A stretch of 64,000 nucleotides of DNA from an uncultured delta proteobacterium (GCA_963727445.1 CAVSGI010000012.1:64001-128000); one strand, 5' to 3'; numbered from the stretch's first letter, positions 1-64,000 are shown. Numbers and translations: made by a program. The notes: generated from the sequence alone by a model not told the origin.

Positions 1-2
1 TC

Positions 3-347
3 ATCAAGAGCGGCGCGCTCGACCTCTCGAAGCCGGGCAACCTGGTCAAGCACGTTCCCAATCTCCCGCCCGTGGTCACCTCCGCCGTCGACGATCGGAT
101 CGTCCTCGACCTCATGAAGCATCCGAAGATCGGCGGCGAGGAGCGCGCGCGAAACCTCGTCTCCCTCGTTACCTCGGTCCTCACGATCCATGGCATCGAG
201 ACCGACGAGCGCCACTTCGACGTTTCCCTTCGCGCGTTTCAGGGCGGCGTCCTGTCGGCGGCGCGGCAGGTTCGCCGGCACGTGGTGCTGCCGTCGATTC
301 GCAGAGCGCGGCTCTTTCTCCCGCGCGTAGCGGGCGGACGGCGCTGA
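3..347 (+). CDS. hypothetical protein, 5' end outside the window
   Basis: Frame is open from base 3 (IKSGALDLSKPGNLVKHV...) to TGA at 345-347, with GC3-biased codons. No family recognised. Confidence 0.6.
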   Translation: MKSGALDLSKPGNLVKHVPNLPPVVTSAVDDRIVLDLMKHPKIGGEERARNLVSLVTSVLTIHGIETDERHFDVSLRAFQGGVLSAARQVRRHVVLPSIRRARLFLPRVAGGRR

Positions 348-390
348 TCCCGTGTGGGAGTGAGCGGCCGCCTCATGTACCCTCGTGGGC

Positions 391-774
391 ATGAGCGATT
401 CGCGCATACGTGTGTTGATCGTCGATGACGACCCGGCCAGTGCCGAGCTCTCTCAGCGGAGGCTGAAGTCCGCGGCCGATGTGGACTTCAACAACGGCCC
501 GGAAGGCGCCCTCGCCCGCATCGAGAGCGGTGAGTACGACGTGATCCTGCTGGACCTGAACATGCCGGGCACCAGCGGCCTGCACATCCTCGACGTGCTC
601 AAGAAACTCGGCGATTCGTCCAAGGTCGTTCTCTACAGCTCGATGGATGAGAGCGCGCTGGCGGAGATCGCTCGGACCGCGGGTGTCGACTACCTCACCA
701 AGTCGGCGACCAAGGACGAGATGATCGCGAAGATCACCGAGGTACGGGACTCGCGGGTCCCCCCCGAGCCCTGA
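391..774 (+). CDS. single-domain response regulator (CheY-like receiver)
   Basis: VLIVDDD, ILLDLNMPG (phospho-acceptor Asp), VLYSS and YLTK receiver motifs. Confidence 0.9.
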   Translation: MSDSRIRVLIVDDDPASAELSQRRLKSAADVDFNNGPEGALARIESGEYDVILLDLNMPGTSGLHILDVLKKLGDSSKVVLYSSMDESALAEIARTAGVDYLTKSATKDEMIAKITEVRDSRVPPEP

Positions 775-777
775 TCG

Positions 778-1225
778 ATGCAGGGACGCGTCCTCGCCGA
801 CGGCTTCGTTCTCGGAGAGCCGATCGGTCGGGGGGCGCGGCGACGCCCCTGCCACTCGTCGACGCGCTCACGATGGCCGAGAAGCTCGCACGCGCGCTGG
901 GTGTTCTGCACCGAACGGGCGCGGTCCATCGGTGGCAAACCGAAGTCCGACCCATCGCGCGATGACTTCGAGAGCGGTTCGCCGCCGGGGACCGAAGTCC
1001 GACCCATCGCGCGATGACCTCGAGAGCGGTTCGCCTCCGGGGACCGAAGTCCGACCCATCGCGCGATGACTTCGAGAGCGGTTCGCACACGCATTGGCGC
1101 GAGCCGGCCGCCGCTACCGCTCTGCGAACGCGTGACCGACGCGCTGCCGGAGACCGTGGTCGTGAGCGTGCAGGCGCGTCTCGAGGGCCTGCCGCTGGAA
1201 GCGCGCCGGTTCGCGGGCGCGATTG
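778..1225 (+). pseudogene. degraded relic of a Ser/Thr kinase plus AAA-ATPase gene
   Basis: Starts MQGRVLADGFVLGEPIGRG (resembles kinase subdomain I). After the repeat array and intervening stops, reads LPETVVVSVQARLEGLPLEARR, like the LP.TV...VQARL..LP.EARR segment of kinase-AAA ATPases. No intact ORF; end approximate. Confidence 0.5.
939..1086. repeat. 52-bp palindromic tandem repeat, about 2.85 copies
   Basis: ACCGAAGTCCGACCCATCGCGCGATGAC(T/C)TCGAGAGCGGTTCGC starts at 939, 991 and 1043, with 8-bp linkers CGCCGGGG and CTCCGGGG. Confidence 0.95.
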
Positions 1226-1343
1226 GAAACGCTGGCCCGAAAACGCTCGCGGCGCGCAGGCGTCATTGGGGGCGAGGGCGCGAGCCCCGAGCCGACGGTT
1301 CGAGCAGCGCAGCCGCTTGAGGTATCCTCTTGGTGGTGCTGCC

Positions 1344-1904
1344 TTGACCTCGCCTGGAGAGCGTCCCTCTGGGAGCCCCCGCCCAGCGCGGGTCCTCCTC
1401 GTCCTGCTGCTCCTCTCCGGCTGCTCTGTCGACACCAGAGCGCTCGCGCCCGCCAGCGCAAGCCGTCCAGACGCCGCTGGGGATTCGGGTCGGCCCGACA
1501 GCATCGCGTCGATGGACTCCTCCCCCCCGATGGACGCCCCGGCCGACACCAGCACGCCTCGCGACACCAGCGTCCTCGACGCCGCGGATAGCGCTCCCGC
1601 TGACACCAGCGTCCCCGACGCCGACGCCACCATCGACACCAGCATGCCACCGACCTGCGCCGACCGCTTCTCGAGCTCGAGCGGTTTCACGTCGGTCTGC
1701 TCGGATTCCGCCACGCGCTGCGTCCTCGAGATCGACGTCGACCCCGATCGCCGAACCTGCACCGACGTGTGCGCCGACATCGGCTGGAGCTGCGAGGGCG
1801 CTGCCGGCGCGGCGAGCACGGTCCCACGATGTGATGAGGCCCCCATCGCCGGCGACTGCGACACGAACCTGCGAATTCAGGTCTGCGCGTGCGTGCCGCC
1901 GTGA
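1344..1904 (+). CDS. lipoprotein with Asp/Ala/Thr-rich linker and small Cys-rich C-terminal domain
   Basis: Lipobox VLLVLLLLSG-C, DT/DA low-complexity linker, Cys-rich tail. Start (TTG 1344) uncertain. Confidence 0.6.
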   Translation: MTSPGERPSGSPRPARVLLVLLLLSGCSVDTRALAPASASRPDAAGDSGRPDSIASMDSSPPMDAPADTSTPRDTSVLDAADSAPADTSVPDADATIDTSMPPTCADRFSSSSGFTSVCSDSATRCVLEIDVDPDRRTCTDVCADIGWSCEGAAGAASTVPRCDEAPIAGDCDTNLRIQVCACVPP

Positions 1905-1945
1905 GCTCGCGCGAGCCCGACGCGTCCCACGACGCTGCGTGAAGT

Positions 1946-4222
1946 TCACTCCTCCGCCGGGCGCTCTTCGTCGTTCAGCGTCGCTGGTCCGGCGGGAAGC
2001 GGAAGGCTCGTCGCGTCGAGGTTGCTGCCATTGTCGACGTATTGGACGTCGTGGTTCAGTCGGCTCAGGTCGTAGCCGTCCACCTGGACGCACGCGCCGA
2101 TCGCCGCGTCGCGCACGATCCCTTCGGAGGCGTCCACCGACGTGCCCGCGGTTTCGGAGGCCGCGACCATGAGACCACACCCGGAGGCGCCGGCGATCTC
2201 GAATCGACTCATCTCCAACCCGCCGCCTTCCACGACCAACCCATGGCCCCACTCGGCACTTCCACCACCGACGCGCTCGATGCGAAGGTCCGTGGCGTCC
2301 GCGGTCGCTTCTGCGATCTGCATCCCGAAAGCACGTGCGTCGAAAAGCTCGACGCGTTCGGCGACCAGGTGCGCTCCAGCGAGAATGGAAATCGAGGGAT
2401 CCGCTCCCCCGTCGGGTGCCGCCTGGACGACGCAATCGGTCAGCTGCAGCTCGGTCCCGGCATGGTTCAAGCTGATCGACGCGTCGTCGTGATGCGTGAC
2501 GACGACGCGCTCGAGCAACGCACGAGACCCGCGGACGAGCTCGACACCACGCTCGAGTGATGCCGCGGCGTCGGGGCGCCTCCCGTCGATGATCGCATCC
2601 GTGAGGGTCACCATGCTGCTCTCCCCGTACGCCCAGACCCCCAGCGTCTGGTTGCCCGAGATTCGCGCGCGCGTCGCATCGAGCCGAGCGCCGTTCTGTA
2701 CCCCCAACCCGGTGGGGATGTTGACGGAGTCCCCGTCGTCGTAGGTGTTCGCGATGACGAGGTCAGTCACTTCGGCGCTCGCCCCGTCGGAGAGCGTGAG
2801 GCCCGATTGCTGGTTGTCGAAGATCGAAACGCGGGAGCCACGGAGCTCGGCGCCGTTGAGCGCCTGTATGCCGGAGGACACATAGCCTCGCGGGTCCTCG
2901 GACGCGCGTGTCTGATACACGACGACGTCTTCGAGCGTGGTCGTCACCCCGGCGCCCAGGGCCAGCCCAGCTTCCGCGTTGTCCAACACGACGAGGCGGA
3001 TCGCCTCGAGTCGGGCCTCGTTGCGGATGTTGAGGCCGCGCCCTCGCGCGGAGTCGCGCAGCTGCGGCCGCGTGCCACGGATGACCGCGTCGGTGAGGGT
3101 CGCGACCGAGCTCGTGTCGACCACGTAGATCCCCGACTCGAGGTTGTCCGCGACCAGCAGGCGCGTTGCGGAGACCACGGAACCCAGACCGATGGCGATG
3201 CCCGTGCCGTTGCGGCGGTCGGACGCTTGCGGCAGGGTATCGACCACCACGACGTCCTCGAGGTTGGCCTGACCCATCGGTCCTCCGACGAAAATCCCGG
3301 TGTCGTGATTCGCTTCGACGAGCACTCGCTGAGCTTCGAGTGTCGACGCGTCCTGGGTGTTGATGCCACGTCCGTAGAGTCCCGCGCTGTCGGGCACCGT
3401 GCCCCGAACGACCACATCGCGCAGCTCGAGTCGGCTGTCGTCGTCGGCGAGCTGAAGGCCCGCCTCCTGCATTCCCTCCACCAGCACGCCTTCGAGCACC
3501 AGCGCCCGCCCGGAGATGACGGTAGCGCCGTTTTGCGGGGCATCGAGGATGTGCACGTTCTTCACGAACGCCGGCTCGCCCGCGTTGGTCACGTTGATCA
3601 CGGCCGCGACGGGCGCGTCCACCCCGGTCAGCAGGGTCTCTGCCACGCACGCGCCGACCACCCGGATCGTCGCCTTGAGTGGCAGCGTACCCTCGAAGCT
3701 ACCCTTCGACAGCGCCACTGTGGCGCCGGACGACAGGGAGCTCCATCGGACTTCGGAGAGCGCGGCGTAGGGCGCCGCGAGGCTTCCGTCTCCGCCGGGC
3801 GCCGCGGACGGGTTGACGTAGATGACCGTGCCGTCGGTGGGAAGTCCCTCCGCGTAGTCTCCCGCCGGGCAGGGATCCCCAATCGGGCGACAGCCTTCTT
3901 CACCGGGGAAGTGTGCCTCGCCTGCATCGCAGCGCTCATCACGACCGGCCGACGCATAGGGCTCGCAGTAGCCGACCTCGCCAGCGGTGGCTTCATGCCA
4001 CCCGTCGGGACACGGGGTGAAGCCCGGGAGCTCGATGGGCGGCGCGCCGTCCGCGAGCCAGTCGATGGCCGGTGGGGTCACCACCGACGCGCCGCCATCG
4101 CTCGCGTCGACACCTCCAGCATCCGACGCAGGTGCGTCGTCCCCGCACCCCGCGAGCGCGCAGACAGCCACGACCATCAACGGCGCCTTTCTCACAGGGC
4201 CACTACCCAGGCCGAGCGACAA
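1946..4222 (-). CDS. right-handed parallel beta-helix repeat lipoprotein
   Basis: Lipobox ALAG-C, Cys-rich N-terminal module, IYV...GGDGS.AAPY motif, many GRGI/L.DVVV beta-helix repeats. Start may be 4177. Confidence 0.8.
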   Translation of the reverse strand: MSLGLGSGPVRKAPLMVVAVCALAGCGDDAPASDAGGVDASDGGASVVTPPAIDWLADGAPPIELPGFTPCPDGWHEATAGEVGYCEPYASAGRDERCDAGEAHFPGEEGCRPIGDPCPAGDYAEGLPTDGTVIYVNPSAAPGGDGSLAAPYAALSEVRWSSLSSGATVALSKGSFEGTLPLKATIRVVGACVAETLLTGVDAPVAAVINVTNAGEPAFVKNVHILDAPQNGATVISGRALVLEGVLVEGMQEAGLQLADDDSRLELRDVVVRGTVPDSAGLYGRGINTQDASTLEAQRVLVEANHDTGIFVGGPMGQANLEDVVVVDTLPQASDRRNGTGIAIGLGSVVSATRLLVADNLESGIYVVDTSSVATLTDAVIRGTRPQLRDSARGRGLNIRNEARLEAIRLVVLDNAEAGLALGAGVTTTLEDVVVYQTRASEDPRGYVSSGIQALNGAELRGSRVSIFDNQQSGLTLSDGASAEVTDLVIANTYDDGDSVNIPTGLGVQNGARLDATRARISGNQTLGVWAYGESSMVTLTDAIIDGRRPDAAASLERGVELVRGSRALLERVVVTHHDDASISLNHAGTELQLTDCVVQAAPDGGADPSISILAGAHLVAERVELFDARAFGMQIAEATADATDLRIERVGGGSAEWGHGLVVEGGGLEMSRFEIAGASGCGLMVAASETAGTSVDASEGIVRDAAIGACVQVDGYDLSRLNHDVQYVDNGSNLDATSLPLPAGPATLNDEERPAEE

Positions 4223-4403
4223 GTTGGCATCCGACGAATATATCTCGCCCGGGCGAAGAGGAGGCGAATAGTGTCCAGATGCCGCGTCGGTGGCTGAGGA
4301 GAGGCCAGCCGCGATCAGGACGTGAGCGCGAGCGTGCTACCCTGAAAGAACAGCGCGATCTTCCGCATCGCGCTGATTGACTTGGCAGACTCGGGGGGGA
4401 GCG

Positions 4404-6005
4404 ATGCCGCGTGGACGGCGGTGCAGGGCGGGTAGTGGTGGCTTTGGCGAGTATTCCCTTTGGGCGCTCGTTCCGCTGATCCTCTGCCTGCTCGTCGCGT
4501 GCGCCCACCGCGAGTGGCAGACGCGAGAGATCGGGCCGCATACGGCGCGCCGTGCGCATCCGAGCGAGTTCCTCAAGGCCCATCTTCACGACGGACAACT
4601 CTTCGTCTTCGATTCGTGGTGGATCGACGAGGACGCGAGCCAGGTCGGTGGGCGAGGCCTTCACTACGATTCGGAGCGTCAGCTCACGGACCGAGGCACC
4701 TTCACCGTCCCGCTCGGGGACGTCGCGCTCCTCGAAACCACCGAGCCGCACCGGATCAGTCACGCGGGGCCGATCGTGCTCGGTATCGTGACGGGCGCAT
4801 CGCTGGTCGTGACTGCGGTATGCGTCGCTTCGCCCAAGACCTGCTTCGGTTCGTGTCCTACGTTCTACGTGCGCGGCGCGGACGGGATGGTGCTGGACGC
4901 GGAGGGCTTTTCAGAGAGCGTCGCCGAGATCTACGAGGCGCGTGACGTCGACGCGCTCCCTTCCGCCGCTCCGGACGGGGGACAGCTCACCCTGGTGATG
5001 CGCAACGAAGCCCTCGAGTCTCACTACGTGCGCTCGCTGTCTCTTCTCGCGGTTCCGCGCGGAGACGGGGAGCGCGTTCTTCGGTCCGGGGACAGTTTCT
5101 TTCGCACTCTCACTCGAGAGGCGCCGTCGCGCTGCGCCTCCGGCGGCGAGCTCTGCACCGAGGCCGTCGCCGCGCGGGACGGTGACGAGTATTCGCCGGC
5201 TCCCGACCCCGAGGACCTGGGCGCCACGCAGACTATCGAGCTGGAGTTCGAGCCGGAGCGAGTCTTCGACCAGCCCGGTCTGGTGATCTCGGCGCGCAAC
5301 TCCCTCGTGGGCACTTTCCTCTTCTATCAACTGCTCGCATGGCTCGGCACCTCGGCCGGCGAGATGATGCGCCGCGTGGAAGCGGGCGACCCACTCGCCG
5401 ACCGCGCGTTTCGCGCGGGCCGGGTGCTCGGCCGAATCGACGTGGAGGTGAAGCAACCCGACGGGAGCTGGGAGCCAGCGGGCTCGTACGACGAGGTCGG
5501 GCCCATCGCCGCCGACCGCCAGGTCATCCCCTTGCCCCATCCGGTACGGCCGGGGCCAGTCATCGTTCGACTCCGTGCCACGCGCGGATACTGGCGCTTC
5601 GACGAGGTGGCCCTCGCCGCACTCGGAGCGGCGGCGGAGCCCATTCGCGTCTCCCCCTCGCGGGCTTCGCGCCTGATCGACGGCGAGTGGCAGGACGCGA
5701 GCGACGCCCTGGTCACTGTCCTCGACGAAGATGCCCGTCTCGAGACCTTTCCGGGTGACAGCTACCGCTTTTCATTCGAGGGAATCGACGGCGATCCCGC
5801 GCTCTTTCTGGAGTCTCGGGGCTACTACTACGAATGGATTCGTGAGCAGTGGCTCGCCGAAGAAGATCCGACGGCGGCAGCACGCTTCATGCTCGATTTT
5901 CGAGGGACCCTCCGCCGCCTCGCCCCCGCCTACGAACGGATACGACCCGCGATGGACGAGCTCTTCTTCGAGTCGCGGATCGGGGAGCCCATCGATGCGC
6001 GCTGA
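4404..6005 (+). CDS. hypothetical lipoprotein/membrane protein (KTCFGSCPTFY motif)
   Basis: Long ORF with strong codon bias, lipobox LLVA-C and one TM segment; overlaps the next gene. Confidence 0.7.
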   Translation: MPRGRRCRAGSGGFGEYSLWALVPLILCLLVACAHREWQTREIGPHTARRAHPSEFLKAHLHDGQLFVFDSWWIDEDASQVGGRGLHYDSERQLTDRGTFTVPLGDVALLETTEPHRISHAGPIVLGIVTGASLVVTAVCVASPKTCFGSCPTFYVRGADGMVLDAEGFSESVAEIYEARDVDALPSAAPDGGQLTLVMRNEALESHYVRSLSLLAVPRGDGERVLRSGDSFFRTLTREAPSRCASGGELCTEAVAARDGDEYSPAPDPEDLGATQTIELEFEPERVFDQPGLVISARNSLVGTFLFYQLLAWLGTSAGEMMRRVEAGDPLADRAFRAGRVLGRIDVEVKQPDGSWEPAGSYDEVGPIAADRQVIPLPHPVRPGPVIVRLRATRGYWRFDEVALAALGAAAEPIRVSPSRASRLIDGEWQDASDALVTVLDEDARLETFPGDSYRFSFEGIDGDPALFLESRGYYYEWIREQWLAEEDPTAAARFMLDFRGTLRRLAPAYERIRPAMDELFFESRIGEPIDAR

Positions 6006-6591
6006 GCTGGTCGCTTTCTGCGTCGCGTTCGCCTGCGTCGGGTGCGCACACACACTCGACCGGACCAACGTGGGCGGCACGGTGGAGACGAACGTGCCCG
6101 TCGAGGACGTCCCCGTGCACGGTGCAACAGTCGTCGTGGACCTCCCCGACGCTCCCTCCATCGAAGGCGAGCTCCTGGCGGTGGAGGACATCTATGTCCA
6201 CGTCCTCGACGAAGAAGGCCAGCGCGTGAGCATCCGGCGCACCGGCATCGACAAGGTCAGCGTCGACGTCCGCAAGGGCTCGGCGGGGTGGTACGCGCTG
6301 TGGGCGGGCATCGGCACGATCAGCACCCTGAGCCACGGCTTTCTGCTCATCGGCTCCGCGCCGATCTGGCTCGTGGTCGGCACCGCGACCACCACGGGCG
6401 AGGGCGTCGCGTCGGCTGACGTGGCGGTGAGGGAAGCCGAGGACTACGCGCTGCTGCGCCACTTCGCTCGCTACCCCCAGGGCATGCCGAGGATGCGCGC
6501 CGAGCCCGCGGGCGAGCTCTCGGTGCCAGAGCCGTATCGGTGGTCCGAGACGGACACGGACACGGACACGGACGCGGCGACGCCTCCTTAG
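5995..6591 (+). CDS. hypothetical lipoprotein with hydrophobic hairpin
   Basis: ATG 5995, lipobox CVG-C, hydrophobic segment near WYALWAGIG, DT hexamer repeat at the C-terminus. Confidence 0.65.
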   Translation: MRAELVAFCVAFACVGCAHTLDRTNVGGTVETNVPVEDVPVHGATVVVDLPDAPSIEGELLAVEDIYVHVLDEEGQRVSIRRTGIDKVSVDVRKGSAGWYALWAGIGTISTLSHGFLLIGSAPIWLVVGTATTTGEGVASADVAVREAEDYALLRHFARYPQGMPRMRAEPAGELSVPEPYRWSETDTDTDTDAATPP

Positions 6592-6606
6592 CACGCTCCT
6601 GTCGGG

Positions 6607-7419
6607 TCACGCCCCGCGCCAGTGCTCGCGGAGCCAGGCGTTGGTCTGCTCGGCCTGCATGAGCGGCAGGCCGTGGGCCGCGTCCGCTGCCTCGATGTAG
6701 CGCGCGCCCCCGATCGCGTTCGCCAAGGCGCGTCCCTGCGACGGCGGGGCGATGACGTCGTGCGCCGCGCTGATCACCAGCGTGGGGATGCCCGAGAGCT
6801 CGCCGAGCCGCGCGGAGACGTCGTGGGCGCCGAGGGCCCGCACCTGCTTCATGACGATGGGGGGTGTCGTCGCGAGGTCGCGTCCGAAAAGCGGAGAGAG
6901 CTCTGCATGGAGCTCGTCGATGTCGCGGCTACGCAGGGCTTCCTTTGGAAGTACGTTGGAGAGAAACGCCGCCCGGCGCATACGCCTCGTGCCCAGCATC
7001 ATGCGCAGGCCGGTCGAGAGCACGCGTGGAGTGAGCCTTGCGCCGTCTTTCGCGCGAAAGAGCGTGCACAGAAGGGAAAGGCTCCGAACGCGCGAGGGTG
7101 CGTCGAGCGCCAACTGCTGCGCGACGACGCCCCCGAGCGAGTGGCCCATGATGTGCGCCCGTTCGATTCCGAGGGCGTCGAGAAGGGCGACGGCGTCTTC
7201 GGCGTACTGCTCGATGCTGACGGGGCCCTCCGCCGGAGTGCTTTCGCCGATGCCTCGATTGTCGTAGGCGATGAGACGAAACTCGTCCCGGAGGCCGTCG
7301 AGCTGGGGGCGCCATCCGTTGCCCACGACCCCCACGCCTTGGATGCAGAGCACGGGATCACCCGTGCCCGTGGACTCGTAGTGAAGGGTCGCTCCGCTCG
7401 TCAGCTCGATGGAAGGCAT
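6607..7419 (-). CDS. alpha/beta hydrolase
   Basis: YDNRGIGES, GHSLGG nucleophile elbow, catalytic Asp (HDVI) and His (AAHG). Confidence 0.9.
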   Translation of the reverse strand: MPSIELTSGATLHYESTGTGDPVLCIQGVGVVGNGWRPQLDGLRDEFRLIAYDNRGIGESTPAEGPVSIEQYAEDAVALLDALGIERAHIMGHSLGGVVAQQLALDAPSRVRSLSLLCTLFRAKDGARLTPRVLSTGLRMMLGTRRMRRAAFLSNVLPKEALRSRDIDELHAELSPLFGRDLATTPPIVMKQVRALGAHDVSARLGELSGIPTLVISAAHDVIAPPSQGRALANAIGGARYIEAADAAHGLPLMQAEQTNAWLREHWRGA

Positions 7420-7520
7420 AGTCTCGTGAGCCGTCGCCCACCATGGGCGACCGCGGCGCAAGGGAGCTTTCGAACGGACGTTACCAGATCGAGGGGGTTG
7501 CGGCCGTGGCGCCGGTGACC

Positions 7521-8297
7521 ATGAGCCTGGCGTTGGCGGTGAAGCGGACGCTGAAGAAGGTGGCGAAGTGGCTCGGGGCCTTTGCGGCCGTGCTCATCCT
7601 CGCCGCGATCGTGGTGGGGTGGGTGATGTCCGAGCCGAGGCCCCGGGGTACGGAAGGGCCCGAGGCGGAGGCGCTCGCGCACGCGATGCAGCGCGCGGTG
7701 AACCAAGACGCGTGGGAGGCGACGGGGGCCGTGAAGTGGCGCTTCGCGGGAGGGCACGAGCACCTGTGGGACAGGGAGCGCGGGCTGTCGCGCGTCGCAT
7801 GGAAGGACTACGTCGTCCTGCAGCGCCTCGATCGCCGCGAGGGGGTGGCGTTCGAGCGTGGTGAGCGCGTTTCGGTCAGCCGCACGAAGGAGCTCGTCGA
7901 GGACGCGTGGGGGATGTGGTGCAACGACTCGTTCTGGCTCAATCCGGTCGCGAAGCTCTACGACGACGGTGTGACCCGGTCGATCGTGCGCCAGCACGAC
8001 GGGAGCAGCGCGCTCCTGGTCTCTTACTCGAAGGGCGGAGTCACGCCGGGCGATGCGTACCTGTGGATCCTGGGCCCGCACGACTTGCCGACCGCCTGGA
8101 AGATGTGGGTGCACATCATTCCGATAGGTGGCGTGCGGGCGAGCTGGGAAGGGTGGATCTCGCTCGCCACGGGCGCGAAGATCGCCACGCGGCACCGGAT
8201 CGGCCCCATGACGCTCGAGATCACCGAGGTGGAGGGCGCGGCGACACTCGCGGAGCTCGAGCCGGGTCCGGACCCGTTCGCGTCATTGCACCCGTGA
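7521..8297 (+). CDS. hypothetical membrane-anchored protein (WCNDSFWL / GGVTPGDAYLW motifs)
   Basis: N-terminal TM anchor followed by a Trp-rich globular domain; coding-like codon bias. Confidence 0.7.
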   Translation: MSLALAVKRTLKKVAKWLGAFAAVLILAAIVVGWVMSEPRPRGTEGPEAEALAHAMQRAVNQDAWEATGAVKWRFAGGHEHLWDRERGLSRVAWKDYVVLQRLDRREGVAFERGERVSVSRTKELVEDAWGMWCNDSFWLNPVAKLYDDGVTRSIVRQHDGSSALLVSYSKGGVTPGDAYLWILGPHDLPTAWKMWVHIIPIGGVRASWEGWISLATGAKIATRHRIGPMTLEITEVEGAATLAELEPGPDPFASLHP

Positions 8298-8327
8298 CAT
8301 TCGTTTGGGCGGCGCTAGGTCTGCGAG

Positions 8328-9194
8328 ATGCGGCGCAAGGCGAAGGTCGCGCTCATCGGAGCGCTCGTCCTGTTGGGTGTGGGGACGTCGGGCGCCGCCG
8401 GGCTCTGGTGGTGGCTGCGGGTCGATGCTCTCGACTACGACACCGACGAGGCGGTCGCGCTCTTCACGCGCGTGCTTCACGGTGAGCACGACCTTCGGGA
8501 CCGCGCCATCTCCGCACTGGCCGGGGCCATCGACCACGATCCCGATGACGCGCGCGCGCAGCTGTGGTTCGGACTCGCCAACCTGGAAGCCTATCTCGCC
8601 CGGCGCGAGCTGCCCTACGCCATTCGGGCCTCTCGCGCTTTCGACCACGCCGTCGCGCTCGACCCGTCCGACACGAGCGCCGCGGGCTGGCGCGCCTTCT
8701 TCGCCTATCAAGCGGCGAAATCACGGGACGAGGATCTCGACGGCCCGCGCAGGGCGCTCTTCGCGGCCGCCGATGCCGACCCACGCTTCACGCCGTTTCT
8801 CGTCGCGGTGAGCGTTGCGGAGCTCCCGCTCGACACCGGCTACCCACGACGCGCGCTCGCCCGCCTCGAAGGGATCGAGGACTGCGGGGACGGGACCTCG
8901 TGGAGCTGCCGGCGCGGTCCACTCTTTCCCTTCGGGGCCGAGGGCTTCCACGCCACGCTCGGTGACCTTCGCGTGCGCGTCGGCGACCTCGAAGGCGGGC
9001 AGGCTGAATATGCGGAGGCGCTTTCGCAGTCCAACGCAGCGGACTGGCCATACCGCGATGCCTTCGCGCGTTGGGCCGAGGCCGCGCCCGAGCGCGCGCG
9101 CCTCCTCACCAATGACGACCTGAGCGACGATCCCGAGGTCTTCTTTGCCAGCGGCGAGCGAGCTTGTGCCGCGTGCCACCAGAGTGGGCACTGA
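8328..9194 (+). CDS. membrane-anchored TPR-like protein with C-terminal CxxCH
   Basis: N-terminal TM, TPR-like helices (AIDHDPDDARA, AVALDPSD), CAACH at the extreme C-terminus. Confidence 0.7.
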   Translation: MRRKAKVALIGALVLLGVGTSGAAGLWWWLRVDALDYDTDEAVALFTRVLHGEHDLRDRAISALAGAIDHDPDDARAQLWFGLANLEAYLARRELPYAIRASRAFDHAVALDPSDTSAAGWRAFFAYQAAKSRDEDLDGPRRALFAAADADPRFTPFLVAVSVAELPLDTGYPRRALARLEGIEDCGDGTSWSCRRGPLFPFGAEGFHATLGDLRVRVGDLEGGQAEYAEALSQSNAADWPYRDAFARWAEAAPERARLLTNDDLSDDPEVFFASGERACAACHQSGH

Positions 9195-9233
9195 CCGCAC
9201 CCGAGCACCACCACCACCGGCAGTGAAGCCTCC

Positions 9234-10283
9234 TCACTCGTTGACGACGTGCACGGTGCGTGTCGGGAACGCGAACGGTATGCCTTCTTCCTCGAAGCGG
9301 CGGTAGACCGCGAGGTTCAAGTGGTGCTGCCGCTCCATGAACTCGGTGTAGTCCGACGACTGGACGTAGTGGACGACCTCGTACTGCAGCGACGAGTCTC
9401 CGTACTCGGCGAAATGTGCGCGATCGAGACGGATGCCTTCGGCCTCGTCGACGCACTCGCGGAGGATCTCCGCTACACGTTCGACCTTGGCGTAGGGCAG
9501 GTTGTACTCGATGCCGATACGGAAGAGGACGCGGCGCTCGCTCATGCGCCGATAGTTGCGGATCCGTGACTTGGCCAGGTCACCGTTCGCAAAGACGAGC
9601 TGTTCGCCGCCCAGGCCGAGGAGCCGCGTGGACCGCAGGCCGATCGCATCGACGTTCCCCATGAAGTCGTCGATGACGATGAAGTCGCCGATGTCGAAAG
9701 GACGGTCGAAATAGATCGACAGCGACGCGAAGAGATCACCGAGGACGTTCTGCATCGCAAAGGCCGCCGCGACGCCCCCGATTCCCAGCCCCGCGACCAG
9801 TGCGCTGACTTCGATTCCCAGGTTCGAGAGGATCAACAAGAGGACGATCGCCCAGACGACCAGGCGCGTGATGAAGCCGATCGCGGCGACCATGGTTCGC
9901 CCACCTTCGGACTCGCGCGGCTCCGACTGGTAGCCGTCGACCGCGCGTTGGACCGCTCCATGGATCCAGGCGCCCACCTGCACGAAGAACGCGACGCTCG
10001 TGAAGACCACGATTCCATGATCGAGCTTCGGCGAGAGGTCGAGCAGTCGACTGCCCGCACACACCCCGAGCACCAGGTAGAAGATGCCCTTCGTCCCCTG
10101 CAGCGTCTCCACGACCAGGTCGTCGAGGTGCGTTTTCGTTTTCTCGGTGATGGAGCGGAGGCGCCGGAGAACGACGCCCTTGAAGATGCGGAGCGCCAGG
10201 ATCACTGCCACCGTCACGCCCAGCGCGATCAGCCACTTCTGAATCGAATTGCCCCAGAGCTCGAATTCCAACCAGTCACTCAT
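9234..10283 (-). CDS. MscS family mechanosensitive ion channel
   Basis: ALVAGLGIGGVAAAFA, DRPFDIGDFI, IGLRSTRL and FAFPTRT motifs. Confidence 0.92.
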   Translation of the reverse strand: MSDWLEFELWGNSIQKWLIALGVTVAVILALRIFKGVVLRRLRSITEKTKTHLDDLVVETLQGTKGIFYLVLGVCAGSRLLDLSPKLDHGIVVFTSVAFFVQVGAWIHGAVQRAVDGYQSEPRESEGGRTMVAAIGFITRLVVWAIVLLLILSNLGIEVSALVAGLGIGGVAAAFAMQNVLGDLFASLSIYFDRPFDIGDFIVIDDFMGNVDAIGLRSTRLLGLGGEQLVFANGDLAKSRIRNYRRMSERRVLFRIGIEYNLPYAKVERVAEILRECVDEAEGIRLDRAHFAEYGDSSLQYEVVHYVQSSDYTEFMERQHHLNLAVYRRFEEEGIPFAFPTRTVHVVNE

Positions 10284-10328
10284 TGTGAGGGGCCGATAGA
10301 GCCGAGCACATGCCCGCGCAACCCACCA

Positions 10329-11000
10329 TCATGAGGTTCCACGACGCCTCCACGCGATGAGCCCCACGAGGAACATCGCGAAGCTCGCGGGCGGGATACC
10401 CCGCTTCGGCCTGGAGATCGTGCACCCCGAGTCGTGCGAATCGGGCGGCGGCTGTGCCGGTGGCTGTGGCGTCTCGCGATCGCTTGGTGTGGGGTCGCCA
10501 CGGGCTTCGTCGGGATGCGCCGGAGCGGGTGTGGGCACGTCGTCGCCTTCGCCGGACGTCGTGGGCCCCGGGGGTGTCGTGTCGTCTCGGGCGCCCCGGC
10601 GCACGCGCCGAAGCTCCGTCTGGACGGTCATCGACTCCAACGCCCAGTGCCACTCCATGCTGTCGCCGTCGCAGTGAAACGTCACTCGCCCGGGAGGCGT
10701 GCAGCCCACGTTGTGGGTGTAGCTCTCGCCTGCCTCGCCGCCGGCATTCGTGAGCTCGCAAGCGCGAAAAGGACCGCCGCAGTCGAGCGACGCGCCGTCG
10801 TACTCGATCCCGCCGCAGCGCGCGCCGGTGTTCGAGAGCGTCATCTCGATCGTCCAGGGCGGGCCGCCACCGTTGTGGCCGACGCCGCGCCAGACGCCGA
10901 GGCATGGGTGGTCCTCGGTGGTGTTGTCGGCGCGCGCGCGGCTCGCGCTGAAGAGAGCGAGCAGGAGGGCGGCGCCGGGCGCGAGCAATGGCCGCGCCAC
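10329..11000 (-). CDS. secreted Cys-containing protein with MYXO-CTERM-like anchor
   Basis: Signal peptide, Pro-rich linker, C-terminal SGC..., TM segment and RRR tail. Confidence 0.7.
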   Translation of the reverse strand: MARPLLAPGAALLLALFSASRARADNTTEDHPCLGVWRGVGHNGGGPPWTIEMTLSNTGARCGGIEYDGASLDCGGPFRACELTNAGGEAGESYTHNVGCTPPGRVTFHCDGDSMEWHWALESMTVQTELRRVRRGARDDTTPPGPTTSGEGDDVPTPAPAHPDEARGDPTPSDRETPQPPAQPPPDSHDSGCTISRPKRGIPPASFAMFLVGLIAWRRRGTS

Positions 11001-11010
11001 AGCCTGCTGC

Positions 11011-11883
11011 TCAGCCCTTGAGGGCTTCGGCGCCGCCGATGATCTCCATCAGCTCCTTCGTGATCGCGGCCTGACGGGCGCGATTGAACTGGAGCGTCAG
11101 CTTGCCGATCATGTCCTTGGCGTTGTTGGTCGCCGCGTCCATCGCGGTCATCCGAGCGCCGTGCTCGGAGGCGACGGACTCGAGGAGCGCCCGGTAGATC
11201 TCGATCTCCACGTACATCGGGAGGAGCACGTCGAGCAGCGCCTGCTTGTCGGGCTCGTAGATGTAGTCGACGGCGGTTTCGTCCTCGTCCACGTGCATCG
11301 GCGTGATCGGGAGCAGCGGCTCCACGACCACGTCCTGGGAGATCGCGCTCTTGAATTCGTTGTAGATGACGTAGACCGCATCGAGGTCGTGGCGGCCATA
11401 GTTGTCGACGATGTAGCGGCCGATCTCGCCCGCGCGGTCCATCGACAGGTCCGAGAACACGCCGGTGAAGTCCTTCTGGATGTCCGCGGAGCGGCGGCGG
11501 AGGTAGTCGCGGCCCTTGCGGCCGATGACCGCGAAGGTGACCGTCTTGCCCTCGGCCTCGAGCTCCTTCCAGAACTTGTAGGCCGCCTTGTTGATCGAGG
11601 CGTTGAAGGCGCCCGCCAGGCCGCGGTCGCTGGTCAGGACCACGAGCATGACGTTCTTTTGCTCGCGCCGCGCCAGCAGCGGATGAACATCCTCGTCCTC
11701 GCCCGCGCGAGCAGCGACGCCGCTCAGCACGTCCATCGTCTTGATGGCGTAGGGTCGGAGGTCGAGGATGTTCTGCTGAGCGCGACGCAGCTTCGCCGCC
11801 GCGACCATCTTCATGGCGCGGGTGATCTTCTGCGTGTTCTTGACGCTTCCGATCCGCTTGCGAATGTCTTTGAGGTTGGCCAT
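11011..11883 (-). CDS. atpG: F1 ATP synthase subunit gamma
   Basis: MANLKDIRKRIGSVKNTQKITRAMKMVAAAK, TSDRGLAG, RQAAITKELMEI. Confidence 0.97.
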   Translation of the reverse strand: MANLKDIRKRIGSVKNTQKITRAMKMVAAAKLRRAQQNILDLRPYAIKTMDVLSGVAARAGEDEDVHPLLARREQKNVMLVVLTSDRGLAGAFNASINKAAYKFWKELEAEGKTVTFAVIGRKGRDYLRRRSADIQKDFTGVFSDLSMDRAGEIGRYIVDNYGRHDLDAVYVIYNEFKSAISQDVVVEPLLPITPMHVDEDETAVDYIYEPDKQALLDVLLPMYVEIEIYRALLESVASEHGARMTAMDAATNNAKDMIGKLTLQFNRARQAAITKELMEIIGGAEALKG

Positions 11884-11890
11884 TCGGGCC

Positions 11891-13530
<1,640 letters not shown>

Positions 13531-13604
13531 TGTCGGGGCTTTCTGTGTCGGTGGTGTTTTCGACCGGGAGGATTGAGGGGCGAACGGTGGCTCACCCCGA
13601 AGTT

Positions 13605-14144
13605 TCAGCGCTCGAGGAGCGTGTCCTGCAGCTCTGCGAGCCGAGTGCGAAGGCTTCCGTCGAGGACGCGATCACCCATGCGGGTGATGACGCCGCCGAT
13701 GATCGCCGGATCCTGCTTGCGGGTGAGGAGCACCTTCTTGCCAGTGCCACGCTCGAGCTCCTGCTGGATCTGCGTGAAGAAGCTCTCGGGCATCGCTGTC
13801 GCGGTCGTGACCTCGGCGCGCACCTGCTTCTCGATGTCCTCGGAGAGGTTGCGGAAAGCCTCCACCACGTCCGGCAAGAAGCGCATGCGCCGCCGATCGC
13901 TCAAGAGAAAGAGCGTGGTCTTCACGGTCGGGGCCAGGCCCATGCGGCTCGCGAGGTCGTCGAGGATCTTGCGGCGCACGTCGCCCGCGATCGCCGGGTT
14001 CTCGAAGGTGCTGCGCAGCTCGGCGCTGTCGTTCCACGCCTTCTCCAGATCGGCGAGGTCGTTTCCGACCTTGCTGACCTGCGACTGCTCTTGCGCCAGC
14101 TCGAGCAGGGCGCGGGCGTAGCGCTTTCCGATCGGTGCGGCCAT
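13605..14144 (-). CDS. atpH: ATP synthase subunit delta
   Basis: KRYARALL and DPAIIGGVITRMGDRVLDGS; operon position. Confidence 0.93.
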   Translation of the reverse strand: MAAPIGKRYARALLELAQEQSQVSKVGNDLADLEKAWNDSAELRSTFENPAIAGDVRRKILDDLASRMGLAPTVKTTLFLLSDRRRMRFLPDVVEAFRNLSEDIEKQVRAEVTTATAMPESFFTQIQQELERGTGKKVLLTRKQDPAIIGGVITRMGDRVLDGSLRTRLAELQDTLLER

Positions 14145-14794
14145 CAGGCCCCTCCCTGGACGTCGATGTCGGCGCCGAGTCGGTCGTGGAGGCGCTTGAC
14201 GTACTCCTCGGCCAGGCGCTGCTGGTCATTGGCGCTCGTCTCCTCGACGAGGACTTCCTGCGCGGCGGCGACGGCGGCGGAGACCGCTGCCTCGGTGAGC
14301 TCCTCGCGGAGCTGCTTCATCTGCTGTTCGATCACGAACTCGGCGTCCTTCCGCAGGCGCGCTGCCTTGGCCTCGGCCTCGGCGACGATCCGGTCGCGCT
14401 CCTTTTCGCCCGCCTCCGCCATCTCTTCGCGGATCTGCGCCAGCTCCTCGTCGAGCTTCTCGAGGCGCTCCGAGTACTCGGCGAACTTCTCCTCGGCCTC
14501 TTCCTTGAGCCGCGCCGCTTCCTTCAGCTCGTTCTCGATCATGCTGCGCCGTTCGGTGAAGAACTTCGTGACGGGTTTGCGCCCCATCCAGATGAAGAGC
14601 GCGAGGAGCAGGCAGAAGTTGACGAGCGCACCCTTGAAGCCGGTGGTGCCCACGGCGTCGGTGATGGACAGACCGTGCTCTTCGCCGTGCTCGGCGGTCT
14701 GACCGTGCTCGCCGTGCTCCTGAGCGAGAGCATTGGTCGCCGGAGCGACGAGGAGGGCGCCAGCGAAGAGCGCCGCGAAGACGGAACGCTTCAT
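14144..14794 (-). CDS. atpF: ATP synthase Fo subunit b with N-terminal extension
   Basis: His/Glu-rich leader, TM segment (LVNFCLLLALFIW), long coiled coil; directly upstream of atpH. Confidence 0.85.
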   Translation of the reverse strand: MKRSVFAALFAGALLVAPATNALAQEHGEHGQTAEHGEEHGLSITDAVGTTGFKGALVNFCLLLALFIWMGRKPVTKFFTERRSMIENELKEAARLKEEAEEKFAEYSERLEKLDEELAQIREEMAEAGEKERDRIVAEAEAKAARLRKDAEFVIEQQMKQLREELTEAAVSAAVAAAQEVLVEETSANDQQRLAEEYVKRLHDRLGADIDVQGGA

Positions 14795-15261
14795 CAGGAC
14801 ACCTCCCTGCCGAGGAGCTGAGTGGCGATCTGCCGCGCGAGCGCAGGCACCTGCGTCTTCATCTCGGTGCGGACCTTGTCCGCCTCCTGCTGCATCTTCT
14901 TCTCGGCGGCGGCGAGGGTCCCGGCCGTCTCGCCGCGGACCTTCTCGAGCAGCTCGCGCTCCATACGCAGGCCTTCGGCGCGGAGCTTGTCGCGCTCGTC
15001 GCCGGCCTCGCGGCGGACGCTGCGCATCTCGTCGTCGAAGCTCGCGCCCTTTTCCTTGGCCTCGCGGGTCAGCTCCCGGGCTTCGCGACGAGCGCCGTCG
15101 ATGGCCTCTTCGCGCGCGTCGAAGAGCTTCATCATCGGCTGAAACACCAGGGAGCGCAGGATGAAGAACGCGGCGAAGAAGATGACGAGCTGAATGAAGA
15201 TCGTCCCGTCGAGGTCGATGATGGAGCCGCCGGAAAGCAGCGCCGCAGAGAGGAACGTCAT
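14794..15261 (-). CDS. ATP synthase Fo subunit b'
   Basis: IDLDGTIFIQLVIFF TM, LVFQP..K...RE..I.G motif, coiled coil ending LLGREVS. Confidence 0.85.
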   Translation of the reverse strand: MTFLSAALLSGGSIIDLDGTIFIQLVIFFAAFFILRSLVFQPMMKLFDAREEAIDGARREARELTREAKEKGASFDDEMRSVRREAGDERDKLRAEGLRMERELLEKVRGETAGTLAAAEKKMQQEADKVRTEMKTQVPALARQIATQLLGREVS

Positions 15262-15375
15262 GAAGGGGCCTACTCGCGTTTTTTGCGGCCCCCACTTTTG
15301 GAAGCCGCTTTGGGAGCTAGGGCCCTTTCCGCGGCCTTTTAACCCGCGAAAACCACCCGTCGCTCGACGCGCGCG

Positions 15376-15404
15376 TACTTAGCAGTGGCCACCGGCCCCG
15401 TCAA
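15376..15404 (-). promoter_or_regulatory. candidate sigma-70 promoter of the atp operon
   Basis: Minus strand TTGACG-N17-TAAGTA, with TG just upstream of the -10 box. Confidence 0.5.
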
Positions 15405-15445
15405 GGGAGGGAGAGGGGCCGATTTCGCGAACGAAATCGCGCGTT

Positions 15446-16045
15446 TCAGCTGCGCGTAACGCGCTCGCGGAACGCGGTCAGCACCCGGCGGGCGTTGCGC
15501 ACGTTCTCATCGGTGATCACGCCCGAGGGAAAGGGCATGTCGGGGTCGATCAGGAGCCGGAAACGGACCAGGGTTCGCCCCTCGTCGATGGGGGTGACTT
15601 CCCATGTGGCCGTGAAGGTGTCGATGTTGCCCGAGGTCATCGTTCCCTCGACGACCTGGGTGTCCCCGCGGTTGGGGCGCTTTCGGAGCCGCATGTTGGC
15701 CCACAGCGTGATCGTGTCGTGGAAGGCGCTGGCCTGCATGTAGACCATGGCGCTCGCGCCCCGGGCGGAGAGGATCCGCGATTGGGTGAAGTGGGGCATG
15801 AACTCGGCGTAGTTGGCGTAGTCGAGGACCACTTCCATCACATCGTCGATGGGGGCCTCGACGACGGCGATCGATTCGCCGTAGCCGACACTTCCTTCGG
15901 AATCGACCGCGCGGACGGAGACGCGGTTGCCGATGCGCGAGGCGATGGTGGCCGCGTTGTCCTGGGCTCCGGCGCTGCCCGCACCGAGTGCCGTGACAAA
16001 GATGGCCAGGACGAGGGGGCCTCCAAAGTTCGCCAGATATCGCAT
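15446..16045 (-). CDS. secreted SRPBCC/START-fold (polyketide cyclase-like) protein
   Basis: Signal peptide, AP...V..V..DY.NY.EF.P motif, W.V.P....T.V motif. Confidence 0.8.
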   Translation of the reverse strand: MRYLANFGGPLVLAIFVTALGAGSAGAQDNAATIASRIGNRVSVRAVDSEGSVGYGESIAVVEAPIDDVMEVVLDYANYAEFMPHFTQSRILSARGASAMVYMQASAFHDTITLWANMRLRKRPNRGDTQVVEGTMTSGNIDTFTATWEVTPIDEGRTLVRFRLLIDPDMPFPSGVITDENVRNARRVLTAFRERVTRS

Positions 16046-16272
16046 CGATTCAACTTCCTCCGCGCTGGATCAAAGATGATCCTGGGCCGCCACTTATTCA
16101 AACGGCGGGCCACCAAAAGCCTTCACGAAATCACGAGGCTTTTTGGGTTGTGTGGTCACTTTCGTTTCCACCATCCTGTGACCCTCCTGCCACACGGCGG
16201 ATATGGGTGTCACGAAAGTGAGCACCGAAGAGGCCCTGGGCAAGGGCTCGGATCTTCGGGCAAGCGCTCCAC

Positions 16273-17547
16273 ATGAGTACTCTTCGGCCGATGGGACGCT
16301 GGTTCTTCGGGGTGGGGCTGGTGTCGGTGCTCGTCGGGATCCTTCCCGCCGGCGCCGAGGCACAGTGGTCATCGGTGATCGTGGACTTCGAGGGCCGGGG
16401 ACATCGGCCGGCGCAGAACGCGGTCGCGCGCGCGGTCGGGGATCGGGTGACCCTCGAGGACGGCGCGGCCTTTGCCTCGGCCGCCCGAGCGTCGGGCGCC
16501 GACCTCACGACCGCCGAAGGGATCGCGGCCGCGGCGCAGGCGCAGCGAGTGAGCCTGGTGATCACCGGGCAGATGAGGGGACGGAGGCGGGTCGCGGTGC
16601 GCTTCTTGGACGACGAGGGGCAGGAGCTCGATTCGACAGAGGTGCCGATGCCACGAAACCAGAGCAGCCGGCAGCGCTTCAATCGCGAGGTGATGGCCGC
16701 GCTCGATCGCGTCATCGGGATCCTCGACGAGCGCGCCGCCTCCGCGCGCCAACAGGAGCTCGCCGCGGACACGAGCGAGGTGGCGCACCTCGACGAGGAG
16801 CGGCCGGAAGACGAGGACGAGGCGTCGGGGCCGGCGCGTGAGCATCCCATGATCGTCGGGCTGATCGGTCTCGACGGGCGAAGCCGCAACGCGTCGATCA
16901 ATTTGCGAAACGGGCTCCGGCGAACGTACTCGGCGTTCTTTCCTCAGCTCACCTTCGCGATTCTGGCGCGGCCCTTCGACGCGGAGAGCGGGGTGCTCTC
17001 GGGGCTCTTCGCCTCCTTCGACTTCGCCATCGCGCTCGGTCTCGGATCGAACGAAGAGCTATCGAGCGGCATGGTCGTGCCCATCGACACGACCGCGTAT
17101 CGCCTGGGTGTTCACGTGGGCTACCTCTTCGATCTCGACACCCTCGAGCTGGGCGCGAGCCTCGGCTTCGTCTACGACGCCTTCGAGCTAGGACCGAACA
17201 ACACCATGCCTACGGCGGCCTATCCCTCGCTCCGCATCGGCGGCGTGGGACGGATCCCGATCCTCGACGACGGGCTCCTCGGCGCCTTCGCCGAGGCGGG
17301 CCTCCGCATCGTCATGGGCGACGGAGAGCTCACCCCCGCCTTCGGCGCCGGCAGCGCCACCCTCGGCTTCGACGTCACCGGCGGTCTCATGGGCGCCCTC
17401 GACATCGGCCTCACCTACGCCGCCCGCATCGGCTACGTCGGCTACGCCATCGGCTTCAGCGGCGACGCCGTTGCCACCGCCGACACGGCCGCCAACGGCT
17501 TCGACGGCGGCGTGTATTTCGGCCTGCAAGCGGGCTGGCAGCTGTAG
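16273..17547 (+). CDS. putative outer-membrane protein with C-terminal beta-barrel
   Basis: Signal peptide, acidic linker, amphipathic beta strands ending GLQAGWQL. Confidence 0.7.
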   Translation: MSTLRPMGRWFFGVGLVSVLVGILPAGAEAQWSSVIVDFEGRGHRPAQNAVARAVGDRVTLEDGAAFASAARASGADLTTAEGIAAAAQAQRVSLVITGQMRGRRRVAVRFLDDEGQELDSTEVPMPRNQSSRQRFNREVMAALDRVIGILDERAASARQQELAADTSEVAHLDEERPEDEDEASGPAREHPMIVGLIGLDGRSRNASINLRNGLRRTYSAFFPQLTFAILARPFDAESGVLSGLFASFDFAIALGLGSNEELSSGMVVPIDTTAYRLGVHVGYLFDLDTLELGASLGFVYDAFELGPNNTMPTAAYPSLRIGGVGRIPILDDGLLGAFAEAGLRIVMGDGELTPAFGAGSATLGFDVTGGLMGALDIGLTYAARIGYVGYAIGFSGDAVATADTAANGFDGGVYFGLQAGWQL

Positions 17548-17574
17548 AGGCGCCGCGCGGCTGGTGTCGCGCTG

Positions 17575-17910
17575 GCCAACGGGGACGGTCTACACTTTTC
17601 AACTTTCGCCACGCCCACCCGGGTTCGATCCGCCTGCGCGCGGACCAACGGGGACCGCCGGCCAACGGGGACGGTCTACACTTTTCAACTTTCGCCACGC
17701 CCACCCGGGTTCGATCCGCCTGCGCGCGGACTAACGGGGACGGTCTACACTTTTCAACTTTCGCCAGCCCACCCGGGTTCGATCCGCCTGCGCGCGGCCC
17801 AGCCGAAAGTTGAAAAGTGTAGACCGTCCCCATCAAGTTTCCGATGGACGAGGGGGTTCGATCCGCCTGCGCGGGGCCCAGCCGAAAGTTGAAAAGTGTA
17901 GACCGTCCCC
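17575..17910. repeat. REP/REPIN-like cluster of 28-bp direct and inverted repeats
   Basis: GGGGACGGTCTACACTTTTCAACTTTCG at 17581, 17667 and 17736; exact reverse complement at 17804-17831 and 17883-17910; spacer GGGTTCGATCCGCCTGCGCG repeated four times. Confidence 0.95.
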
Positions 17911-17966
17911 GTCAAGCTTCGGCCCACATCGCGCCAAATCGCCTGAGTGAGCGAAGCGAAACGAGC

Positions 17967-18509
17967 CTACCGCGCGTCCGGCTCCGCGTTTGGCTCCGCG
18001 TCCGCCTCGGGCTCGGCCTCGGCCTCCACGTCCGCCTCGGCGTCCGCGTCCGCCTCGGGCTCGGCCTCGGCCTCGGCCTCCACGTCCGCCTCGGCCTCCG
18101 GCTCCGGCTCCGGCTCCGCCTCCATCACCTCTTCCGGCGCCTCGTCGATCTCGTGGACCTCGGCTTCGGGCATGGTGCAGCGGCCCTCGAAGTGGACGCC
18201 TTTGTCGATGAAGAGCTGGGGGGCGTGGATGTCGCAAAGGACGCGGGCGGGGGCGTGGAGCTCGACCAGGTCGGTGGCCTTGACCTCCCCCCGGAGCTCG
18301 CCGCCCCGGACAATCAGCGTCCCGACCTCAATCTTCGCGTCGATGTCGGCGCCGTCGCCGAAGACGAGCATGCCTTCGCTCCATATCTCACCGCGAAATC
18401 TGCCGTCGATGCGGACCCGTCCGTCGAAGGTGAGCTTGCCTTCGAACTCGGTCCCGCGTCCGAGCAGGGCGTGGATCTCGCCGAAGCCAGTGAGGTCCTT
18501 CGGTTGCAT
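17967..18509 (-). CDS. bactofilin (polymer-forming cytoskeletal protein) with acidic tail
   Basis: LLGRGTEFEGKLTFDGRVRIDGRFRGEI...GVHFEGRC bactofilin domain followed by an (AE/PE/AD)n tail. Confidence 0.9.
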   Translation of the reverse strand: MQPKDLTGFGEIHALLGRGTEFEGKLTFDGRVRIDGRFRGEIWSEGMLVFGDGADIDAKIEVGTLIVRGGELRGEVKATDLVELHAPARVLCDIHAPQLFIDKGVHFEGRCTMPEAEVHEIDEAPEEVMEAEPEPEPEAEADVEAEAEAEPEADADAEADVEAEAEPEADAEPNAEPDAR

Positions 18510-18537
18510 CGTTCCGTGGGGGATAGAGAATGCGGGC

Positions 18538-19359
18538 GTGCGGGACAAGCAGAAAGCTTCCGAGCCGCCCAGGGCCGACACCGTCGAGCGCTGGGCCTGG
18601 GATTACGTGCAGGCACGGGATCTCGGCCACAAGCTCGCGCCCCCGCCGCCGCCTCGGAGGTGGGAAGAGGGCCCGCGGGCTCGCCGCATCAGGGCCCCTG
18701 GCAGGCCAGCCGAGCTGACGGTCGTGAGCTCGGGGGTGCGCGCCCGCCGCGGCGGCCTCAGGGGGACGAAGGCGCGCGCGCGTCTGGTCCACGCGTTCAT
18801 GCACCACGAGCTCCAGGCGGCGGAGCTCATGTGCTGGGCGCTCCTCGCCTTCCCGGACGCCCCGGCACCGTTTCGTGAAGGCCTGTTGCGCATCGCCCTC
18901 GACGAGGTCCGGCACATGGGGCTCTACGCCGAGCACCTCGAGGCGCTCGGTCATGGCTTCGGCGACTTCGAGGTGCGGGACTGGTTCTGGGAGCGGGTGC
19001 CGCGTGTCTCGACCCCGGCCGCCTTCGTCGCCGTCCTCGGCATGGGCTTCGAGGGCGGCAACCTCGACCATGCGTCGCGCTTCGCTCAGCGTTTCCGCGA
19101 CGTCGGCGATGAGCTCGGGGCGCGGGTGCAGGACACCGTGGGCCGCGAGGAGATCGGACACGTCCGCTTCGCGATGCACTGGTTCGAGCTCTTCACCGGC
19201 GCGACCGACTTCGCGACCTGGGCGTCGCACCTGCCGGCGCCGCTCTCGCCGATGGTGATGCGCGGTGAGCCGGTGCGCGCCGATCTGCGCGAGAAGGCGG
19301 GGATGAGCCCCGAGTTCGTACGGGAGATGATCGCGTGGCAGCCCGTGCGTGGGTCCTGA
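18538..19359 (+). CDS. DUF455 family ferritin-like di-iron protein
   Basis: HAFMHHELQAAEL, DEVRH, EGGNLDH and EEIGHV motifs. Confidence 0.85.
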   Translation: MRDKQKASEPPRADTVERWAWDYVQARDLGHKLAPPPPPRRWEEGPRARRIRAPGRPAELTVVSSGVRARRGGLRGTKARARLVHAFMHHELQAAELMCWALLAFPDAPAPFREGLLRIALDEVRHMGLYAEHLEALGHGFGDFEVRDWFWERVPRVSTPAAFVAVLGMGFEGGNLDHASRFAQRFRDVGDELGARVQDTVGREEIGHVRFAMHWFELFTGATDFATWASHLPAPLSPMVMRGEPVRADLREKAGMSPEFVREMIAWQPVRGS

Positions 19360-20186
19360 ACCTCGACGCCGATCTCGAGCTCGAAAAGGGTGCGGGCTAC
19401 GCGCGCGCTCGGGCGATCGACCGGCGGATGCAGTCGCTCGTTCCGCGTGTCCGTCCGCGGCTCTTGAACGATGACGACTTTCTGGTGGCGGAGGGCGACG
19501 CCACGGGGCTCGAAGGCCATGCGTTCTGCATGACGCCTTCCGCGCGGCGCGCGCTCGAGGAGGCGGGCGCCGTCCCGACGCCTGCGCCACCCGTCGAGGT
19601 GATCCGCCACGTCAACCATCGGCGCTTCTGTGCCGAGCTCGGTCAGACCCTCGACGGCGCGATCTTCGCGACCCACGAGGACGAGGTCGAGGACGCCCTC
19701 GCGCGCATGGACTCGCCCCTCGGCGTCCTCCTCAAGCGCCCCTTCGGCTTCGCCGGGCGCGGCCAGCGCCGCGTCGGCCAGGTGCTGACCGACGAGGACC
19801 GCGCCTGGCTCGCCGCTACGCCGATGCACGAAGGCGTGCAGGTCGAGCCGCGCGTCGAGCTGCTCGTCGAGACCTCCGTGCACGCCTGGCTCCAACCAGA
19901 CGGAGCGATCCGCCACGGCGACCTCGTGATCCAGAGCTGCGAGGCTGGCGCTTGGCAGAGCTCCCGCGCCCCGCACCCCGGCGAGCTCACGGGCCCCTAC
20001 AGAGACGAAGCCCTTGCCGAGCTGCATCGCGTCGGCCGAGCGCTCGCCGCCGCCGGCTACTTCGGTCCTTTCGGGGTCGATGGCTTCGTGTACAGGGACG
20101 AACGCGGAGAGACGCGTCATCAGCTACGCAGCGAGATCAACGCCCGGCATACGATGGGCTGGAGTCTCGACGTGGGGTCGGGCTGA
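19335..20186 (+). CDS. ATP-grasp fold protein
   Basis: LLKRPFGFAGRG, VEPRVE, GYFGPFGVD and EINAR motifs; overlaps the DUF455 gene. Confidence 0.75.
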   Translation: MAARAWVLNLDADLELEKGAGYARARAIDRRMQSLVPRVRPRLLNDDDFLVAEGDATGLEGHAFCMTPSARRALEEAGAVPTPAPPVEVIRHVNHRRFCAELGQTLDGAIFATHEDEVEDALARMDSPLGVLLKRPFGFAGRGQRRVGQVLTDEDRAWLAATPMHEGVQVEPRVELLVETSVHAWLQPDGAIRHGDLVIQSCEAGAWQSSRAPHPGELTGPYRDEALAELHRVGRALAAAGYFGPFGVDGFVYRDERGETRHQLRSEINARHTMGWSLDVGSG

Positions 20187-20242
20187 CGATCCCCGCCCGA
20201 TTCGACGTCGCCGAAGTCAGCCCGGACGGCTACGATCGACGG

Positions 20243-20923
20243 ATGCGTCGATCTCGATGCAGAAGATGGCTCGTGATCGCGGCGTGCGCGCTCGTCGTCA
20301 CGAGCGCCTGCAGCGACGAAGCGCCCGCGAAGGACGCCGAGGTCAGCGACGCTGGTGACAGCGGCCGTGGGGACGCGGACGCGCGTGTGGCGGATGCGAG
20401 CGCACGAGACGGGAGCACGCCACCGATGGACGCACGGGTGGACGGCTCCGATGCAGCTCCCGACGCGCGGACCGACGCCTCTGTCGACGCCTGGATGGAC
20501 GCTGAGTTCGATGCGCCGGCCGATGCGCCGGCCGACGCGCCGGCCGACGCGCCGGCCGACGCGCTCGGCGCGGACGGCGCCACGGCGGACGCGGCCATCG
20601 ACGCCGCCCTGCCGTGCCCGACCCTCGATGCACTCACGGCCATGCCTGGCGACGACATCGGGGGAGACACGTGGACGACCTATGCGCGCGGGTTCTTCGC
20701 CACCTACTGCACGCGTTGTCACTCCTCGACGCGGATCACCGACGCGGATCGCATGGGCGCTCCCGCGGGCCTCGACTGGGACGTCGAATCCGCCGTGCGG
20801 GCCGAGCTCGTCCGCATTCGCTGGGACGTGGGTGTCGGCGAGCGGATGCCGCCGGACGCCCCGCTGCCCACCTGTGAGGAGCGCCTGCGCATCGTGCGTT
20901 GGATCGACGCGGGCGCGCCCTGA
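20243..20923 (+). CDS. monoheme c-type cytochrome lipoprotein
   Basis: Lipobox TSA-C, DAPA repeat linker, CTRCH, distal RMPP, C-terminal WIDAGAP. Confidence 0.8.
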   Translation: MRRSRCRRWLVIAACALVVTSACSDEAPAKDAEVSDAGDSGRGDADARVADASARDGSTPPMDARVDGSDAAPDARTDASVDAWMDAEFDAPADAPADAPADAPADALGADGATADAAIDAALPCPTLDALTAMPGDDIGGDTWTTYARGFFATYCTRCHSSTRITDADRMGAPAGLDWDVESAVRAELVRIRWDVGVGERMPPDAPLPTCEERLRIVRWIDAGAP

Positions 20924-21030
20924 GCCCGCGGACCCGCGAAAGAGATGCGTCTCCGGGTGGCTGCGCGCGCCATGGCGCGGAATTGCGTCGCCTGGTGGCC
21001 GAATGCGGATTCGGCCCTACATCACGCCAC

Positions 21031-21624
21031 GTGAGCGAGAGTAAGAACTTCGGGACGGCGATGATCCACCTCTACCGAGGTGAGCTCGGGCGCCTCACGA
21101 TCTACCGCGTACGACTCGACAAGACGACGAACTGGGCGCTCGGCGCGAGCCTCGCGCTCGTCTCCTACGTCTTCGGCGAGGCGCGGGCGCCGCACTACAT
21201 CCTCTTCCTCGGACTCTTCCTGACTCTGATCTTCGCGTGGCTCGAAGCCCGCCGATTCCAGGACCTGGTGATGGTTCGAAAGCGCGTCCGGGCACTCGAG
21301 GCCGGGTTCTTCTCGAAGATGCTCGAGGAGGAGGCCAACCCCACCTGGAAGGCCGAGCTCCGGCGAAGCCTGTCCGCCCCCACCCCTCCGATCACGCTGC
21401 TGCAGGCGCTCTCGGTCCGCATTCGGCGGAACTACCTCTGGCTCATCGCCGCGCTCTGGCTCGCGTGGTTCGCCAAGGTCGGCTTTTCCTCCGCGCCGTT
21501 CATGGAAGCCGCCCGCATCGGCCCGGTCTCCGGCGTGGTGGTCGTGATCGTCTCCGTCGTTCTCTTCGCCCCCTGGTTCGTCGTGGCGACGCTCTACCAC
21601 GAGCACGAGCACGACCGCGGCTGA
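21031..21624 (+). CDS. DUF2270-like membrane protein
   Basis: MIHLYRGE...RVRLDKTTNWA, EARR and RIRRNYLW motifs; about four TM segments. Confidence 0.8.
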   Translation: MSESKNFGTAMIHLYRGELGRLTIYRVRLDKTTNWALGASLALVSYVFGEARAPHYILFLGLFLTLIFAWLEARRFQDLVMVRKRVRALEAGFFSKMLEEEANPTWKAELRRSLSAPTPPITLLQALSVRIRRNYLWLIAALWLAWFAKVGFSSAPFMEAARIGPVSGVVVVIVSVVLFAPWFVVATLYHEHEHDRG

Positions 21625-21759
21625 GCGCCGGTTGCGTCGCCCGCCATGGCGCCAAGCGCGCCCCCGCGCGCCCATCTCGCATTCCAGGGGCAGCCGACCT
21701 ACCATGCCGGCGCGCGCGCCCGAGGTTGGGGGAGCAGCGGTGACCGACAAGATCGATCC

Positions 21760-23496
21760 ATGCCCGAAACCTGGACCTCGCGCTGGCTGACGGACGCGGC
21801 CGACCCCTTCCTGGTGCTGGCGACGGTGCTGCTGGTCGGTGTCACCTTCGGCGCAATCGCCAAGCGCGTGCGCCTGCCGGCCGTCACCGGTCAGATCGTG
21901 GCCGGGATCGCCATCGGTCGCATGGGGATCCAGCTGTTCCCGGCCGAGGCGGTCTCTGCGATGTACCCGATGACCCAGTTCGCGCTCGGGCTGATGGCGG
22001 TCACCGTGGGTGCGCACCTCAACGTGCGGCGCCTCCGCCACGCTGGCCGGCGGCTCGCCCTCCTCCTCGCGCTCGAGGTGCTGCTGGTCCCGGCCTTCGT
22101 CTTCGCATCCGTCATCTTCTTCCCCGACTTCGACTGGAGCTTCGCGCTCCTCTTGGGGATGCTCGCCATCTCCACCGCGCCGGCGACCATCGTCGCCCTG
22201 GTCAAAGAGACGCGCGCCAAGGGAGTCCTGGTCAAGACGCTCATCGCCGGCGTGGCCCTCGACAACATCGCATGCATCTTTCTCTTCGAGGTCGCGCGCG
22301 CGATCCTCCACACCCACCTCGAGCCCAACGGCGCCGTCGACGCCGCGGGCATCGCCCTGGCCTTCCTGCAGCTCGGGGAGGCGGCGTTCACCGGCGCGGT
22401 GGCGGCCTTCGTCATGGTGATCGTGGGCCGCCTCGTGCAGCGCCACGAGCTGCTCTCGACAGCGGGCCTGCTCGCGATCCTCCTCTGCGTCGGGCTCTCC
22501 AACCACTTGGGCTACTCGGCGATGCTCTCGTGCCTCTTTCTCGGCCTCACGCAGGCGAACGTCACGCGGAGTCGTGACCAGGTCGTCGATGCGCTCTTCA
22601 CGAGCTTCGAGCCGGCCATCCTCGCGGTCTTCTTCACCCTCGCCGGCATGGAGCTCTCGCTCGATCACGCGGCGAGGGCGGGGTTGATGGCCGTGGCGTT
22701 CTTCGGTGCGCGCATGTCCGCCAAGGTCCTCGCCGGCCGCCTCTCCATGCGGCTCGGCGGTGCGCCGGACCGGGTGCGCCAGAACCTCGGCTTGGCGATG
22801 GTGCCGCAGGCGGGGATCGCCGTCGGCCTGGTGCTGGTGCTCGGCGAGGATCGCCGGATCACCGAGTTGGCCGGAGATACGGTGGAGCTCTTCGTGGCCG
22901 CGGTGCTGACGGGGGTGGTCCTCAACGAGCTCTTCGGTCCCCTGCTCACGCGCCTCGCCCTCGGGCGCTCCGGAGAGACGGGTCACGACCGGCTCCGGTT
23001 GATGGACTTCATTCACGAAGAGAACATCATCACCGACTTCCGTCCCTCCTCGCCGCGCGAGGCGATCGAGCAGCTCACCGACTTGATGATCAGCTCTCAC
23101 CACTTGCCGTCCGAGTCTCGCGACGCCCTGTTGACGGCGTTCCTCGAGCGCGAAGAGTCCGAGTCGACGGCGCTCGGCGGCGGAATCGCCGTCCCGCACG
23201 GCGAGCTGCCCGACGCCACCACGACGGTGGGCGTGATGGGCATCAGCGAGGAAGGGCTGCCCTTCGAGTCTCCCGACGGGCGCCCGGTCCATTGCGTCCT
23301 GTTGCTCGCGTTCCCGCCGACCGAGCGCACGCGACACCTGCAGATCCTCGCCATGCTCGCACGTACGATCGGCAGCGACCCGATCATCCAGGCGCAGCTC
23401 TTTCATGCCCGCAGCCCGGCGCACGCCTACGAGGTGCTGCATCACGAGCACGCCGAGGATTTCAACTACTTCATCGACGAGGACGAAGAGAGCTGA
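21760..23496 (+). CDS. cation:proton antiporter fused to a PTS EIIA domain
   Basis: About 12 TM segments with STAPA, ALDN and PQAGIAVGL; C-terminal RE..ESTALGGGIAVPHG. Confidence 0.88.
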   Translation: MPETWTSRWLTDAADPFLVLATVLLVGVTFGAIAKRVRLPAVTGQIVAGIAIGRMGIQLFPAEAVSAMYPMTQFALGLMAVTVGAHLNVRRLRHAGRRLALLLALEVLLVPAFVFASVIFFPDFDWSFALLLGMLAISTAPATIVALVKETRAKGVLVKTLIAGVALDNIACIFLFEVARAILHTHLEPNGAVDAAGIALAFLQLGEAAFTGAVAAFVMVIVGRLVQRHELLSTAGLLAILLCVGLSNHLGYSAMLSCLFLGLTQANVTRSRDQVVDALFTSFEPAILAVFFTLAGMELSLDHAARAGLMAVAFFGARMSAKVLAGRLSMRLGGAPDRVRQNLGLAMVPQAGIAVGLVLVLGEDRRITELAGDTVELFVAAVLTGVVLNELFGPLLTRLALGRSGETGHDRLRLMDFIHEENIITDFRPSSPREAIEQLTDLMISSHHLPSESRDALLTAFLEREESESTALGGGIAVPHGELPDATTTVGVMGISEEGLPFESPDGRPVHCVLLLAFPPTERTRHLQILAMLARTIGSDPIIQAQLFHARSPAHAYEVLHHEHAEDFNYFIDEDEES

Positions 23497-24823
23497 CCCG
23501 GCCGACGAAGAGGATCGCCCCGCTCGTCGTGTCGCGGATGAAGAAGAGGAAGGGGTGGTCCGCGCGAAAGACGGCGGGCTCGGAAGGACGCGCACCACGG
23601 GTGGCCATGACCACGGCGGTCGCGGCCGCGGCCTCGGTGCCCTCTTCGTCGACCTTCACGAAGGCTTCGTGGAAACAGTCGCTGATGTAGAGCTCATCGG
23701 CGGCGTCGGGCGGAGCGGCCATGCCCGTGAAGTCGGCGCGGTCCCGGTCGAAGGGCAGCTCCATGCCCATGGCGATCAGCGCGTCCTTCAGCGGGATGCG
23801 CGCGTTCGAGAGCTCGAAGCGCGGAAGGAAGACCTGCGTGCGCTGGACCGAAGTGGCCGCGAGCCACCCGTCGAGACGCTCCTGGCTCAGCGCGCTCTCG
23901 ATGGCTGTGAGGCCGTTCCGCTCGCGCGGCAGCACCACGGTCATCGCCAGCTCGTCGCCCACGTAGGGCATCTGCAGGACCTGCACCCCGTCGGCCTCGC
24001 CATAGGCGAAGGACTCCGTCTGCTGCATGGTCGCGACCTCGGTCGTGGCGCCGTCGCTCGCGTAGAAAGGCTGCTGCGAGGTCGCGGCCGCGTCGAAGGC
24101 GTGATCCCATTTGCCGAGGAAATACACCGCGTTGACCAGGACCAGGCGTGTGAGGTCGTCGATCGACCCGGTTGGGAGAAGGTCCTCGATGCGGTCGTTG
24201 GTCTGCTCCATGACCCAGCCGTTGATGTGCTCGCGCTGCGCCTCCGGGTCGCTCACGAAGCTCACGCCCTGTAAGGGTGCCCGGTAGCGGTCGCGGGTGA
24301 GGGCGACGAACTCGGGGACGAAGGTGTAGCTCTCCTCGCCGAAGAGGCGATTGACCACGCGGAGCTCGTAGGTCTCGCGCTCCGGATCGTTCCAGCTGGC
24401 CAGGATTCGGCTCGCCGACTCGTGGACCGCGTTGGCGTCGTCCGGCAGGCGCAGGACGTCCTTCATCTGCGTCGCGGTCTCCCCGCGCGCGCCCGCATAG
24501 GTCATCGCGAAGGCGAGTGAGATGCTCGCCGGCGAATAGGCGAGGTTGCCTTCTTCACCCCGAACCTTCTGATAGAGGTCGAAGGCGAACGCGTTGCTCG
24601 AGGCCGCGAAGCCCTGGAGCTGCTCCGCGGAGGGCGCGGCGATGGCCGTCGCAGGCCCTTCTTCGGCGGGGCCGGGCTCGGCCTCGGCGGGCTCCGCCTC
24701 GGTCTCGGCGGAGATCGTCTCGGGCGGCGGCGTTTCGCTGGCCGCACTGCCGCAGCTCGAGCACCCGACCGAGAGGAGGAGGGCGGGGAGGGCGAGGTGA
24801 ATCAGGCGCACGAGTTTCTCCAT
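23471..24823 (-). CDS. serpin family lipoprotein
   Basis: NLAYSPASI, GARGET, LVNAVYFLGKW, hinge VDEEGTEAAAAT, FRADHPFLFFI. Confidence 0.95.
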   Translation of the reverse strand: MEKLVRLIHLALPALLLSVGCSSCGSAASETPPPETISAETEAEPAEAEPGPAEEGPATAIAAPSAEQLQGFAASSNAFAFDLYQKVRGEEGNLAYSPASISLAFAMTYAGARGETATQMKDVLRLPDDANAVHESASRILASWNDPERETYELRVVNRLFGEESYTFVPEFVALTRDRYRAPLQGVSFVSDPEAQREHINGWVMEQTNDRIEDLLPTGSIDDLTRLVLVNAVYFLGKWDHAFDAAATSQQPFYASDGATTEVATMQQTESFAYGEADGVQVLQMPYVGDELAMTVVLPRERNGLTAIESALSQERLDGWLAATSVQRTQVFLPRFELSNARIPLKDALIAMGMELPFDRDRADFTGMAAPPDAADELYISDCFHEAFVKVDEEGTEAAAATAVVMATRGARPSEPAVFRADHPFLFFIRDTTSGAILFVGRVSSLRPRR

Positions 24824-24923
24824 TGTCTCATGAGACGGACGAGCTGCGAATACGACCTATCGCAATCCCGCGGCTTTGGGTACTCGGCGGCCCGCGGTGC
24901 CGGATCGCCGCGCGCATCGCACG

Positions 24924-26807
24924 TCACAATCCGAGACCGGCCGCTGGCTCCGGAACCGGGAGGCTCGTCGAGTCGAGGTTGCTGCCGTTGTCACGGTACA
25001 GGACGCCGTCGGTCAGTCGGGTGAGGTCGTAGTCTGCGACCTGAACGCACGCGCCGAGGTCGTTGTCGGTGATCTCGCCGGCTTCGAGGTCGAGGTCGGA
25101 TGCCTCGGCCACGTGCACGCCGCAGACCGGCGACCCACGGACGACGAAGCTGCGTACGACGACGGCGCTCGACTCGTACGCACCGATCCCAGCGGCGACG
25201 GAAACGGTGCAGTCGGTCCCAGCACACGAAGGCTCGAGGTCGCTCACCTCGACCTCGGACACCGTGACGCGCGTTCCCGAGCCGAAGCCGGCGATACCGA
25301 GCTCGCCCACGTGGGTGACCCGGACGCGCGTGAGCTCCACGATGCTGTTCGACTCGGCCCCGATCCCGCGAGCGATGTCGCCTCTGAGGTCGTCCCCCCG
25401 GGTGTCCTGCACGACCACGTCTTCACCGCTGACCATCGACCCGAGCGCCTGAAGGCCGACCTCGCGGTTGTGTTCGGAGAGCACGCGCGTCAACGTGAGC
25501 GTCGCACCCCCCTGCGCCTGGATGCCTCGTCCGTTGCTCCCGTTTGGGCGCCCGCTCGCGTCGCGCGCGACGACGTCCTCGAGTGAGAGTGTCGCCGCTT
25601 CGACCAGTACGTTCGCCTCGGCGTTCTCCGTGAGGAGGACCCGTCGCGCTTCGCAGGTCGCCCCTTCTTCGAGGCCCAGCCCGAATCCGGTGGTTTCGTC
25701 GTCCTCGTAGACCTGCGTTCCCTGGATGACCGAATCTTCGACGACGATCCGTGACCCCTCGTCGAAGGCGCCGAGCCCGGCGCCGCGGTTGTTCGACACG
25801 ACCGAGCGGCGCACCTCCGCCGTTCCAGCGGACTGCACCAGGATGCCCTCCCCGAAGGACCCATCGGCCATCTGGGGCAACGTGCCCTCGAGCAACGAGT
25901 CCTCGAGCGTCAGAGCGCTGTCCTCGCCGACGAAGATGGCCTCCGAGCGCGCACCCTCGAAGACAGCGCGCACGATGTTCGCCGTGCCGCCGTACTCGAG
26001 GTCGACGCCCCGCCCGAAGCGCCCGTCCGTGCGCGAGCGCATCCCTCGAACGATGAGGTCCTGGGCTTCGAGGTGCGCCCCTTCGATCACGCCGATCCCC
26101 GTGAACCGAACGCTCTCGATGAGCACCGAGTCGACGTGGAGCGTCGTCGCAGCCTGCTGGCCCAGGATCGCGCTTCCTTCGGCGTCACGAATCGAGAGGT
26201 TCGCGACCGTCACCTCAGCGCCGTCGACGCTCAGGACCGGAACGTCGTTGGCGGTGTTGGTGAGCACCGTCCGCTCCGGACAGACGCCCCGCAAGGTGAG
26301 CTGTCGCAGCGGCGCGACGGCCTCGTCGTAGGTGCCCGGCCCGACGAGGATGGTGGCGTCGAAGGCCGCCGCTCGGACGGCCTCGCGGATCGAGCCGTAG
26401 GGAGCGGCACGGCTTCCGTCGCCCCCGGTGGCGCCAGCGAGAACGAAGATCGCGTCGGCGGGTGCGTCGTCCGGGAAGTCGCCGGTGGGGCAGGGCGTCC
26501 CGATCGCCCGACAACCCGGCTCACCCGGGAAGTGCGCCTCCACCCCCGTGCATTCCGCCCGTCCGGTCTCCGGCCACGGCGAGCAGGTGGTCGCCGACTC
26601 GCTGGTCTCCTCGCGCCAGCCCGGCTGACACGGGGTGAGCACCGGCGGCGCCGGTGACTCGGGAACGACTTCGCTCGTCGCGTCCGGCGGCCCTGCATCC
26701 GGCATCGCACCGTCGGTTTCGATCGCGTCGTCCCCACACCCTGCCCACACGAGGACGAGCGTCAGGATCGACGCATTCGACCATCGAAGACGCTGGCAGC
26801 ACCCCAC
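24924..26807 (-). CDS. right-handed beta-helix repeat lipoprotein, paralogue of 1946-4222
   Basis: Lipobox WAG-C; shares EAHFPGE.GCR.IG.PCP.GD, GGDGS.AAPY and GACVQV..YDL.RL motifs. Start uncertain. Confidence 0.8.
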   Translation of the reverse strand: MGCCQRLRWSNASILTLVLVWAGCGDDAIETDGAMPDAGPPDATSEVVPESPAPPVLTPCQPGWREETSESATTCSPWPETGRAECTGVEAHFPGEPGCRAIGTPCPTGDFPDDAPADAIFVLAGATGGDGSRAAPYGSIREAVRAAAFDATILVGPGTYDEAVAPLRQLTLRGVCPERTVLTNTANDVPVLSVDGAEVTVANLSIRDAEGSAILGQQAATTLHVDSVLIESVRFTGIGVIEGAHLEAQDLIVRGMRSRTDGRFGRGVDLEYGGTANIVRAVFEGARSEAIFVGEDSALTLEDSLLEGTLPQMADGSFGEGILVQSAGTAEVRRSVVSNNRGAGLGAFDEGSRIVVEDSVIQGTQVYEDDETTGFGLGLEEGATCEARRVLLTENAEANVLVEAATLSLEDVVARDASGRPNGSNGRGIQAQGGATLTLTRVLSEHNREVGLQALGSMVSGEDVVVQDTRGDDLRGDIARGIGAESNSIVELTRVRVTHVGELGIAGFGSGTRVTVSEVEVSDLEPSCAGTDCTVSVAAGIGAYESSAVVVRSFVVRGSPVCGVHVAEASDLDLEAGEITDNDLGACVQVADYDLTRLTDGVLYRDNGSNLDSTSLPVPEPAAGLGL

Positions 26808-26862
26808 GTGGCGCGATCCTAACACCGCGGCGCCCCGATCTGTTCTAAGCTCGCGCCCGACG

Positions 26863-28023
26863 ATGTCGGCCATTCGCGTCTGCACGGCCACGCTGATGGT
26901 GGCGCTCTTCGCTGTGACCGGTTGCTTCACGAGCCACGACGGCGACGCGCTTCCCTACCTGCCGCCGACCGGTCCATGCGATCCCGAGGCGCCGGCCTAC
27001 GCGCCTCCGCGCTGCACCGGCCCCGGGCGATGCGTCGACATCCTCTTCGTCGTCGACAACCGCGAGTCGATGCTCGAAGAGCAGGTCTCCCTCTTCGACA
27101 CCGTGCCGACGCTGGTCACCGCGCTCTTGAGCGGCGACGTCGATGGCGACGGCACGTTCGACATCACGCCGGTTCACGATCTGCATTTCGCGGCCATCAC
27201 CGCCGACCTCGGCAGCGGCGGGACCTTCGTCGACGGATGCCTCAGCCCCGACTTCGGGGATGACGCAATCCTCGGCCGTGGTCGCACGGGTCGCCTCAGC
27301 GACGTCTGCGGGCTCGACATTCCGCCCTTCCTCGTCTGGACGCCGGGGGACGACCTCGACAGCTATCGCGTCGACGCGGCTTGCTCGGTCACGATGGGCA
27401 TTTTCGGTTGTCCCTACGCCCAACCCCTCGACGCTGCGCTCAAGGCGCTCTCGGAGAGCCGCGCTCCCCCGCGCTTCTATCGAGACTCCTGCGGTCACGC
27501 GGACGGCGCCAACGCCGGCTTCCTCCGCCGAGATTCGGTCCTGGTGGTCTTCCTGGTCAGCGATCACGACGACTGCTCGGTCCAGGACCCCACCTTCTTC
27601 GCGGACGCCTCCGGCCGCATGGAGGACCCGGGCTTGGTCTGTGACGACATGAGCGACCGACTGCACGATCCGCGGCGTTACGTCGACGGGCTCTCCGCGC
27701 TCAGGAGCGACCCCCTCGACCTGATCGTCGTGCCCATCGTGGGCCTGCCGCTCGCGCTCGCGCCACGACCCGGCCAGCCGCCGCACTACGACGAGATCCT
27801 CGCTGACGACGCGATGCAGGTACGTCCCGACCCCCGGGATCCCACGCGCCTCGCCCCCTCCTGCACGGTCGCCGGCCGCGGCCCGTCCTTTCCGCCGCGC
27901 CGGTACCTGCAGATGGCCCAGGCCCTCGACTCACAGGGTGCGGTCGTCCTGCCTCAATCCGTCTGCGCGGACGGGACCGCCGCGGTGGCCAGCACCATCG
28001 AGGCCGTCGCCGACCGGCTCTGA
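26863..28023 (+). CDS. myxobacterial vWA-like lipoprotein
   Basis: Lipobox VTG-C, DILFVVDN.ESM.EEQ (degenerate MIDAS), GFLRRDSVLVV..SD.DDCS. Confidence 0.75.
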   Translation: MSAIRVCTATLMVALFAVTGCFTSHDGDALPYLPPTGPCDPEAPAYAPPRCTGPGRCVDILFVVDNRESMLEEQVSLFDTVPTLVTALLSGDVDGDGTFDITPVHDLHFAAITADLGSGGTFVDGCLSPDFGDDAILGRGRTGRLSDVCGLDIPPFLVWTPGDDLDSYRVDAACSVTMGIFGCPYAQPLDAALKALSESRAPPRFYRDSCGHADGANAGFLRRDSVLVVFLVSDHDDCSVQDPTFFADASGRMEDPGLVCDDMSDRLHDPRRYVDGLSALRSDPLDLIVVPIVGLPLALAPRPGQPPHYDEILADDAMQVRPDPRDPTRLAPSCTVAGRGPSFPPRRYLQMAQALDSQGAVVLPQSVCADGTAAVASTIEAVADRL

Positions 28024-28066
28024 GATGTTGCGCTCGCCACCTGGCGCGCGCATAACGGGCTCCCCG

Positions 28067-29257
28067 ATGGCTGACGAAGATCGCGACGAGAGCCCCGAGA
28101 GGTTCTCCGACAACGTCGTTCACCTTCGTCACGAAGGCCGTGACATCTACATCGTCGGCACCGCGCACATCTCGAAGAAGAGCGTGGACGAGGTGCGGGA
28201 GGTGATCCGCGCCCTCGAGCCCGACACCGTCTGCGTCGAGCTCGACGAGATGCGCTTGAGCTCTCTCACCGACGCTACCCGCTGGCAGAAGCTCGACATC
28301 TTCCAGGTCATCAAGGAGAAGAAGGTCCTCTTCTTGATGACGAGCCTCGTGCTCTCCGCCTATCAGCGGCGCCTGGGTGATGCGCTGGGCGTCAAACCCG
28401 GTGCAGAGATGCTGGCTGCGGTGGAGGAGGCGGAGAAGATCGACGCCGAGCTCGTGCTCGCCGACCGCGACATCCAGGCGACCCTCAAGCGCACCTGGCG
28501 GAGCCTCTCCTTCTGGAACAAGTCGAAGGTGATCGGCAGCCTGGTCGGAAGCTTCTTCGCCGCCGGCGAGATCTCCGAGGAGCAGATCGAGGAGCTCAAG
28601 GATCGCGACGCCATCTCGGACATGATGAAGGAGTTCGCCAAGCAGCTTCCTCAGGTGCAGCGGCCCCTGATCGACGAGCGCGACAAATACCTCATCGCCT
28701 CCATCCGCGAGGCCCCGGGAAAGACCATCGTCGCCGTGGTGGGCGCGGGTCACGTCGATGGCATGGTGGGTTACATCGACGCCGAGGTCGATCGCGAGGA
28801 GCTGAGCAAGATCCCGCCGCCCTCGAAGATCGCGGACGTGCTCAAGTGGGTCATCCCGCTGATCGTTCTCGCCGCCTTCTACAAGGGCTATCACGATCAT
28901 CAGGAGCAGGGCCTGCGCGAGATGATCTACGCGTGGATCCTCCCCAACTCGGTCGCTGCGGGCGTGCTCGCGGTGGTGGCGTTGGCCAAACCGCTCACCG
29001 TGCTCACCAGCATGATCGCGTCGCCGATCACCTCGCTCAATCCAACCATCCCCGTGGGTGTGGTCACTGGCCTGGTCGAGGCGCATCTGCGCAAGCCGAC
29101 GGTGGCGGACTGCGAGAAGATCCCCGAGGACACCAAGACCTGGCGCGGGATCTACAGAAACCAGTTCACGCGGGTGCTCCTGGTCGCGACGCTGACCACC
29201 ATCGGGTCGGCGGCCGGCGCCTGGATCGGCGCGTACTGGGTGGTTTCGCTCTTGTAG
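28067..29257 (+). CDS. TraB/GumN (PrgY) family protein
   Basis: VGTAHIS, PDTVCVELD, KPGAEM, LADRDIQ, LIDERD, VVGAGH and C-terminal TM segments. Confidence 0.92.
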   Translation: MADEDRDESPERFSDNVVHLRHEGRDIYIVGTAHISKKSVDEVREVIRALEPDTVCVELDEMRLSSLTDATRWQKLDIFQVIKEKKVLFLMTSLVLSAYQRRLGDALGVKPGAEMLAAVEEAEKIDAELVLADRDIQATLKRTWRSLSFWNKSKVIGSLVGSFFAAGEISEEQIEELKDRDAISDMMKEFAKQLPQVQRPLIDERDKYLIASIREAPGKTIVAVVGAGHVDGMVGYIDAEVDREELSKIPPPSKIADVLKWVIPLIVLAAFYKGYHDHQEQGLREMIYAWILPNSVAAGVLAVVALAKPLTVLTSMIASPITSLNPTIPVGVVTGLVEAHLRKPTVADCEKIPEDTKTWRGIYRNQFTRVLLVATLTTIGSAAGAWIGAYWVVSLL

Positions 29258-29269
29258 CCGCGCGGCCGG

Positions 29270-29522
29270 TCAGCCGTCGGCCGCGATCAGCTTCTCGACG
29301 AGCGCCACGTACGCCTGCTTGGCGTCGTCCTGGCTCATCCCCTTGCGCCCGGCCCAGGCGTCGTACTTCGCGCGCCCCTTCACGTCGAGCATGCCTGGAC
29401 GCTTGCCGCTGACGTCCCCTTCGGTGCCCTGCTTGAAGAGTGCGTAGAGCTCGAGCAGCTTGTCGTTGCCCGGGCTCTTGCTCGAGATCCTTCACCTTGA
29501 CCTGCGCTTCGTCGAAATCCAT
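29270..29522 (-). CDS. acyl-CoA-binding protein, with apparent frameshift near 29485
   Basis: After a +1 shift reads SKSPGNDKLLELYALFKQGTEGDVSGKRPGMLDVKGRAKYDAW, the ACBP signature. Confidence 0.85.
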
Positions 29523-29545
29523 CGCTCTCCCCTCGCTCTGGCTTC

Positions 29546-30859
29546 TCAGTCTTCCTCGATGCGGAGCGCCCGCGGCGGCTCCACGACGTCGTGGAGCGAT
29601 TCTATCTCGCCCAGCGCCCGCATCACGTCCCGCTGTCGCGAGACGTGGGTCAGCATCACCACCGAGACCGGCGTGTCACCAGCGCCGATCCCCTCCTGGA
29701 CCATCTGCTCGATGGACACCTCGAAGGCCCCGAGAACACCGGCGATTCGCGCGAGGATCCCGGGCCGATCCCGAACGGAGAAACGCAAATACCAGCGGCA
29801 GCGGAGGTCGCCGGGATCCATGCGTTTCTTCTCGCTGAGGTGCTCCCCCAGAAAGGCGCGCGAAGGCACGCGGCCGTGCGCTCCGACGAGGAGGTTCCGG
29901 CCCACGTCGACGATGTCGCTCACGACGCTCATCGCGGTCGGGAGCGCCCCCGCGCCGAGGCCCGAGGTGAGGCACGGCCCCAGCATCTCGCCCTCGACGT
30001 AGACCGCGTTGAGCGCCCCCGAGATGCTCGCCAGCACGCTGCCGCGCGGAACGAGCGCGGGGTGAACGCGGAGGTCGAGCTCGCCGTTCTCGGTGCTGCG
30101 GGCCACGGCCAGCGGCTTGATCACGTAGCCGAAGCGATTGGCGAACAGGATGTCGACCGCGTTCACCTCGTCGATGCCGCTCTTCGGAATGTCCTCGGGG
30201 TCGACGCGCGCGCCCCAGGCGAGGGTCGCGAGGATGGTCAGCTTGTGCGCCGCGTCTCCGCCGTTCACGTCCAACGTGGGATCGGACTCGGCGTAGCCCT
30301 TCTCCTGCGCTTCGCGCAGCGCGTCGTCGAATTCGAGCCCAGCGACGGTCATCCGCGTGAGGATGTAGTTGCTGGTGCCGTTGACGATGCCGCGCAGCGC
30401 GACGATGCGGTCGGAGGTGAAGGCCTCGCGCAAGAGCCGGATGATCGGGATGCCGCCGCCGACCGCCGCCTCGAAGTAGAGGTCGACGCCCTTCTGCTCG
30501 GCGAGCTCGATCAGCTCGGAGTGCTCGGCGAGCAGCGCTTTGTTCGCGGTGACCACGTGCTTGCCGCGCTCGATGGCGGTGCGGACGTAGGAGCCGGCCG
30601 ACTGGGTGCCGCCCATCACCTCCACCACGATGTCGATCTCCGGGTCGGCGAGCACCTCCTCGGGATCGAAGCAGAGGGTGCCTTCGGGCGCCTCGATCTC
30701 GCGCGCCTTGGCCGGATCACGGGCGACGATCTTGCGTACCTCGATGGGGGCGCCCAGGCGCTCCTCGATGGTCGCGGCGTTGCCCCGCAGCAGACGGACG
30801 ATCCCCTGCCCAACGACGCCGTACCCGATGAGGCCGACGCGGATCGTTCGCGATGCCAT
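29546..30859 (-). CDS. hom: homoserine dehydrogenase with ACT domain
   Basis: GYGVVG, VVTANKA, FEAAVGGGIP, NGTSNYIL and DRPGILA. Confidence 0.96.
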   Translation of the reverse strand: MASRTIRVGLIGYGVVGQGIVRLLRGNAATIEERLGAPIEVRKIVARDPAKAREIEAPEGTLCFDPEEVLADPEIDIVVEVMGGTQSAGSYVRTAIERGKHVVTANKALLAEHSELIELAEQKGVDLYFEAAVGGGIPIIRLLREAFTSDRIVALRGIVNGTSNYILTRMTVAGLEFDDALREAQEKGYAESDPTLDVNGGDAAHKLTILATLAWGARVDPEDIPKSGIDEVNAVDILFANRFGYVIKPLAVARSTENGELDLRVHPALVPRGSVLASISGALNAVYVEGEMLGPCLTSGLGAGALPTAMSVVSDIVDVGRNLLVGAHGRVPSRAFLGEHLSEKKRMDPGDLRCRWYLRFSVRDRPGILARIAGVLGAFEVSIEQMVQEGIGAGDTPVSVVMLTHVSRQRDVMRALGEIESLHDVVEPPRALRIEED

Positions 30860-30904
30860 CCGGCCGAGCCTTTAACACATCGCAAACGTGGTAGGAAGGT
30901 CGGC

Positions 30905-31153
30905 GTGACCGCCGCCTTTTGGCTCCTCGTCAGCTGGATTCTGGTGGGCGCCGCCCTCCTGGTGGTCCACTTCGTGCTCCTCTGGCTGTGCTTGCGCGCG
31001 TCGAACCTGTCGCTTGTGATGAAGGCCGTGTCCCTGTTGCCGCCGGCCACCCCCATCGTCGGCTGGGTCAGCGGCCTCCGCGTTCAGCCCATTCTCTGGG
31101 TCGTTTTGCTGGGGGTGTACGTCGCGCTCCGACTCTCCTTCACCCCTTCGTGA
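30905..31153 (+). CDS. small integral membrane protein
   Basis: GTG 30905; three hydrophobic segments. Confidence 0.55.
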   Translation: MTAAFWLLVSWILVGAALLVVHFVLLWLCLRASNLSLVMKAVSLLPPATPIVGWVSGLRVQPILWVVLLGVYVALRLSFTPS

Positions 31154-31197
31154 TCACGAGATGTACTCCGAGGGCTGCTCTGTCGTATCGTGCGTGC

Positions 31198-32043
31198 ATG
31201 CGTGCGGGTCTCCTGATCGTCTCGCTTGTCGCCTCGTCCCTGGCGCTCTCCTCCGTCGCCAGCGCGCAGAACGGTAACAACCCGCTCATCCAACAGGGCC
31301 AGGAGCTCTACGACGAGCTTCGCTACGAGGAGGCGCTTCAGACGCTCTCGGCGGCGTTGGTGCGTGCGGGGAACACCGACCAGGACAAGGCCGTCATCTA
31401 CGAGCTGCTCTCGCTCACATACCTCGCCCTCGGTCGTGAGGAGGAGGCGGCGGGCGCTTATCGAAGCCTGTTGGCCCTCGACCCGGAGCACCAGCCCGGC
31501 GCGGACGTCTCTCCGCGCTTCCGCACCTTCTTCGCCACCGTGTACGAACAGTGGGTCGCGGACGGGCGCCCGGGCGGCCAACCGCCGGCGCCGGTCACCA
31601 TCCGCCATCGTTCGCCGCCGGAGTCGGAACGCGAGACCGAGATCCCGCTGACCGCCGAGGTCGACGATCCGAGCGGGCGCGTCGCGCGCCTGGTGCTCGC
31701 ATATCGCCAGGGCACCGACGACGTCTTCCGGCGCGTGGACACCGAGCGTCGCGAGGGCGTCTACCACGCCACCATTCCGGCCGAAGCCGTCGCGCCCCCG
31801 CTCGTCGAGTACTACTTCGAGGGGCTGGACGACACTGGCCTGCCCGTGGCTTCGCGCGGTGACGTGGCTGCGCCGCTCCGCGTCGCGGTGCCCGAGCCGG
31901 GCGGCAGCGTCTTCACCAAGTGGTGGTTCTGGGTCGCAGCCGTCGCCATCGTCGGAGCTGCCGTCTTGATTCCGTCGATCTACATCGCCAATCAATCAGG
32001 GAATGCGGCCGAGCAGGGCACATTCGTGATCTCGATCAGGTGA
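31198..32043 (+). CDS. secreted TPR protein with C-terminal membrane anchor
   Basis: Signal peptide, TPR helices (LALDPEH), beta domain with VEYY, and KWWFW TM segment. Confidence 0.75.
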   Translation: MRAGLLIVSLVASSLALSSVASAQNGNNPLIQQGQELYDELRYEEALQTLSAALVRAGNTDQDKAVIYELLSLTYLALGREEEAAGAYRSLLALDPEHQPGADVSPRFRTFFATVYEQWVADGRPGGQPPAPVTIRHRSPPESERETEIPLTAEVDDPSGRVARLVLAYRQGTDDVFRRVDTERREGVYHATIPAEAVAPPLVEYYFEGLDDTGLPVASRGDVAAPLRVAVPEPGGSVFTKWWFWVAAVAIVGAAVLIPSIYIANQSGNAAEQGTFVISIR

Positions 32044-32046
32044 ACG

Positions 32047-32215
32047 AAGCGCGATACCCGATGTGTGATCACAAAGCGGCCTTCGTGTTCAATTTGGGTC
32101 CCAGGGCGAGCGCCCCCGCAGGCCCCGACCGAGGAATACCAAAGGTATTTCGCAGGGAGGGGCCGAGGAGGTAAGCCGGCCTGGGGCCCAAAGTGGACAC
32201 GAAAGCGCGATACCC
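32047..32215. other. 156-bp structured insert at the 5' end of prmA bounded by a 13-bp direct repeat
   Basis: AAGCGCGATACCC at 32047-32059 and 32203-32215; imperfect 24-bp inverted repeat 32082-32105 with 32180-32203; nested inner stems. Confidence 0.75.
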
Positions 32216-33056
32216 ATACGTTCACGTCGACGTGCCTTCCGAGAGCGCGGAGGACGTCGCTGCGGAGCTGTGGGAGCTGGGGGCCGAAGGCGTCGAGACG
32301 CGAGACGCGGGCACCATGAGCGGCCCCGACGCCGAGGGCCTGGTCACGTTGGTGGCGTACGTCTCCGAGGAGGCGCGGGCCGAAGCGCTGGCGCAAGAGC
32401 TGGGCCCCCGCTTTGCCGCGCGGGTCGAGATCGTGGTCGGCGATGCGTGGCGCGATCAGTGGAAGGCCTTCTTCAAGCCGCTGCGCGTGGGCGCGCGGCT
32501 CGTGGTCCGTCCCTCCTGGGAAGAGGTGAAGGTTCGCGACGGCGAGATCGTGCTGACCATCGACCCGGGACGCGCGTTCGGTAGCGGCATCCACGAGACG
32601 ACCAAGCTCGTCCTCCGGGAGATCGATCGACGTGTCCGCGGCGGCGAGCGCGTCCTCGACGTCGGCGCCGGTAGCGGGATCCTCTCGATCGCGGCGGCGC
32701 TCCTCGGCGCCTCCTCGGTGCGCGCCGTCGACAACGATCCCGACACGGTCGCGGTCGTTCATCAAAACGCCGAAGCGAACGGTGTCGCCGCCCTCATCAC
32801 CGCCGACGCGATGCCCATCGCCGAGGTGAAGGGCACCTACCCGCTCGTCCTCGCCAACATCGAGGCGACGGTGCTCGAGGCACTCGCCGAGCCGATCGCG
32901 GCGCACGTGGAGCCGGGGGGCACGCTGATCCTCAGCGGCATCCTGCGCCCGCAACTCTCGAAGGTGGTGGCGGCGTACGCGGGATTCGAGCACCAGCTCA
33001 CGGGGGCCGACGGGGAGTGGGTGGCGGCGATCCTGCATCGTCCCGAGGACACGTGA
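32193..33056 (+). CDS. prmA: 50S ribosomal protein L11 methyltransferase
   Basis: W...WK.FF.P, IDPGRAFGSGIHETT, VLDVGAGSGILSI, LANI and LILSGIL. Confidence 0.95.
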   Translation: MDTKARYPYVHVDVPSESAEDVAAELWELGAEGVETRDAGTMSGPDAEGLVTLVAYVSEEARAEALAQELGPRFAARVEIVVGDAWRDQWKAFFKPLRVGARLVVRPSWEEVKVRDGEIVLTIDPGRAFGSGIHETTKLVLREIDRRVRGGERVLDVGAGSGILSIAAALLGASSVRAVDNDPDTVAVVHQNAEANGVAALITADAMPIAEVKGTYPLVLANIEATVLEALAEPIAAHVEPGGTLILSGILRPQLSKVVAAYAGFEHQLTGADGEWVAAILHRPEDT

Positions 33057-33790
33057 GCGAAGGGCCGCGCCACCGATTCTTCGTCGAGGCTCTCCCCGAG
33101 GAAGGTGGCGTGATCGAGCCCTCGTCGGAAGTCGCCCGGCACGTGCGCGTCCTGCGCCTCGAGGTCGGTGAGGAGGTGATGCTCTTCGACGGGAGCGGCC
33201 GTGAGGCGAGGGCACACATCGAGGCCCTCACGCCCCTGCGCCTCGCGGCTTCGGTGCCGACCGTCGCCGCCGCCGACCGGCCCGAGATCCACCTGATCCA
33301 GGCGATGCCCAAAGGCAAGAAGCTCGACGCGATCGTCCGGATGAGCACCGAGCTGGGCGTCGACGCCATCCACCTGGCGATCACCGAGCGCGCCATCAGC
33401 CGCCCCGAAGGGTCGAAGGCCGAGGCGAAGATCACACGGCTCGAGAAGATCGCGCGCGAAGCGAGCCGTCAGGCGCGGCGCCGCACGACGCCCTCTCTCG
33501 TCGCCCCAGCCCCCCTCGGCGAGGTGATCGCACGCGCGAAATCGACCGACAAACGCCTCGTTTTCTGGGAAGAAGCGGAAGACTCCCGCTTGCCTCCCAG
33601 CCTGAGCGACGCGTCGCGCGTGTGGGTCCTCGTAGGGCCCGAGGGGGGATTGTCGCACACCGAGGTGGGCCCGCTGCAACAAAGCGGGTGGGTCAGCGTA
33701 CGGCTCGGAGCGACCATCCTGCGTGTCGAAACGGCGTCCCCGACCGCCCTCGCGCTGGTCCTTTATCGGGCCGGTCGTTTCCGCCGATGA
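33053..33790 (+). CDS. rsmE: 16S rRNA m3U1498 methyltransferase
   Basis: H.RVLRL, TELGV, EASRQ, VGPEGG and LG..ILRVETA; GTGA overlap with prmA. Confidence 0.95.
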   Translation: MSEGPRHRFFVEALPEEGGVIEPSSEVARHVRVLRLEVGEEVMLFDGSGREARAHIEALTPLRLAASVPTVAAADRPEIHLIQAMPKGKKLDAIVRMSTELGVDAIHLAITERAISRPEGSKAEAKITRLEKIAREASRQARRRTTPSLVAPAPLGEVIARAKSTDKRLVFWEEAEDSRLPPSLSDASRVWVLVGPEGGLSHTEVGPLQQSGWVSVRLGATILRVETASPTALALVLYRAGRFRR

Positions 33791-33848
33791 GGGGATCAAT
33801 TCCTCGGGACCCTGTATAGTGAGAGTGACCGCTTCTGGGCGAGGACAC

Positions 33849-36800
33849 TTGGCGATAGCAGGGAAGTCTACAGGTTGGTGGGCGTGGCGATCGGGCGCAC
33901 TCGTGGTGCTCACGCTCCTCTCTTCCTGCGTGACGCAGCAGTGCCCACCCGACGGGGGAGGTGGGATCTTCTGCCTCGATCCCGGTGACACCTCCGTCGG
34001 TGAAGCGGGCGACACGAGTCCCTGCGTCGAGGGCGCGACATGCACGCCCGCGAACCCGTGTCAGGAGGGGACCTGGAGTTGCTCCGGCACACCCACCTGC
34101 GTTGCCGGCGCGACATTGCCGGAAGGAGCGCCGTGCGACGTCGGCCTCGCTTGCGATGCCGCGGGCAGCTGCTCGGTGTGCACGCCCGATGTGACCTGCG
34201 ACACCGGCAACCCGTGCTCGGCGGGCATCATCGACTGCGGCTCCGGCATGCCGGTGTGTCGCATGGTCAGCGATGCGCCTTCGGGCACGCCATGTGGAAC
34301 CACCGGAACGTGCAACGGCGGCATCTGCAGCGAATGTCTGCCGGGCACTACCTGCGACACGGGTGATCCCTGCACCACCGGCTCCGTGGACTGCTCCACG
34401 GGAACGCAGGTTTGTAACGCGACCGACAATCTGCCGACGGGCACGGGCTGCGGTGGTGGTCTCGCATGCTCCACCACCGGATGCGACACATGTGTTCAGG
34501 GCGCGACCTGCGACACCGGCGATCCCTGCAGCAACGGTCAATACGACTGCGGCGCGTCGATGCCCGTGTGCATCACCACTTCCGATGTGCCCGTCGGTAC
34601 GCCGTGCGGAACGGCGGGCCTGTGCGGTGCCGACGGCTGCTCGGAGTGCATCGCGGGAACCAGTTGTGACACCGGAAATCCCTGCACGATGGGCACCCGC
34701 GATTGCTCGACCGGCGGCAGCGGCACCTGCAACTCGTCTGCGGATCTGCCCACCGGAACGCGCTGCGGCGTCGGCTTGGCGTGCGACGGTTCGGGCGGCT
34801 GCACGGTCTGCGTGCCCGGTGAGGACTGCGTGACCCCCGGCACCTGCGACGCGGGCACCATCAGCTGCGCGACCGGTGATCCGGTGTGCACCGGCGGCGG
34901 CACCGCGCCCGCAGGTACGGTGTGTCGTCCCTCCCTCGGTCCGTGCGACGCAGAGGAGACCTGCAGCGGCAGCAGCACCACCTGCCCGGCCGATGCGCTC
35001 GTCGCTGCGGGCGGCACCTGTCGTCCGCCGACCTCCGACTGCGACATCGAGGAGCAGTGCGACGGTGCGCTGGCGACGTGCCCCCCCGACACCTTCGATC
35101 CCTCGGGGACGGCGTGTGCGGGCGGCGGCACCTGCGACGGCCTCGGCATGTGCATCACCGTCTGCGTCGACGGCGCGCCCTGCAGTACGGGCAACCTCTG
35201 CGAGATCGGAACCATCGACTGCAGCGGTGCGTCTCCGGTCTGTGTACCGGGCGGTGTTCAGCCGGCGGGCACGAGCTGTCGCGCGCCGCGCGACATCTGT
35301 GACACCGAAGAGGTTTGCGACGGCACCTCGATCAGCTGCCCGCCAGACGGCTTCGAGCCCGCGGGCACCACGTGTCCCGGCGGAACGTGCTCCGGTCTCG
35401 GTCGCTGCATCGTGGGCTGCGACGCGTCGCTGCCCTGCGACACGGGCAACCCGTGCGAGCAGGGGATGATCGACTGCACCAGCGGCGCGCCGGTGTGCAC
35501 CGCGGTCGGTGCGCAGCCGGCGGGGACCGTCTGTCGGCCCAGCGCGGGCGCCTGCGATACGCAGGAGGTCTGCGACGGTGCCAGCATGGCGTGTCCGGCC
35601 GACTCGCTGACGATGGCCGGCACCGAGTGCCGCGCGGTGGCCGGGCCCTGCGACACCGCCGAGGTCTGCGACGGCGTCTCGGGTGCGTGTCCAGGCGACT
35701 CCTTCGTCAGCATGGGCACCGAGTGTCGCGCCTCGAGCGGCGAGTGTGATGCGGCCGAGGCCTGCACGGGCGCCGCCGCATCCTGTCCCGCCGACGTGCC
35801 CGCCGTCAGCGGTACGCCGTGCACCGGCGGTAGCTGCGACGGCAGCGGTAGCTGCGTCATCGGCTGCTTTGCCGGGACGCCCTGCTCCATCGGTGACGCC
35901 TGCGAGCTCGGGGTGATCGATTGCACCACCGGCGCCGCCGTCTGCGTGTCGGCGGGGCCGGCGCCCGCGGGCACCGAGTGCCGCGCCTCCACTGGCGTGT
36001 GCGACGCTGCGGAGGTCTGCGACGGCGTGGCTACCGTCTGCCCGGTGGCGCGCTTCGAGCCCTCGGGCACCATCTGCCGGCCCGCTGCGGGCCCCTGCGA
36101 CACGCCGGAGACCTGCACCGGCTTCGCCGCCACCTGTCCCACCGACACCCTCTCCGCGGCGGGCACCACCTGTCGTCCCTCGGTCGGCCCATGCGACGTG
36201 GAAGAGCAGTGCACGGGCGGCACGGTCACCTGCCCGACCGACGGCTTCGTCACCGGCGGCACCGAGTGCCGCGCGTCGGCGGGCGCTTGCGACATCGCGG
36301 AGCAGTGCACCGGCTCGGGCCCGCTCTGTCCGGTGGACAGCTTCGTGGCAAGCGGCACCGAGTGCCGTGCCTCGGCGGGTGTATGCGACCCGGCCGAGCA
36401 GTGCACCGGCGCCGACCCGGCCTGCCCGGCCGACAGCCTCGAGCCCGCCACCACCGTCTGTCGCGCAGGTGCCGGACCTTGCGACTCGCCCGAGCTCTGC
36501 ACTGGCGCCTCCGTCGACTGTCCGACGGACGTCCTGATGGCGGCCGGTACGACCTGTCGTCCGGTGGCGGGCGTGTGCGACGTCGAAGAGCAGTGCACCG
36601 GCGTGGACGTGACGTGTCCGATGGACAACTTCATGCCGTCCTCGACCACCTGCCGTGCATCGGCTGGCATCTGCGACATCGCCGAGAACTGCACCGGCAC
36701 CGGCCCGCTCTGTCCGGGCGACAGCTTCGTGCCGTCGGGCACCGAGTGTCGCGCGTCGGCGGGCGTCTGCGACCCGGCCGAGCAGTGCACCGGCTCCGCG

Positions 36801-38645
36801 GCGGCTTGCCCGGCGGATGCGCGCGAGCCCCCGACGACCGTCTGCCGCGCGTCGGCGGGCGTGTGCGACCCGGCCGAGCTCTGCGACGGCACCAGCGTGG
36901 CCTGTCCCGCCGACATGCTGTCGCCTTCGGGCACGACCTGTCGTCCGGTGGCGGGCGTGTGCGACGTCGAGGAGCAGTGCACCGGCGTGGACGTGACCTG
37001 CCCGGCGGACAACTTCATGCCCGCGTCGACCACGTGTCGTGCGTCGGCGGGCATCTGCGACGTCGCCGAGAACTGCACGGGCACCGGCCCGCTCTGCCCC
37101 GGCGACAGCTTCGTGGCGGCGGGCACCGAGTGCCGGGCGTCGGCGGGCATCTGCGATCCGGCCGAGCAGTGCACCGGCTCGGCCGCGGCGTGCCCGCCGG
37201 ATGCACGTGAGCCGCCGACCACGGTCTGCCGCGCGTCGGCGGGCGTGTGCGACCCGGCCGAGCTCTGCGACGGGACCAGCGTCAACTGTCCGGCGGACGC
37301 GCTGTCGCCCGCAGGCACGACCTGTCGTCCGGTGGCGGGCGTGTGCGACGTCGAGGAGCAGTGCACCGGCGGCAGCGTCAACTGCCCGGCGGACAACTTC
37401 ATGCCCTCGTCCACGACCTGTCGTGCGTCGGCGGGCATCTGCGACGTGGCCGAGAACTGCACGGGAACTGGCCCGCTCTGTCCCGGCGACAGCTTCCAGC
37501 CCTCCTCCACCGTCTGTCGTGCGTCGGCGGGCATCTGCGATCTCACCGAGAACTGCACCGGATCGTCGGCGCCGTGCCCGCCCGACAGCTTCCGCCCATC
37601 CTCCTTCGTCTGTCGCGCGTCAGCGGGCGTGTGCGACCCGGCCGAGCTCTGCACCGGCTCCACGGCTCCGTGCCCTGGTGACGTGCTCTCGCCGGCGGGC
37701 ACCACCTGTCGTCCGGTCGCCGGCGTCTGCGACGTCGAAGAGCAGTGCACCGGCGGCAGCGTCAACTGCCCGGCCGACAACTTCATGCCCTCGTCCACCA
37801 CCTGCCGCGCGTCGGCCGGCGTGTGCGACATCGCCGAGAACTGCACGGGCTCGGGCCCCCTCTGTCCGGCCAACCTCTTCGTGTCCTCTGCGACCGTCTG
37901 TCGCCCCTCGGCGGGCGTTTGCGACCCGGCGGAGAACTGCACCGGCAGCTCCGCGCCATGTCCTTCGGACGCCAAGTACGGCGGCTCGACCGTGTGCCGC
38001 GCCTCGGCGGGCGTGTGCGACATTCAGGAGGTCTGCGACGGCGTCAGCAACGGCTGTCCTGCCAACTCCTTCCAGGTCGGCACCACCTGTCGCGCGTCGG
38101 CGGGCGTGTGCGACATCGCCGAGACCTGCCCTGGTGGCACCGCGGCGTGTCCCCCCGACAACTTCCTCGGTACCGGCAGCGTCTGCCGCGCAGCGGTCGG
38201 CAGCTGCGACCAAGCCGAGGTGTGTCCCGGCACCGGGCCGAACTGCCCGGCGGACGTCTGCGCGCCCAACAGCGGCGGTGGCGCCCTCGGGACCATCAAC
38301 ACCGGCGGCAGCGGCAGCCGCATGGGCTGCGTCCAGCCCGGCTCGTCCGTGGGCTTCTCAATCAACTTCCCGAACGACCGCTATCTGGGTGCCCTTCCCG
38401 CGACGCCCGGAACGCCCGGAACGGGCACGCCTTCGATGAGCGTCAGCGGCGCCAACATGAAGCTCTCCGGCGTCCCGGGCTGCGGTAACTCCGACAGCTA
38501 CAGTTTCGCCGACAGCAACGTCAACAGCGGCAACCGCGCGTGGTCCACGGAGGGCACCGCTTGGCCCGGCAGCTTCAGCTTCTCGGTGGTCAACACGGGC
38601 GGCACCTGCTCGACCGCGGGCTACTCGCTCAGCTTCAGTCGCTGA
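33849..38645 (+). CDS. giant Cys-rich lipoprotein with about 30 disintegrin-like 32-aa repeats
   Basis: Lipobox LSS-C; several CDTGNPC modules, then CRxxxGxCDxxExCxGxxxxCPxD repeats; non-repeat beta-rich C-terminus. Start uncertain. Confidence 0.85.
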   Translation: MAIAGKSTGWWAWRSGALVVLTLLSSCVTQQCPPDGGGGIFCLDPGDTSVGEAGDTSPCVEGATCTPANPCQEGTWSCSGTPTCVAGATLPEGAPCDVGLACDAAGSCSVCTPDVTCDTGNPCSAGIIDCGSGMPVCRMVSDAPSGTPCGTTGTCNGGICSECLPGTTCDTGDPCTTGSVDCSTGTQVCNATDNLPTGTGCGGGLACSTTGCDTCVQGATCDTGDPCSNGQYDCGASMPVCITTSDVPVGTPCGTAGLCGADGCSECIAGTSCDTGNPCTMGTRDCSTGGSGTCNSSADLPTGTRCGVGLACDGSGGCTVCVPGEDCVTPGTCDAGTISCATGDPVCTGGGTAPAGTVCRPSLGPCDAEETCSGSSTTCPADALVAAGGTCRPPTSDCDIEEQCDGALATCPPDTFDPSGTACAGGGTCDGLGMCITVCVDGAPCSTGNLCEIGTIDCSGASPVCVPGGVQPAGTSCRAPRDICDTEEVCDGTSISCPPDGFEPAGTTCPGGTCSGLGRCIVGCDASLPCDTGNPCEQGMIDCTSGAPVCTAVGAQPAGTVCRPSAGACDTQEVCDGASMACPADSLTMAGTECRAVAGPCDTAEVCDGVSGACPGDSFVSMGTECRASSGECDAAEACTGAAASCPADVPAVSGTPCTGGSCDGSGSCVIGCFAGTPCSIGDACELGVIDCTTGAAVCVSAGPAPAGTECRASTGVCDAAEVCDGVATVCPVARFEPSGTICRPAAGPCDTPETCTGFAATCPTDTLSAAGTTCRPSVGPCDVEEQCTGGTVTCPTDGFVTGGTECRASAGACDIAEQCTGSGPLCPVDSFVASGTECRASAGVCDPAEQCTGADPACPADSLEPATTVCRAGAGPCDSPELCTGASVDCPTDVLMAAGTTCRPVAGVCDVEEQCTGVDVTCPMDNFMPSSTTCRASAGICDIAENCTGTGPLCPGDSFVPSGTECRASAGVCDPAEQCTGSAAACPADAREPPTTVCRASAGVCDPAELCDGTSVACPADMLSPSGTTCRPVAGVCDVEEQCTGVDVTCPADNFMPASTTCRASAGICDVAENCTGTGPLCPGDSFVAAGTECRASAGICDPAEQCTGSAAACPPDAREPPTTVCRASAGVCDPAELCDGTSVNCPADALSPAGTTCRPVAGVCDVEEQCTGGSVNCPADNFMPSSTTCRASAGICDVAENCTGTGPLCPGDSFQPSSTVCRASAGICDLTENCTGSSAPCPPDSFRPSSFVCRASAGVCDPAELCTGSTAPCPGDVLSPAGTTCRPVAGVCDVEEQCTGGSVNCPADNFMPSSTTCRASAGVCDIAENCTGSGPLCPANLFVSSATVCRPSAGVCDPAENCTGSSAPCPSDAKYGGSTVCRASAGVCDIQEVCDGVSNGCPANSFQVGTTCRASAGVCDIAETCPGGTAACPPDNFLGTGSVCRAAVGSCDQAEVCPGTGPNCPADVCAPNSGGGALGTINTGGSGSRMGCVQPGSSVGFSINFPNDRYLGALPATPGTPGTGTPSMSVSGANMKLSGVPGCGNSDSYSFADSNVNSGNRAWSTEGTAWPGSFSFSVVNTGGTCSTAGYSLSFSR
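36171..38090 (+). repeat. higher-order coding repeat, 384-bp period (four 96-bp units)
   Basis: TGTCGTCC... (CRP...CDVEEQC) recurs at 36171, 36555, 36939, 37323 and 37707. Confidence 0.9.
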
Positions 38646-38690
38646 CGCGTCCAGTTCCGGTGGGGCTCGGGAGTGCTATACCCCCGCGCC

Positions 38691-40136
38691 ATGGCTCGAC
38701 CTCTCCTCTCCATCCTGATTCTCGCCGCCGTGGCTTGCGGCGACGACGGTGTCATGGACTCCGGCCTGGATGGAGGATTGGACGCCAGCGATGCCGCCGA
38801 TAGCGCCGTGGACACTGCGCGCGCGCCCGACACTGGACCTCCGCCCATCCCCGAAGCGGCCTACGACGGTCCTCGGATCACCGAGGCCGAAGCGGAGGAT
38901 GGCCGGAGCGGGTGTGCCTTCGAGCGGGGCGCCATGCCGTGGGAGACGGTGGGCGAGGAGTTTCCGATCGGCGACGAGATCCCCATCGACCACATCATCC
39001 TCCTCCTCAAGGAGAACCGCAGCTTCGACCACTACTTCGGTGCGATGCCGGGGATCGAGGGTCACCCCATGGGCGCGTCGAATCCCGATGCGATGGGGAT
39101 GCCGGTCACGCCCTACCACGAGACCGAGTACTGCGTGGACGATCTGGCCCACAGCTGGAACAAGAGTCATCGGGAGTGGAACGGGGGCCTGAACGACGGG
39201 TTCGTTCTCGCGAACGACCCCGGCGGGGAGCGCGCGCTCGGCTACTTCGACGACACCGACCTGCCGTTCTACTGGGACCTCTCCCAGACCTTCGCGATGA
39301 GCGATCACCACCACTGCTCGGTGCTCGGACCGACGTGGGTCAATCGCTTCTACTATCTCTCCGCGACGTCCTTCGGAAACATCTCCAACGATCCGATCAT
39401 CGAGGAGCGAAAGACCGCGCCTTACGTGATCTTCCACCTTCTCGACGACGCCGGCGTCGACTGGCGCGTCTACAACACCGACGTGCCCTTCGTCTTCGCT
39501 GGTTACCCGGAGATCGCCGGGCGCAGCATCAACAAGATCAAGCCGATCGAGGCTTTCTTTCGGGACCTGGAGAGCGGATGGCTTCCTCCCGTGAGCTACC
39601 TCGATCCCTCCTTCAGCCTGGGGGTGCGCCAGACCGACGAGCATCCCCCGGCAAACCCCCAGGCCGGCCAGGCCCATACCCGCGAGATTCTCGAGGCGGT
39701 CTTCGCGAGCCCGCTCTGGGAGCGCACCGCCGTCATCATCAGCTACGATGAGCACGGCGGCTTCTACGATCACGTGCCGCCACCCGAAGCGTGTCATCCC
39801 GGCGACTTCCCGCCCGACCTGGATGCGGGCGATGAACCCGGCGACTACGACCGGCTCGGCTTTCGCGTTCCTCTGATCGTGGTCTCGCCCTACGCGCGGC
39901 CCGGGTACGTCTCCGACCACGTGACCGATCTGACGAGCCTGCTGCGTTTCGTGGAGACGCGCTGGCTCCTGCCGGCGCTCACCGGACGCGACGCCAACGC
40001 GTGGCCGCTCCTCGACATGTTCGACTTCAGCACGATGAGCTTCGCCGATCCGCCGACCGACCTCGCCGACGCGGTGATCGACGAAGCGAAGATGGACCGC
40101 TGCATCGCGCTCTACGGCGAAGGCGGAAGGTTCTGA
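38691..40136 (+). CDS. phospholipase C / phosphoesterase family lipoprotein
   Basis: ENRSFDHYFG, GPTWVNR, DEHPP, YDEHGGFYDHV and GFRVPLIVVSPY. Confidence 0.92.
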   Translation: MARPLLSILILAAVACGDDGVMDSGLDGGLDASDAADSAVDTARAPDTGPPPIPEAAYDGPRITEAEAEDGRSGCAFERGAMPWETVGEEFPIGDEIPIDHIILLLKENRSFDHYFGAMPGIEGHPMGASNPDAMGMPVTPYHETEYCVDDLAHSWNKSHREWNGGLNDGFVLANDPGGERALGYFDDTDLPFYWDLSQTFAMSDHHHCSVLGPTWVNRFYYLSATSFGNISNDPIIEERKTAPYVIFHLLDDAGVDWRVYNTDVPFVFAGYPEIAGRSINKIKPIEAFFRDLESGWLPPVSYLDPSFSLGVRQTDEHPPANPQAGQAHTREILEAVFASPLWERTAVIISYDEHGGFYDHVPPPEACHPGDFPPDLDAGDEPGDYDRLGFRVPLIVVSPYARPGYVSDHVTDLTSLLRFVETRWLLPALTGRDANAWPLLDMFDFSTMSFADPPTDLADAVIDEAKMDRCIALYGEGGRF

Positions 40137-40137
40137 G

Positions 40138-40686
40138 ATGCAACGGACCCGCCTCCTCGCGCTCGCGCTCGCGCTGCTCGCCGGATGCACGGCCGAGATG
40201 GACGCGCCGCCGCCGCGCGGCGAGGGCGAGCCATTCGTCGCGACCCTGGCAGACTTCGAGGACTTCCGGAGCTGGCCCCGGTGGGAGATCCCCGATGTCG
40301 GCACCACCAGTGGCCACCGGCCTGGAGAGCCACGATTCGTCTACGTGCGCGATACCGTCCCCGTCTGGGGGGAGCCATTTCCGGTCGGCGCCATGATCGT
40401 GAAGACCCTCGAGATGGGTGAGCCGCCGCAGTGGGAAATTCACGCCATGGCAAAGCGGGGCGGCGGCTACAACCCCGAGGGGGCCCTCGGATGGGAGTGG
40501 TTCGACCTCGAGATCGACCCCGAGACGGGCCTCTTCATCGAGTGGCGAGGCGAAGGATCCGCAGCTGACCCGGGCGGTTACGTCGATGTGGCGGCCACCG
40601 GCTGCAATGGCTGCCACTCCGTGGTGCCCAACACCGACTACGTCTTCACTCGCGCCGTTTTCACCCCTGATCTGGAGACGCCGTAG
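40138..40686 (+). CDS. cytochrome P460-like c-type cytochrome lipoprotein
   Basis: Lipobox LAG-C, FP.GAMIVK, M.KR...GWEW, late CNGCH followed by DYVF. Confidence 0.7.
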   Translation: MQRTRLLALALALLAGCTAEMDAPPPRGEGEPFVATLADFEDFRSWPRWEIPDVGTTSGHRPGEPRFVYVRDTVPVWGEPFPVGAMIVKTLEMGEPPQWEIHAMAKRGGGYNPEGALGWEWFDLEIDPETGLFIEWRGEGSAADPGGYVDVAATGCNGCHSVVPNTDYVFTRAVFTPDLETP

Positions 40687-40704
40687 TAATATCCTCAGCC
40701 CCTC

Positions 40705-43644
40705 ATGTCTGCGCTCACCTCGCTCCTCGTCCGTGACCAGGTCGTCCCGGTTCGAAAGATTGAGGATGCGATCCAACGTCAGGTCATCTCCGGCGGCGAC
40801 ATCGAGACGGTTCTCCTCGAGATGGAGGCGCTCCCGGAGAACGTGATGAGCGCCTATCGGGCGGCGCTCTATGGCCTTCTGCCCGCGACGCGCGAAGAGG
40901 TGATGACCGTCTCGCGCGAGACACTGCGGGCCGTCCCCAAGGAGGTCGCCACTCAATACCGTCTGGTTCCTCTCTCGGCGGAGGGCAAGACCCTCGTGGT
41001 GGCGGTCACTGCGCCGCTGTCGATCGAGGACGATCAGCAGCTCGGTTTCCTCCTCGGCCAGGAGCTGGTCTATCGCATCGTGAGCGAGGTTCGACTCGCG
41101 GCGGCGCTGAGCCACCACTACAACATCGACGCTGTACCGCGCATGCGACGGCTCGCGGAGAAGCTCCGGAGCCGCGACGCCGGGCGCGTTCCCTACGTCG
41201 CACCTCCAGAGAAAGCCAAGGTCGACACCAAGGCGGCGGACCTGCCGTCGAAGCAGAGCGTCGTCGACTGGGATGACGAAGAAGAAGCCGAGAGCGCACC
41301 GGCGGAACCAGCGCCGCCGGCCGGCCAGTTCGTCGAGCCGGCCGACTCCGCCGTCGCCACCGAGCGTCCGCCCCCGATGGTGCAGGAGGAGATCGACGCG
41401 ACGGAACGCGGCGAGCGTCCGAGCGCGGCGCCGGCTCGGGCGGCCCGCAAGAAGATCGCCAAGAAGCTCCGGGGCCCTCTGACCGCGAAGGCGGCGGTCG
41501 AGCTCTTGAAGGAGGCCGAAGGGCGCGACGAGATTCTGGAGATCTTCTTCGTATTCGCCCGGCAGTTCTTCGATTTCACGGCGCTCTTCGTGGTGCACGA
41601 CGACATCGCCGAGGGTCGAGATGCCTGGGGCGAGGGCGCCGGGGTCTCCGACATCCGCCAGATCGCCGTTCCCCTGGACGTCCCCGGGACTTTCGCTGCG
41701 GTGAAGGAAGGGCTGGTCCCCCTGGTCACCGACATGAGCCAGTCGGAGCTGGACGTGATCGTGACCGGGGACCTCGGCCGCCTCGACAGCCAGCCCTGCA
41801 TGGTCGCGCCCGTCGCCATCAAGAAGCGCGTCGTCCTGATGATCTACGGCGACCGAAGCGGAGAGAGCTTCGGCATCGCCAATCTTCCCGAGCTCGTCGC
41901 CTTCCTGCCGCGGGTGGCCGACGCCTTCCTCGCGTTGCTCCTCCGCCGCAAGCGCAAAGGGTACGCCGCACCCGAACGGAGCTCGCGGCCGGATCTGAAG
42001 TCTGCGGCGACGCGGATCACGGCGGGCGCCGTCGCCTCGGAGCCGCTGCCCGAAAAGAGTGGCTACCGCCATTCCCACGAGCCACCCGAGCCCGAGCCGA
42101 CACCGGCGGACGGGCAGCGCGATACCGATGTCGACGGTCCGACCCAGATCCCGTCACAACCAGAGGAGACCGATCGGGTGCAGGTCGGCGGACCCAGCCC
42201 CTTGGGCGTCCTCGGAGTGCCGCGAAGCGCGCCGCCCCCGCCGATGACGCAGGGCGAGAACACGTTCCATCTGGAGAAGAAGGAAACGCGCCCCGATGGT
42301 CACGCTGCGATTGCGCAGGCGCGCTCCCGACAATCGCCCATTCCTCCCAGGAACGAGCCCGCGCCCGAGCCCGACATCGAGGTCGAAGTCGACGACGACG
42401 AAGAAGACGCCGACAGCGATGGCAGGCACAGGCGTCCCGGAGGGGAATCCGATCTCCCGCAGTTCGCGAAGTCTCAGGCCACTCGACCCGACGGCGGCTA
42501 TCACACGAGCGGTACTTCGGAGGTGCTGGGGCGAGCCGACGCGCCGCCGCGGCAGAAGCGAAAGCGCAAGAAGAAGCCCAAGAAGAAGGCGGACGACGGA
42601 GAGTCTCGCGAGCGTCGAGATCCCCGGAGCGAAAAGGACGCCACGATCCCCGCCGTGGAGGTGGTTCACGTCCCCGATGTGAACGTCCCTACCGACGAGG
42701 CCGCCGAGGATGACCACCACCGCGGCAAGCAGCCGCGTGCCACGCCGAACATGCCCTCGGTCATCGTGGACATGGGCGACACGGTGGAGGTGCTGGTCGA
42801 CGATCTGGAGAAGTGCGGCCCGGATGGTGAGTCCGCGGCGGTGAACGCCCTGATGACGCTGGGCGAGGCAGCGCTACCGACGCTCACTCAGCGATTCCCC
42901 GGGCCCTTGTGGTTCGATCGCAAGCGCCCCCATCGACGCCTTCCCCGCGGCCGGGACATCTCGGCCATCGCCCGTGCCTTCGTCGCCTTCCGCTCGACCG
43001 CCGTGCCCTACGTCATTTCGCTGCTGGAGGCGCGGGATCCCGATGTGCGCTTCTACGGCACGTTGCTCGCTTCAGAGTTCGTCTCGGTCGAGCTCCTGGT
43101 GCCGGTGGGGGAGCGCATCTTCGATCGGGACCCGGGCACGCAGCTCCTCGCAGTGGACGTGCTCAAGCGCTTCGGCCGCTTCGAAAAGGAGATGGAGGAG
43201 CTGCTCAAGGCCGTCCGCGTCGAGGCGCGGGTCGACCGCAAGGACCCGGAACGACGACGGGTCGCGGTGCGCGCGCTCGGGCTTCTGAGGGACGTTCGTG
43301 CCGTCGACATCCTCGTCGAGCTGGTGGGCTCCGCCGAGGCGTCGCTCGCAGACCAGGCGCAGAAGTCGCTCATCCTCCTGACTCGCCAGGACTTCGGTGA
43401 CTCGCAGCGCCGCTGGTCGCAATGGTTCGAGAAGAACAGGTCCCGACACCGCGTGGAGTGGCTGATCGATGGACTCGTTCACACGGACGAAGACATCCGT
43501 GCCGCGGCCGGTGACGAGCTGCAGCTCATCACACAGGAGTACTACGGCTACCATCCCCGTCTGCCCAAGCGCGATCGCGAGGTCGCCCACAAGCGCTATC
43601 GCAAGTGGTGGGAGGGCGAGGGCCGCGCGCGGTTCAGCGCCTGA
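40705..43644 (+). CDS. FrgA-like protein: GSPII-E/MshEN-like N-terminus, GAF-like region, HEAT repeats
   Basis: A.QY.LVP and L.FLLG motifs at the N-terminus, long low-complexity middle, helical repeats ending WWEGEG. Confidence 0.65.
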   Translation: MSALTSLLVRDQVVPVRKIEDAIQRQVISGGDIETVLLEMEALPENVMSAYRAALYGLLPATREEVMTVSRETLRAVPKEVATQYRLVPLSAEGKTLVVAVTAPLSIEDDQQLGFLLGQELVYRIVSEVRLAAALSHHYNIDAVPRMRRLAEKLRSRDAGRVPYVAPPEKAKVDTKAADLPSKQSVVDWDDEEEAESAPAEPAPPAGQFVEPADSAVATERPPPMVQEEIDATERGERPSAAPARAARKKIAKKLRGPLTAKAAVELLKEAEGRDEILEIFFVFARQFFDFTALFVVHDDIAEGRDAWGEGAGVSDIRQIAVPLDVPGTFAAVKEGLVPLVTDMSQSELDVIVTGDLGRLDSQPCMVAPVAIKKRVVLMIYGDRSGESFGIANLPELVAFLPRVADAFLALLLRRKRKGYAAPERSSRPDLKSAATRITAGAVASEPLPEKSGYRHSHEPPEPEPTPADGQRDTDVDGPTQIPSQPEETDRVQVGGPSPLGVLGVPRSAPPPPMTQGENTFHLEKKETRPDGHAAIAQARSRQSPIPPRNEPAPEPDIEVEVDDDEEDADSDGRHRRPGGESDLPQFAKSQATRPDGGYHTSGTSEVLGRADAPPRQKRKRKKKPKKKADDGESRERRDPRSEKDATIPAVEVVHVPDVNVPTDEAAEDDHHRGKQPRATPNMPSVIVDMGDTVEVLVDDLEKCGPDGESAAVNALMTLGEAALPTLTQRFPGPLWFDRKRPHRRLPRGRDISAIARAFVAFRSTAVPYVISLLEARDPDVRFYGTLLASEFVSVELLVPVGERIFDRDPGTQLLAVDVLKRFGRFEKEMEELLKAVRVEARVDRKDPERRRVAVRALGLLRDVRAVDILVELVGSAEASLADQAQKSLILLTRQDFGDSQRRWSQWFEKNRSRHRVEWLIDGLVHTDEDIRAAAGDELQLITQEYYGYHPRLPKRDREVAHKRYRKWWEGEGRARFSA

Positions 43645-43752
43645 GCCAGCGACGGCCAGCAAACCTCGCGTCCCCGACTGGTGGGTGGTGGCGGGCGAAT
43701 CCGCATCTATCAGGTGGCTGGAGCCGTAGCCTTTGGCATGCTTCGAGGACGA

Positions 43753-44868
43753 ATGACCGACAACCGCGAGCAGGTGCCGAGGGAAGCGGGAGCGGCGCGA
43801 GACAGCGAGCTCTACCGCGCGCTCTTCGACATCAACACCGCGGTGAAGCTCCTGATCGATCCCCGAACCGAGCAGATCGTGGACGCCAACCAGGCGGCGG
43901 TCGCGCTCTATGGCTGGTCGAAGGAGGAGCTCAAGGCGAAGCGCATCAGCGAGATCAACATGCTGACCCAGGAAGAGGTGATGTCCGAGATGGAGGACGC
44001 GCGGACGGGGCGCCGCCGCTATTTCCGCTTCCGACATCGGACCGCCAGGGGTGATGTGCGCAACGTCGAAGTCCACTCTGGCCCGGTCACGATCGATGGG
44101 CAAGAGCTGCTTCTGTCGATCATCCACGACGTGACCGAGCGGGATGCCTTCGAGTCGCAGCTGCGGGCGGCGCAGAGGCTCGAGGCCGTGGGGCGACTCG
44201 CCGGGGGCGTGGCTCACGACTTCAACAACATGTTGACGGTGATGCGGAACGCGGCCGAGCTCATCGCGAGGGGCGTGGCGGAGGATTCGCCGCTCAGGGC
44301 CCACGTGGACGACCTCAGGTTCGCTGCGACTCGCGCGTCGGACCTCACGAGAAACCTTCTGGCCTTCAGCCGCCGTCAACCGATGCGACGCGAAGAGGTA
44401 TCGCTGAACGAGATCGTGTCGTCCATCACCGGTCTCTTGTCCCGAACGCTCGGCTCCGGGATCGAGGTCCGCGCGGAGCTCGATGAATCGGTGCCCCGCG
44501 TGCTCGCGGATCCGGCGCAGATAGAGCGAGTGCTGATGAACCTCGCCATCAACGCGCGCGACGCGATGGCCAACGGCGGTCATTTGATCGTCTCGACCGA
44601 ATCGAAGCGCGTCGAGGCGTCGAGCGCTTCGCCCGTTCCCGCCGGTGATTGGGCGATGGTGACGGTCGCCGATGATGGGCACGGTATGGACGTCGAGACG
44701 ATGGCCCACGTCTTCGAGCCCTTCTTCTCCACCAAGGACGGCAGCGGCAGCGGCTTCGGCCTCGCGACGGTCCACGGGATCGTCACCCAGAGCGGGGGCC
44801 ACATCTTCGTGGAGAGCGCACCCGACGAAGGGGCCCGATTCACGATCTATCTTCCGGCGCTGTTGTGA
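43753..44868 (+). CDS. PAS-domain sensor histidine kinase
   Basis: PAS (VDANQAA..LYG), H-box GVAHDFNN, N-box NARDAM, DDGHGM, FEPFFSTK and GFGL. Confidence 0.93.
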   Translation: MTDNREQVPREAGAARDSELYRALFDINTAVKLLIDPRTEQIVDANQAAVALYGWSKEELKAKRISEINMLTQEEVMSEMEDARTGRRRYFRFRHRTARGDVRNVEVHSGPVTIDGQELLLSIIHDVTERDAFESQLRAAQRLEAVGRLAGGVAHDFNNMLTVMRNAAELIARGVAEDSPLRAHVDDLRFAATRASDLTRNLLAFSRRQPMRREEVSLNEIVSSITGLLSRTLGSGIEVRAELDESVPRVLADPAQIERVLMNLAINARDAMANGGHLIVSTESKRVEASSASPVPAGDWAMVTVADDGHGMDVETMAHVFEPFFSTKDGSGSGFGLATVHGIVTQSGGHIFVESAPDEGARFTIYLPALL

Positions 44869-44874
44869 GCGTGA

Positions 44875-44945
44875 GCCGGCGGCGCAGATCCTCAGAAACC
44901 GAGGTCGTTCCCAGATCTTTCAACGATCTCGGGGAGGCCGTCGGC
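44875..44945. other. intergenic nested inverted repeat
   Basis: GCCGGCGGC 44875-44883 pairs with GCCGTCGGC 44937-44945; CCGAGGTCGTT 44899-44909 pairs with AACGATCTCGG 44922-44932 (one G-U each). Confidence 0.6.
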
Positions 44946-44998
44946 GTGCGGGGGCGTGGATCTGGGCTAAGCTCCGCACCTTCCGAGGCCTGAAAGTC

Positions 44999-47518
44999 GT
45001 GCGTCAAGCCCGCGTTCTTCCGCTCTTCGGACCGGTCCTGGTCCTCTATCTGATCGCCAATGCGGCGTCGGAGGCGGAGGGGCTCGGGCTCGGGGCGTGG
45101 GCGGTCGCGATCTGCGCCTTCGTCACCTCCGTGCTGCCACTCTTGTCCCCGTGGCGGGGAGGCGGGGGTGCGCGGCGGGTACAGGCGCTCGGCGTAGCCC
45201 TCGCGCTTTCGCTTCTGCCGCTTCTCTCCACGACCCTCGGGCTCACCATCGCCCGCATCTGGGGGCTCACCCTCGCATCGGTGCTGATCCTCGATCTCTC
45301 GCTCAACGTCCCCGACGCACCGCGTATGCTCGATCGCGGTCCGCTGGGCCGCGCGCTGCCCTTCGTCATCGCCTTCGCCCTCGGAGGGATCGCGACCATC
45401 GCGGTGCTGCCGGCGGAGGCCGCCGGCGATGTCCTCTTGCCTGCGCGCTGGGCCGACGCGCCGGACCACCTCCTGCTCGCGTCCATCCTCCTCGCCCTCG
45501 GTGTCCGCCTCTCGCGGCGCAGCCTGGGCAGCGGGCCCGAAGCGCTCGCGCGCAACGCATGGCCGATCTTCGGTCTCAGCCTCGCGTTGTTGGCGACCGT
45601 CGTGGATCGCGTCATCTGGGCCACCTCTCTCTCCGTGTCGGCGACCCTCGCACGTGGACTGCCGGTGATCACCGCCCTCGCCCTGGTCGTTTCGCACGTC
45701 TTCCTGGTGGACGAGCGTCGCGGTCTCCGCGCAGGCCGCACCATCCGTCGCGCTCTGACCTGGACGTCCACCCTCGCCGCCGTCGGCGCCATGGGGAGCC
45801 TCGCGACGCTCTGGCTCGACGCGCCCGCCCTCGAGCTCGCTCTCGGCGCCATGCTCCTCTTCGCCGCCGGGACCCTCTGCCAACAGGTCCTCGCGCGCGT
45901 GGTCGAGCGAACCTTCGCGCCCTTCAGCGGGCGCCTCCTCGGCGCCGCCACCGAAGCGCGAGCGCGTCTCGGCCCCGTGAAGAGCGTCATCGATCTCGGC
46001 CGCGCGCTGCTGCCACCGCTCCGTGATGCTTCCGGTAGCGACGACGCGATGCCGCTGCTCTACACCATCGACCCCGCGCTCGAAGTGCGCGTCGATCGCG
46101 CGGGTGAAGCCCACCTCTCCGCGCGCGCTCTGCCCGAGGCGCTCCGTGACCGCCTCCTCGAACGCCCGGGCGAGGCCCTGGTGAAGAAAGCCCTCGACGG
46201 CCTGGTGGTGCGCCGTCCCCATCTGCGCGGCGTCGTCGAAGCGCTCGGCGCACTCGACGCGCTGGTCGTCGTTCCGCTCTCCATCGACGGCGAGCTCGAA
46301 GGCGCCATCGTCGTGCCCAAGGGGCGTCGCCGCAGCGCGCCGACGCTCGAAGAGCTGCGCGCGCTCGAGCGTGTCGCCGACCGCTCCGCCGGCATCGTCG
46401 CGCTGCTCTCCTCCGAGCGCCGCGCGCAGGGCCGCGCCGGCGCCACCGATCAGCGAACGCACGATCTGATGGACCGGATCGAGGTGCTCGAGGAGGAGCG
46501 TGATCGCCTGCGCGCCGAAGCCCGGTCCTGGAAGGCGGGGCGCCCGGCGCATCGCATGAGCGGGACGACGGTCGCCTACAGCGCTCCGATGCGCTCCCTG
46601 ATGGAGCGCGTGGTCGACGTCGCCGCGCTCGACGCGCCGGTGCTGCTTCGGGCCGAAGGCGGGGCCGGCGTCGACCAGATCGCCCACGCCATCCACGAGC
46701 GCAGCGGTCGTAAGGACGGCCCCCTCGTGGTCGCCGACTGCACCTCGGTGCGCGAAGAGCGCGCGGCGGCTGCGTTGTTCGGCGAGGGTGGCGTGGGCAG
46801 CCCGCCCGAGTTTCGGCCCGGCTGGCTCTCCCTGGCGCGCGGCGGCTCGCTGCTCCTCGCCGACGTGGTGGCGCTGCCGCTCTCCGTTCAGCACGACCTC
46901 GCGGAGAGCCTCGCGGAGCGCGAGGTCCGCCCGCTCGGTGGCGCGGGCGCCGAGCCGATCGACGTGCGCGTGATCGCCACCACGCGCACCGACCTCGCGG
47001 CCCTCGTCGCAGATGGCCTCTTCGATCCCGAGCTCGCGCGCTGGCTCGAGCCGCTCACCCTCGAGGTGCCGCCGCTGCGCGACCGGCCGGAGGACGTCTC
47101 CTCGCTCACCCTCCTCGCCCTCGATCGAGCATGTCGCCTCCTGGGGCGCGCGCCGATGGGGATCGACGACGAGGCACTCGACCTTCTGCGTGCGTACGAC
47201 TTCCCCGGTAACGTCCGCGAGCTCACCTGGGTGGTGACCCGCGCCGTCGGCGTCGCCGCGGGTCCGACCGTCGAGGCGCGTGATCTTCCTCCACTCGGCG
47301 CGCCAGAGCACGACGCGGCCGAGGGCCATCCGCTCGACGGAACCTGGTCCGATCTCGAAAAGCGCATCCTCCTCCGTGCGCTCGACGCCGCCGACGGAAA
47401 CAAGAGCGAGGCGGCTCGCGCGCTGGGCCTCAAGCGCACCACTTTCCTCGACAAGCTGCGGCGCCACGACCTCGCGCCTCCCGCCAAGCGTCAGAGCGAA
47501 GCTCCGGCGTTGAGCTGA
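44999..47518 (+). CDS. membrane-bound sigma-54 activator-like protein with degenerate AAA+ motifs
   Basis: About 9 TM segments, GAF-like region, coiled coil, AAA+ (PPLRDRPED, FPGNVREL) and Fis HTH. Walker A, GAFTGA and Walker B are altered. Confidence 0.85.
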   Translation: MRQARVLPLFGPVLVLYLIANAASEAEGLGLGAWAVAICAFVTSVLPLLSPWRGGGGARRVQALGVALALSLLPLLSTTLGLTIARIWGLTLASVLILDLSLNVPDAPRMLDRGPLGRALPFVIAFALGGIATIAVLPAEAAGDVLLPARWADAPDHLLLASILLALGVRLSRRSLGSGPEALARNAWPIFGLSLALLATVVDRVIWATSLSVSATLARGLPVITALALVVSHVFLVDERRGLRAGRTIRRALTWTSTLAAVGAMGSLATLWLDAPALELALGAMLLFAAGTLCQQVLARVVERTFAPFSGRLLGAATEARARLGPVKSVIDLGRALLPPLRDASGSDDAMPLLYTIDPALEVRVDRAGEAHLSARALPEALRDRLLERPGEALVKKALDGLVVRRPHLRGVVEALGALDALVVVPLSIDGELEGAIVVPKGRRRSAPTLEELRALERVADRSAGIVALLSSERRAQGRAGATDQRTHDLMDRIEVLEEERDRLRAEARSWKAGRPAHRMSGTTVAYSAPMRSLMERVVDVAALDAPVLLRAEGGAGVDQIAHAIHERSGRKDGPLVVADCTSVREERAAAALFGEGGVGSPPEFRPGWLSLARGGSLLLADVVALPLSVQHDLAESLAEREVRPLGGAGAEPIDVRVIATTRTDLAALVADGLFDPELARWLEPLTLEVPPLRDRPEDVSSLTLLALDRACRLLGRAPMGIDDEALDLLRAYDFPGNVRELTWVVTRAVGVAAGPTVEARDLPPLGAPEHDAAEGHPLDGTWSDLEKRILLRALDAADGNKSEAARALGLKRTTFLDKLRRHDLAPPAKRQSEAPALS

Positions 47519-47622
47519 CTCGGAGCGCTCTTCGGGGCGCCGATGGGGTCGTCGTTCCCCGAGCGCGGCGCGTAGAGCGCGTCACGTTCCGTGTGCGCAC
47601 CCATAAACGTCAGTGATTCTCG

Positions 47623-47638
47623 TGGCGCGCGCTTTGCT
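47623..47638 (+). promoter_or_regulatory. sigma-54 (-24/-12) promoter
   Basis: TGGCGCG-CGCT-TTGCT has exact GG-N10-GC spacing and lies about 20 bp before ATG 47658. Confidence 0.7.
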
Positions 47639-47657
47639 CACTGAGTCGCACGTCCCC

Positions 47658-48815
47658 ATGCGCCTCCCCCTCTCTGCTTTCTCCCTCCTCCTCCTTCTCC
47701 TCTTCGGTTGCGTCGGCCGCGTCAGCTCGCTTCCGGGTGATGACGAGAGCGGACGCGCAAGGAACCGCCCGCCGCCGATCATCCTGATGTCCGACGATGA
47801 CGGTGGCGCGTCGATGGCCGATGCGGGTGCGGGTGAGGATGGGGCCGCCGCATCCGACGCGCGCGCTACCGACTCCGCCACGCAGCCTCCGGATCCATGC
47901 GACGGCGTCGTCTGTGGCGCGGGAGCGAGCTGTGAGCCTGCTTCCGGCGATTGCGTGTGCAGCGAGGGCTTTCGTTCGGTCGGCGGTGGATGTGAGGCCA
48001 TCCCCGCGGGAGATCCTGCCGGGCGGACCACCGCCGAGGTCTGCGCCGCGTGGTCGGATGGCCACGTCGAGAACGCGCGACCGGCGTGGACCGCGGGCGC
48101 GACCGCGTGCGACCCGGGAACGCTCACGGACGACGCCTACGAGGACACGGTCCGCCGGGTCAATCTCTTCCGATGGCTCGCGGGGCTCGGGCCGGTCACC
48201 CACGACGCCTCGGAGGACGACGCGATGCAGGCCTGCGCCGTCATGATGGATCAGAACAACGCGCTGTCACACATGCCGCCGTCGACCTGGCAGTGCTACA
48301 GCGCCGAGGGCGCCGCCGCAGCAGGCCGCAGCAACATCGCCCTGGGCGCGTACACGCCCGGTCAGGCCATCGATCTCTACATGGCGGACGATCTCACGCC
48401 GAGCCTCGGCCACCGACGCTGGATCCTGAACGACTACCTCGGCCAGGTAGGGATCGGCTTTGCCGGGCGGGCCCAATGTCTCGGCGTCTTCGACAGCAGC
48501 GGCGGTACCGATCGCACCTGGACCGCCTACCCCAATCCCGGTCCGGCGCCGATCGAGACCACGGCCGACGTCTGGAGCTTTCACAGCCACGCATTCGACC
48601 TGAGCGCTGCGACCGTGACCCTCGAGCGACTGGGGACGACCTCGGAGAACATCCCGGTCAGCGTCTCCCACATCAGCGGCGGCTTCGGGCCGCCGGGCGC
48701 CCTCGCGTTCACCCCACCGGTGCACGCCGCCGCCGGCGACCGCTTCCGCATCACCATCGGCGGCCTCGCGGGCGACGACATCGTCTACGAGACGGAGATC
48801 GTCGACTGCCACTGA
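47658..48815 (+). CDS. CAP/SCP-domain lipoprotein with EGF-like module
   Basis: Lipobox LFG-C, EGF-like CVCSEGF, VN.FR..AGL, LSH and GHRRWIL. Confidence 0.8.
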   Translation: MRLPLSAFSLLLLLLFGCVGRVSSLPGDDESGRARNRPPPIILMSDDDGGASMADAGAGEDGAAASDARATDSATQPPDPCDGVVCGAGASCEPASGDCVCSEGFRSVGGGCEAIPAGDPAGRTTAEVCAAWSDGHVENARPAWTAGATACDPGTLTDDAYEDTVRRVNLFRWLAGLGPVTHDASEDDAMQACAVMMDQNNALSHMPPSTWQCYSAEGAAAAGRSNIALGAYTPGQAIDLYMADDLTPSLGHRRWILNDYLGQVGIGFAGRAQCLGVFDSSGGTDRTWTAYPNPGPAPIETTADVWSFHSHAFDLSAATVTLERLGTTSENIPVSVSHISGGFGPPGALAFTPPVHAAAGDRFRITIGGLAGDDIVYETEIVDCH

Positions 48816-48828
48816 GGCGGTCGGGGGC

Positions 48829-51081
48829 TCAGTGGGCGCGCATGCGGATGGTGACCACCGGCTGCTGGTCGCGGGCGCAGAGGTCGACCTCGCGCGCACA
48901 GCGCAGCCGGAGCTCGCTCTGGCGATCGGGAAGCCGGTGTGCGGCGAAGAGCTCGCGCGCGCGGTCGGCGTTGTCGCGGTGCAGGCCGGCGAGCGCGAGC
49001 GCCTGGCTTCGGAGAAGGAACTCGTCGCGCGGGGCGAGCTCGAGACCGGTGACCGCCGCGGCCAGTGACTCTTCGTCCTTCTGCAGGCTGCCGAGGGCGC
49101 GCGCGTATGCGCGCCACGCGCTGCTGTCACGCGGAGTGACCTCCACCACATCGGCGTACGCGTCGGTCGCGCGCTCCCAGCGCCAGACCTGTGCGTAGGC
49201 GTCGCCTCGCACCCGGGCGATGGCGGGATGTGAGCCCACCAGGGCTTCGGCCCTGTCCGCCGCGGCTACGGCGTCGTCCACACGGCCCTGGCGACCCTCG
49301 ATCGCCGCGAGGGCGACCAGCACCATCGCGCGCTCCTGTCGCCGCTCCTCCCCGAGGAGATCGAGGGCCCGGGCGATGCTCGGGCGCGCCTCGTCGGTGT
49401 GCTCCTGGAGCTGATGGGTGAGCGCGAGGGCATGCTCGTAGAGTCGCTGCCAATCCGGCCGGGCAGCGCCGCCTTCGCCAGGGTGATCCTCCGCACCCCG
49501 CCCGATCCACACCTTGGCGCTGGTGAGCTCGGTCACGGGCTGCGGCGCGCAGCCGTCGAGCACCGGATGACCGAGCGCGCGCGAGGTCTCCATGAAGGCA
49601 CGCCCCCGCGCCGAACGCGTCGCCGCACATGCGGCTTCGTGCATCGGTCGAACGTGGCGGCGGTGGATGAGATGTGCGGCCACCGAGAGGGGGAAGTCCT
49701 CTGCTTCGAGGGTCTCGGGGAGCGCCAGCTCGTAGCGGGTGATCGCCGCGTCGCGCGGACCCACGGTGTGATCCCAGCCCGCGCTCTCGAACCGTCGCAC
49801 CCGATGCCTGAGCTCCGGGTGCCCGTCGTCGTCGAGCATCACCGTCCTGAGGTGATGCGCGGTCTCGTCCTCACGGTCCTTCTGCTGAGCGCCGGCTTCC
49901 GCGATCAGCTCGCCGCTGCTGGTTCGGACCTCGACCGAGATCCACATCTCCTGCGTGTCGCGGACGCCGCCGGGGAAGCGATGCCCCGTCCCGACGTTGC
50001 GAACCACCACGTCGAGGGCCAGCTCTTCTCCCGCACGCACGCGCGCGCCGTCTGCAGGGAGCGACGTCCGACCGTCGGCGTGGCGAACCGCAGCGACGTC
50101 GATGGTAGCGGCGCTCTCGAGCCGCTGCCGGATGGCCGCTACCTGCTCGCTGTCTCCCGTGAGCGCGGCGAGAGCGGTCTGGCCGCCGGTGAAGCGGTGG
50201 CTGCTGATCTCGCCGCGGGGCGCTGCCATGTCTCCGCGGGTCGTGCGCTCGCCCGGCATGTGGCAGCTCTGGCAGGTGCGCTCCTCCACGGGCTCGTCGA
50301 TGCGCTCCGCGTGGGAGCCCGCGTGCGCCGACGCGCGCCAGGGTCCGAGGTCGTCGAGGCCCGGGATGAAGTGCGCGTTGCCGTTGGCCTCGGTGAGGAA
50401 GACCCGGTGGCAGGAGCCACAGAGCTCCGGGGTGCGCAGGGGGTCGGTCGCCATTCGGGCCTTGTGCGCCTCGATCGAGGCCGCATCGCCCCGGATCGGG
50501 ATCGGCACGCGTGAGGTCTCGAGCACCCAGCTGCCGTTGCCGTCCGAGGTGGTGTCGACGACGCTGTGGCAGAAGCCACAGGTGATCCCGGCGTGGGCCA
50601 TGGGATCGTCGGGCTGGACGACGTCCTGGTCGATCTTGCCCGACAACAGAAGCAGCGGGTCGTGGCAGCCGGCGCAAAAGCGGCTCGCCTCGGGTCCGAC
50701 GTCCTCGCGCAGCGCGTCGACCGCCGCGCGATACCAGGGGTTGTCGAAGGAGGAGCGCGCGTGGGCGCTCGACTGCCAGTGCGCGGCCGCGTCCTGGTGG
50801 CACTCGGTGCAGAACTCCACGTCGGCGAGGAGATCCAGGTTGGCCTCTCCGCGCACCTGCGCCATCGATGGCCAGAGCGGCCCTTCGACCGAGGGAAGAC
50901 GCGGCCAGAGCTCCGACGCGTCGTAGTCATCGGTCTCATTCCGTGGCTCGTCGGCCAACGGCGTGGGGCGCGGCTGCACCTGCACGTCCTCTCCGAACCC
51001 GGCGCAGCTCAGCAGCAGGGGGAGCGAGAGGAGCGCGAGGAGGGCCGCGCGCGAGGACCCAGCTATCGGGCCGCGGTTCAT
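48829..51081 (-). CDS. pentaheme c-type cytochrome lipoprotein with C-terminal TPRs
   Basis: Lipobox LLS-C; CTECH, CAGCH, CGFCH, CGSCH and CQSCH; N.G.GH.FP.G motif; TPR helices. Confidence 0.88.
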   Translation of the reverse strand: MNRGPIAGSSRAALLALLSLPLLLSCAGFGEDVQVQPRPTPLADEPRNETDDYDASELWPRLPSVEGPLWPSMAQVRGEANLDLLADVEFCTECHQDAAAHWQSSAHARSSFDNPWYRAAVDALREDVGPEASRFCAGCHDPLLLLSGKIDQDVVQPDDPMAHAGITCGFCHSVVDTTSDGNGSWVLETSRVPIPIRGDAASIEAHKARMATDPLRTPELCGSCHRVFLTEANGNAHFIPGLDDLGPWRASAHAGSHAERIDEPVEERTCQSCHMPGERTTRGDMAAPRGEISSHRFTGGQTALAALTGDSEQVAAIRQRLESAATIDVAAVRHADGRTSLPADGARVRAGEELALDVVVRNVGTGHRFPGGVRDTQEMWISVEVRTSSGELIAEAGAQQKDREDETAHHLRTVMLDDDGHPELRHRVRRFESAGWDHTVGPRDAAITRYELALPETLEAEDFPLSVAAHLIHRRHVRPMHEAACAATRSARGRAFMETSRALGHPVLDGCAPQPVTELTSAKVWIGRGAEDHPGEGGAARPDWQRLYEHALALTHQLQEHTDEARPSIARALDLLGEERRQERAMVLVALAAIEGRQGRVDDAVAAADRAEALVGSHPAIARVRGDAYAQVWRWERATDAYADVVEVTPRDSSAWRAYARALGSLQKDEESLAAAVTGLELAPRDEFLLRSQALALAGLHRDNADRARELFAAHRLPDRQSELRLRCAREVDLCARDQQPVVTIRMRAH

Positions 51082-52586
51082 CGAGACCTTCGTCGCCTCC
51101 ACCACAAGAGCCCGCCGAAGGAACCGACGACCATCGCGCCGAGGTTGCCGACGTCGTGCGTCGCGGCGGCCTCGGGCTTGTGAGCCGGGGTCCCCGTTCG
51201 GCTCGCCTCCGGTCGATGATGGGTGAGGCCGATCTCGGGGACGTCGTCTCGAATCCATCGCTCGAGAGGTGCGCGCCTGTGCCGGATGAAGGCGGTGTTG
51301 GTCGCCGAGGGCGGCGCCGGGCGGGCGCCGTCCGGGGGGCCGCCCCAGATCCCGCGCTGGGGGTGCTCGCACTCGATGGGCCCGGCCCACCAGTGGAGGA
51401 TCGCGTAGCGGCCCTGGAACTGGTTGTAGCTCGCAGCCTGGCGCTCCTCGTGCAGCCGCCCGCGTCGATCCGGCGCGCCGCGGCCGCCTATCACCGCGCC
51501 GGCGGGACGGAACACCAGGTCGTCTCCGAGCGAGTCGCGATCATAACGATAGTGAAGCCGCGTCAGCACCATCTGACCTCTCGCGGCGGCGTCCCCGCCG
51601 AGGACGTCGAGGCCGAAGAGGGTGAGCTCGCTCTGACTCAGCGGCTGGGTCGGGCATGGATCACAGCTCGTCGCCTGCCAGGAGTACTCGGTGATGACCG
51701 CGCCGCGGTTCGCGCGCAGCGTCTTGTCGAAGAGCGCCGCGTAGAAGCGACCGAAGCGGTTGCGAACGGCGTTGCGCACCCGGAGGTTCGTCGGGATGAA
51801 CGCGTTGTCGTAGTTCGCCACCTCGTAGCGCTGGTCGGGAGCGAGGATGTGGACGATCAGATCCTGCGTGCCCTCGCTGTTGAGCAGGCCCAGGCGCACC
51901 GGCAGCGAGAAGGTGTCGGCGTCGTAGTGGAAGCGCAGGGGCGAGAGCATCGCGCGGCCCTCTTCGAAGGACACCCGCTCGACGTCCACCTTGGCGACGA
52001 AGAACTTCGTGCCCTGCTCGACGTAGGGCCGCAGCACCTCGCCCGCGCCTTCGGGGATGTTGTAGTGCTCCTCGCGAAGCCAGGTGTCGAGGCCCGAGCT
52101 GTCCCGGGCGCTCAAGATCTGGATGTCGTACTCGCCGACCGCGAACTCGGCCTCGACGGTGACGCCGTGTCGTTCGGCACGCATCGACGGCGCCCGCGTC
52201 CGCACGGGGGCCCGGCCGCCGACCCTTGCCCGCCGGTAGCGAATGCGCCGGGGCCGCGCGCAGGGGTCGTGCTCCCAATATTCGACGAGGCGAGGCGCCG
52301 CGAGCTGGTCGACGCGATCGAAGACCGTGTGCGGGAGAGTCTTGACGTCGTCCTCCGCGAGGACGACGGGCACCGGCACCACCATCGCGAAGTCCTGGGG
52401 TGGCCCCTGATACGCGTTCTGCATCGACAAGACGGTCCGGCGTCCCTGACGCATCAGGACGACCTTCGTCGCTTCGTTATAGAGGTCGCCGTCGCTGCCG
52501 CTCACGTAGAAGCCACAGAAGGCGTGAGCGGCGGTGGGGATGCAGAGGAGCCCAAGAGCGGCGAGGAAGGTGAGTGGCTTTTGCAT
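51078..52586 (-). CDS. DUF2330 family protein
   Basis: Signal peptide, AFCGFYVSG, LSMQNAYQGPP.DFAMVVPVP, SCDPCP and LTRLH; C-terminal TM plus Arg tail. Confidence 0.88.
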   Translation of the reverse strand: MQKPLTFLAALGLLCIPTAAHAFCGFYVSGSDGDLYNEATKVVLMRQGRRTVLSMQNAYQGPPQDFAMVVPVPVVLAEDDVKTLPHTVFDRVDQLAAPRLVEYWEHDPCARPRRIRYRRARVGGRAPVRTRAPSMRAERHGVTVEAEFAVGEYDIQILSARDSSGLDTWLREEHYNIPEGAGEVLRPYVEQGTKFFVAKVDVERVSFEEGRAMLSPLRFHYDADTFSLPVRLGLLNSEGTQDLIVHILAPDQRYEVANYDNAFIPTNLRVRNAVRNRFGRFYAALFDKTLRANRGAVITEYSWQATSCDPCPTQPLSQSELTLFGLDVLGGDAAARGQMVLTRLHYRYDRDSLGDDLVFRPAGAVIGGRGAPDRRGRLHEERQAASYNQFQGRYAILHWWAGPIECEHPQRGIWGGPPDGARPAPPSATNTAFIRHRRAPLERWIRDDVPEIGLTHHRPEASRTGTPAHKPEAAATHDVGNLGAMVVGSFGGLLWWRRRRSR

Positions 52587-52627
52587 GAGGTGCATCAGAC
52601 GCTTTGGACGGCCCCCGTCTTGGTGGA

Positions 52628-54184
52628 CTACTTCCGGCCGGCCGAGTTCCGCCGACGATACAGAAGAAGTGCGGTGACGAGAAAGCCGAGGCCGAAAGCC
52701 CCCCAGGGCGTCCGAGGATCGCTGACGGAACAGCTGGCGCAGCCGCCTTCTCCCGCCGCCGCGGCCGGGGCGGGTCCATTGTCGGTGACTGTGTGTGCGG
52801 CGGAGGGGGGCCGGCCCGCGACGATGCCGAGGGAGGGGATGTCCTCCTCGATCATCACACCGAGGACGGGGATGGCGCTCCCGGACGGAGGTGCCGACAT
52901 CCGTGAGGGCGCCGCCACGGGCGGGCTCTGGGCGCCGGTGGGCGGACCGCCCCAGTTGCCGCGCTGCGGGGATTCGCAGGCGATGGGCCCCTCCCAGAAA
53001 TGGAGGATCGAGTAGCGGCCCTGGAAGTTGTTCATCGAGCCCTCGAGGCTCGCGCCCGATTCGGTGAAGTGGCCGACGGCATCGGGGATCCCCCGCCCGC
53101 CGTACACCGGGGGCGCAGGACGGAACATCAGATCCTCGCCGAGGCTCTCGGGCGTGTATCGATAGTGCAGTCGGGTGAGCACGAAGCCGTAGGGCTGACC
53201 GGGGATGACGTCGCCACCGAGTGTTTGGATCGTGCTCGGGTCGAGCGCCGGGGTCGGGCAGGGGTCGCAGCTCGAGGCGTCCCAAGCATACTCGGTGACG
53301 ACCGCATTCGGCGTCTTGGCGAGGGTTTCGGAGAAGAGGGCTTCGTAGAAGCCTCCGAATTCGTCGCGCACGGCGTCGACCACCGGGATGTTGGTGGGGA
53401 TGAAGACGTTTCGATAGTTGGCCGCTTCGTAGCGCTGGCCGCGAGCCAGGATGTGGACGATCAGGTCCTGCTGACCCTCGCTGTTGAGAAGACCGAGCCG
53501 CACCGGCAGGGAGAACTGCGGCGTGTCGTAATGAACGCGGAGCGGTGAGAGGATGGCGCGGCCGTTTTCGAAGGTGACGCGTTCGACATCGACCTTGGCG
53601 ACGAAGAACTTCGTGCCCTGCTCGACGTAGGGCCGCAGCACCTCACCGGCGCCGTCGGGAATGTTGTAGTGCTCGTGGCGGAGCCAGGTGTCGAGGCCGG
53701 ACGAGTTCCGAGCCGAGAGGATCTGGATGTCGTATTCACCCACCGCGAACTCGGCTTCGACGCGTACGCCCAGGCCCTCGAGCCGGTCTTCGCGCTCGGC
53801 GCCGCCGGTGGCCGAGGTCGTTCGCGGCATCGCCGCCATGTCCAGCTGCACCTGTGGCGTACAGGGATCCTGCTCCCAGTACTCGACCAGGCGCGGCGCG
53901 GCGAGCTGGTCGACGTGCGTGAAGACCTCACGCGGGAGCGTCTTCACGTCGTCCTCGGAGAGCACGACGGGGACCGGCACGACCATGGCGAAGTCGCGGG
54001 GTGGGCCCTGGAAGTTGTTCTGCATGGAGAGCACGGTTCGGGTGCCCTCCCGCATCATGACCACCATGGTGGCGTCGTTGTAGAGCTCGCCGTCGGCGCC
54101 GCTCACGTAGAAGCCGCAGAACGCGAAGGCGCTCGCGGGAGTTGTGACGAAGATCGCGGCCATCGCCGCGAGAACACGCTGCAT
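52628..54184 (-). CDS. DUF2330 family protein with MYXO-CTERM-like anchor
   Basis: Same motifs as 51078-52586; GGCASC..., TM segment and RRR tail. Confidence 0.88.
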   Translation of the reverse strand: MQRVLAAMAAIFVTTPASAFAFCGFYVSGADGELYNDATMVVMMREGTRTVLSMQNNFQGPPRDFAMVVPVPVVLSEDDVKTLPREVFTHVDQLAAPRLVEYWEQDPCTPQVQLDMAAMPRTTSATGGAEREDRLEGLGVRVEAEFAVGEYDIQILSARNSSGLDTWLRHEHYNIPDGAGEVLRPYVEQGTKFFVAKVDVERVTFENGRAILSPLRVHYDTPQFSLPVRLGLLNSEGQQDLIVHILARGQRYEAANYRNVFIPTNIPVVDAVRDEFGGFYEALFSETLAKTPNAVVTEYAWDASSCDPCPTPALDPSTIQTLGGDVIPGQPYGFVLTRLHYRYTPESLGEDLMFRPAPPVYGGRGIPDAVGHFTESGASLEGSMNNFQGRYSILHFWEGPIACESPQRGNWGGPPTGAQSPPVAAPSRMSAPPSGSAIPVLGVMIEEDIPSLGIVAGRPPSAAHTVTDNGPAPAAAAGEGGCASCSVSDPRTPWGAFGLGFLVTALLLYRRRNSAGRK

Positions 54185-54247
54185 CGAGGTCCCTCCAGTC
54201 GGATCTGACGCTCTCTGTCGACGCGTGGGGCGCGGAAACGGTCTGCT

Positions 54248-55165
54248 TCAGCGATCGAAGCGGACGATCATCCAGTGATCGCCCATCTCGGTGCCCGATG
54301 CGTGGGAAGCGAGGATGGTCGCCTCGGCCTGGTGAATCGCTTCCTTGCCCGGGTCCGTGTCGGGAAGCTCCACCAGGAGCGCGTGGGCGAAGGTGGCACC
54401 ACCCACGTCCCGGATGTCGGCCACCACGAGGCGCTTCGCGCCCGCCGCGTAGCAGGCATCGACGAAGGGCGTGATGGTGCTCCGTTCGTTGCCCGAAAAA
54501 CCCGCCGTGGGATTGTTCAAGAAGGCGCCGACGTCCATGGACGCCCCCTCGAGCATCGCGCGGGCCTCGGTGTCCACGGGGCCCAGCTCGCCCTGGGGGC
54601 CTTCACCACTTCGGAAGCTCATCGCGATCCCCACGGCGGTGACCACGGCCAGGAGCCCGACGATGACGAGGAAGATGTTGCGCGGGGTCTTGGAGAGCTC
54701 GGCGCCCACCGGCGTGCCGAGGGGGATCTGGATGGGCGTGCCCGGAGTCGATGCGCGCCCGGTTTCGGCGGGCGTGCCGGGGGTCGGGCTGGCCAGGGCG
54801 GGCTGCGGGCTCGAGGCGGGCCCTGCGGGCGGCGGCCCCGGCGTGGCTGCGGGGCTGGCCGCGGTGGCCATCAAGGTGGGCGCCGATTCGCGCACCGCTT
54901 CCATCTGGGGGCGGCTGACGCTTCGCCGCGCCGACTCGACGCGATGCTCACGCAGCTCGGCCTTGGCTCCGATCCGCTGGAGCGCGGCCAACATGTTCTG
55001 CGCGTCCTCCTGGGTGAGCTTTCGCTTCATCGCGCGAGGCAGCGTCATCTCGATGTGCTGGGCCGCCTCCTCGGTCATCCCGAAGAGATCGACCAGACCA
55101 CGGATGGGGTCGGCGCCGGGCTCGAAGCCCAGAAGCCAGACGTCCCAGCCGCCCATGCCGCTCAT
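54248..55165 (-). CDS. hypothetical bitopic membrane protein
   Basis: Small N-terminal domain, Pro/Ala linker, one TM segment, C-terminal domain. Confidence 0.65.
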   Translation of the reverse strand: MSGMGGWDVWLLGFEPGADPIRGLVDLFGMTEEAAQHIEMTLPRAMKRKLTQEDAQNMLAALQRIGAKAELREHRVESARRSVSRPQMEAVRESAPTLMATAASPAATPGPPPAGPASSPQPALASPTPGTPAETGRASTPGTPIQIPLGTPVGAELSKTPRNIFLVIVGLLAVVTAVGIAMSFRSGEGPQGELGPVDTEARAMLEGASMDVGAFLNNPTAGFSGNERSTITPFVDACYAAGAKRLVVADIRDVGGATFAHALLVELPDTDPGKEAIHQAEATILASHASGTEMGDHWMIVRFDR

Positions 55166-55183
55166 GGGACGATCATACCCCGC

Positions 55184-55885
55184 CTATCGACTGAGGTCCG
55201 GAAAGTGCCGATGTCCGAAGGAGTCGTACCAGAGGAGGCGATCCAGCACCTGGGGCGCATCGAGGGGGGCGAGGCCGTATCCCCGCGCCAGCGCCACCAG
55301 TCCGGCCTCGTGCCGGAGCACCTGGGCGGTGAAGGCGTCCAGCATCGGCACGAAGTGCTCCGGGCCCGCCGTCGGGGACCGGTCGTCGGCGGGCCGCGGC
55401 ACCCCACCCGTCAGGTAGGCGATGGCCGAGTCATCCATCAGGGGAACGCTCTGTGGGACGAGGAGCGCCAGCACCTTGCTGACGGCAGCGACGCCATGAC
55501 CATCGATGCACAGCTCGCCGACATGGCTCTCGATCGCCTCACGCTCTTTTGTGCCCACGTCGCTCCAACCTGCGTAGCCCACCTCGAGGAGCGTGAGGAG
55601 CGCGGCCCATTCTTCGGCCAGCGGTGGCTTCAGCCACTTGGCGAAGACGGTCGACGGGGCGCGATTGTTGACCATCCAACTGGCGGGCATGGCGGCGCTC
55701 AGAAGTGTGGTCGGCGTCACCCCATGGGCGATCGCACGGCGAAAAGCGTCCGCGGCGAGGTCGTAGCCGAAGGCGCCAGGCAGACCTCCACGCCTCTCGA
55801 GCTTCGTCGCGCCGTCTCTCAGGTCGATGGCGTCTTCCAAGATCGGTGACAGCTTGGCACTGCGTACGGCAAAATGGGAACCCCC

Positions 55886-55894
<9 letters not shown>
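55184..55894 (-). CDS. hypothetical protein, DUF6308-like
   Basis: G...VSKVL....P..VPLMD and VLDRLLW motifs. True start is probably downstream of 55894, because this end overlaps the DnaK-like gene. Confidence 0.55.
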
Positions 55895-57700
<1,806 letters not shown>

Positions 57701-57804
57701 GCACCGGGCCGGGGCCCAGCGACGCCGCATCCTTCGCGATCCTGCGTCCCACAATCGTGGTCGTTCATTTAGACTCGAAGGCGGTGAGCGCTTTGGGAGG
57801 TTTC

Positions 57805-59610
57805 ATGCAGAGGCTCGTCGGTCTCGTCTGGCTTTGTCTTTCGTTGATCGGGTGTCTGGGCTCGAGCCCGGAGGAAATCGAAGGCGTCTCTTCGGAGATC
57901 ATCAACGGCACGCGTGAGACCGGCGAACGTTCGGTCGTCGCGGTGATCCGCCGCGACTGGGTCACCGGCGCCGGTGGGCTTTGTACCGGGTCCGTCATCG
58001 GGCCCTACGCGGTGCTCACCGCCAAGCACTGCGTCTACGACGGACGGACCCGCGTGCCCACTTCGGAGCTCGGGGTGATCGTCGGTGACGATCTGACGAC
58101 ACCGGGCGGGGTCGATTCCCTCCATTCGGTCCTCGAGATCCGCACCACGGCCGGCAACGACATCAACGCGGACGTGAGCAACGGCAACGACATCGCCATC
58201 CTCCTCCTCGACGGAGACATCGGCGTGCCGGCCATGGCGACGTCGACGCGGCCTCCCGCGGTGGGCAACCGCGTGACCATCATCGGCTTCGGTCGCACCA
58301 TGACCGGCACGCCCGTCGACACCGACAGCGGCGTCAAGTACTCCGGTCAGGCGCGCGTGAGCGCGATCATGGGCAACGTGATGGAGACCACCGGGACCTC
58401 CGCCACCTGTCAGGGCGACAGCGGCGGTCCCGCGCGGCACAACAGTCGCAACGAGATCCTCGGGATCACCAGCTACGGCGTCGACACCAGCTGTCGCTTC
58501 GCGAACAGCTACTACACCCGCGTCGACGTCCATCAGGCGCTCATCGCCGATGCACTCACCTACGTCCCCCCCTGCGACCCGACCCCGGAGGTCTGCGACG
58601 GCGTCGACAACGACTGCAACGGAATGACGGACGAGGGCTGCACCGCCCTGGGTCAGCCGTGCACGAATGACAGCGAGTGCGCGCGTGGAGGCTGCGAAGA
58701 CGTGGGCGGGATGCAGCTCTGCGTTCGGGATTGCGATCCCCGCGACACCATTCCGGCCTGTCCCTACGGCTTCTACTGCGAGATCACCGGCTGCGGCGTG
58801 GGGCGCTGCATCGCGGGTGATCCGGGTTCCGGCGCCGACGGAGCGGAGTGCACAGCGGATCTCGACTGCGCTTCCCTCAACTGCGGGGACGTGCGGGGGA
58901 CGATGCGGTGCGGACGAAGCTGCTCTCTCGACTCCGACCCCTGTCCCGCCGACGACGTGTGCGAAGGCGCAGGTGGCGGTGGTTGCGGGAGCTGCATCCC
59001 CGTCGAGCTGTCCATGGATCCGCGCCCCTTCGGTGCCCCGTGCGACGACTCCAGTCAGTGCCTGGATGGTATGTGCGTGGACGCTTTCTGCACGCGCGGC
59101 TGCCCGCCGGACTGCCCCTCGGGATTCCATTGTCGCGAGAGCCTCTGCCGGCGTGGCGATCTGGGTGGCCCCGGCACCAGCTGCGTCACCGACGAGGATT
59201 GCGGCGAGCTGGCGCCCGAGTGCGTCGATGCCGACGGCGATTTGATCTGCGCCGCTGCCTGTGATGCGAGTGGGGGCTGTCCCGCTGGGCTCGATTGTGG
59301 CCCCACCAGCGCCGGCGACCGCTGCGTCGCGCCCGGCCTTCCGCTCGGCGAGAGCTGCACCGCGAACGAGGAGTGCCGCACCGGGATCTGCGCTGGCACC
59401 TGCACGCGGATCTGCGACACAGCCAATCCCTGCCCCGAGGGCTTCGACTGCAATCCCGCCGGCGAGGTGAGCGGCTGCTTCCCGATGAGCGCGCCTGTGA
59501 CGCGTGACGATCGCGGTGGTTGCTCGGCGACGCACGCAGCGGTGGGCGACCTGGCTCCCCTCGCGCTCGTCCTGCTGCTTCTGCTCTCGGCGCGCCGCCG
59601 GAGGGGATGA
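57805..59610 (+). CDS. S1 (trypsin-like) serine protease with Cys-rich repeats and MYXO-CTERM-like tail
   Basis: IING mature N-terminus; LTAKHC, DIAIL and GDSGGP triad motifs; EVCDGVDNDCNG motif; GGC..., TM and RRRR tail. Confidence 0.92.
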   Translation: MQRLVGLVWLCLSLIGCLGSSPEEIEGVSSEIINGTRETGERSVVAVIRRDWVTGAGGLCTGSVIGPYAVLTAKHCVYDGRTRVPTSELGVIVGDDLTTPGGVDSLHSVLEIRTTAGNDINADVSNGNDIAILLLDGDIGVPAMATSTRPPAVGNRVTIIGFGRTMTGTPVDTDSGVKYSGQARVSAIMGNVMETTGTSATCQGDSGGPARHNSRNEILGITSYGVDTSCRFANSYYTRVDVHQALIADALTYVPPCDPTPEVCDGVDNDCNGMTDEGCTALGQPCTNDSECARGGCEDVGGMQLCVRDCDPRDTIPACPYGFYCEITGCGVGRCIAGDPGSGADGAECTADLDCASLNCGDVRGTMRCGRSCSLDSDPCPADDVCEGAGGGGCGSCIPVELSMDPRPFGAPCDDSSQCLDGMCVDAFCTRGCPPDCPSGFHCRESLCRRGDLGGPGTSCVTDEDCGELAPECVDADGDLICAAACDASGGCPAGLDCGPTSAGDRCVAPGLPLGESCTANEECRTGICAGTCTRICDTANPCPEGFDCNPAGEVSGCFPMSAPVTRDDRGGCSATHAAVGDLAPLALVLLLLLSARRRRG

Positions 59611-62355
59611 AGAGAAACGCGATCGCAGCAGTCATCGGCGTCGGGGCGTTGTCTTACGCCGTCGCCGTCGTCCTCGTTCTCTTCTCCGCCCCCGACAAGG
59701 GGTTCCTCTCCTTCGCTCGGCGCCGGGTGGTCCAGATCGACGGCGACGGGCAAGCCGCGCGAGCGGGGCTTCGCGTGGGCGATCAAATCGTCAGCGTCGA
59801 CGGGGAGCCCCTCGATTCCACTCTCGAGTACATCGACCTGCTCTTGACGAAGCGGCCGGGGCAATCGGTGCGCATCGGCTTCCGTCACGAGGGAGAGATC
59901 CACGAAGCGGAGGTCACCCTCCACGCCGAGCGGCCGCCCATCCCTTCGGTGGTCGCCGCGGTCTTGAGCGCGATCATCGTCCTGCTCTCCTTCTTCGTCG
60001 CGAGGCGTCGACCCGACGAGACGGTCAGCCAGCTCTTCATCGTCAACGCCTCGGTGCACGCGGTGCTCTACGCGGCGGCGATGAGCTGGAGCTACCTCCT
60101 CTCCCATTCCCTCCTCCTCGGGGTCGCGGCTGTCGCGCTCTTCCTCTCGCCGCCGATGGCCTTCGAGTGGACCACCCGATTTCCGTTGAACGAGGCCGGC
60201 AGCACCCGCCGGTCTCGCGCCGCGATCTGGACCCTCTCGCTCTCTCTCGGCGTGGCCACCTCGGTCGCGACGATGCGGGCGCTTTCGACGAGCGGCGCGA
60301 CCTCCGACGCATGGCTGAGGTGGGCGGCCCGCTTCGTGACCGCCGAGCTGCTCCTTTCCGTGGTGGTCCTGGCCCTCGGGCTGATGGTGCAGTACCGCGG
60401 CCTGCGCGACGCCCGGCGTTTCGTCGGTGGCGAGCGCGCACAGCTCAAGTGGATCATCTTCGGCTCGAGCCTGAGCTTCTCGGTGGCGCTCCTCGCGGTT
60501 CCCGCCGCGGCCTCGAACCTCAATCTCTTCCTTCTCGCAGGGTATCGCCCTTACACCGTCACGCTGGCGGCGCTCTTCTTCTCCTCGAGCCACCTCGCGG
60601 TCTTTCGGATCGGTCTTGCCGACGTCGACGTCTACATCGCGCGATCGGTGGCCTACGTCGCGGCGTCGGCGGCGGCAATCCTCGGCTTCGTGGCGGTGGT
60701 CTTCGCCTTCGGCACGATCCTGGGCAGCACGATGGGCGCGGGAGAGATCTTCGGCTACCTGGGCGCGGCGCTCCTCGCCGCGGCGCTCTTCGGGCCGGTG
60801 CATCGCCGCGTGCAGCGGCTGCTCGACCGACGCTTCTCGCGGGACCGCGAGCACTACGTGGAGGCGCTCGAGGCGCTCTCGCGGCGCATTCTCCTGCTCG
60901 GGGAGATGGACCAACTCGCCGAGGAGGTGGTGGAAAAGACCGTGAGCACGGTGGGGGCCGAGCGCGGCGCGCTGCTCCTCTGCGAAGCGAGTCAGGGTGG
61001 CGAGGAGGGGACCTCGGTGGGCTTCGTCGTCGTCGCCTCCACGGGCGAGGGCGCGCCCGACGTGGGCGAGAGCTGGGAGCGCAGCGAGGCGGAGGCGCTC
61101 GAGGAGCCCTCAGTGTCCATCCCGGTGTCGGACGTGGATGCGAGCGCGCCGCCCATCGGCTACCTGCGCCTCGGACCGCGCAAGGGGGGCGACCTCTATT
61201 CGCGGCGCGATCGCGCGCTCTTGTCCGCACTCGCCGACCAACTGGGCATCGCCCTCGCCAACGGACGCGCCTACGAACGGATCGCCGAGATGTCGCGCGT
61301 CCTCGCGGAGCAGAATCGCGAGATCCGCGCGCTCCGCGACCGCCTCGAGGACGAAAACCGCTATCTCAAGGGGCGCCTGGGAGATCACCACCGCGGCGAG
61401 AAGGTCCTGACCGGCTCGTCGCGGGCGATCCGCGAGCTGCGGAAGACGCTCTCCCGCGTCGCCGGGAGCGCGGCGGTGGTGCTCCTGCGCGGCGAAACGG
61501 GGACGGGCAAGAGCCTGGTGGCCCGAGCGCTTCACGACGCCTCGCCACGCGCAGACGGCCCCTTCATTCACGTCGACTGCGGTGCGATCCCGGCGGGCGT
61601 CTTCGAGAGCGAGCTCTTCGGTCACGAAAGGGGCGCCTTCACCGGCGCCGTTCGTCACCGGCGGGGCGCGTTCGAGCTCGCCGACGGGGGGACGCTCTTC
61701 CTCGACGAGATCGGCGAGCTGCCCGTGGAGCTCCAGTCCAAGCTCGTGCGTTTCTTCTCCGAGCGCACGCTGACGCGGGTCGGCGGAACGGAGGAGGTCG
61801 AGGTGGATGTGCGCGTGGTCGCCGCGACCCACCGCCGCCTCGACGAGATGGTGCGAAAGAAGCAGTTCCGCGAGGACCTCTACTACCGCCTCGCGGTGGT
61901 GGAGATCGAGGTGCCGCCCCTGCGACAGCGCAAGAGCGACGTCCGAGAGCTCGCCCAGGCGCTCCTGCCCCGCCTCTGCCGCCGCAACCACCTCCGCGAG
62001 CGCCGACTCACCGAGGCCGCCATGGAGCGCCTCGAATCCTACGGTTGGCCGGGTAACGTGCGGGAATTGATGAATGTTCTGGAGCGGGCCGCGGTGCTCT
62101 CGGAGGGGCCTCTCCTCGCCGCTCCCGAATCTCTCCATCTCCGACGAGCCTCCCACCGCCGACGAGCTGGGGGCCGTGTCGCCGACCCCTGACGACGCCG
62201 ACCATCGCGAGGTGATGGAGGCGATCGAACGCGACCGATTGATCGCCGCGCTCAAGGCGTCCGGCGGCAATCGCTCGAGCGCTGCCCGCACCCTCGGCAT
62301 TCCGCGCACCACCCTGATCAACAAGATCCGCCGCTATGGGCTCGAGGAGAGCTGA
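59607..62355 (+). CDS. PDZ plus multi-TM plus GAF sigma-54 activator, with apparent frameshift near 62120
   Basis: A.RAGLRVGDQI PDZ, GETGTGKS, ESELFGHERGAFTGA, LFLDEIGE and WPGNVREL. The Fis HTH (GGNRSSAARTLGI) continues in the +1 frame to 62355. Confidence 0.88.
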
Positions 62356-62359
62356 GCGC

Positions 62360-62659
62360 GTGACGCCGGAGGACGAGGATCCCTTCGGGGACGAGCCGGT
62401 GGAGCTGCCCATCGATGGCGTGCTCGACCTTCACACATTCGCCCCGCGCGACGTGCCCGACCTGGTGCCCACCTACCTCGACGAGTGCCAGGCGCGCGGC
62501 ATCCACGAGATCCGCATCATTCACGGCAAGGGAAAGGGCGTGCTGCGCCGCACGGTGCACGCGATCCTCGAACGTCGCGACGACGTCGCTGAATACCACC
62601 TCGCCGAACCTCATCGCGGCGGGTGGGGCGCCACCCTGGTGACGCTTCGACCGAAGTGA
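62360..62659 (+). CDS. Smr/MutS2 domain protein
   Basis: LDLH, RIIHGKGKG.LR and GGWGAT motifs. Confidence 0.9.
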   Translation: MTPEDEDPFGDEPVELPIDGVLDLHTFAPRDVPDLVPTYLDECQARGIHEIRIIHGKGKGVLRRTVHAILERRDDVAEYHLAEPHRGGWGATLVTLRPK

Positions 62660-62682
62660 TCGACTTTCTCGCCGGTGGCCTC

Positions 62683-62710
62683 TTGACGCGCGGGAAGGAC
62701 TGGCTACAGA
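62683..62710 (+). promoter_or_regulatory. candidate sigma-70 promoter of the MATE leader
   Basis: TTGACG 62683-62688, then GCTACAGA; resembles the atp promoter candidate, but the -10 box is weak. Confidence 0.4.
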
Positions 62711-62735
62711 AGACACTTCAGGAGGAAGTGCCTCG

Positions 62736-62837
62736 ATGATGTGCCGTCATCTGCAGAAGAACACGACCGTCTTCGACCCGGATTCGGGTTGGATGCTCGT
62801 GCGTCCCGCGGCAGGTGATGGGCCGATGACCAGCTAG
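62736..62837 (+). CDS. putative 33-aa leader peptide
   Basis: AGGAGG at 62720-62725, then ATG...TAG encoding MMCRHLQKNTTVFDPDSGWMLVRPAAGDGPMTS. Confidence 0.65.
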   Translation: MMCRHLQKNTTVFDPDSGWMLVRPAAGDGPMTS

Positions 62838-62865
62838 GTCACGAAATCCCCCCTGATTGGCACCT

Positions 62866-62905
62866 GCCGCGAACCGATGACTTCGGTCCGCGGCTTTTTC
62901 TTTTT
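62866..62905 (+). terminator. intrinsic terminator (attenuator) in the MATE 5' leader
   Basis: GCCGCGaACCGA / TCGGTcCGCGGC stem with a 5-nt loop, followed by TTTTTCTTTTT. Confidence 0.85.
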
Positions 62906-62946
62906 CGGAGGAGCGACACACCGCGGGCCCTTTTGGGAGAGAGACG

Positions 62947-64000
62947 ATGGAAGGGTTACGTGGGGACAGTGAGGACGGCGAAAGCTCGAGATTGAGCTGG
63001 GAGGGCCGTCCGTTTCGAGAAATGTTGCGCCTGAGCTGGCCCATCGCGGTGTCGATGGTCAGCTACGCGGCCATGACGCTGGTCGACACGCTTTTCGTCG
63101 GCTGGCTCGGTCCCGAGGCTCTCGCCGGCGTCGGGATCGGAGGCATGGCCGCCTTCACGTTGATCGGCTTCATGTTCGGTCTGCTCCGCGGGGTCAAGGT
63201 CCTGACCGCGCAGGGCGTCGGCGCGGGGCGAGGCGACGGGGCCAAGGCCTATCTCACCGCCGGGCTGGCGATCGCGCTGAGCGTGGGGGTGGTGATGGCG
63301 GGCCTCGGCCAGCTCTTCGCCGAGCTGTTGCCGATGCTCACCGCCACGGCGGAGTCGGGCGAGCACGCGCGCGTGTACCTGGGGATCCGCATCTTCGGAT
63401 CGCCCGTGGTCCTCGTGTACGTGGCGCTTCGCGAGTATCGCTACGGCCTCGGCGACAGTCGTTCGCCGATGGTCGCGGCGGTCGCGGCCAACATCACCAA
63501 CATAGGCCTCGACTATCTGCTGATCGTCGTCTTCGGTTGGGGCGTCGCGGGTGCGGCGGCGGCCACGGTCGCGGGGCAGTTCCTCGAAGCCATCATCCTG
63601 GTCGTCGCCCAGCGGCGCGAGGGTCTGCCTCTGCGTGGCCCGAGCCTCGGTGCGGTGCGGGCGGTTCTACGTGTCGGTCTGCCGACGGGCGTTCAGTTCC
63701 TGCTCGAGAATCGGAGCTTTCGCCGCGATGGCGGCGATGCTGGCCGCGATGAGCGATGTCCAGATGGCGGCGCATCAGATCGTCCTTCAGGCCATTCACT
63801 TCACCTTCCTGCCGATCCTCGCCTTCGGTGAGGCGGCGGCGGTGATGGTCGGACAGGCGGTCGGTGCGCGGCGCGATCGGATGGTCGTGGGCATCGCCGT
63901 GCGGGCGCTCCTGCTCGGGGGCGGCTACGCGCTGGTCTGGACTTTCGGTCTGGCGTTCGGCGCGGAGCTCTTCGTTCGGGCGTTCACGGATGATCCGGTG
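62947..64000 (+). CDS. MATE family efflux transporter, 3' partial, with apparent frameshift near 63710
   Basis: L.WPI, VDT.FVG.LG..ALA, GDSR.PM, NI.LDY.LI and GVAGAA.AT; continues as EIGAFAAM...MAAHQI after a +1 shift. Confidence 0.92.

Follow-up and report, generated by a model that had tools for sequence, protein, structure and literature searches.

A probable palindromic repeat insertion at the start of prmA and the dispersed, structured family to which it belongs

The window analysed here is a stretch of 64,000 nucleotides from the 9.47-Mb genome of an uncultured delta proteobacterium (G000, the source genome, which holds the window; a genome of the same genus is referred to as G001, and L-numbers designate individual loci), and the features described at this locus lie on its plus strand. 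A TPR-containing gene, assigned through weak TPR Pfam matches (31198..32043), precedes prmA, the gene for the L11 methyltransferase, which is intact and encodes 287 aa (32193..33056); its original naming was upheld by a match to PF06325 (E 4.9e-66). The prmA stop is overlapped by a gene for an RsmE-type RNA methyltransferase (33053..33790; PF04452, PF20260), directly after which an ORF of at most 1640 aa (window 33723-38645, plus strand) contains many near-identical cysteine-rich repeats. The TGA of the TPR gene and the ancestral prmA start overlap as GTGA (32040-32043). From this ancestral start the frame reads (V/M)NEARYP and then 37 codons more before a TAA (32172-32174), giving a 44-codon uORF (32040..32174) that is defined by sequence and translation, is presumably translated and seems to have been created by an insertion, as the ancestral start (NEARYP) runs into an element until the element's own TAA.

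The original prediction had drawn attention to a 13-mer at 32047-32059 and again at 32203-32215, 156 bp apart, and to a set of accompanying signals, namely the GTGA, a 10-bp palindrome, an AGGAGG, the in-frame TAA and the GTG at 32193. All of these coordinates were confirmed, and the 13-mer has no third occurrence in the 9.47-Mb genome. While the repeat is present exactly, its sequence is best read as a likely duplication of 8 bp plus 5 bp of the element's own end that resemble the target. The best boundaries on this reading are those of a 148-bp element (32060..32207) and an 8-bp target-site duplication, uncertain by 1-2 nt. The left copy of the duplication (32052..32059, boundary ±1-2 nt) is placed in a register shared with sister-subtype copies, and the right copy (32208..32215) forms the prmA codons R-Y-P. 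The element consists of an unpaired left leader of ~18 nt (32060..32077), which contains a conserved GATC and is shared by a copy on contig C13 of G000, L069 and L113, and of a rod of ~130 nt. A left outer arm of subtype B (32078..32106) and its partner, the right outer arm (32178..32207), enclose a family-wide core of ~74 nt (32107..32180) with short covarying helices, fixed bulges and mismatches and an apical hairpin. The 10-bp palindrome, TGTGATCACA (32064-32073), is present in the window copy, although sister copies keep only its GATC. The AGGAGGT and the TAA both lie inside the family-wide core, and the AGGAGG (32166-32171), described earlier as too far from the GTG for normal initiation, is indeed present; what had been overlooked is a CTG at 32181, in the prmA frame and 8-9 nt past AGGAGG(T). 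The right arm is the source of this CTG and of the GTG at 32193, and the element thus supplies the first five prmA codons; as such, the proposal of a rebuilt gene start was borne out, with prmA itself intact.

The rod fold that had been proposed is real (-101.7 kcal/mol, z -8.26, with 0 of 200 shuffles equally stable), and the window element, with a GC of 0.66, folds at -90.4 kcal/mol (z -9.6) on the plus strand and at -75.7 kcal/mol (z -6.4) on the minus strand. The suggested search for stem covariation gave a positive answer across the family copies, with both-side changes in 30 of 40 pairs among 51 chosen copies, counts that are inflated by related copies among the 51. In the same set, paired cells amounted to 94%, as compared to 38-42% with slid partners, and the paired columns held 142 G-T cells against 13 A-C cells. 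The same strand is the better folder in 47 of the 51 copies and at all 24 G000 loci. The invariance of the left half of the core in the alignment is there by construction, since the search pattern fixed the left half and left the right half free. The core keeps its fixed bulges, and the arms turn over with their structure conserved. An extra side hairpin of ~55 nt on the right strand of the rod, just past the core, resulting in a three-way junction, was observed at L175, L179, L180, L181, L084 and L096, and in copies with this hairpin the outer arms still pair.

The insert had been proposed to be a non-autonomous inserted element, and this was borne out by its membership in a dispersed, structured family, of which G000 has 34 copies at E < 1e-6 in 24 loci (profile of 44 rows). 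The BLAST of the insert against the genome that had been recommended did return matches, but at many places, so that the element is not specific to prmA; with the family at 24 G000 loci and at prmA in 0 of 28 relatives, the idea that prmA is its target was not sustained. Tandem clusters make up 5 of the 24 loci, tandem arrays in the family have units of 121-130 bp, internally deleted copies also occur, and the closest G000 relatives of the window copy match it at 89% over 112 nt. Beyond the source genome, which is included in each of the following counts, the family was present in 9 of 31 relatives, 15 of 201 genomes of the class (BLAST) and 18 of 121 genomes of the phylum (covariance model), sets that may overlap, and G001, G009 and G019 gave 26, 9 and 25 matches, respectively. 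Scanning the species collection with a sequence pattern yielded 97 stretches, 80 of them with flanks; 65 of these hold 69 full copies and the other 15 hold no full match. The copies from this collection are nearly all in records of Polyangiales, Myxococcota or Deltaproteobacteria, and viral contigs gave 0 matches to the family pattern. One record, L127, is titled Coxiellaceae and may be misbinned, because its context is myxobacterial. A copy at G000:C9:178900-179001 has a short gene of the same direction on each side, in what looks by eye like an operon for ribosomal proteins, and copies at L139, L145 and L151 are within a few hundred bases of tRNA, SRP RNA and 16S rRNA genes. The literature searched, in which few subscription journals were covered, yielded no myxobacterial report of the family.

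In most cases a copy directly adjoins the stop codon of an opposite-strand gene and folds better on the strand antisense to the mRNA of that gene. According to a codon-model gene caller, which is imperfect, an opposite-strand gene end adjoins the right arm at 22 of the 24 G000 loci; in 16 of those 22 the distance between the stop and a fixed anchor in the core is 24-32 nt, which places the stop at the rod end, and one further locus (G000:C21:174117-174320) abuts the 3' end of a tRNA-Ser gene likewise. Between co-directional genes, 14 of 15 loci are antisense (p 0.001, the tRNA locus being excluded). Among 64 scored loci from other genomes, the convergent stop lies 20-45 nt from the anchor in 45 and farther away in 9, whereas 8 face a 5' end and 2 are without a gene call. 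A rule based on replication strand was considered and rejected, since 17 of 24 loci lie opposite the leading-like strand, which is weaker than the gene-orientation rule, and the skews are weak. Among the G000 copies, the one in the window is alone in being oriented toward the start of a same-strand gene. By eye, a core-less sister copy (G000:C13:346992-347057) also appears to sit in a stop/start overlap, where the duplication and leader of the C13 copy give a new ATG to the next opposite-strand gene and hence a second rebuilt start.

An empty ancestral prmA start, which the original prediction had implied, was borne out by the alignment of relatives. Of 30 relatives searched, 28 provided the prmA locus, and the covariance model found the element at prmA in 0 of these 28, same-genus G001 included. 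Over 36 sources (28 prmA loci, 2 metagenome loci, 5 transposase or reverse transcriptase loci and the window) the window was the sole match to this model, and a metagenome scan for close prmA relatives returned just 2 distant loci. A homolog of the upstream gene lies directly 5' of prmA in 12 of the 28 relatives, and at L007, L011, L022 and L025 an RTGA stop/start overlap, a few residues and then RYP can be recognised by eye. The residues preceding RYP in the relatives' PrmA are freely variable, from ~2 to ~16. Given this variation, a new PrmA N-terminus of 5 or 9 residues requires no repair, and nothing has to be removed from the prmA message. The right junction of the insert is bridged by a 151-nt contig from an independent soil run (X3; depth 2, 2 differences), which covers 32131-32281. 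Four of six sequencing runs, at a coverage too thin to bear on excision, yielded no joints.

Sites differ between related genomes and are lineage-specific. Of the 26 G001 copies 20 were fetched, and an orthologous G000 flank was found for 18, with a copy there in 0 of 18; at 8 of these 18 sites both flanks are adjacent in G000, the stop position being the same in several as judged by eye. Sister copies of the window subtype have in common the right end and the left leader with its GATC. If the element is taken as 32060-32207, the 8-mers on its two sides agree at 8 of 8 positions for the window copy and L069 and at 6 of 8 for the G000:C13 copy and L113, in a register that was fixed once the first cases were known and whose neighbours score nearly equally; seven other subtype-B copies, partly truncated or tandem, gave 0-3 of 8. 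An exact flanking repeat of at least 8 bp is present in 8 of 77 single copies, the window included (3% expected, p 0.002), with some of the eight not at the element ends, and a general duplication across all copies was sought and not found. Target duplication is therefore likely for young copies, although unproven as a rule, and the still perfect duplication at prmA suggests that this insertion is young. Two candidate features were dismissed: a TTGGG motif at the left end (3 of 87, as compared to 1 of 87 in the control window) and the idea that type-A hairpins without a core served as targets already in place (a single match, unrelated, among the matches listed). Copies at L037, L038, L039, L041, L045, L059, L104, L110, L127 and L136 have a downstream flank that recurs in several genomes, one and the same flank for the first five of these loci, and their arms, of which the stop codon is a part, are fully compensated, which suggests long retention at one gene end.

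Taken together, we consider it very probable that a 148-bp non-autonomous palindromic repeat (YPAL/MITE-like) was inserted after prmA codon 7 by a cut-and-fill reaction with an 8-bp duplication, the latter arising from a staggered cut that a trans-acting transposase would have made. The window copy represents a rare sense-strand, gene-start insertion of an otherwise stop-anchored, antisense-folding family; its tolerance is explained by the R-Y-P codons that the duplication restored and by the in-frame starts within the right arm. The insert appears to be selfish-type DNA of an ordinary sort, from a family that has been little described, and not a splicing or hopping device, and a probably usable new prmA start arose by chance. 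With regard to prmA expression, the start at 32040 depends on coupling, as there is no Shine-Dalgarno signal. The GTG at 32193 has a weak Shine-Dalgarno-like GGGG tract 6 nt upstream (32183-32186, in the right outer arm) and an anti-SD pairing energy of -4.7 kcal/mol, while the CTG at 32181 has the strong AGGAGGT and -12.3 kcal/mol, the median over 4522 called genes being -2.4 kcal/mol; the predicted unpaired probability is 0.10 for the GTG and 0.22 for the CTG, as compared to 0.50 at the empty site. Through coupling to the upstream gene, ribosomes would translate the uORF and thereby open the rod, stop at the TAA (32172) and restart at the GTG or, possibly, the CTG, and PrmA would then have a new N-terminus. 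On this model it seems fairly probable that PrmA is still made by coupled re-initiation, most likely from the GTG, and with lower output. The rate excess of PrmA relative to its G001 ortholog is not significant (p 0.24-1.0, five outgroups); lineage-specific changes are slightly more numerous in PrmA than in the G001 protein with 4 of 5 outgroups, and the upstream gene shows the opposite trend, neither of which is significant.

The anatomy of the locus would also permit a domesticated, uORF-controlled translational switch that couples prmA to translation of the upstream gene, given the coupled uORF, the stop within the rod and the starts sequestered by stem pairing; the ribosome is what PrmA acts on, and the persistence of some copies at one site with compensated arms indicates that copies can be kept. 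However, the prmA of 28 of 28 relatives lacks the element, the perfect duplication speaks for a young insertion, and the switch lacks support because the Shine-Dalgarno-like motif and the TAA are found family-wide, mostly antisense to genes, so that we regard domestication as quite improbable. RNA splicing of the insert, or its bypassing by ribosomes from one matched codon to the other, had also been entertained in the original prediction. The ancestral frame is indeed regained when 156 nt are removed, and the two repeats come close to each other in the rod, but the same frame arithmetic follows from any target duplication, and no Rfam intron or ribozyme was matched (best E 4.9 in the window, nothing on the rods of 15 other loci). 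Sister copies lie outside ORFs and antisense, on the other strand. The bypass of T4 gene 60 has a stop directly after the take-off codon and a product that needs both ORFs; here the stop comes 37 codons past the first repeat and the N-termini before RYP are variable, which makes splicing or bypassing very unlikely. An attL/attR scar of a site-specific island targeting prmA would account for the fact that a conserved gene begins with a direct repeat of 13 bp, yet what lies between the two repeats is a palindrome present in many copies and not the remnant of an island, 5 of the 13 bp match the element end in sister copies, the 13-mer is confined to this site in the genome, and no element is at the site in 28 relatives within the fetched flanks. 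The scar thus fails as an explanation, the family being multi-locus and the relatives' prmA empty, and has a negligible likelihood. Finally, repeats can misjoin, and the left junction is bridged by no independent contig, but the local misassembly that had been named as a potential refutation is highly unlikely in view of the independent contig across the right junction, the divergence of this copy from its closest genome relatives (89% over 112 nt) and the duplication of sister copies in the same register.

For the enzyme that would have inserted the palindromic repeat at prmA, we searched the neighbourhoods of family copies and the known transposase loci. No transposase family was found among the matches listed for 106 flanking proteins (of 120 called, with 14 long ones excluded), G000's four PF01797 loci and its reverse transcriptase locus hold no family copy, and 8 PF01797 loci of relatives and L210 hold no rod. 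At L005 (G000:C1:31270-32754), which looks like a retron-type locus, two large genes and 200 nt of non-coding DNA come before the only reverse transcriptase gene (PF00078). A likeness to retron msDNA, a lead that comes from Nannocystis, was discarded, with no similarity to G000's local retron and no match in L005. IS-sized repeats exist in G000 according to self-BLAST, as do about 250 GGGGAC-ended repeats of two main sequence types. Y1/HUH transposase genes with GGGGAC-ended repeats on either side were observed at G000:C10:487653-488468, at G000:C9:567046-567537 and at L210 (G001:C30), where PF01797 failed to detect the G001 enzyme. A Y1/HUH transposase of the RAYT/TIRYT type might therefore move or shape the family as a REPIN-like composite, with the rod folding as single-stranded DNA. 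This is consistent with the one-strand folding, with a 28-nt repeat of G001 (67 matches) that brackets the Y1-type transposase gene of L210, two per side, and, by eye, with the same-strand occurrence of this repeat at a distance of 39-52 nt from the core in 10 of the 26 rods matched and with the resemblance of the outer arms of G001 and subtype-B copies to the repeat's end; in addition, G000 has two homologs of the L210 enzyme (46% and 41%). On the other hand, such a repeat lies within 300 nt at just 2 of 24 G000 loci and is absent by the window copy, neither PF01797 nor the L210 protein was matched in the rod-bearing G009 and G019 (9 and 25 matches), and the association may reflect one repeat inserted beside the other. 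HUH insertion of the IS200/605 type is not known to make a target duplication, and a role of such an enzyme is unlikely in our opinion.

Here we speculate, though we hold it to be doubtful, that the family represents a distinct mobile kind that lacks terminal inverted repeats, is recognised by its one-strand fold and is delivered to gene ends by a process linked to transcription or translation termination. If so, the recognised strand, antisense to the host mRNA, would be cDNA, antisense RNA or template-strand single-stranded DNA, the fixed bulges would serve as a binding code for the enzyme, and the family would span Myxococcota and Geobacter-like lineages, while at prmA the element would have gone off target and left the footprint of the reaction in place, namely the 8-bp duplication and the left leader. 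For the locus itself, the odd prmA start is explained as the mark left when a repeat inserted, which is a familiar sort of accident, and illustrates that a duplication and a rod together can mimic splicing or hopping. The strand rule, the stop-codon anchor and the missing transposase are worth following, and a covarying family with young copies makes both its spread and a structural constraint on the opposite strand testable.

In comparison with known repeats, the family resembles bacterial MITEs in the broad sense, being non-coding, <200 bp and multicopy, with a long stem-loop and filled and empty sites. Strictly defined MITEs carry the terminal inverted repeats of an autonomous IS; here the left end is an unpaired leader. 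In contrast to TA-type MITEs, as far as these are described in the sources available, there is no left terminal inverted repeat, and no IS with matching ends was identified. ERIC/IRU, Correia/NEMIS and RUP are likewise small, non-coding, intergenic hairpin repeats, and for ERIC the orientation relative to the mRNA also matters, according to the part of a review at hand (PMC2229807); unlike ERIC, Correia and RUP as portrayed there, the family is GC-rich (0.66) and has no TA termini or TA duplication. With REP, BIME and REPIN sequences and the TIRs of TIRYTs the family shares an intergenic location near stops and tandem clusters, yet it is far longer than REP (20-40 bp), with no GTAG foot noticed relative to the descriptions at hand (PMC3733652, PMC6006769), and in the loci tested no copy flanks a Y1 transposase gene, as a REPIN would. 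It is the GGGGAC-ended repeats of G000 that resemble TIRYT/TIR families, as far as those are presented in PMC3733652. Rickettsia palindromic elements also add residues to conserved proteins, probably neutrally, but are read through in frame in the review's account (PMC2229807), whereas the prmA element has an in-frame stop and gives 5-9 N-terminal codons; such a protein-adding insertion is the exception within our family.

Candidate relatives are 24 intergenic 'predicted short RNA elements' of Geobacter metallireducens, which are multicopy palindromes (Gmet_R1001-R1024, 111-116 nt; PMC2700814). Their 19-nt central palindrome is found exactly in L116 and L118 (2 of 153 loci), and although the window copy lacks the exact palindrome, its apical stem is covariant with it; the reverse strand of the rows in Fig. 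S1 of that paper shows the same order of core motifs by eye. The Geobacter elements therefore look like members of the same superfamily, as judged by eye. The accessible parts of PMC2700814 list them only as RNA elements without an assigned function. Four features go beyond what that listing gave, namely movement of the repeat, a likely target duplication of 8 bp, a tight anchor at stop codons and the preference for one strand. In its behaviour, the family is most readily compared to YPAL/RU-2 of Yersinia, which the accessible part of the review (PMC2229807) describes as elements of ~150-170 bp with a long stem-loop, duplications of 3-26 bp and filled and empty sites. Both have internal inverted repeats, lack TA ends and are not AT-rich; the target duplications of YPAL have a likely counterpart in young copies of our family, and co-transcription with upstream genes, as described for YPAL, would apply here as well (PMC2229807). 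They differ in that the duplication in our family is ~8 bp where seen, as opposed to 3-26 bp in YPAL (PMC2229807), and in the fixed core bulges, the turnover of the arms, the antisense-strand fold and the 121-130-bp tandem units that set our family apart from the published description of YPAL. As such, the family appears to work like YPAL/RU-2, to which it is likened by description and not by sequence.
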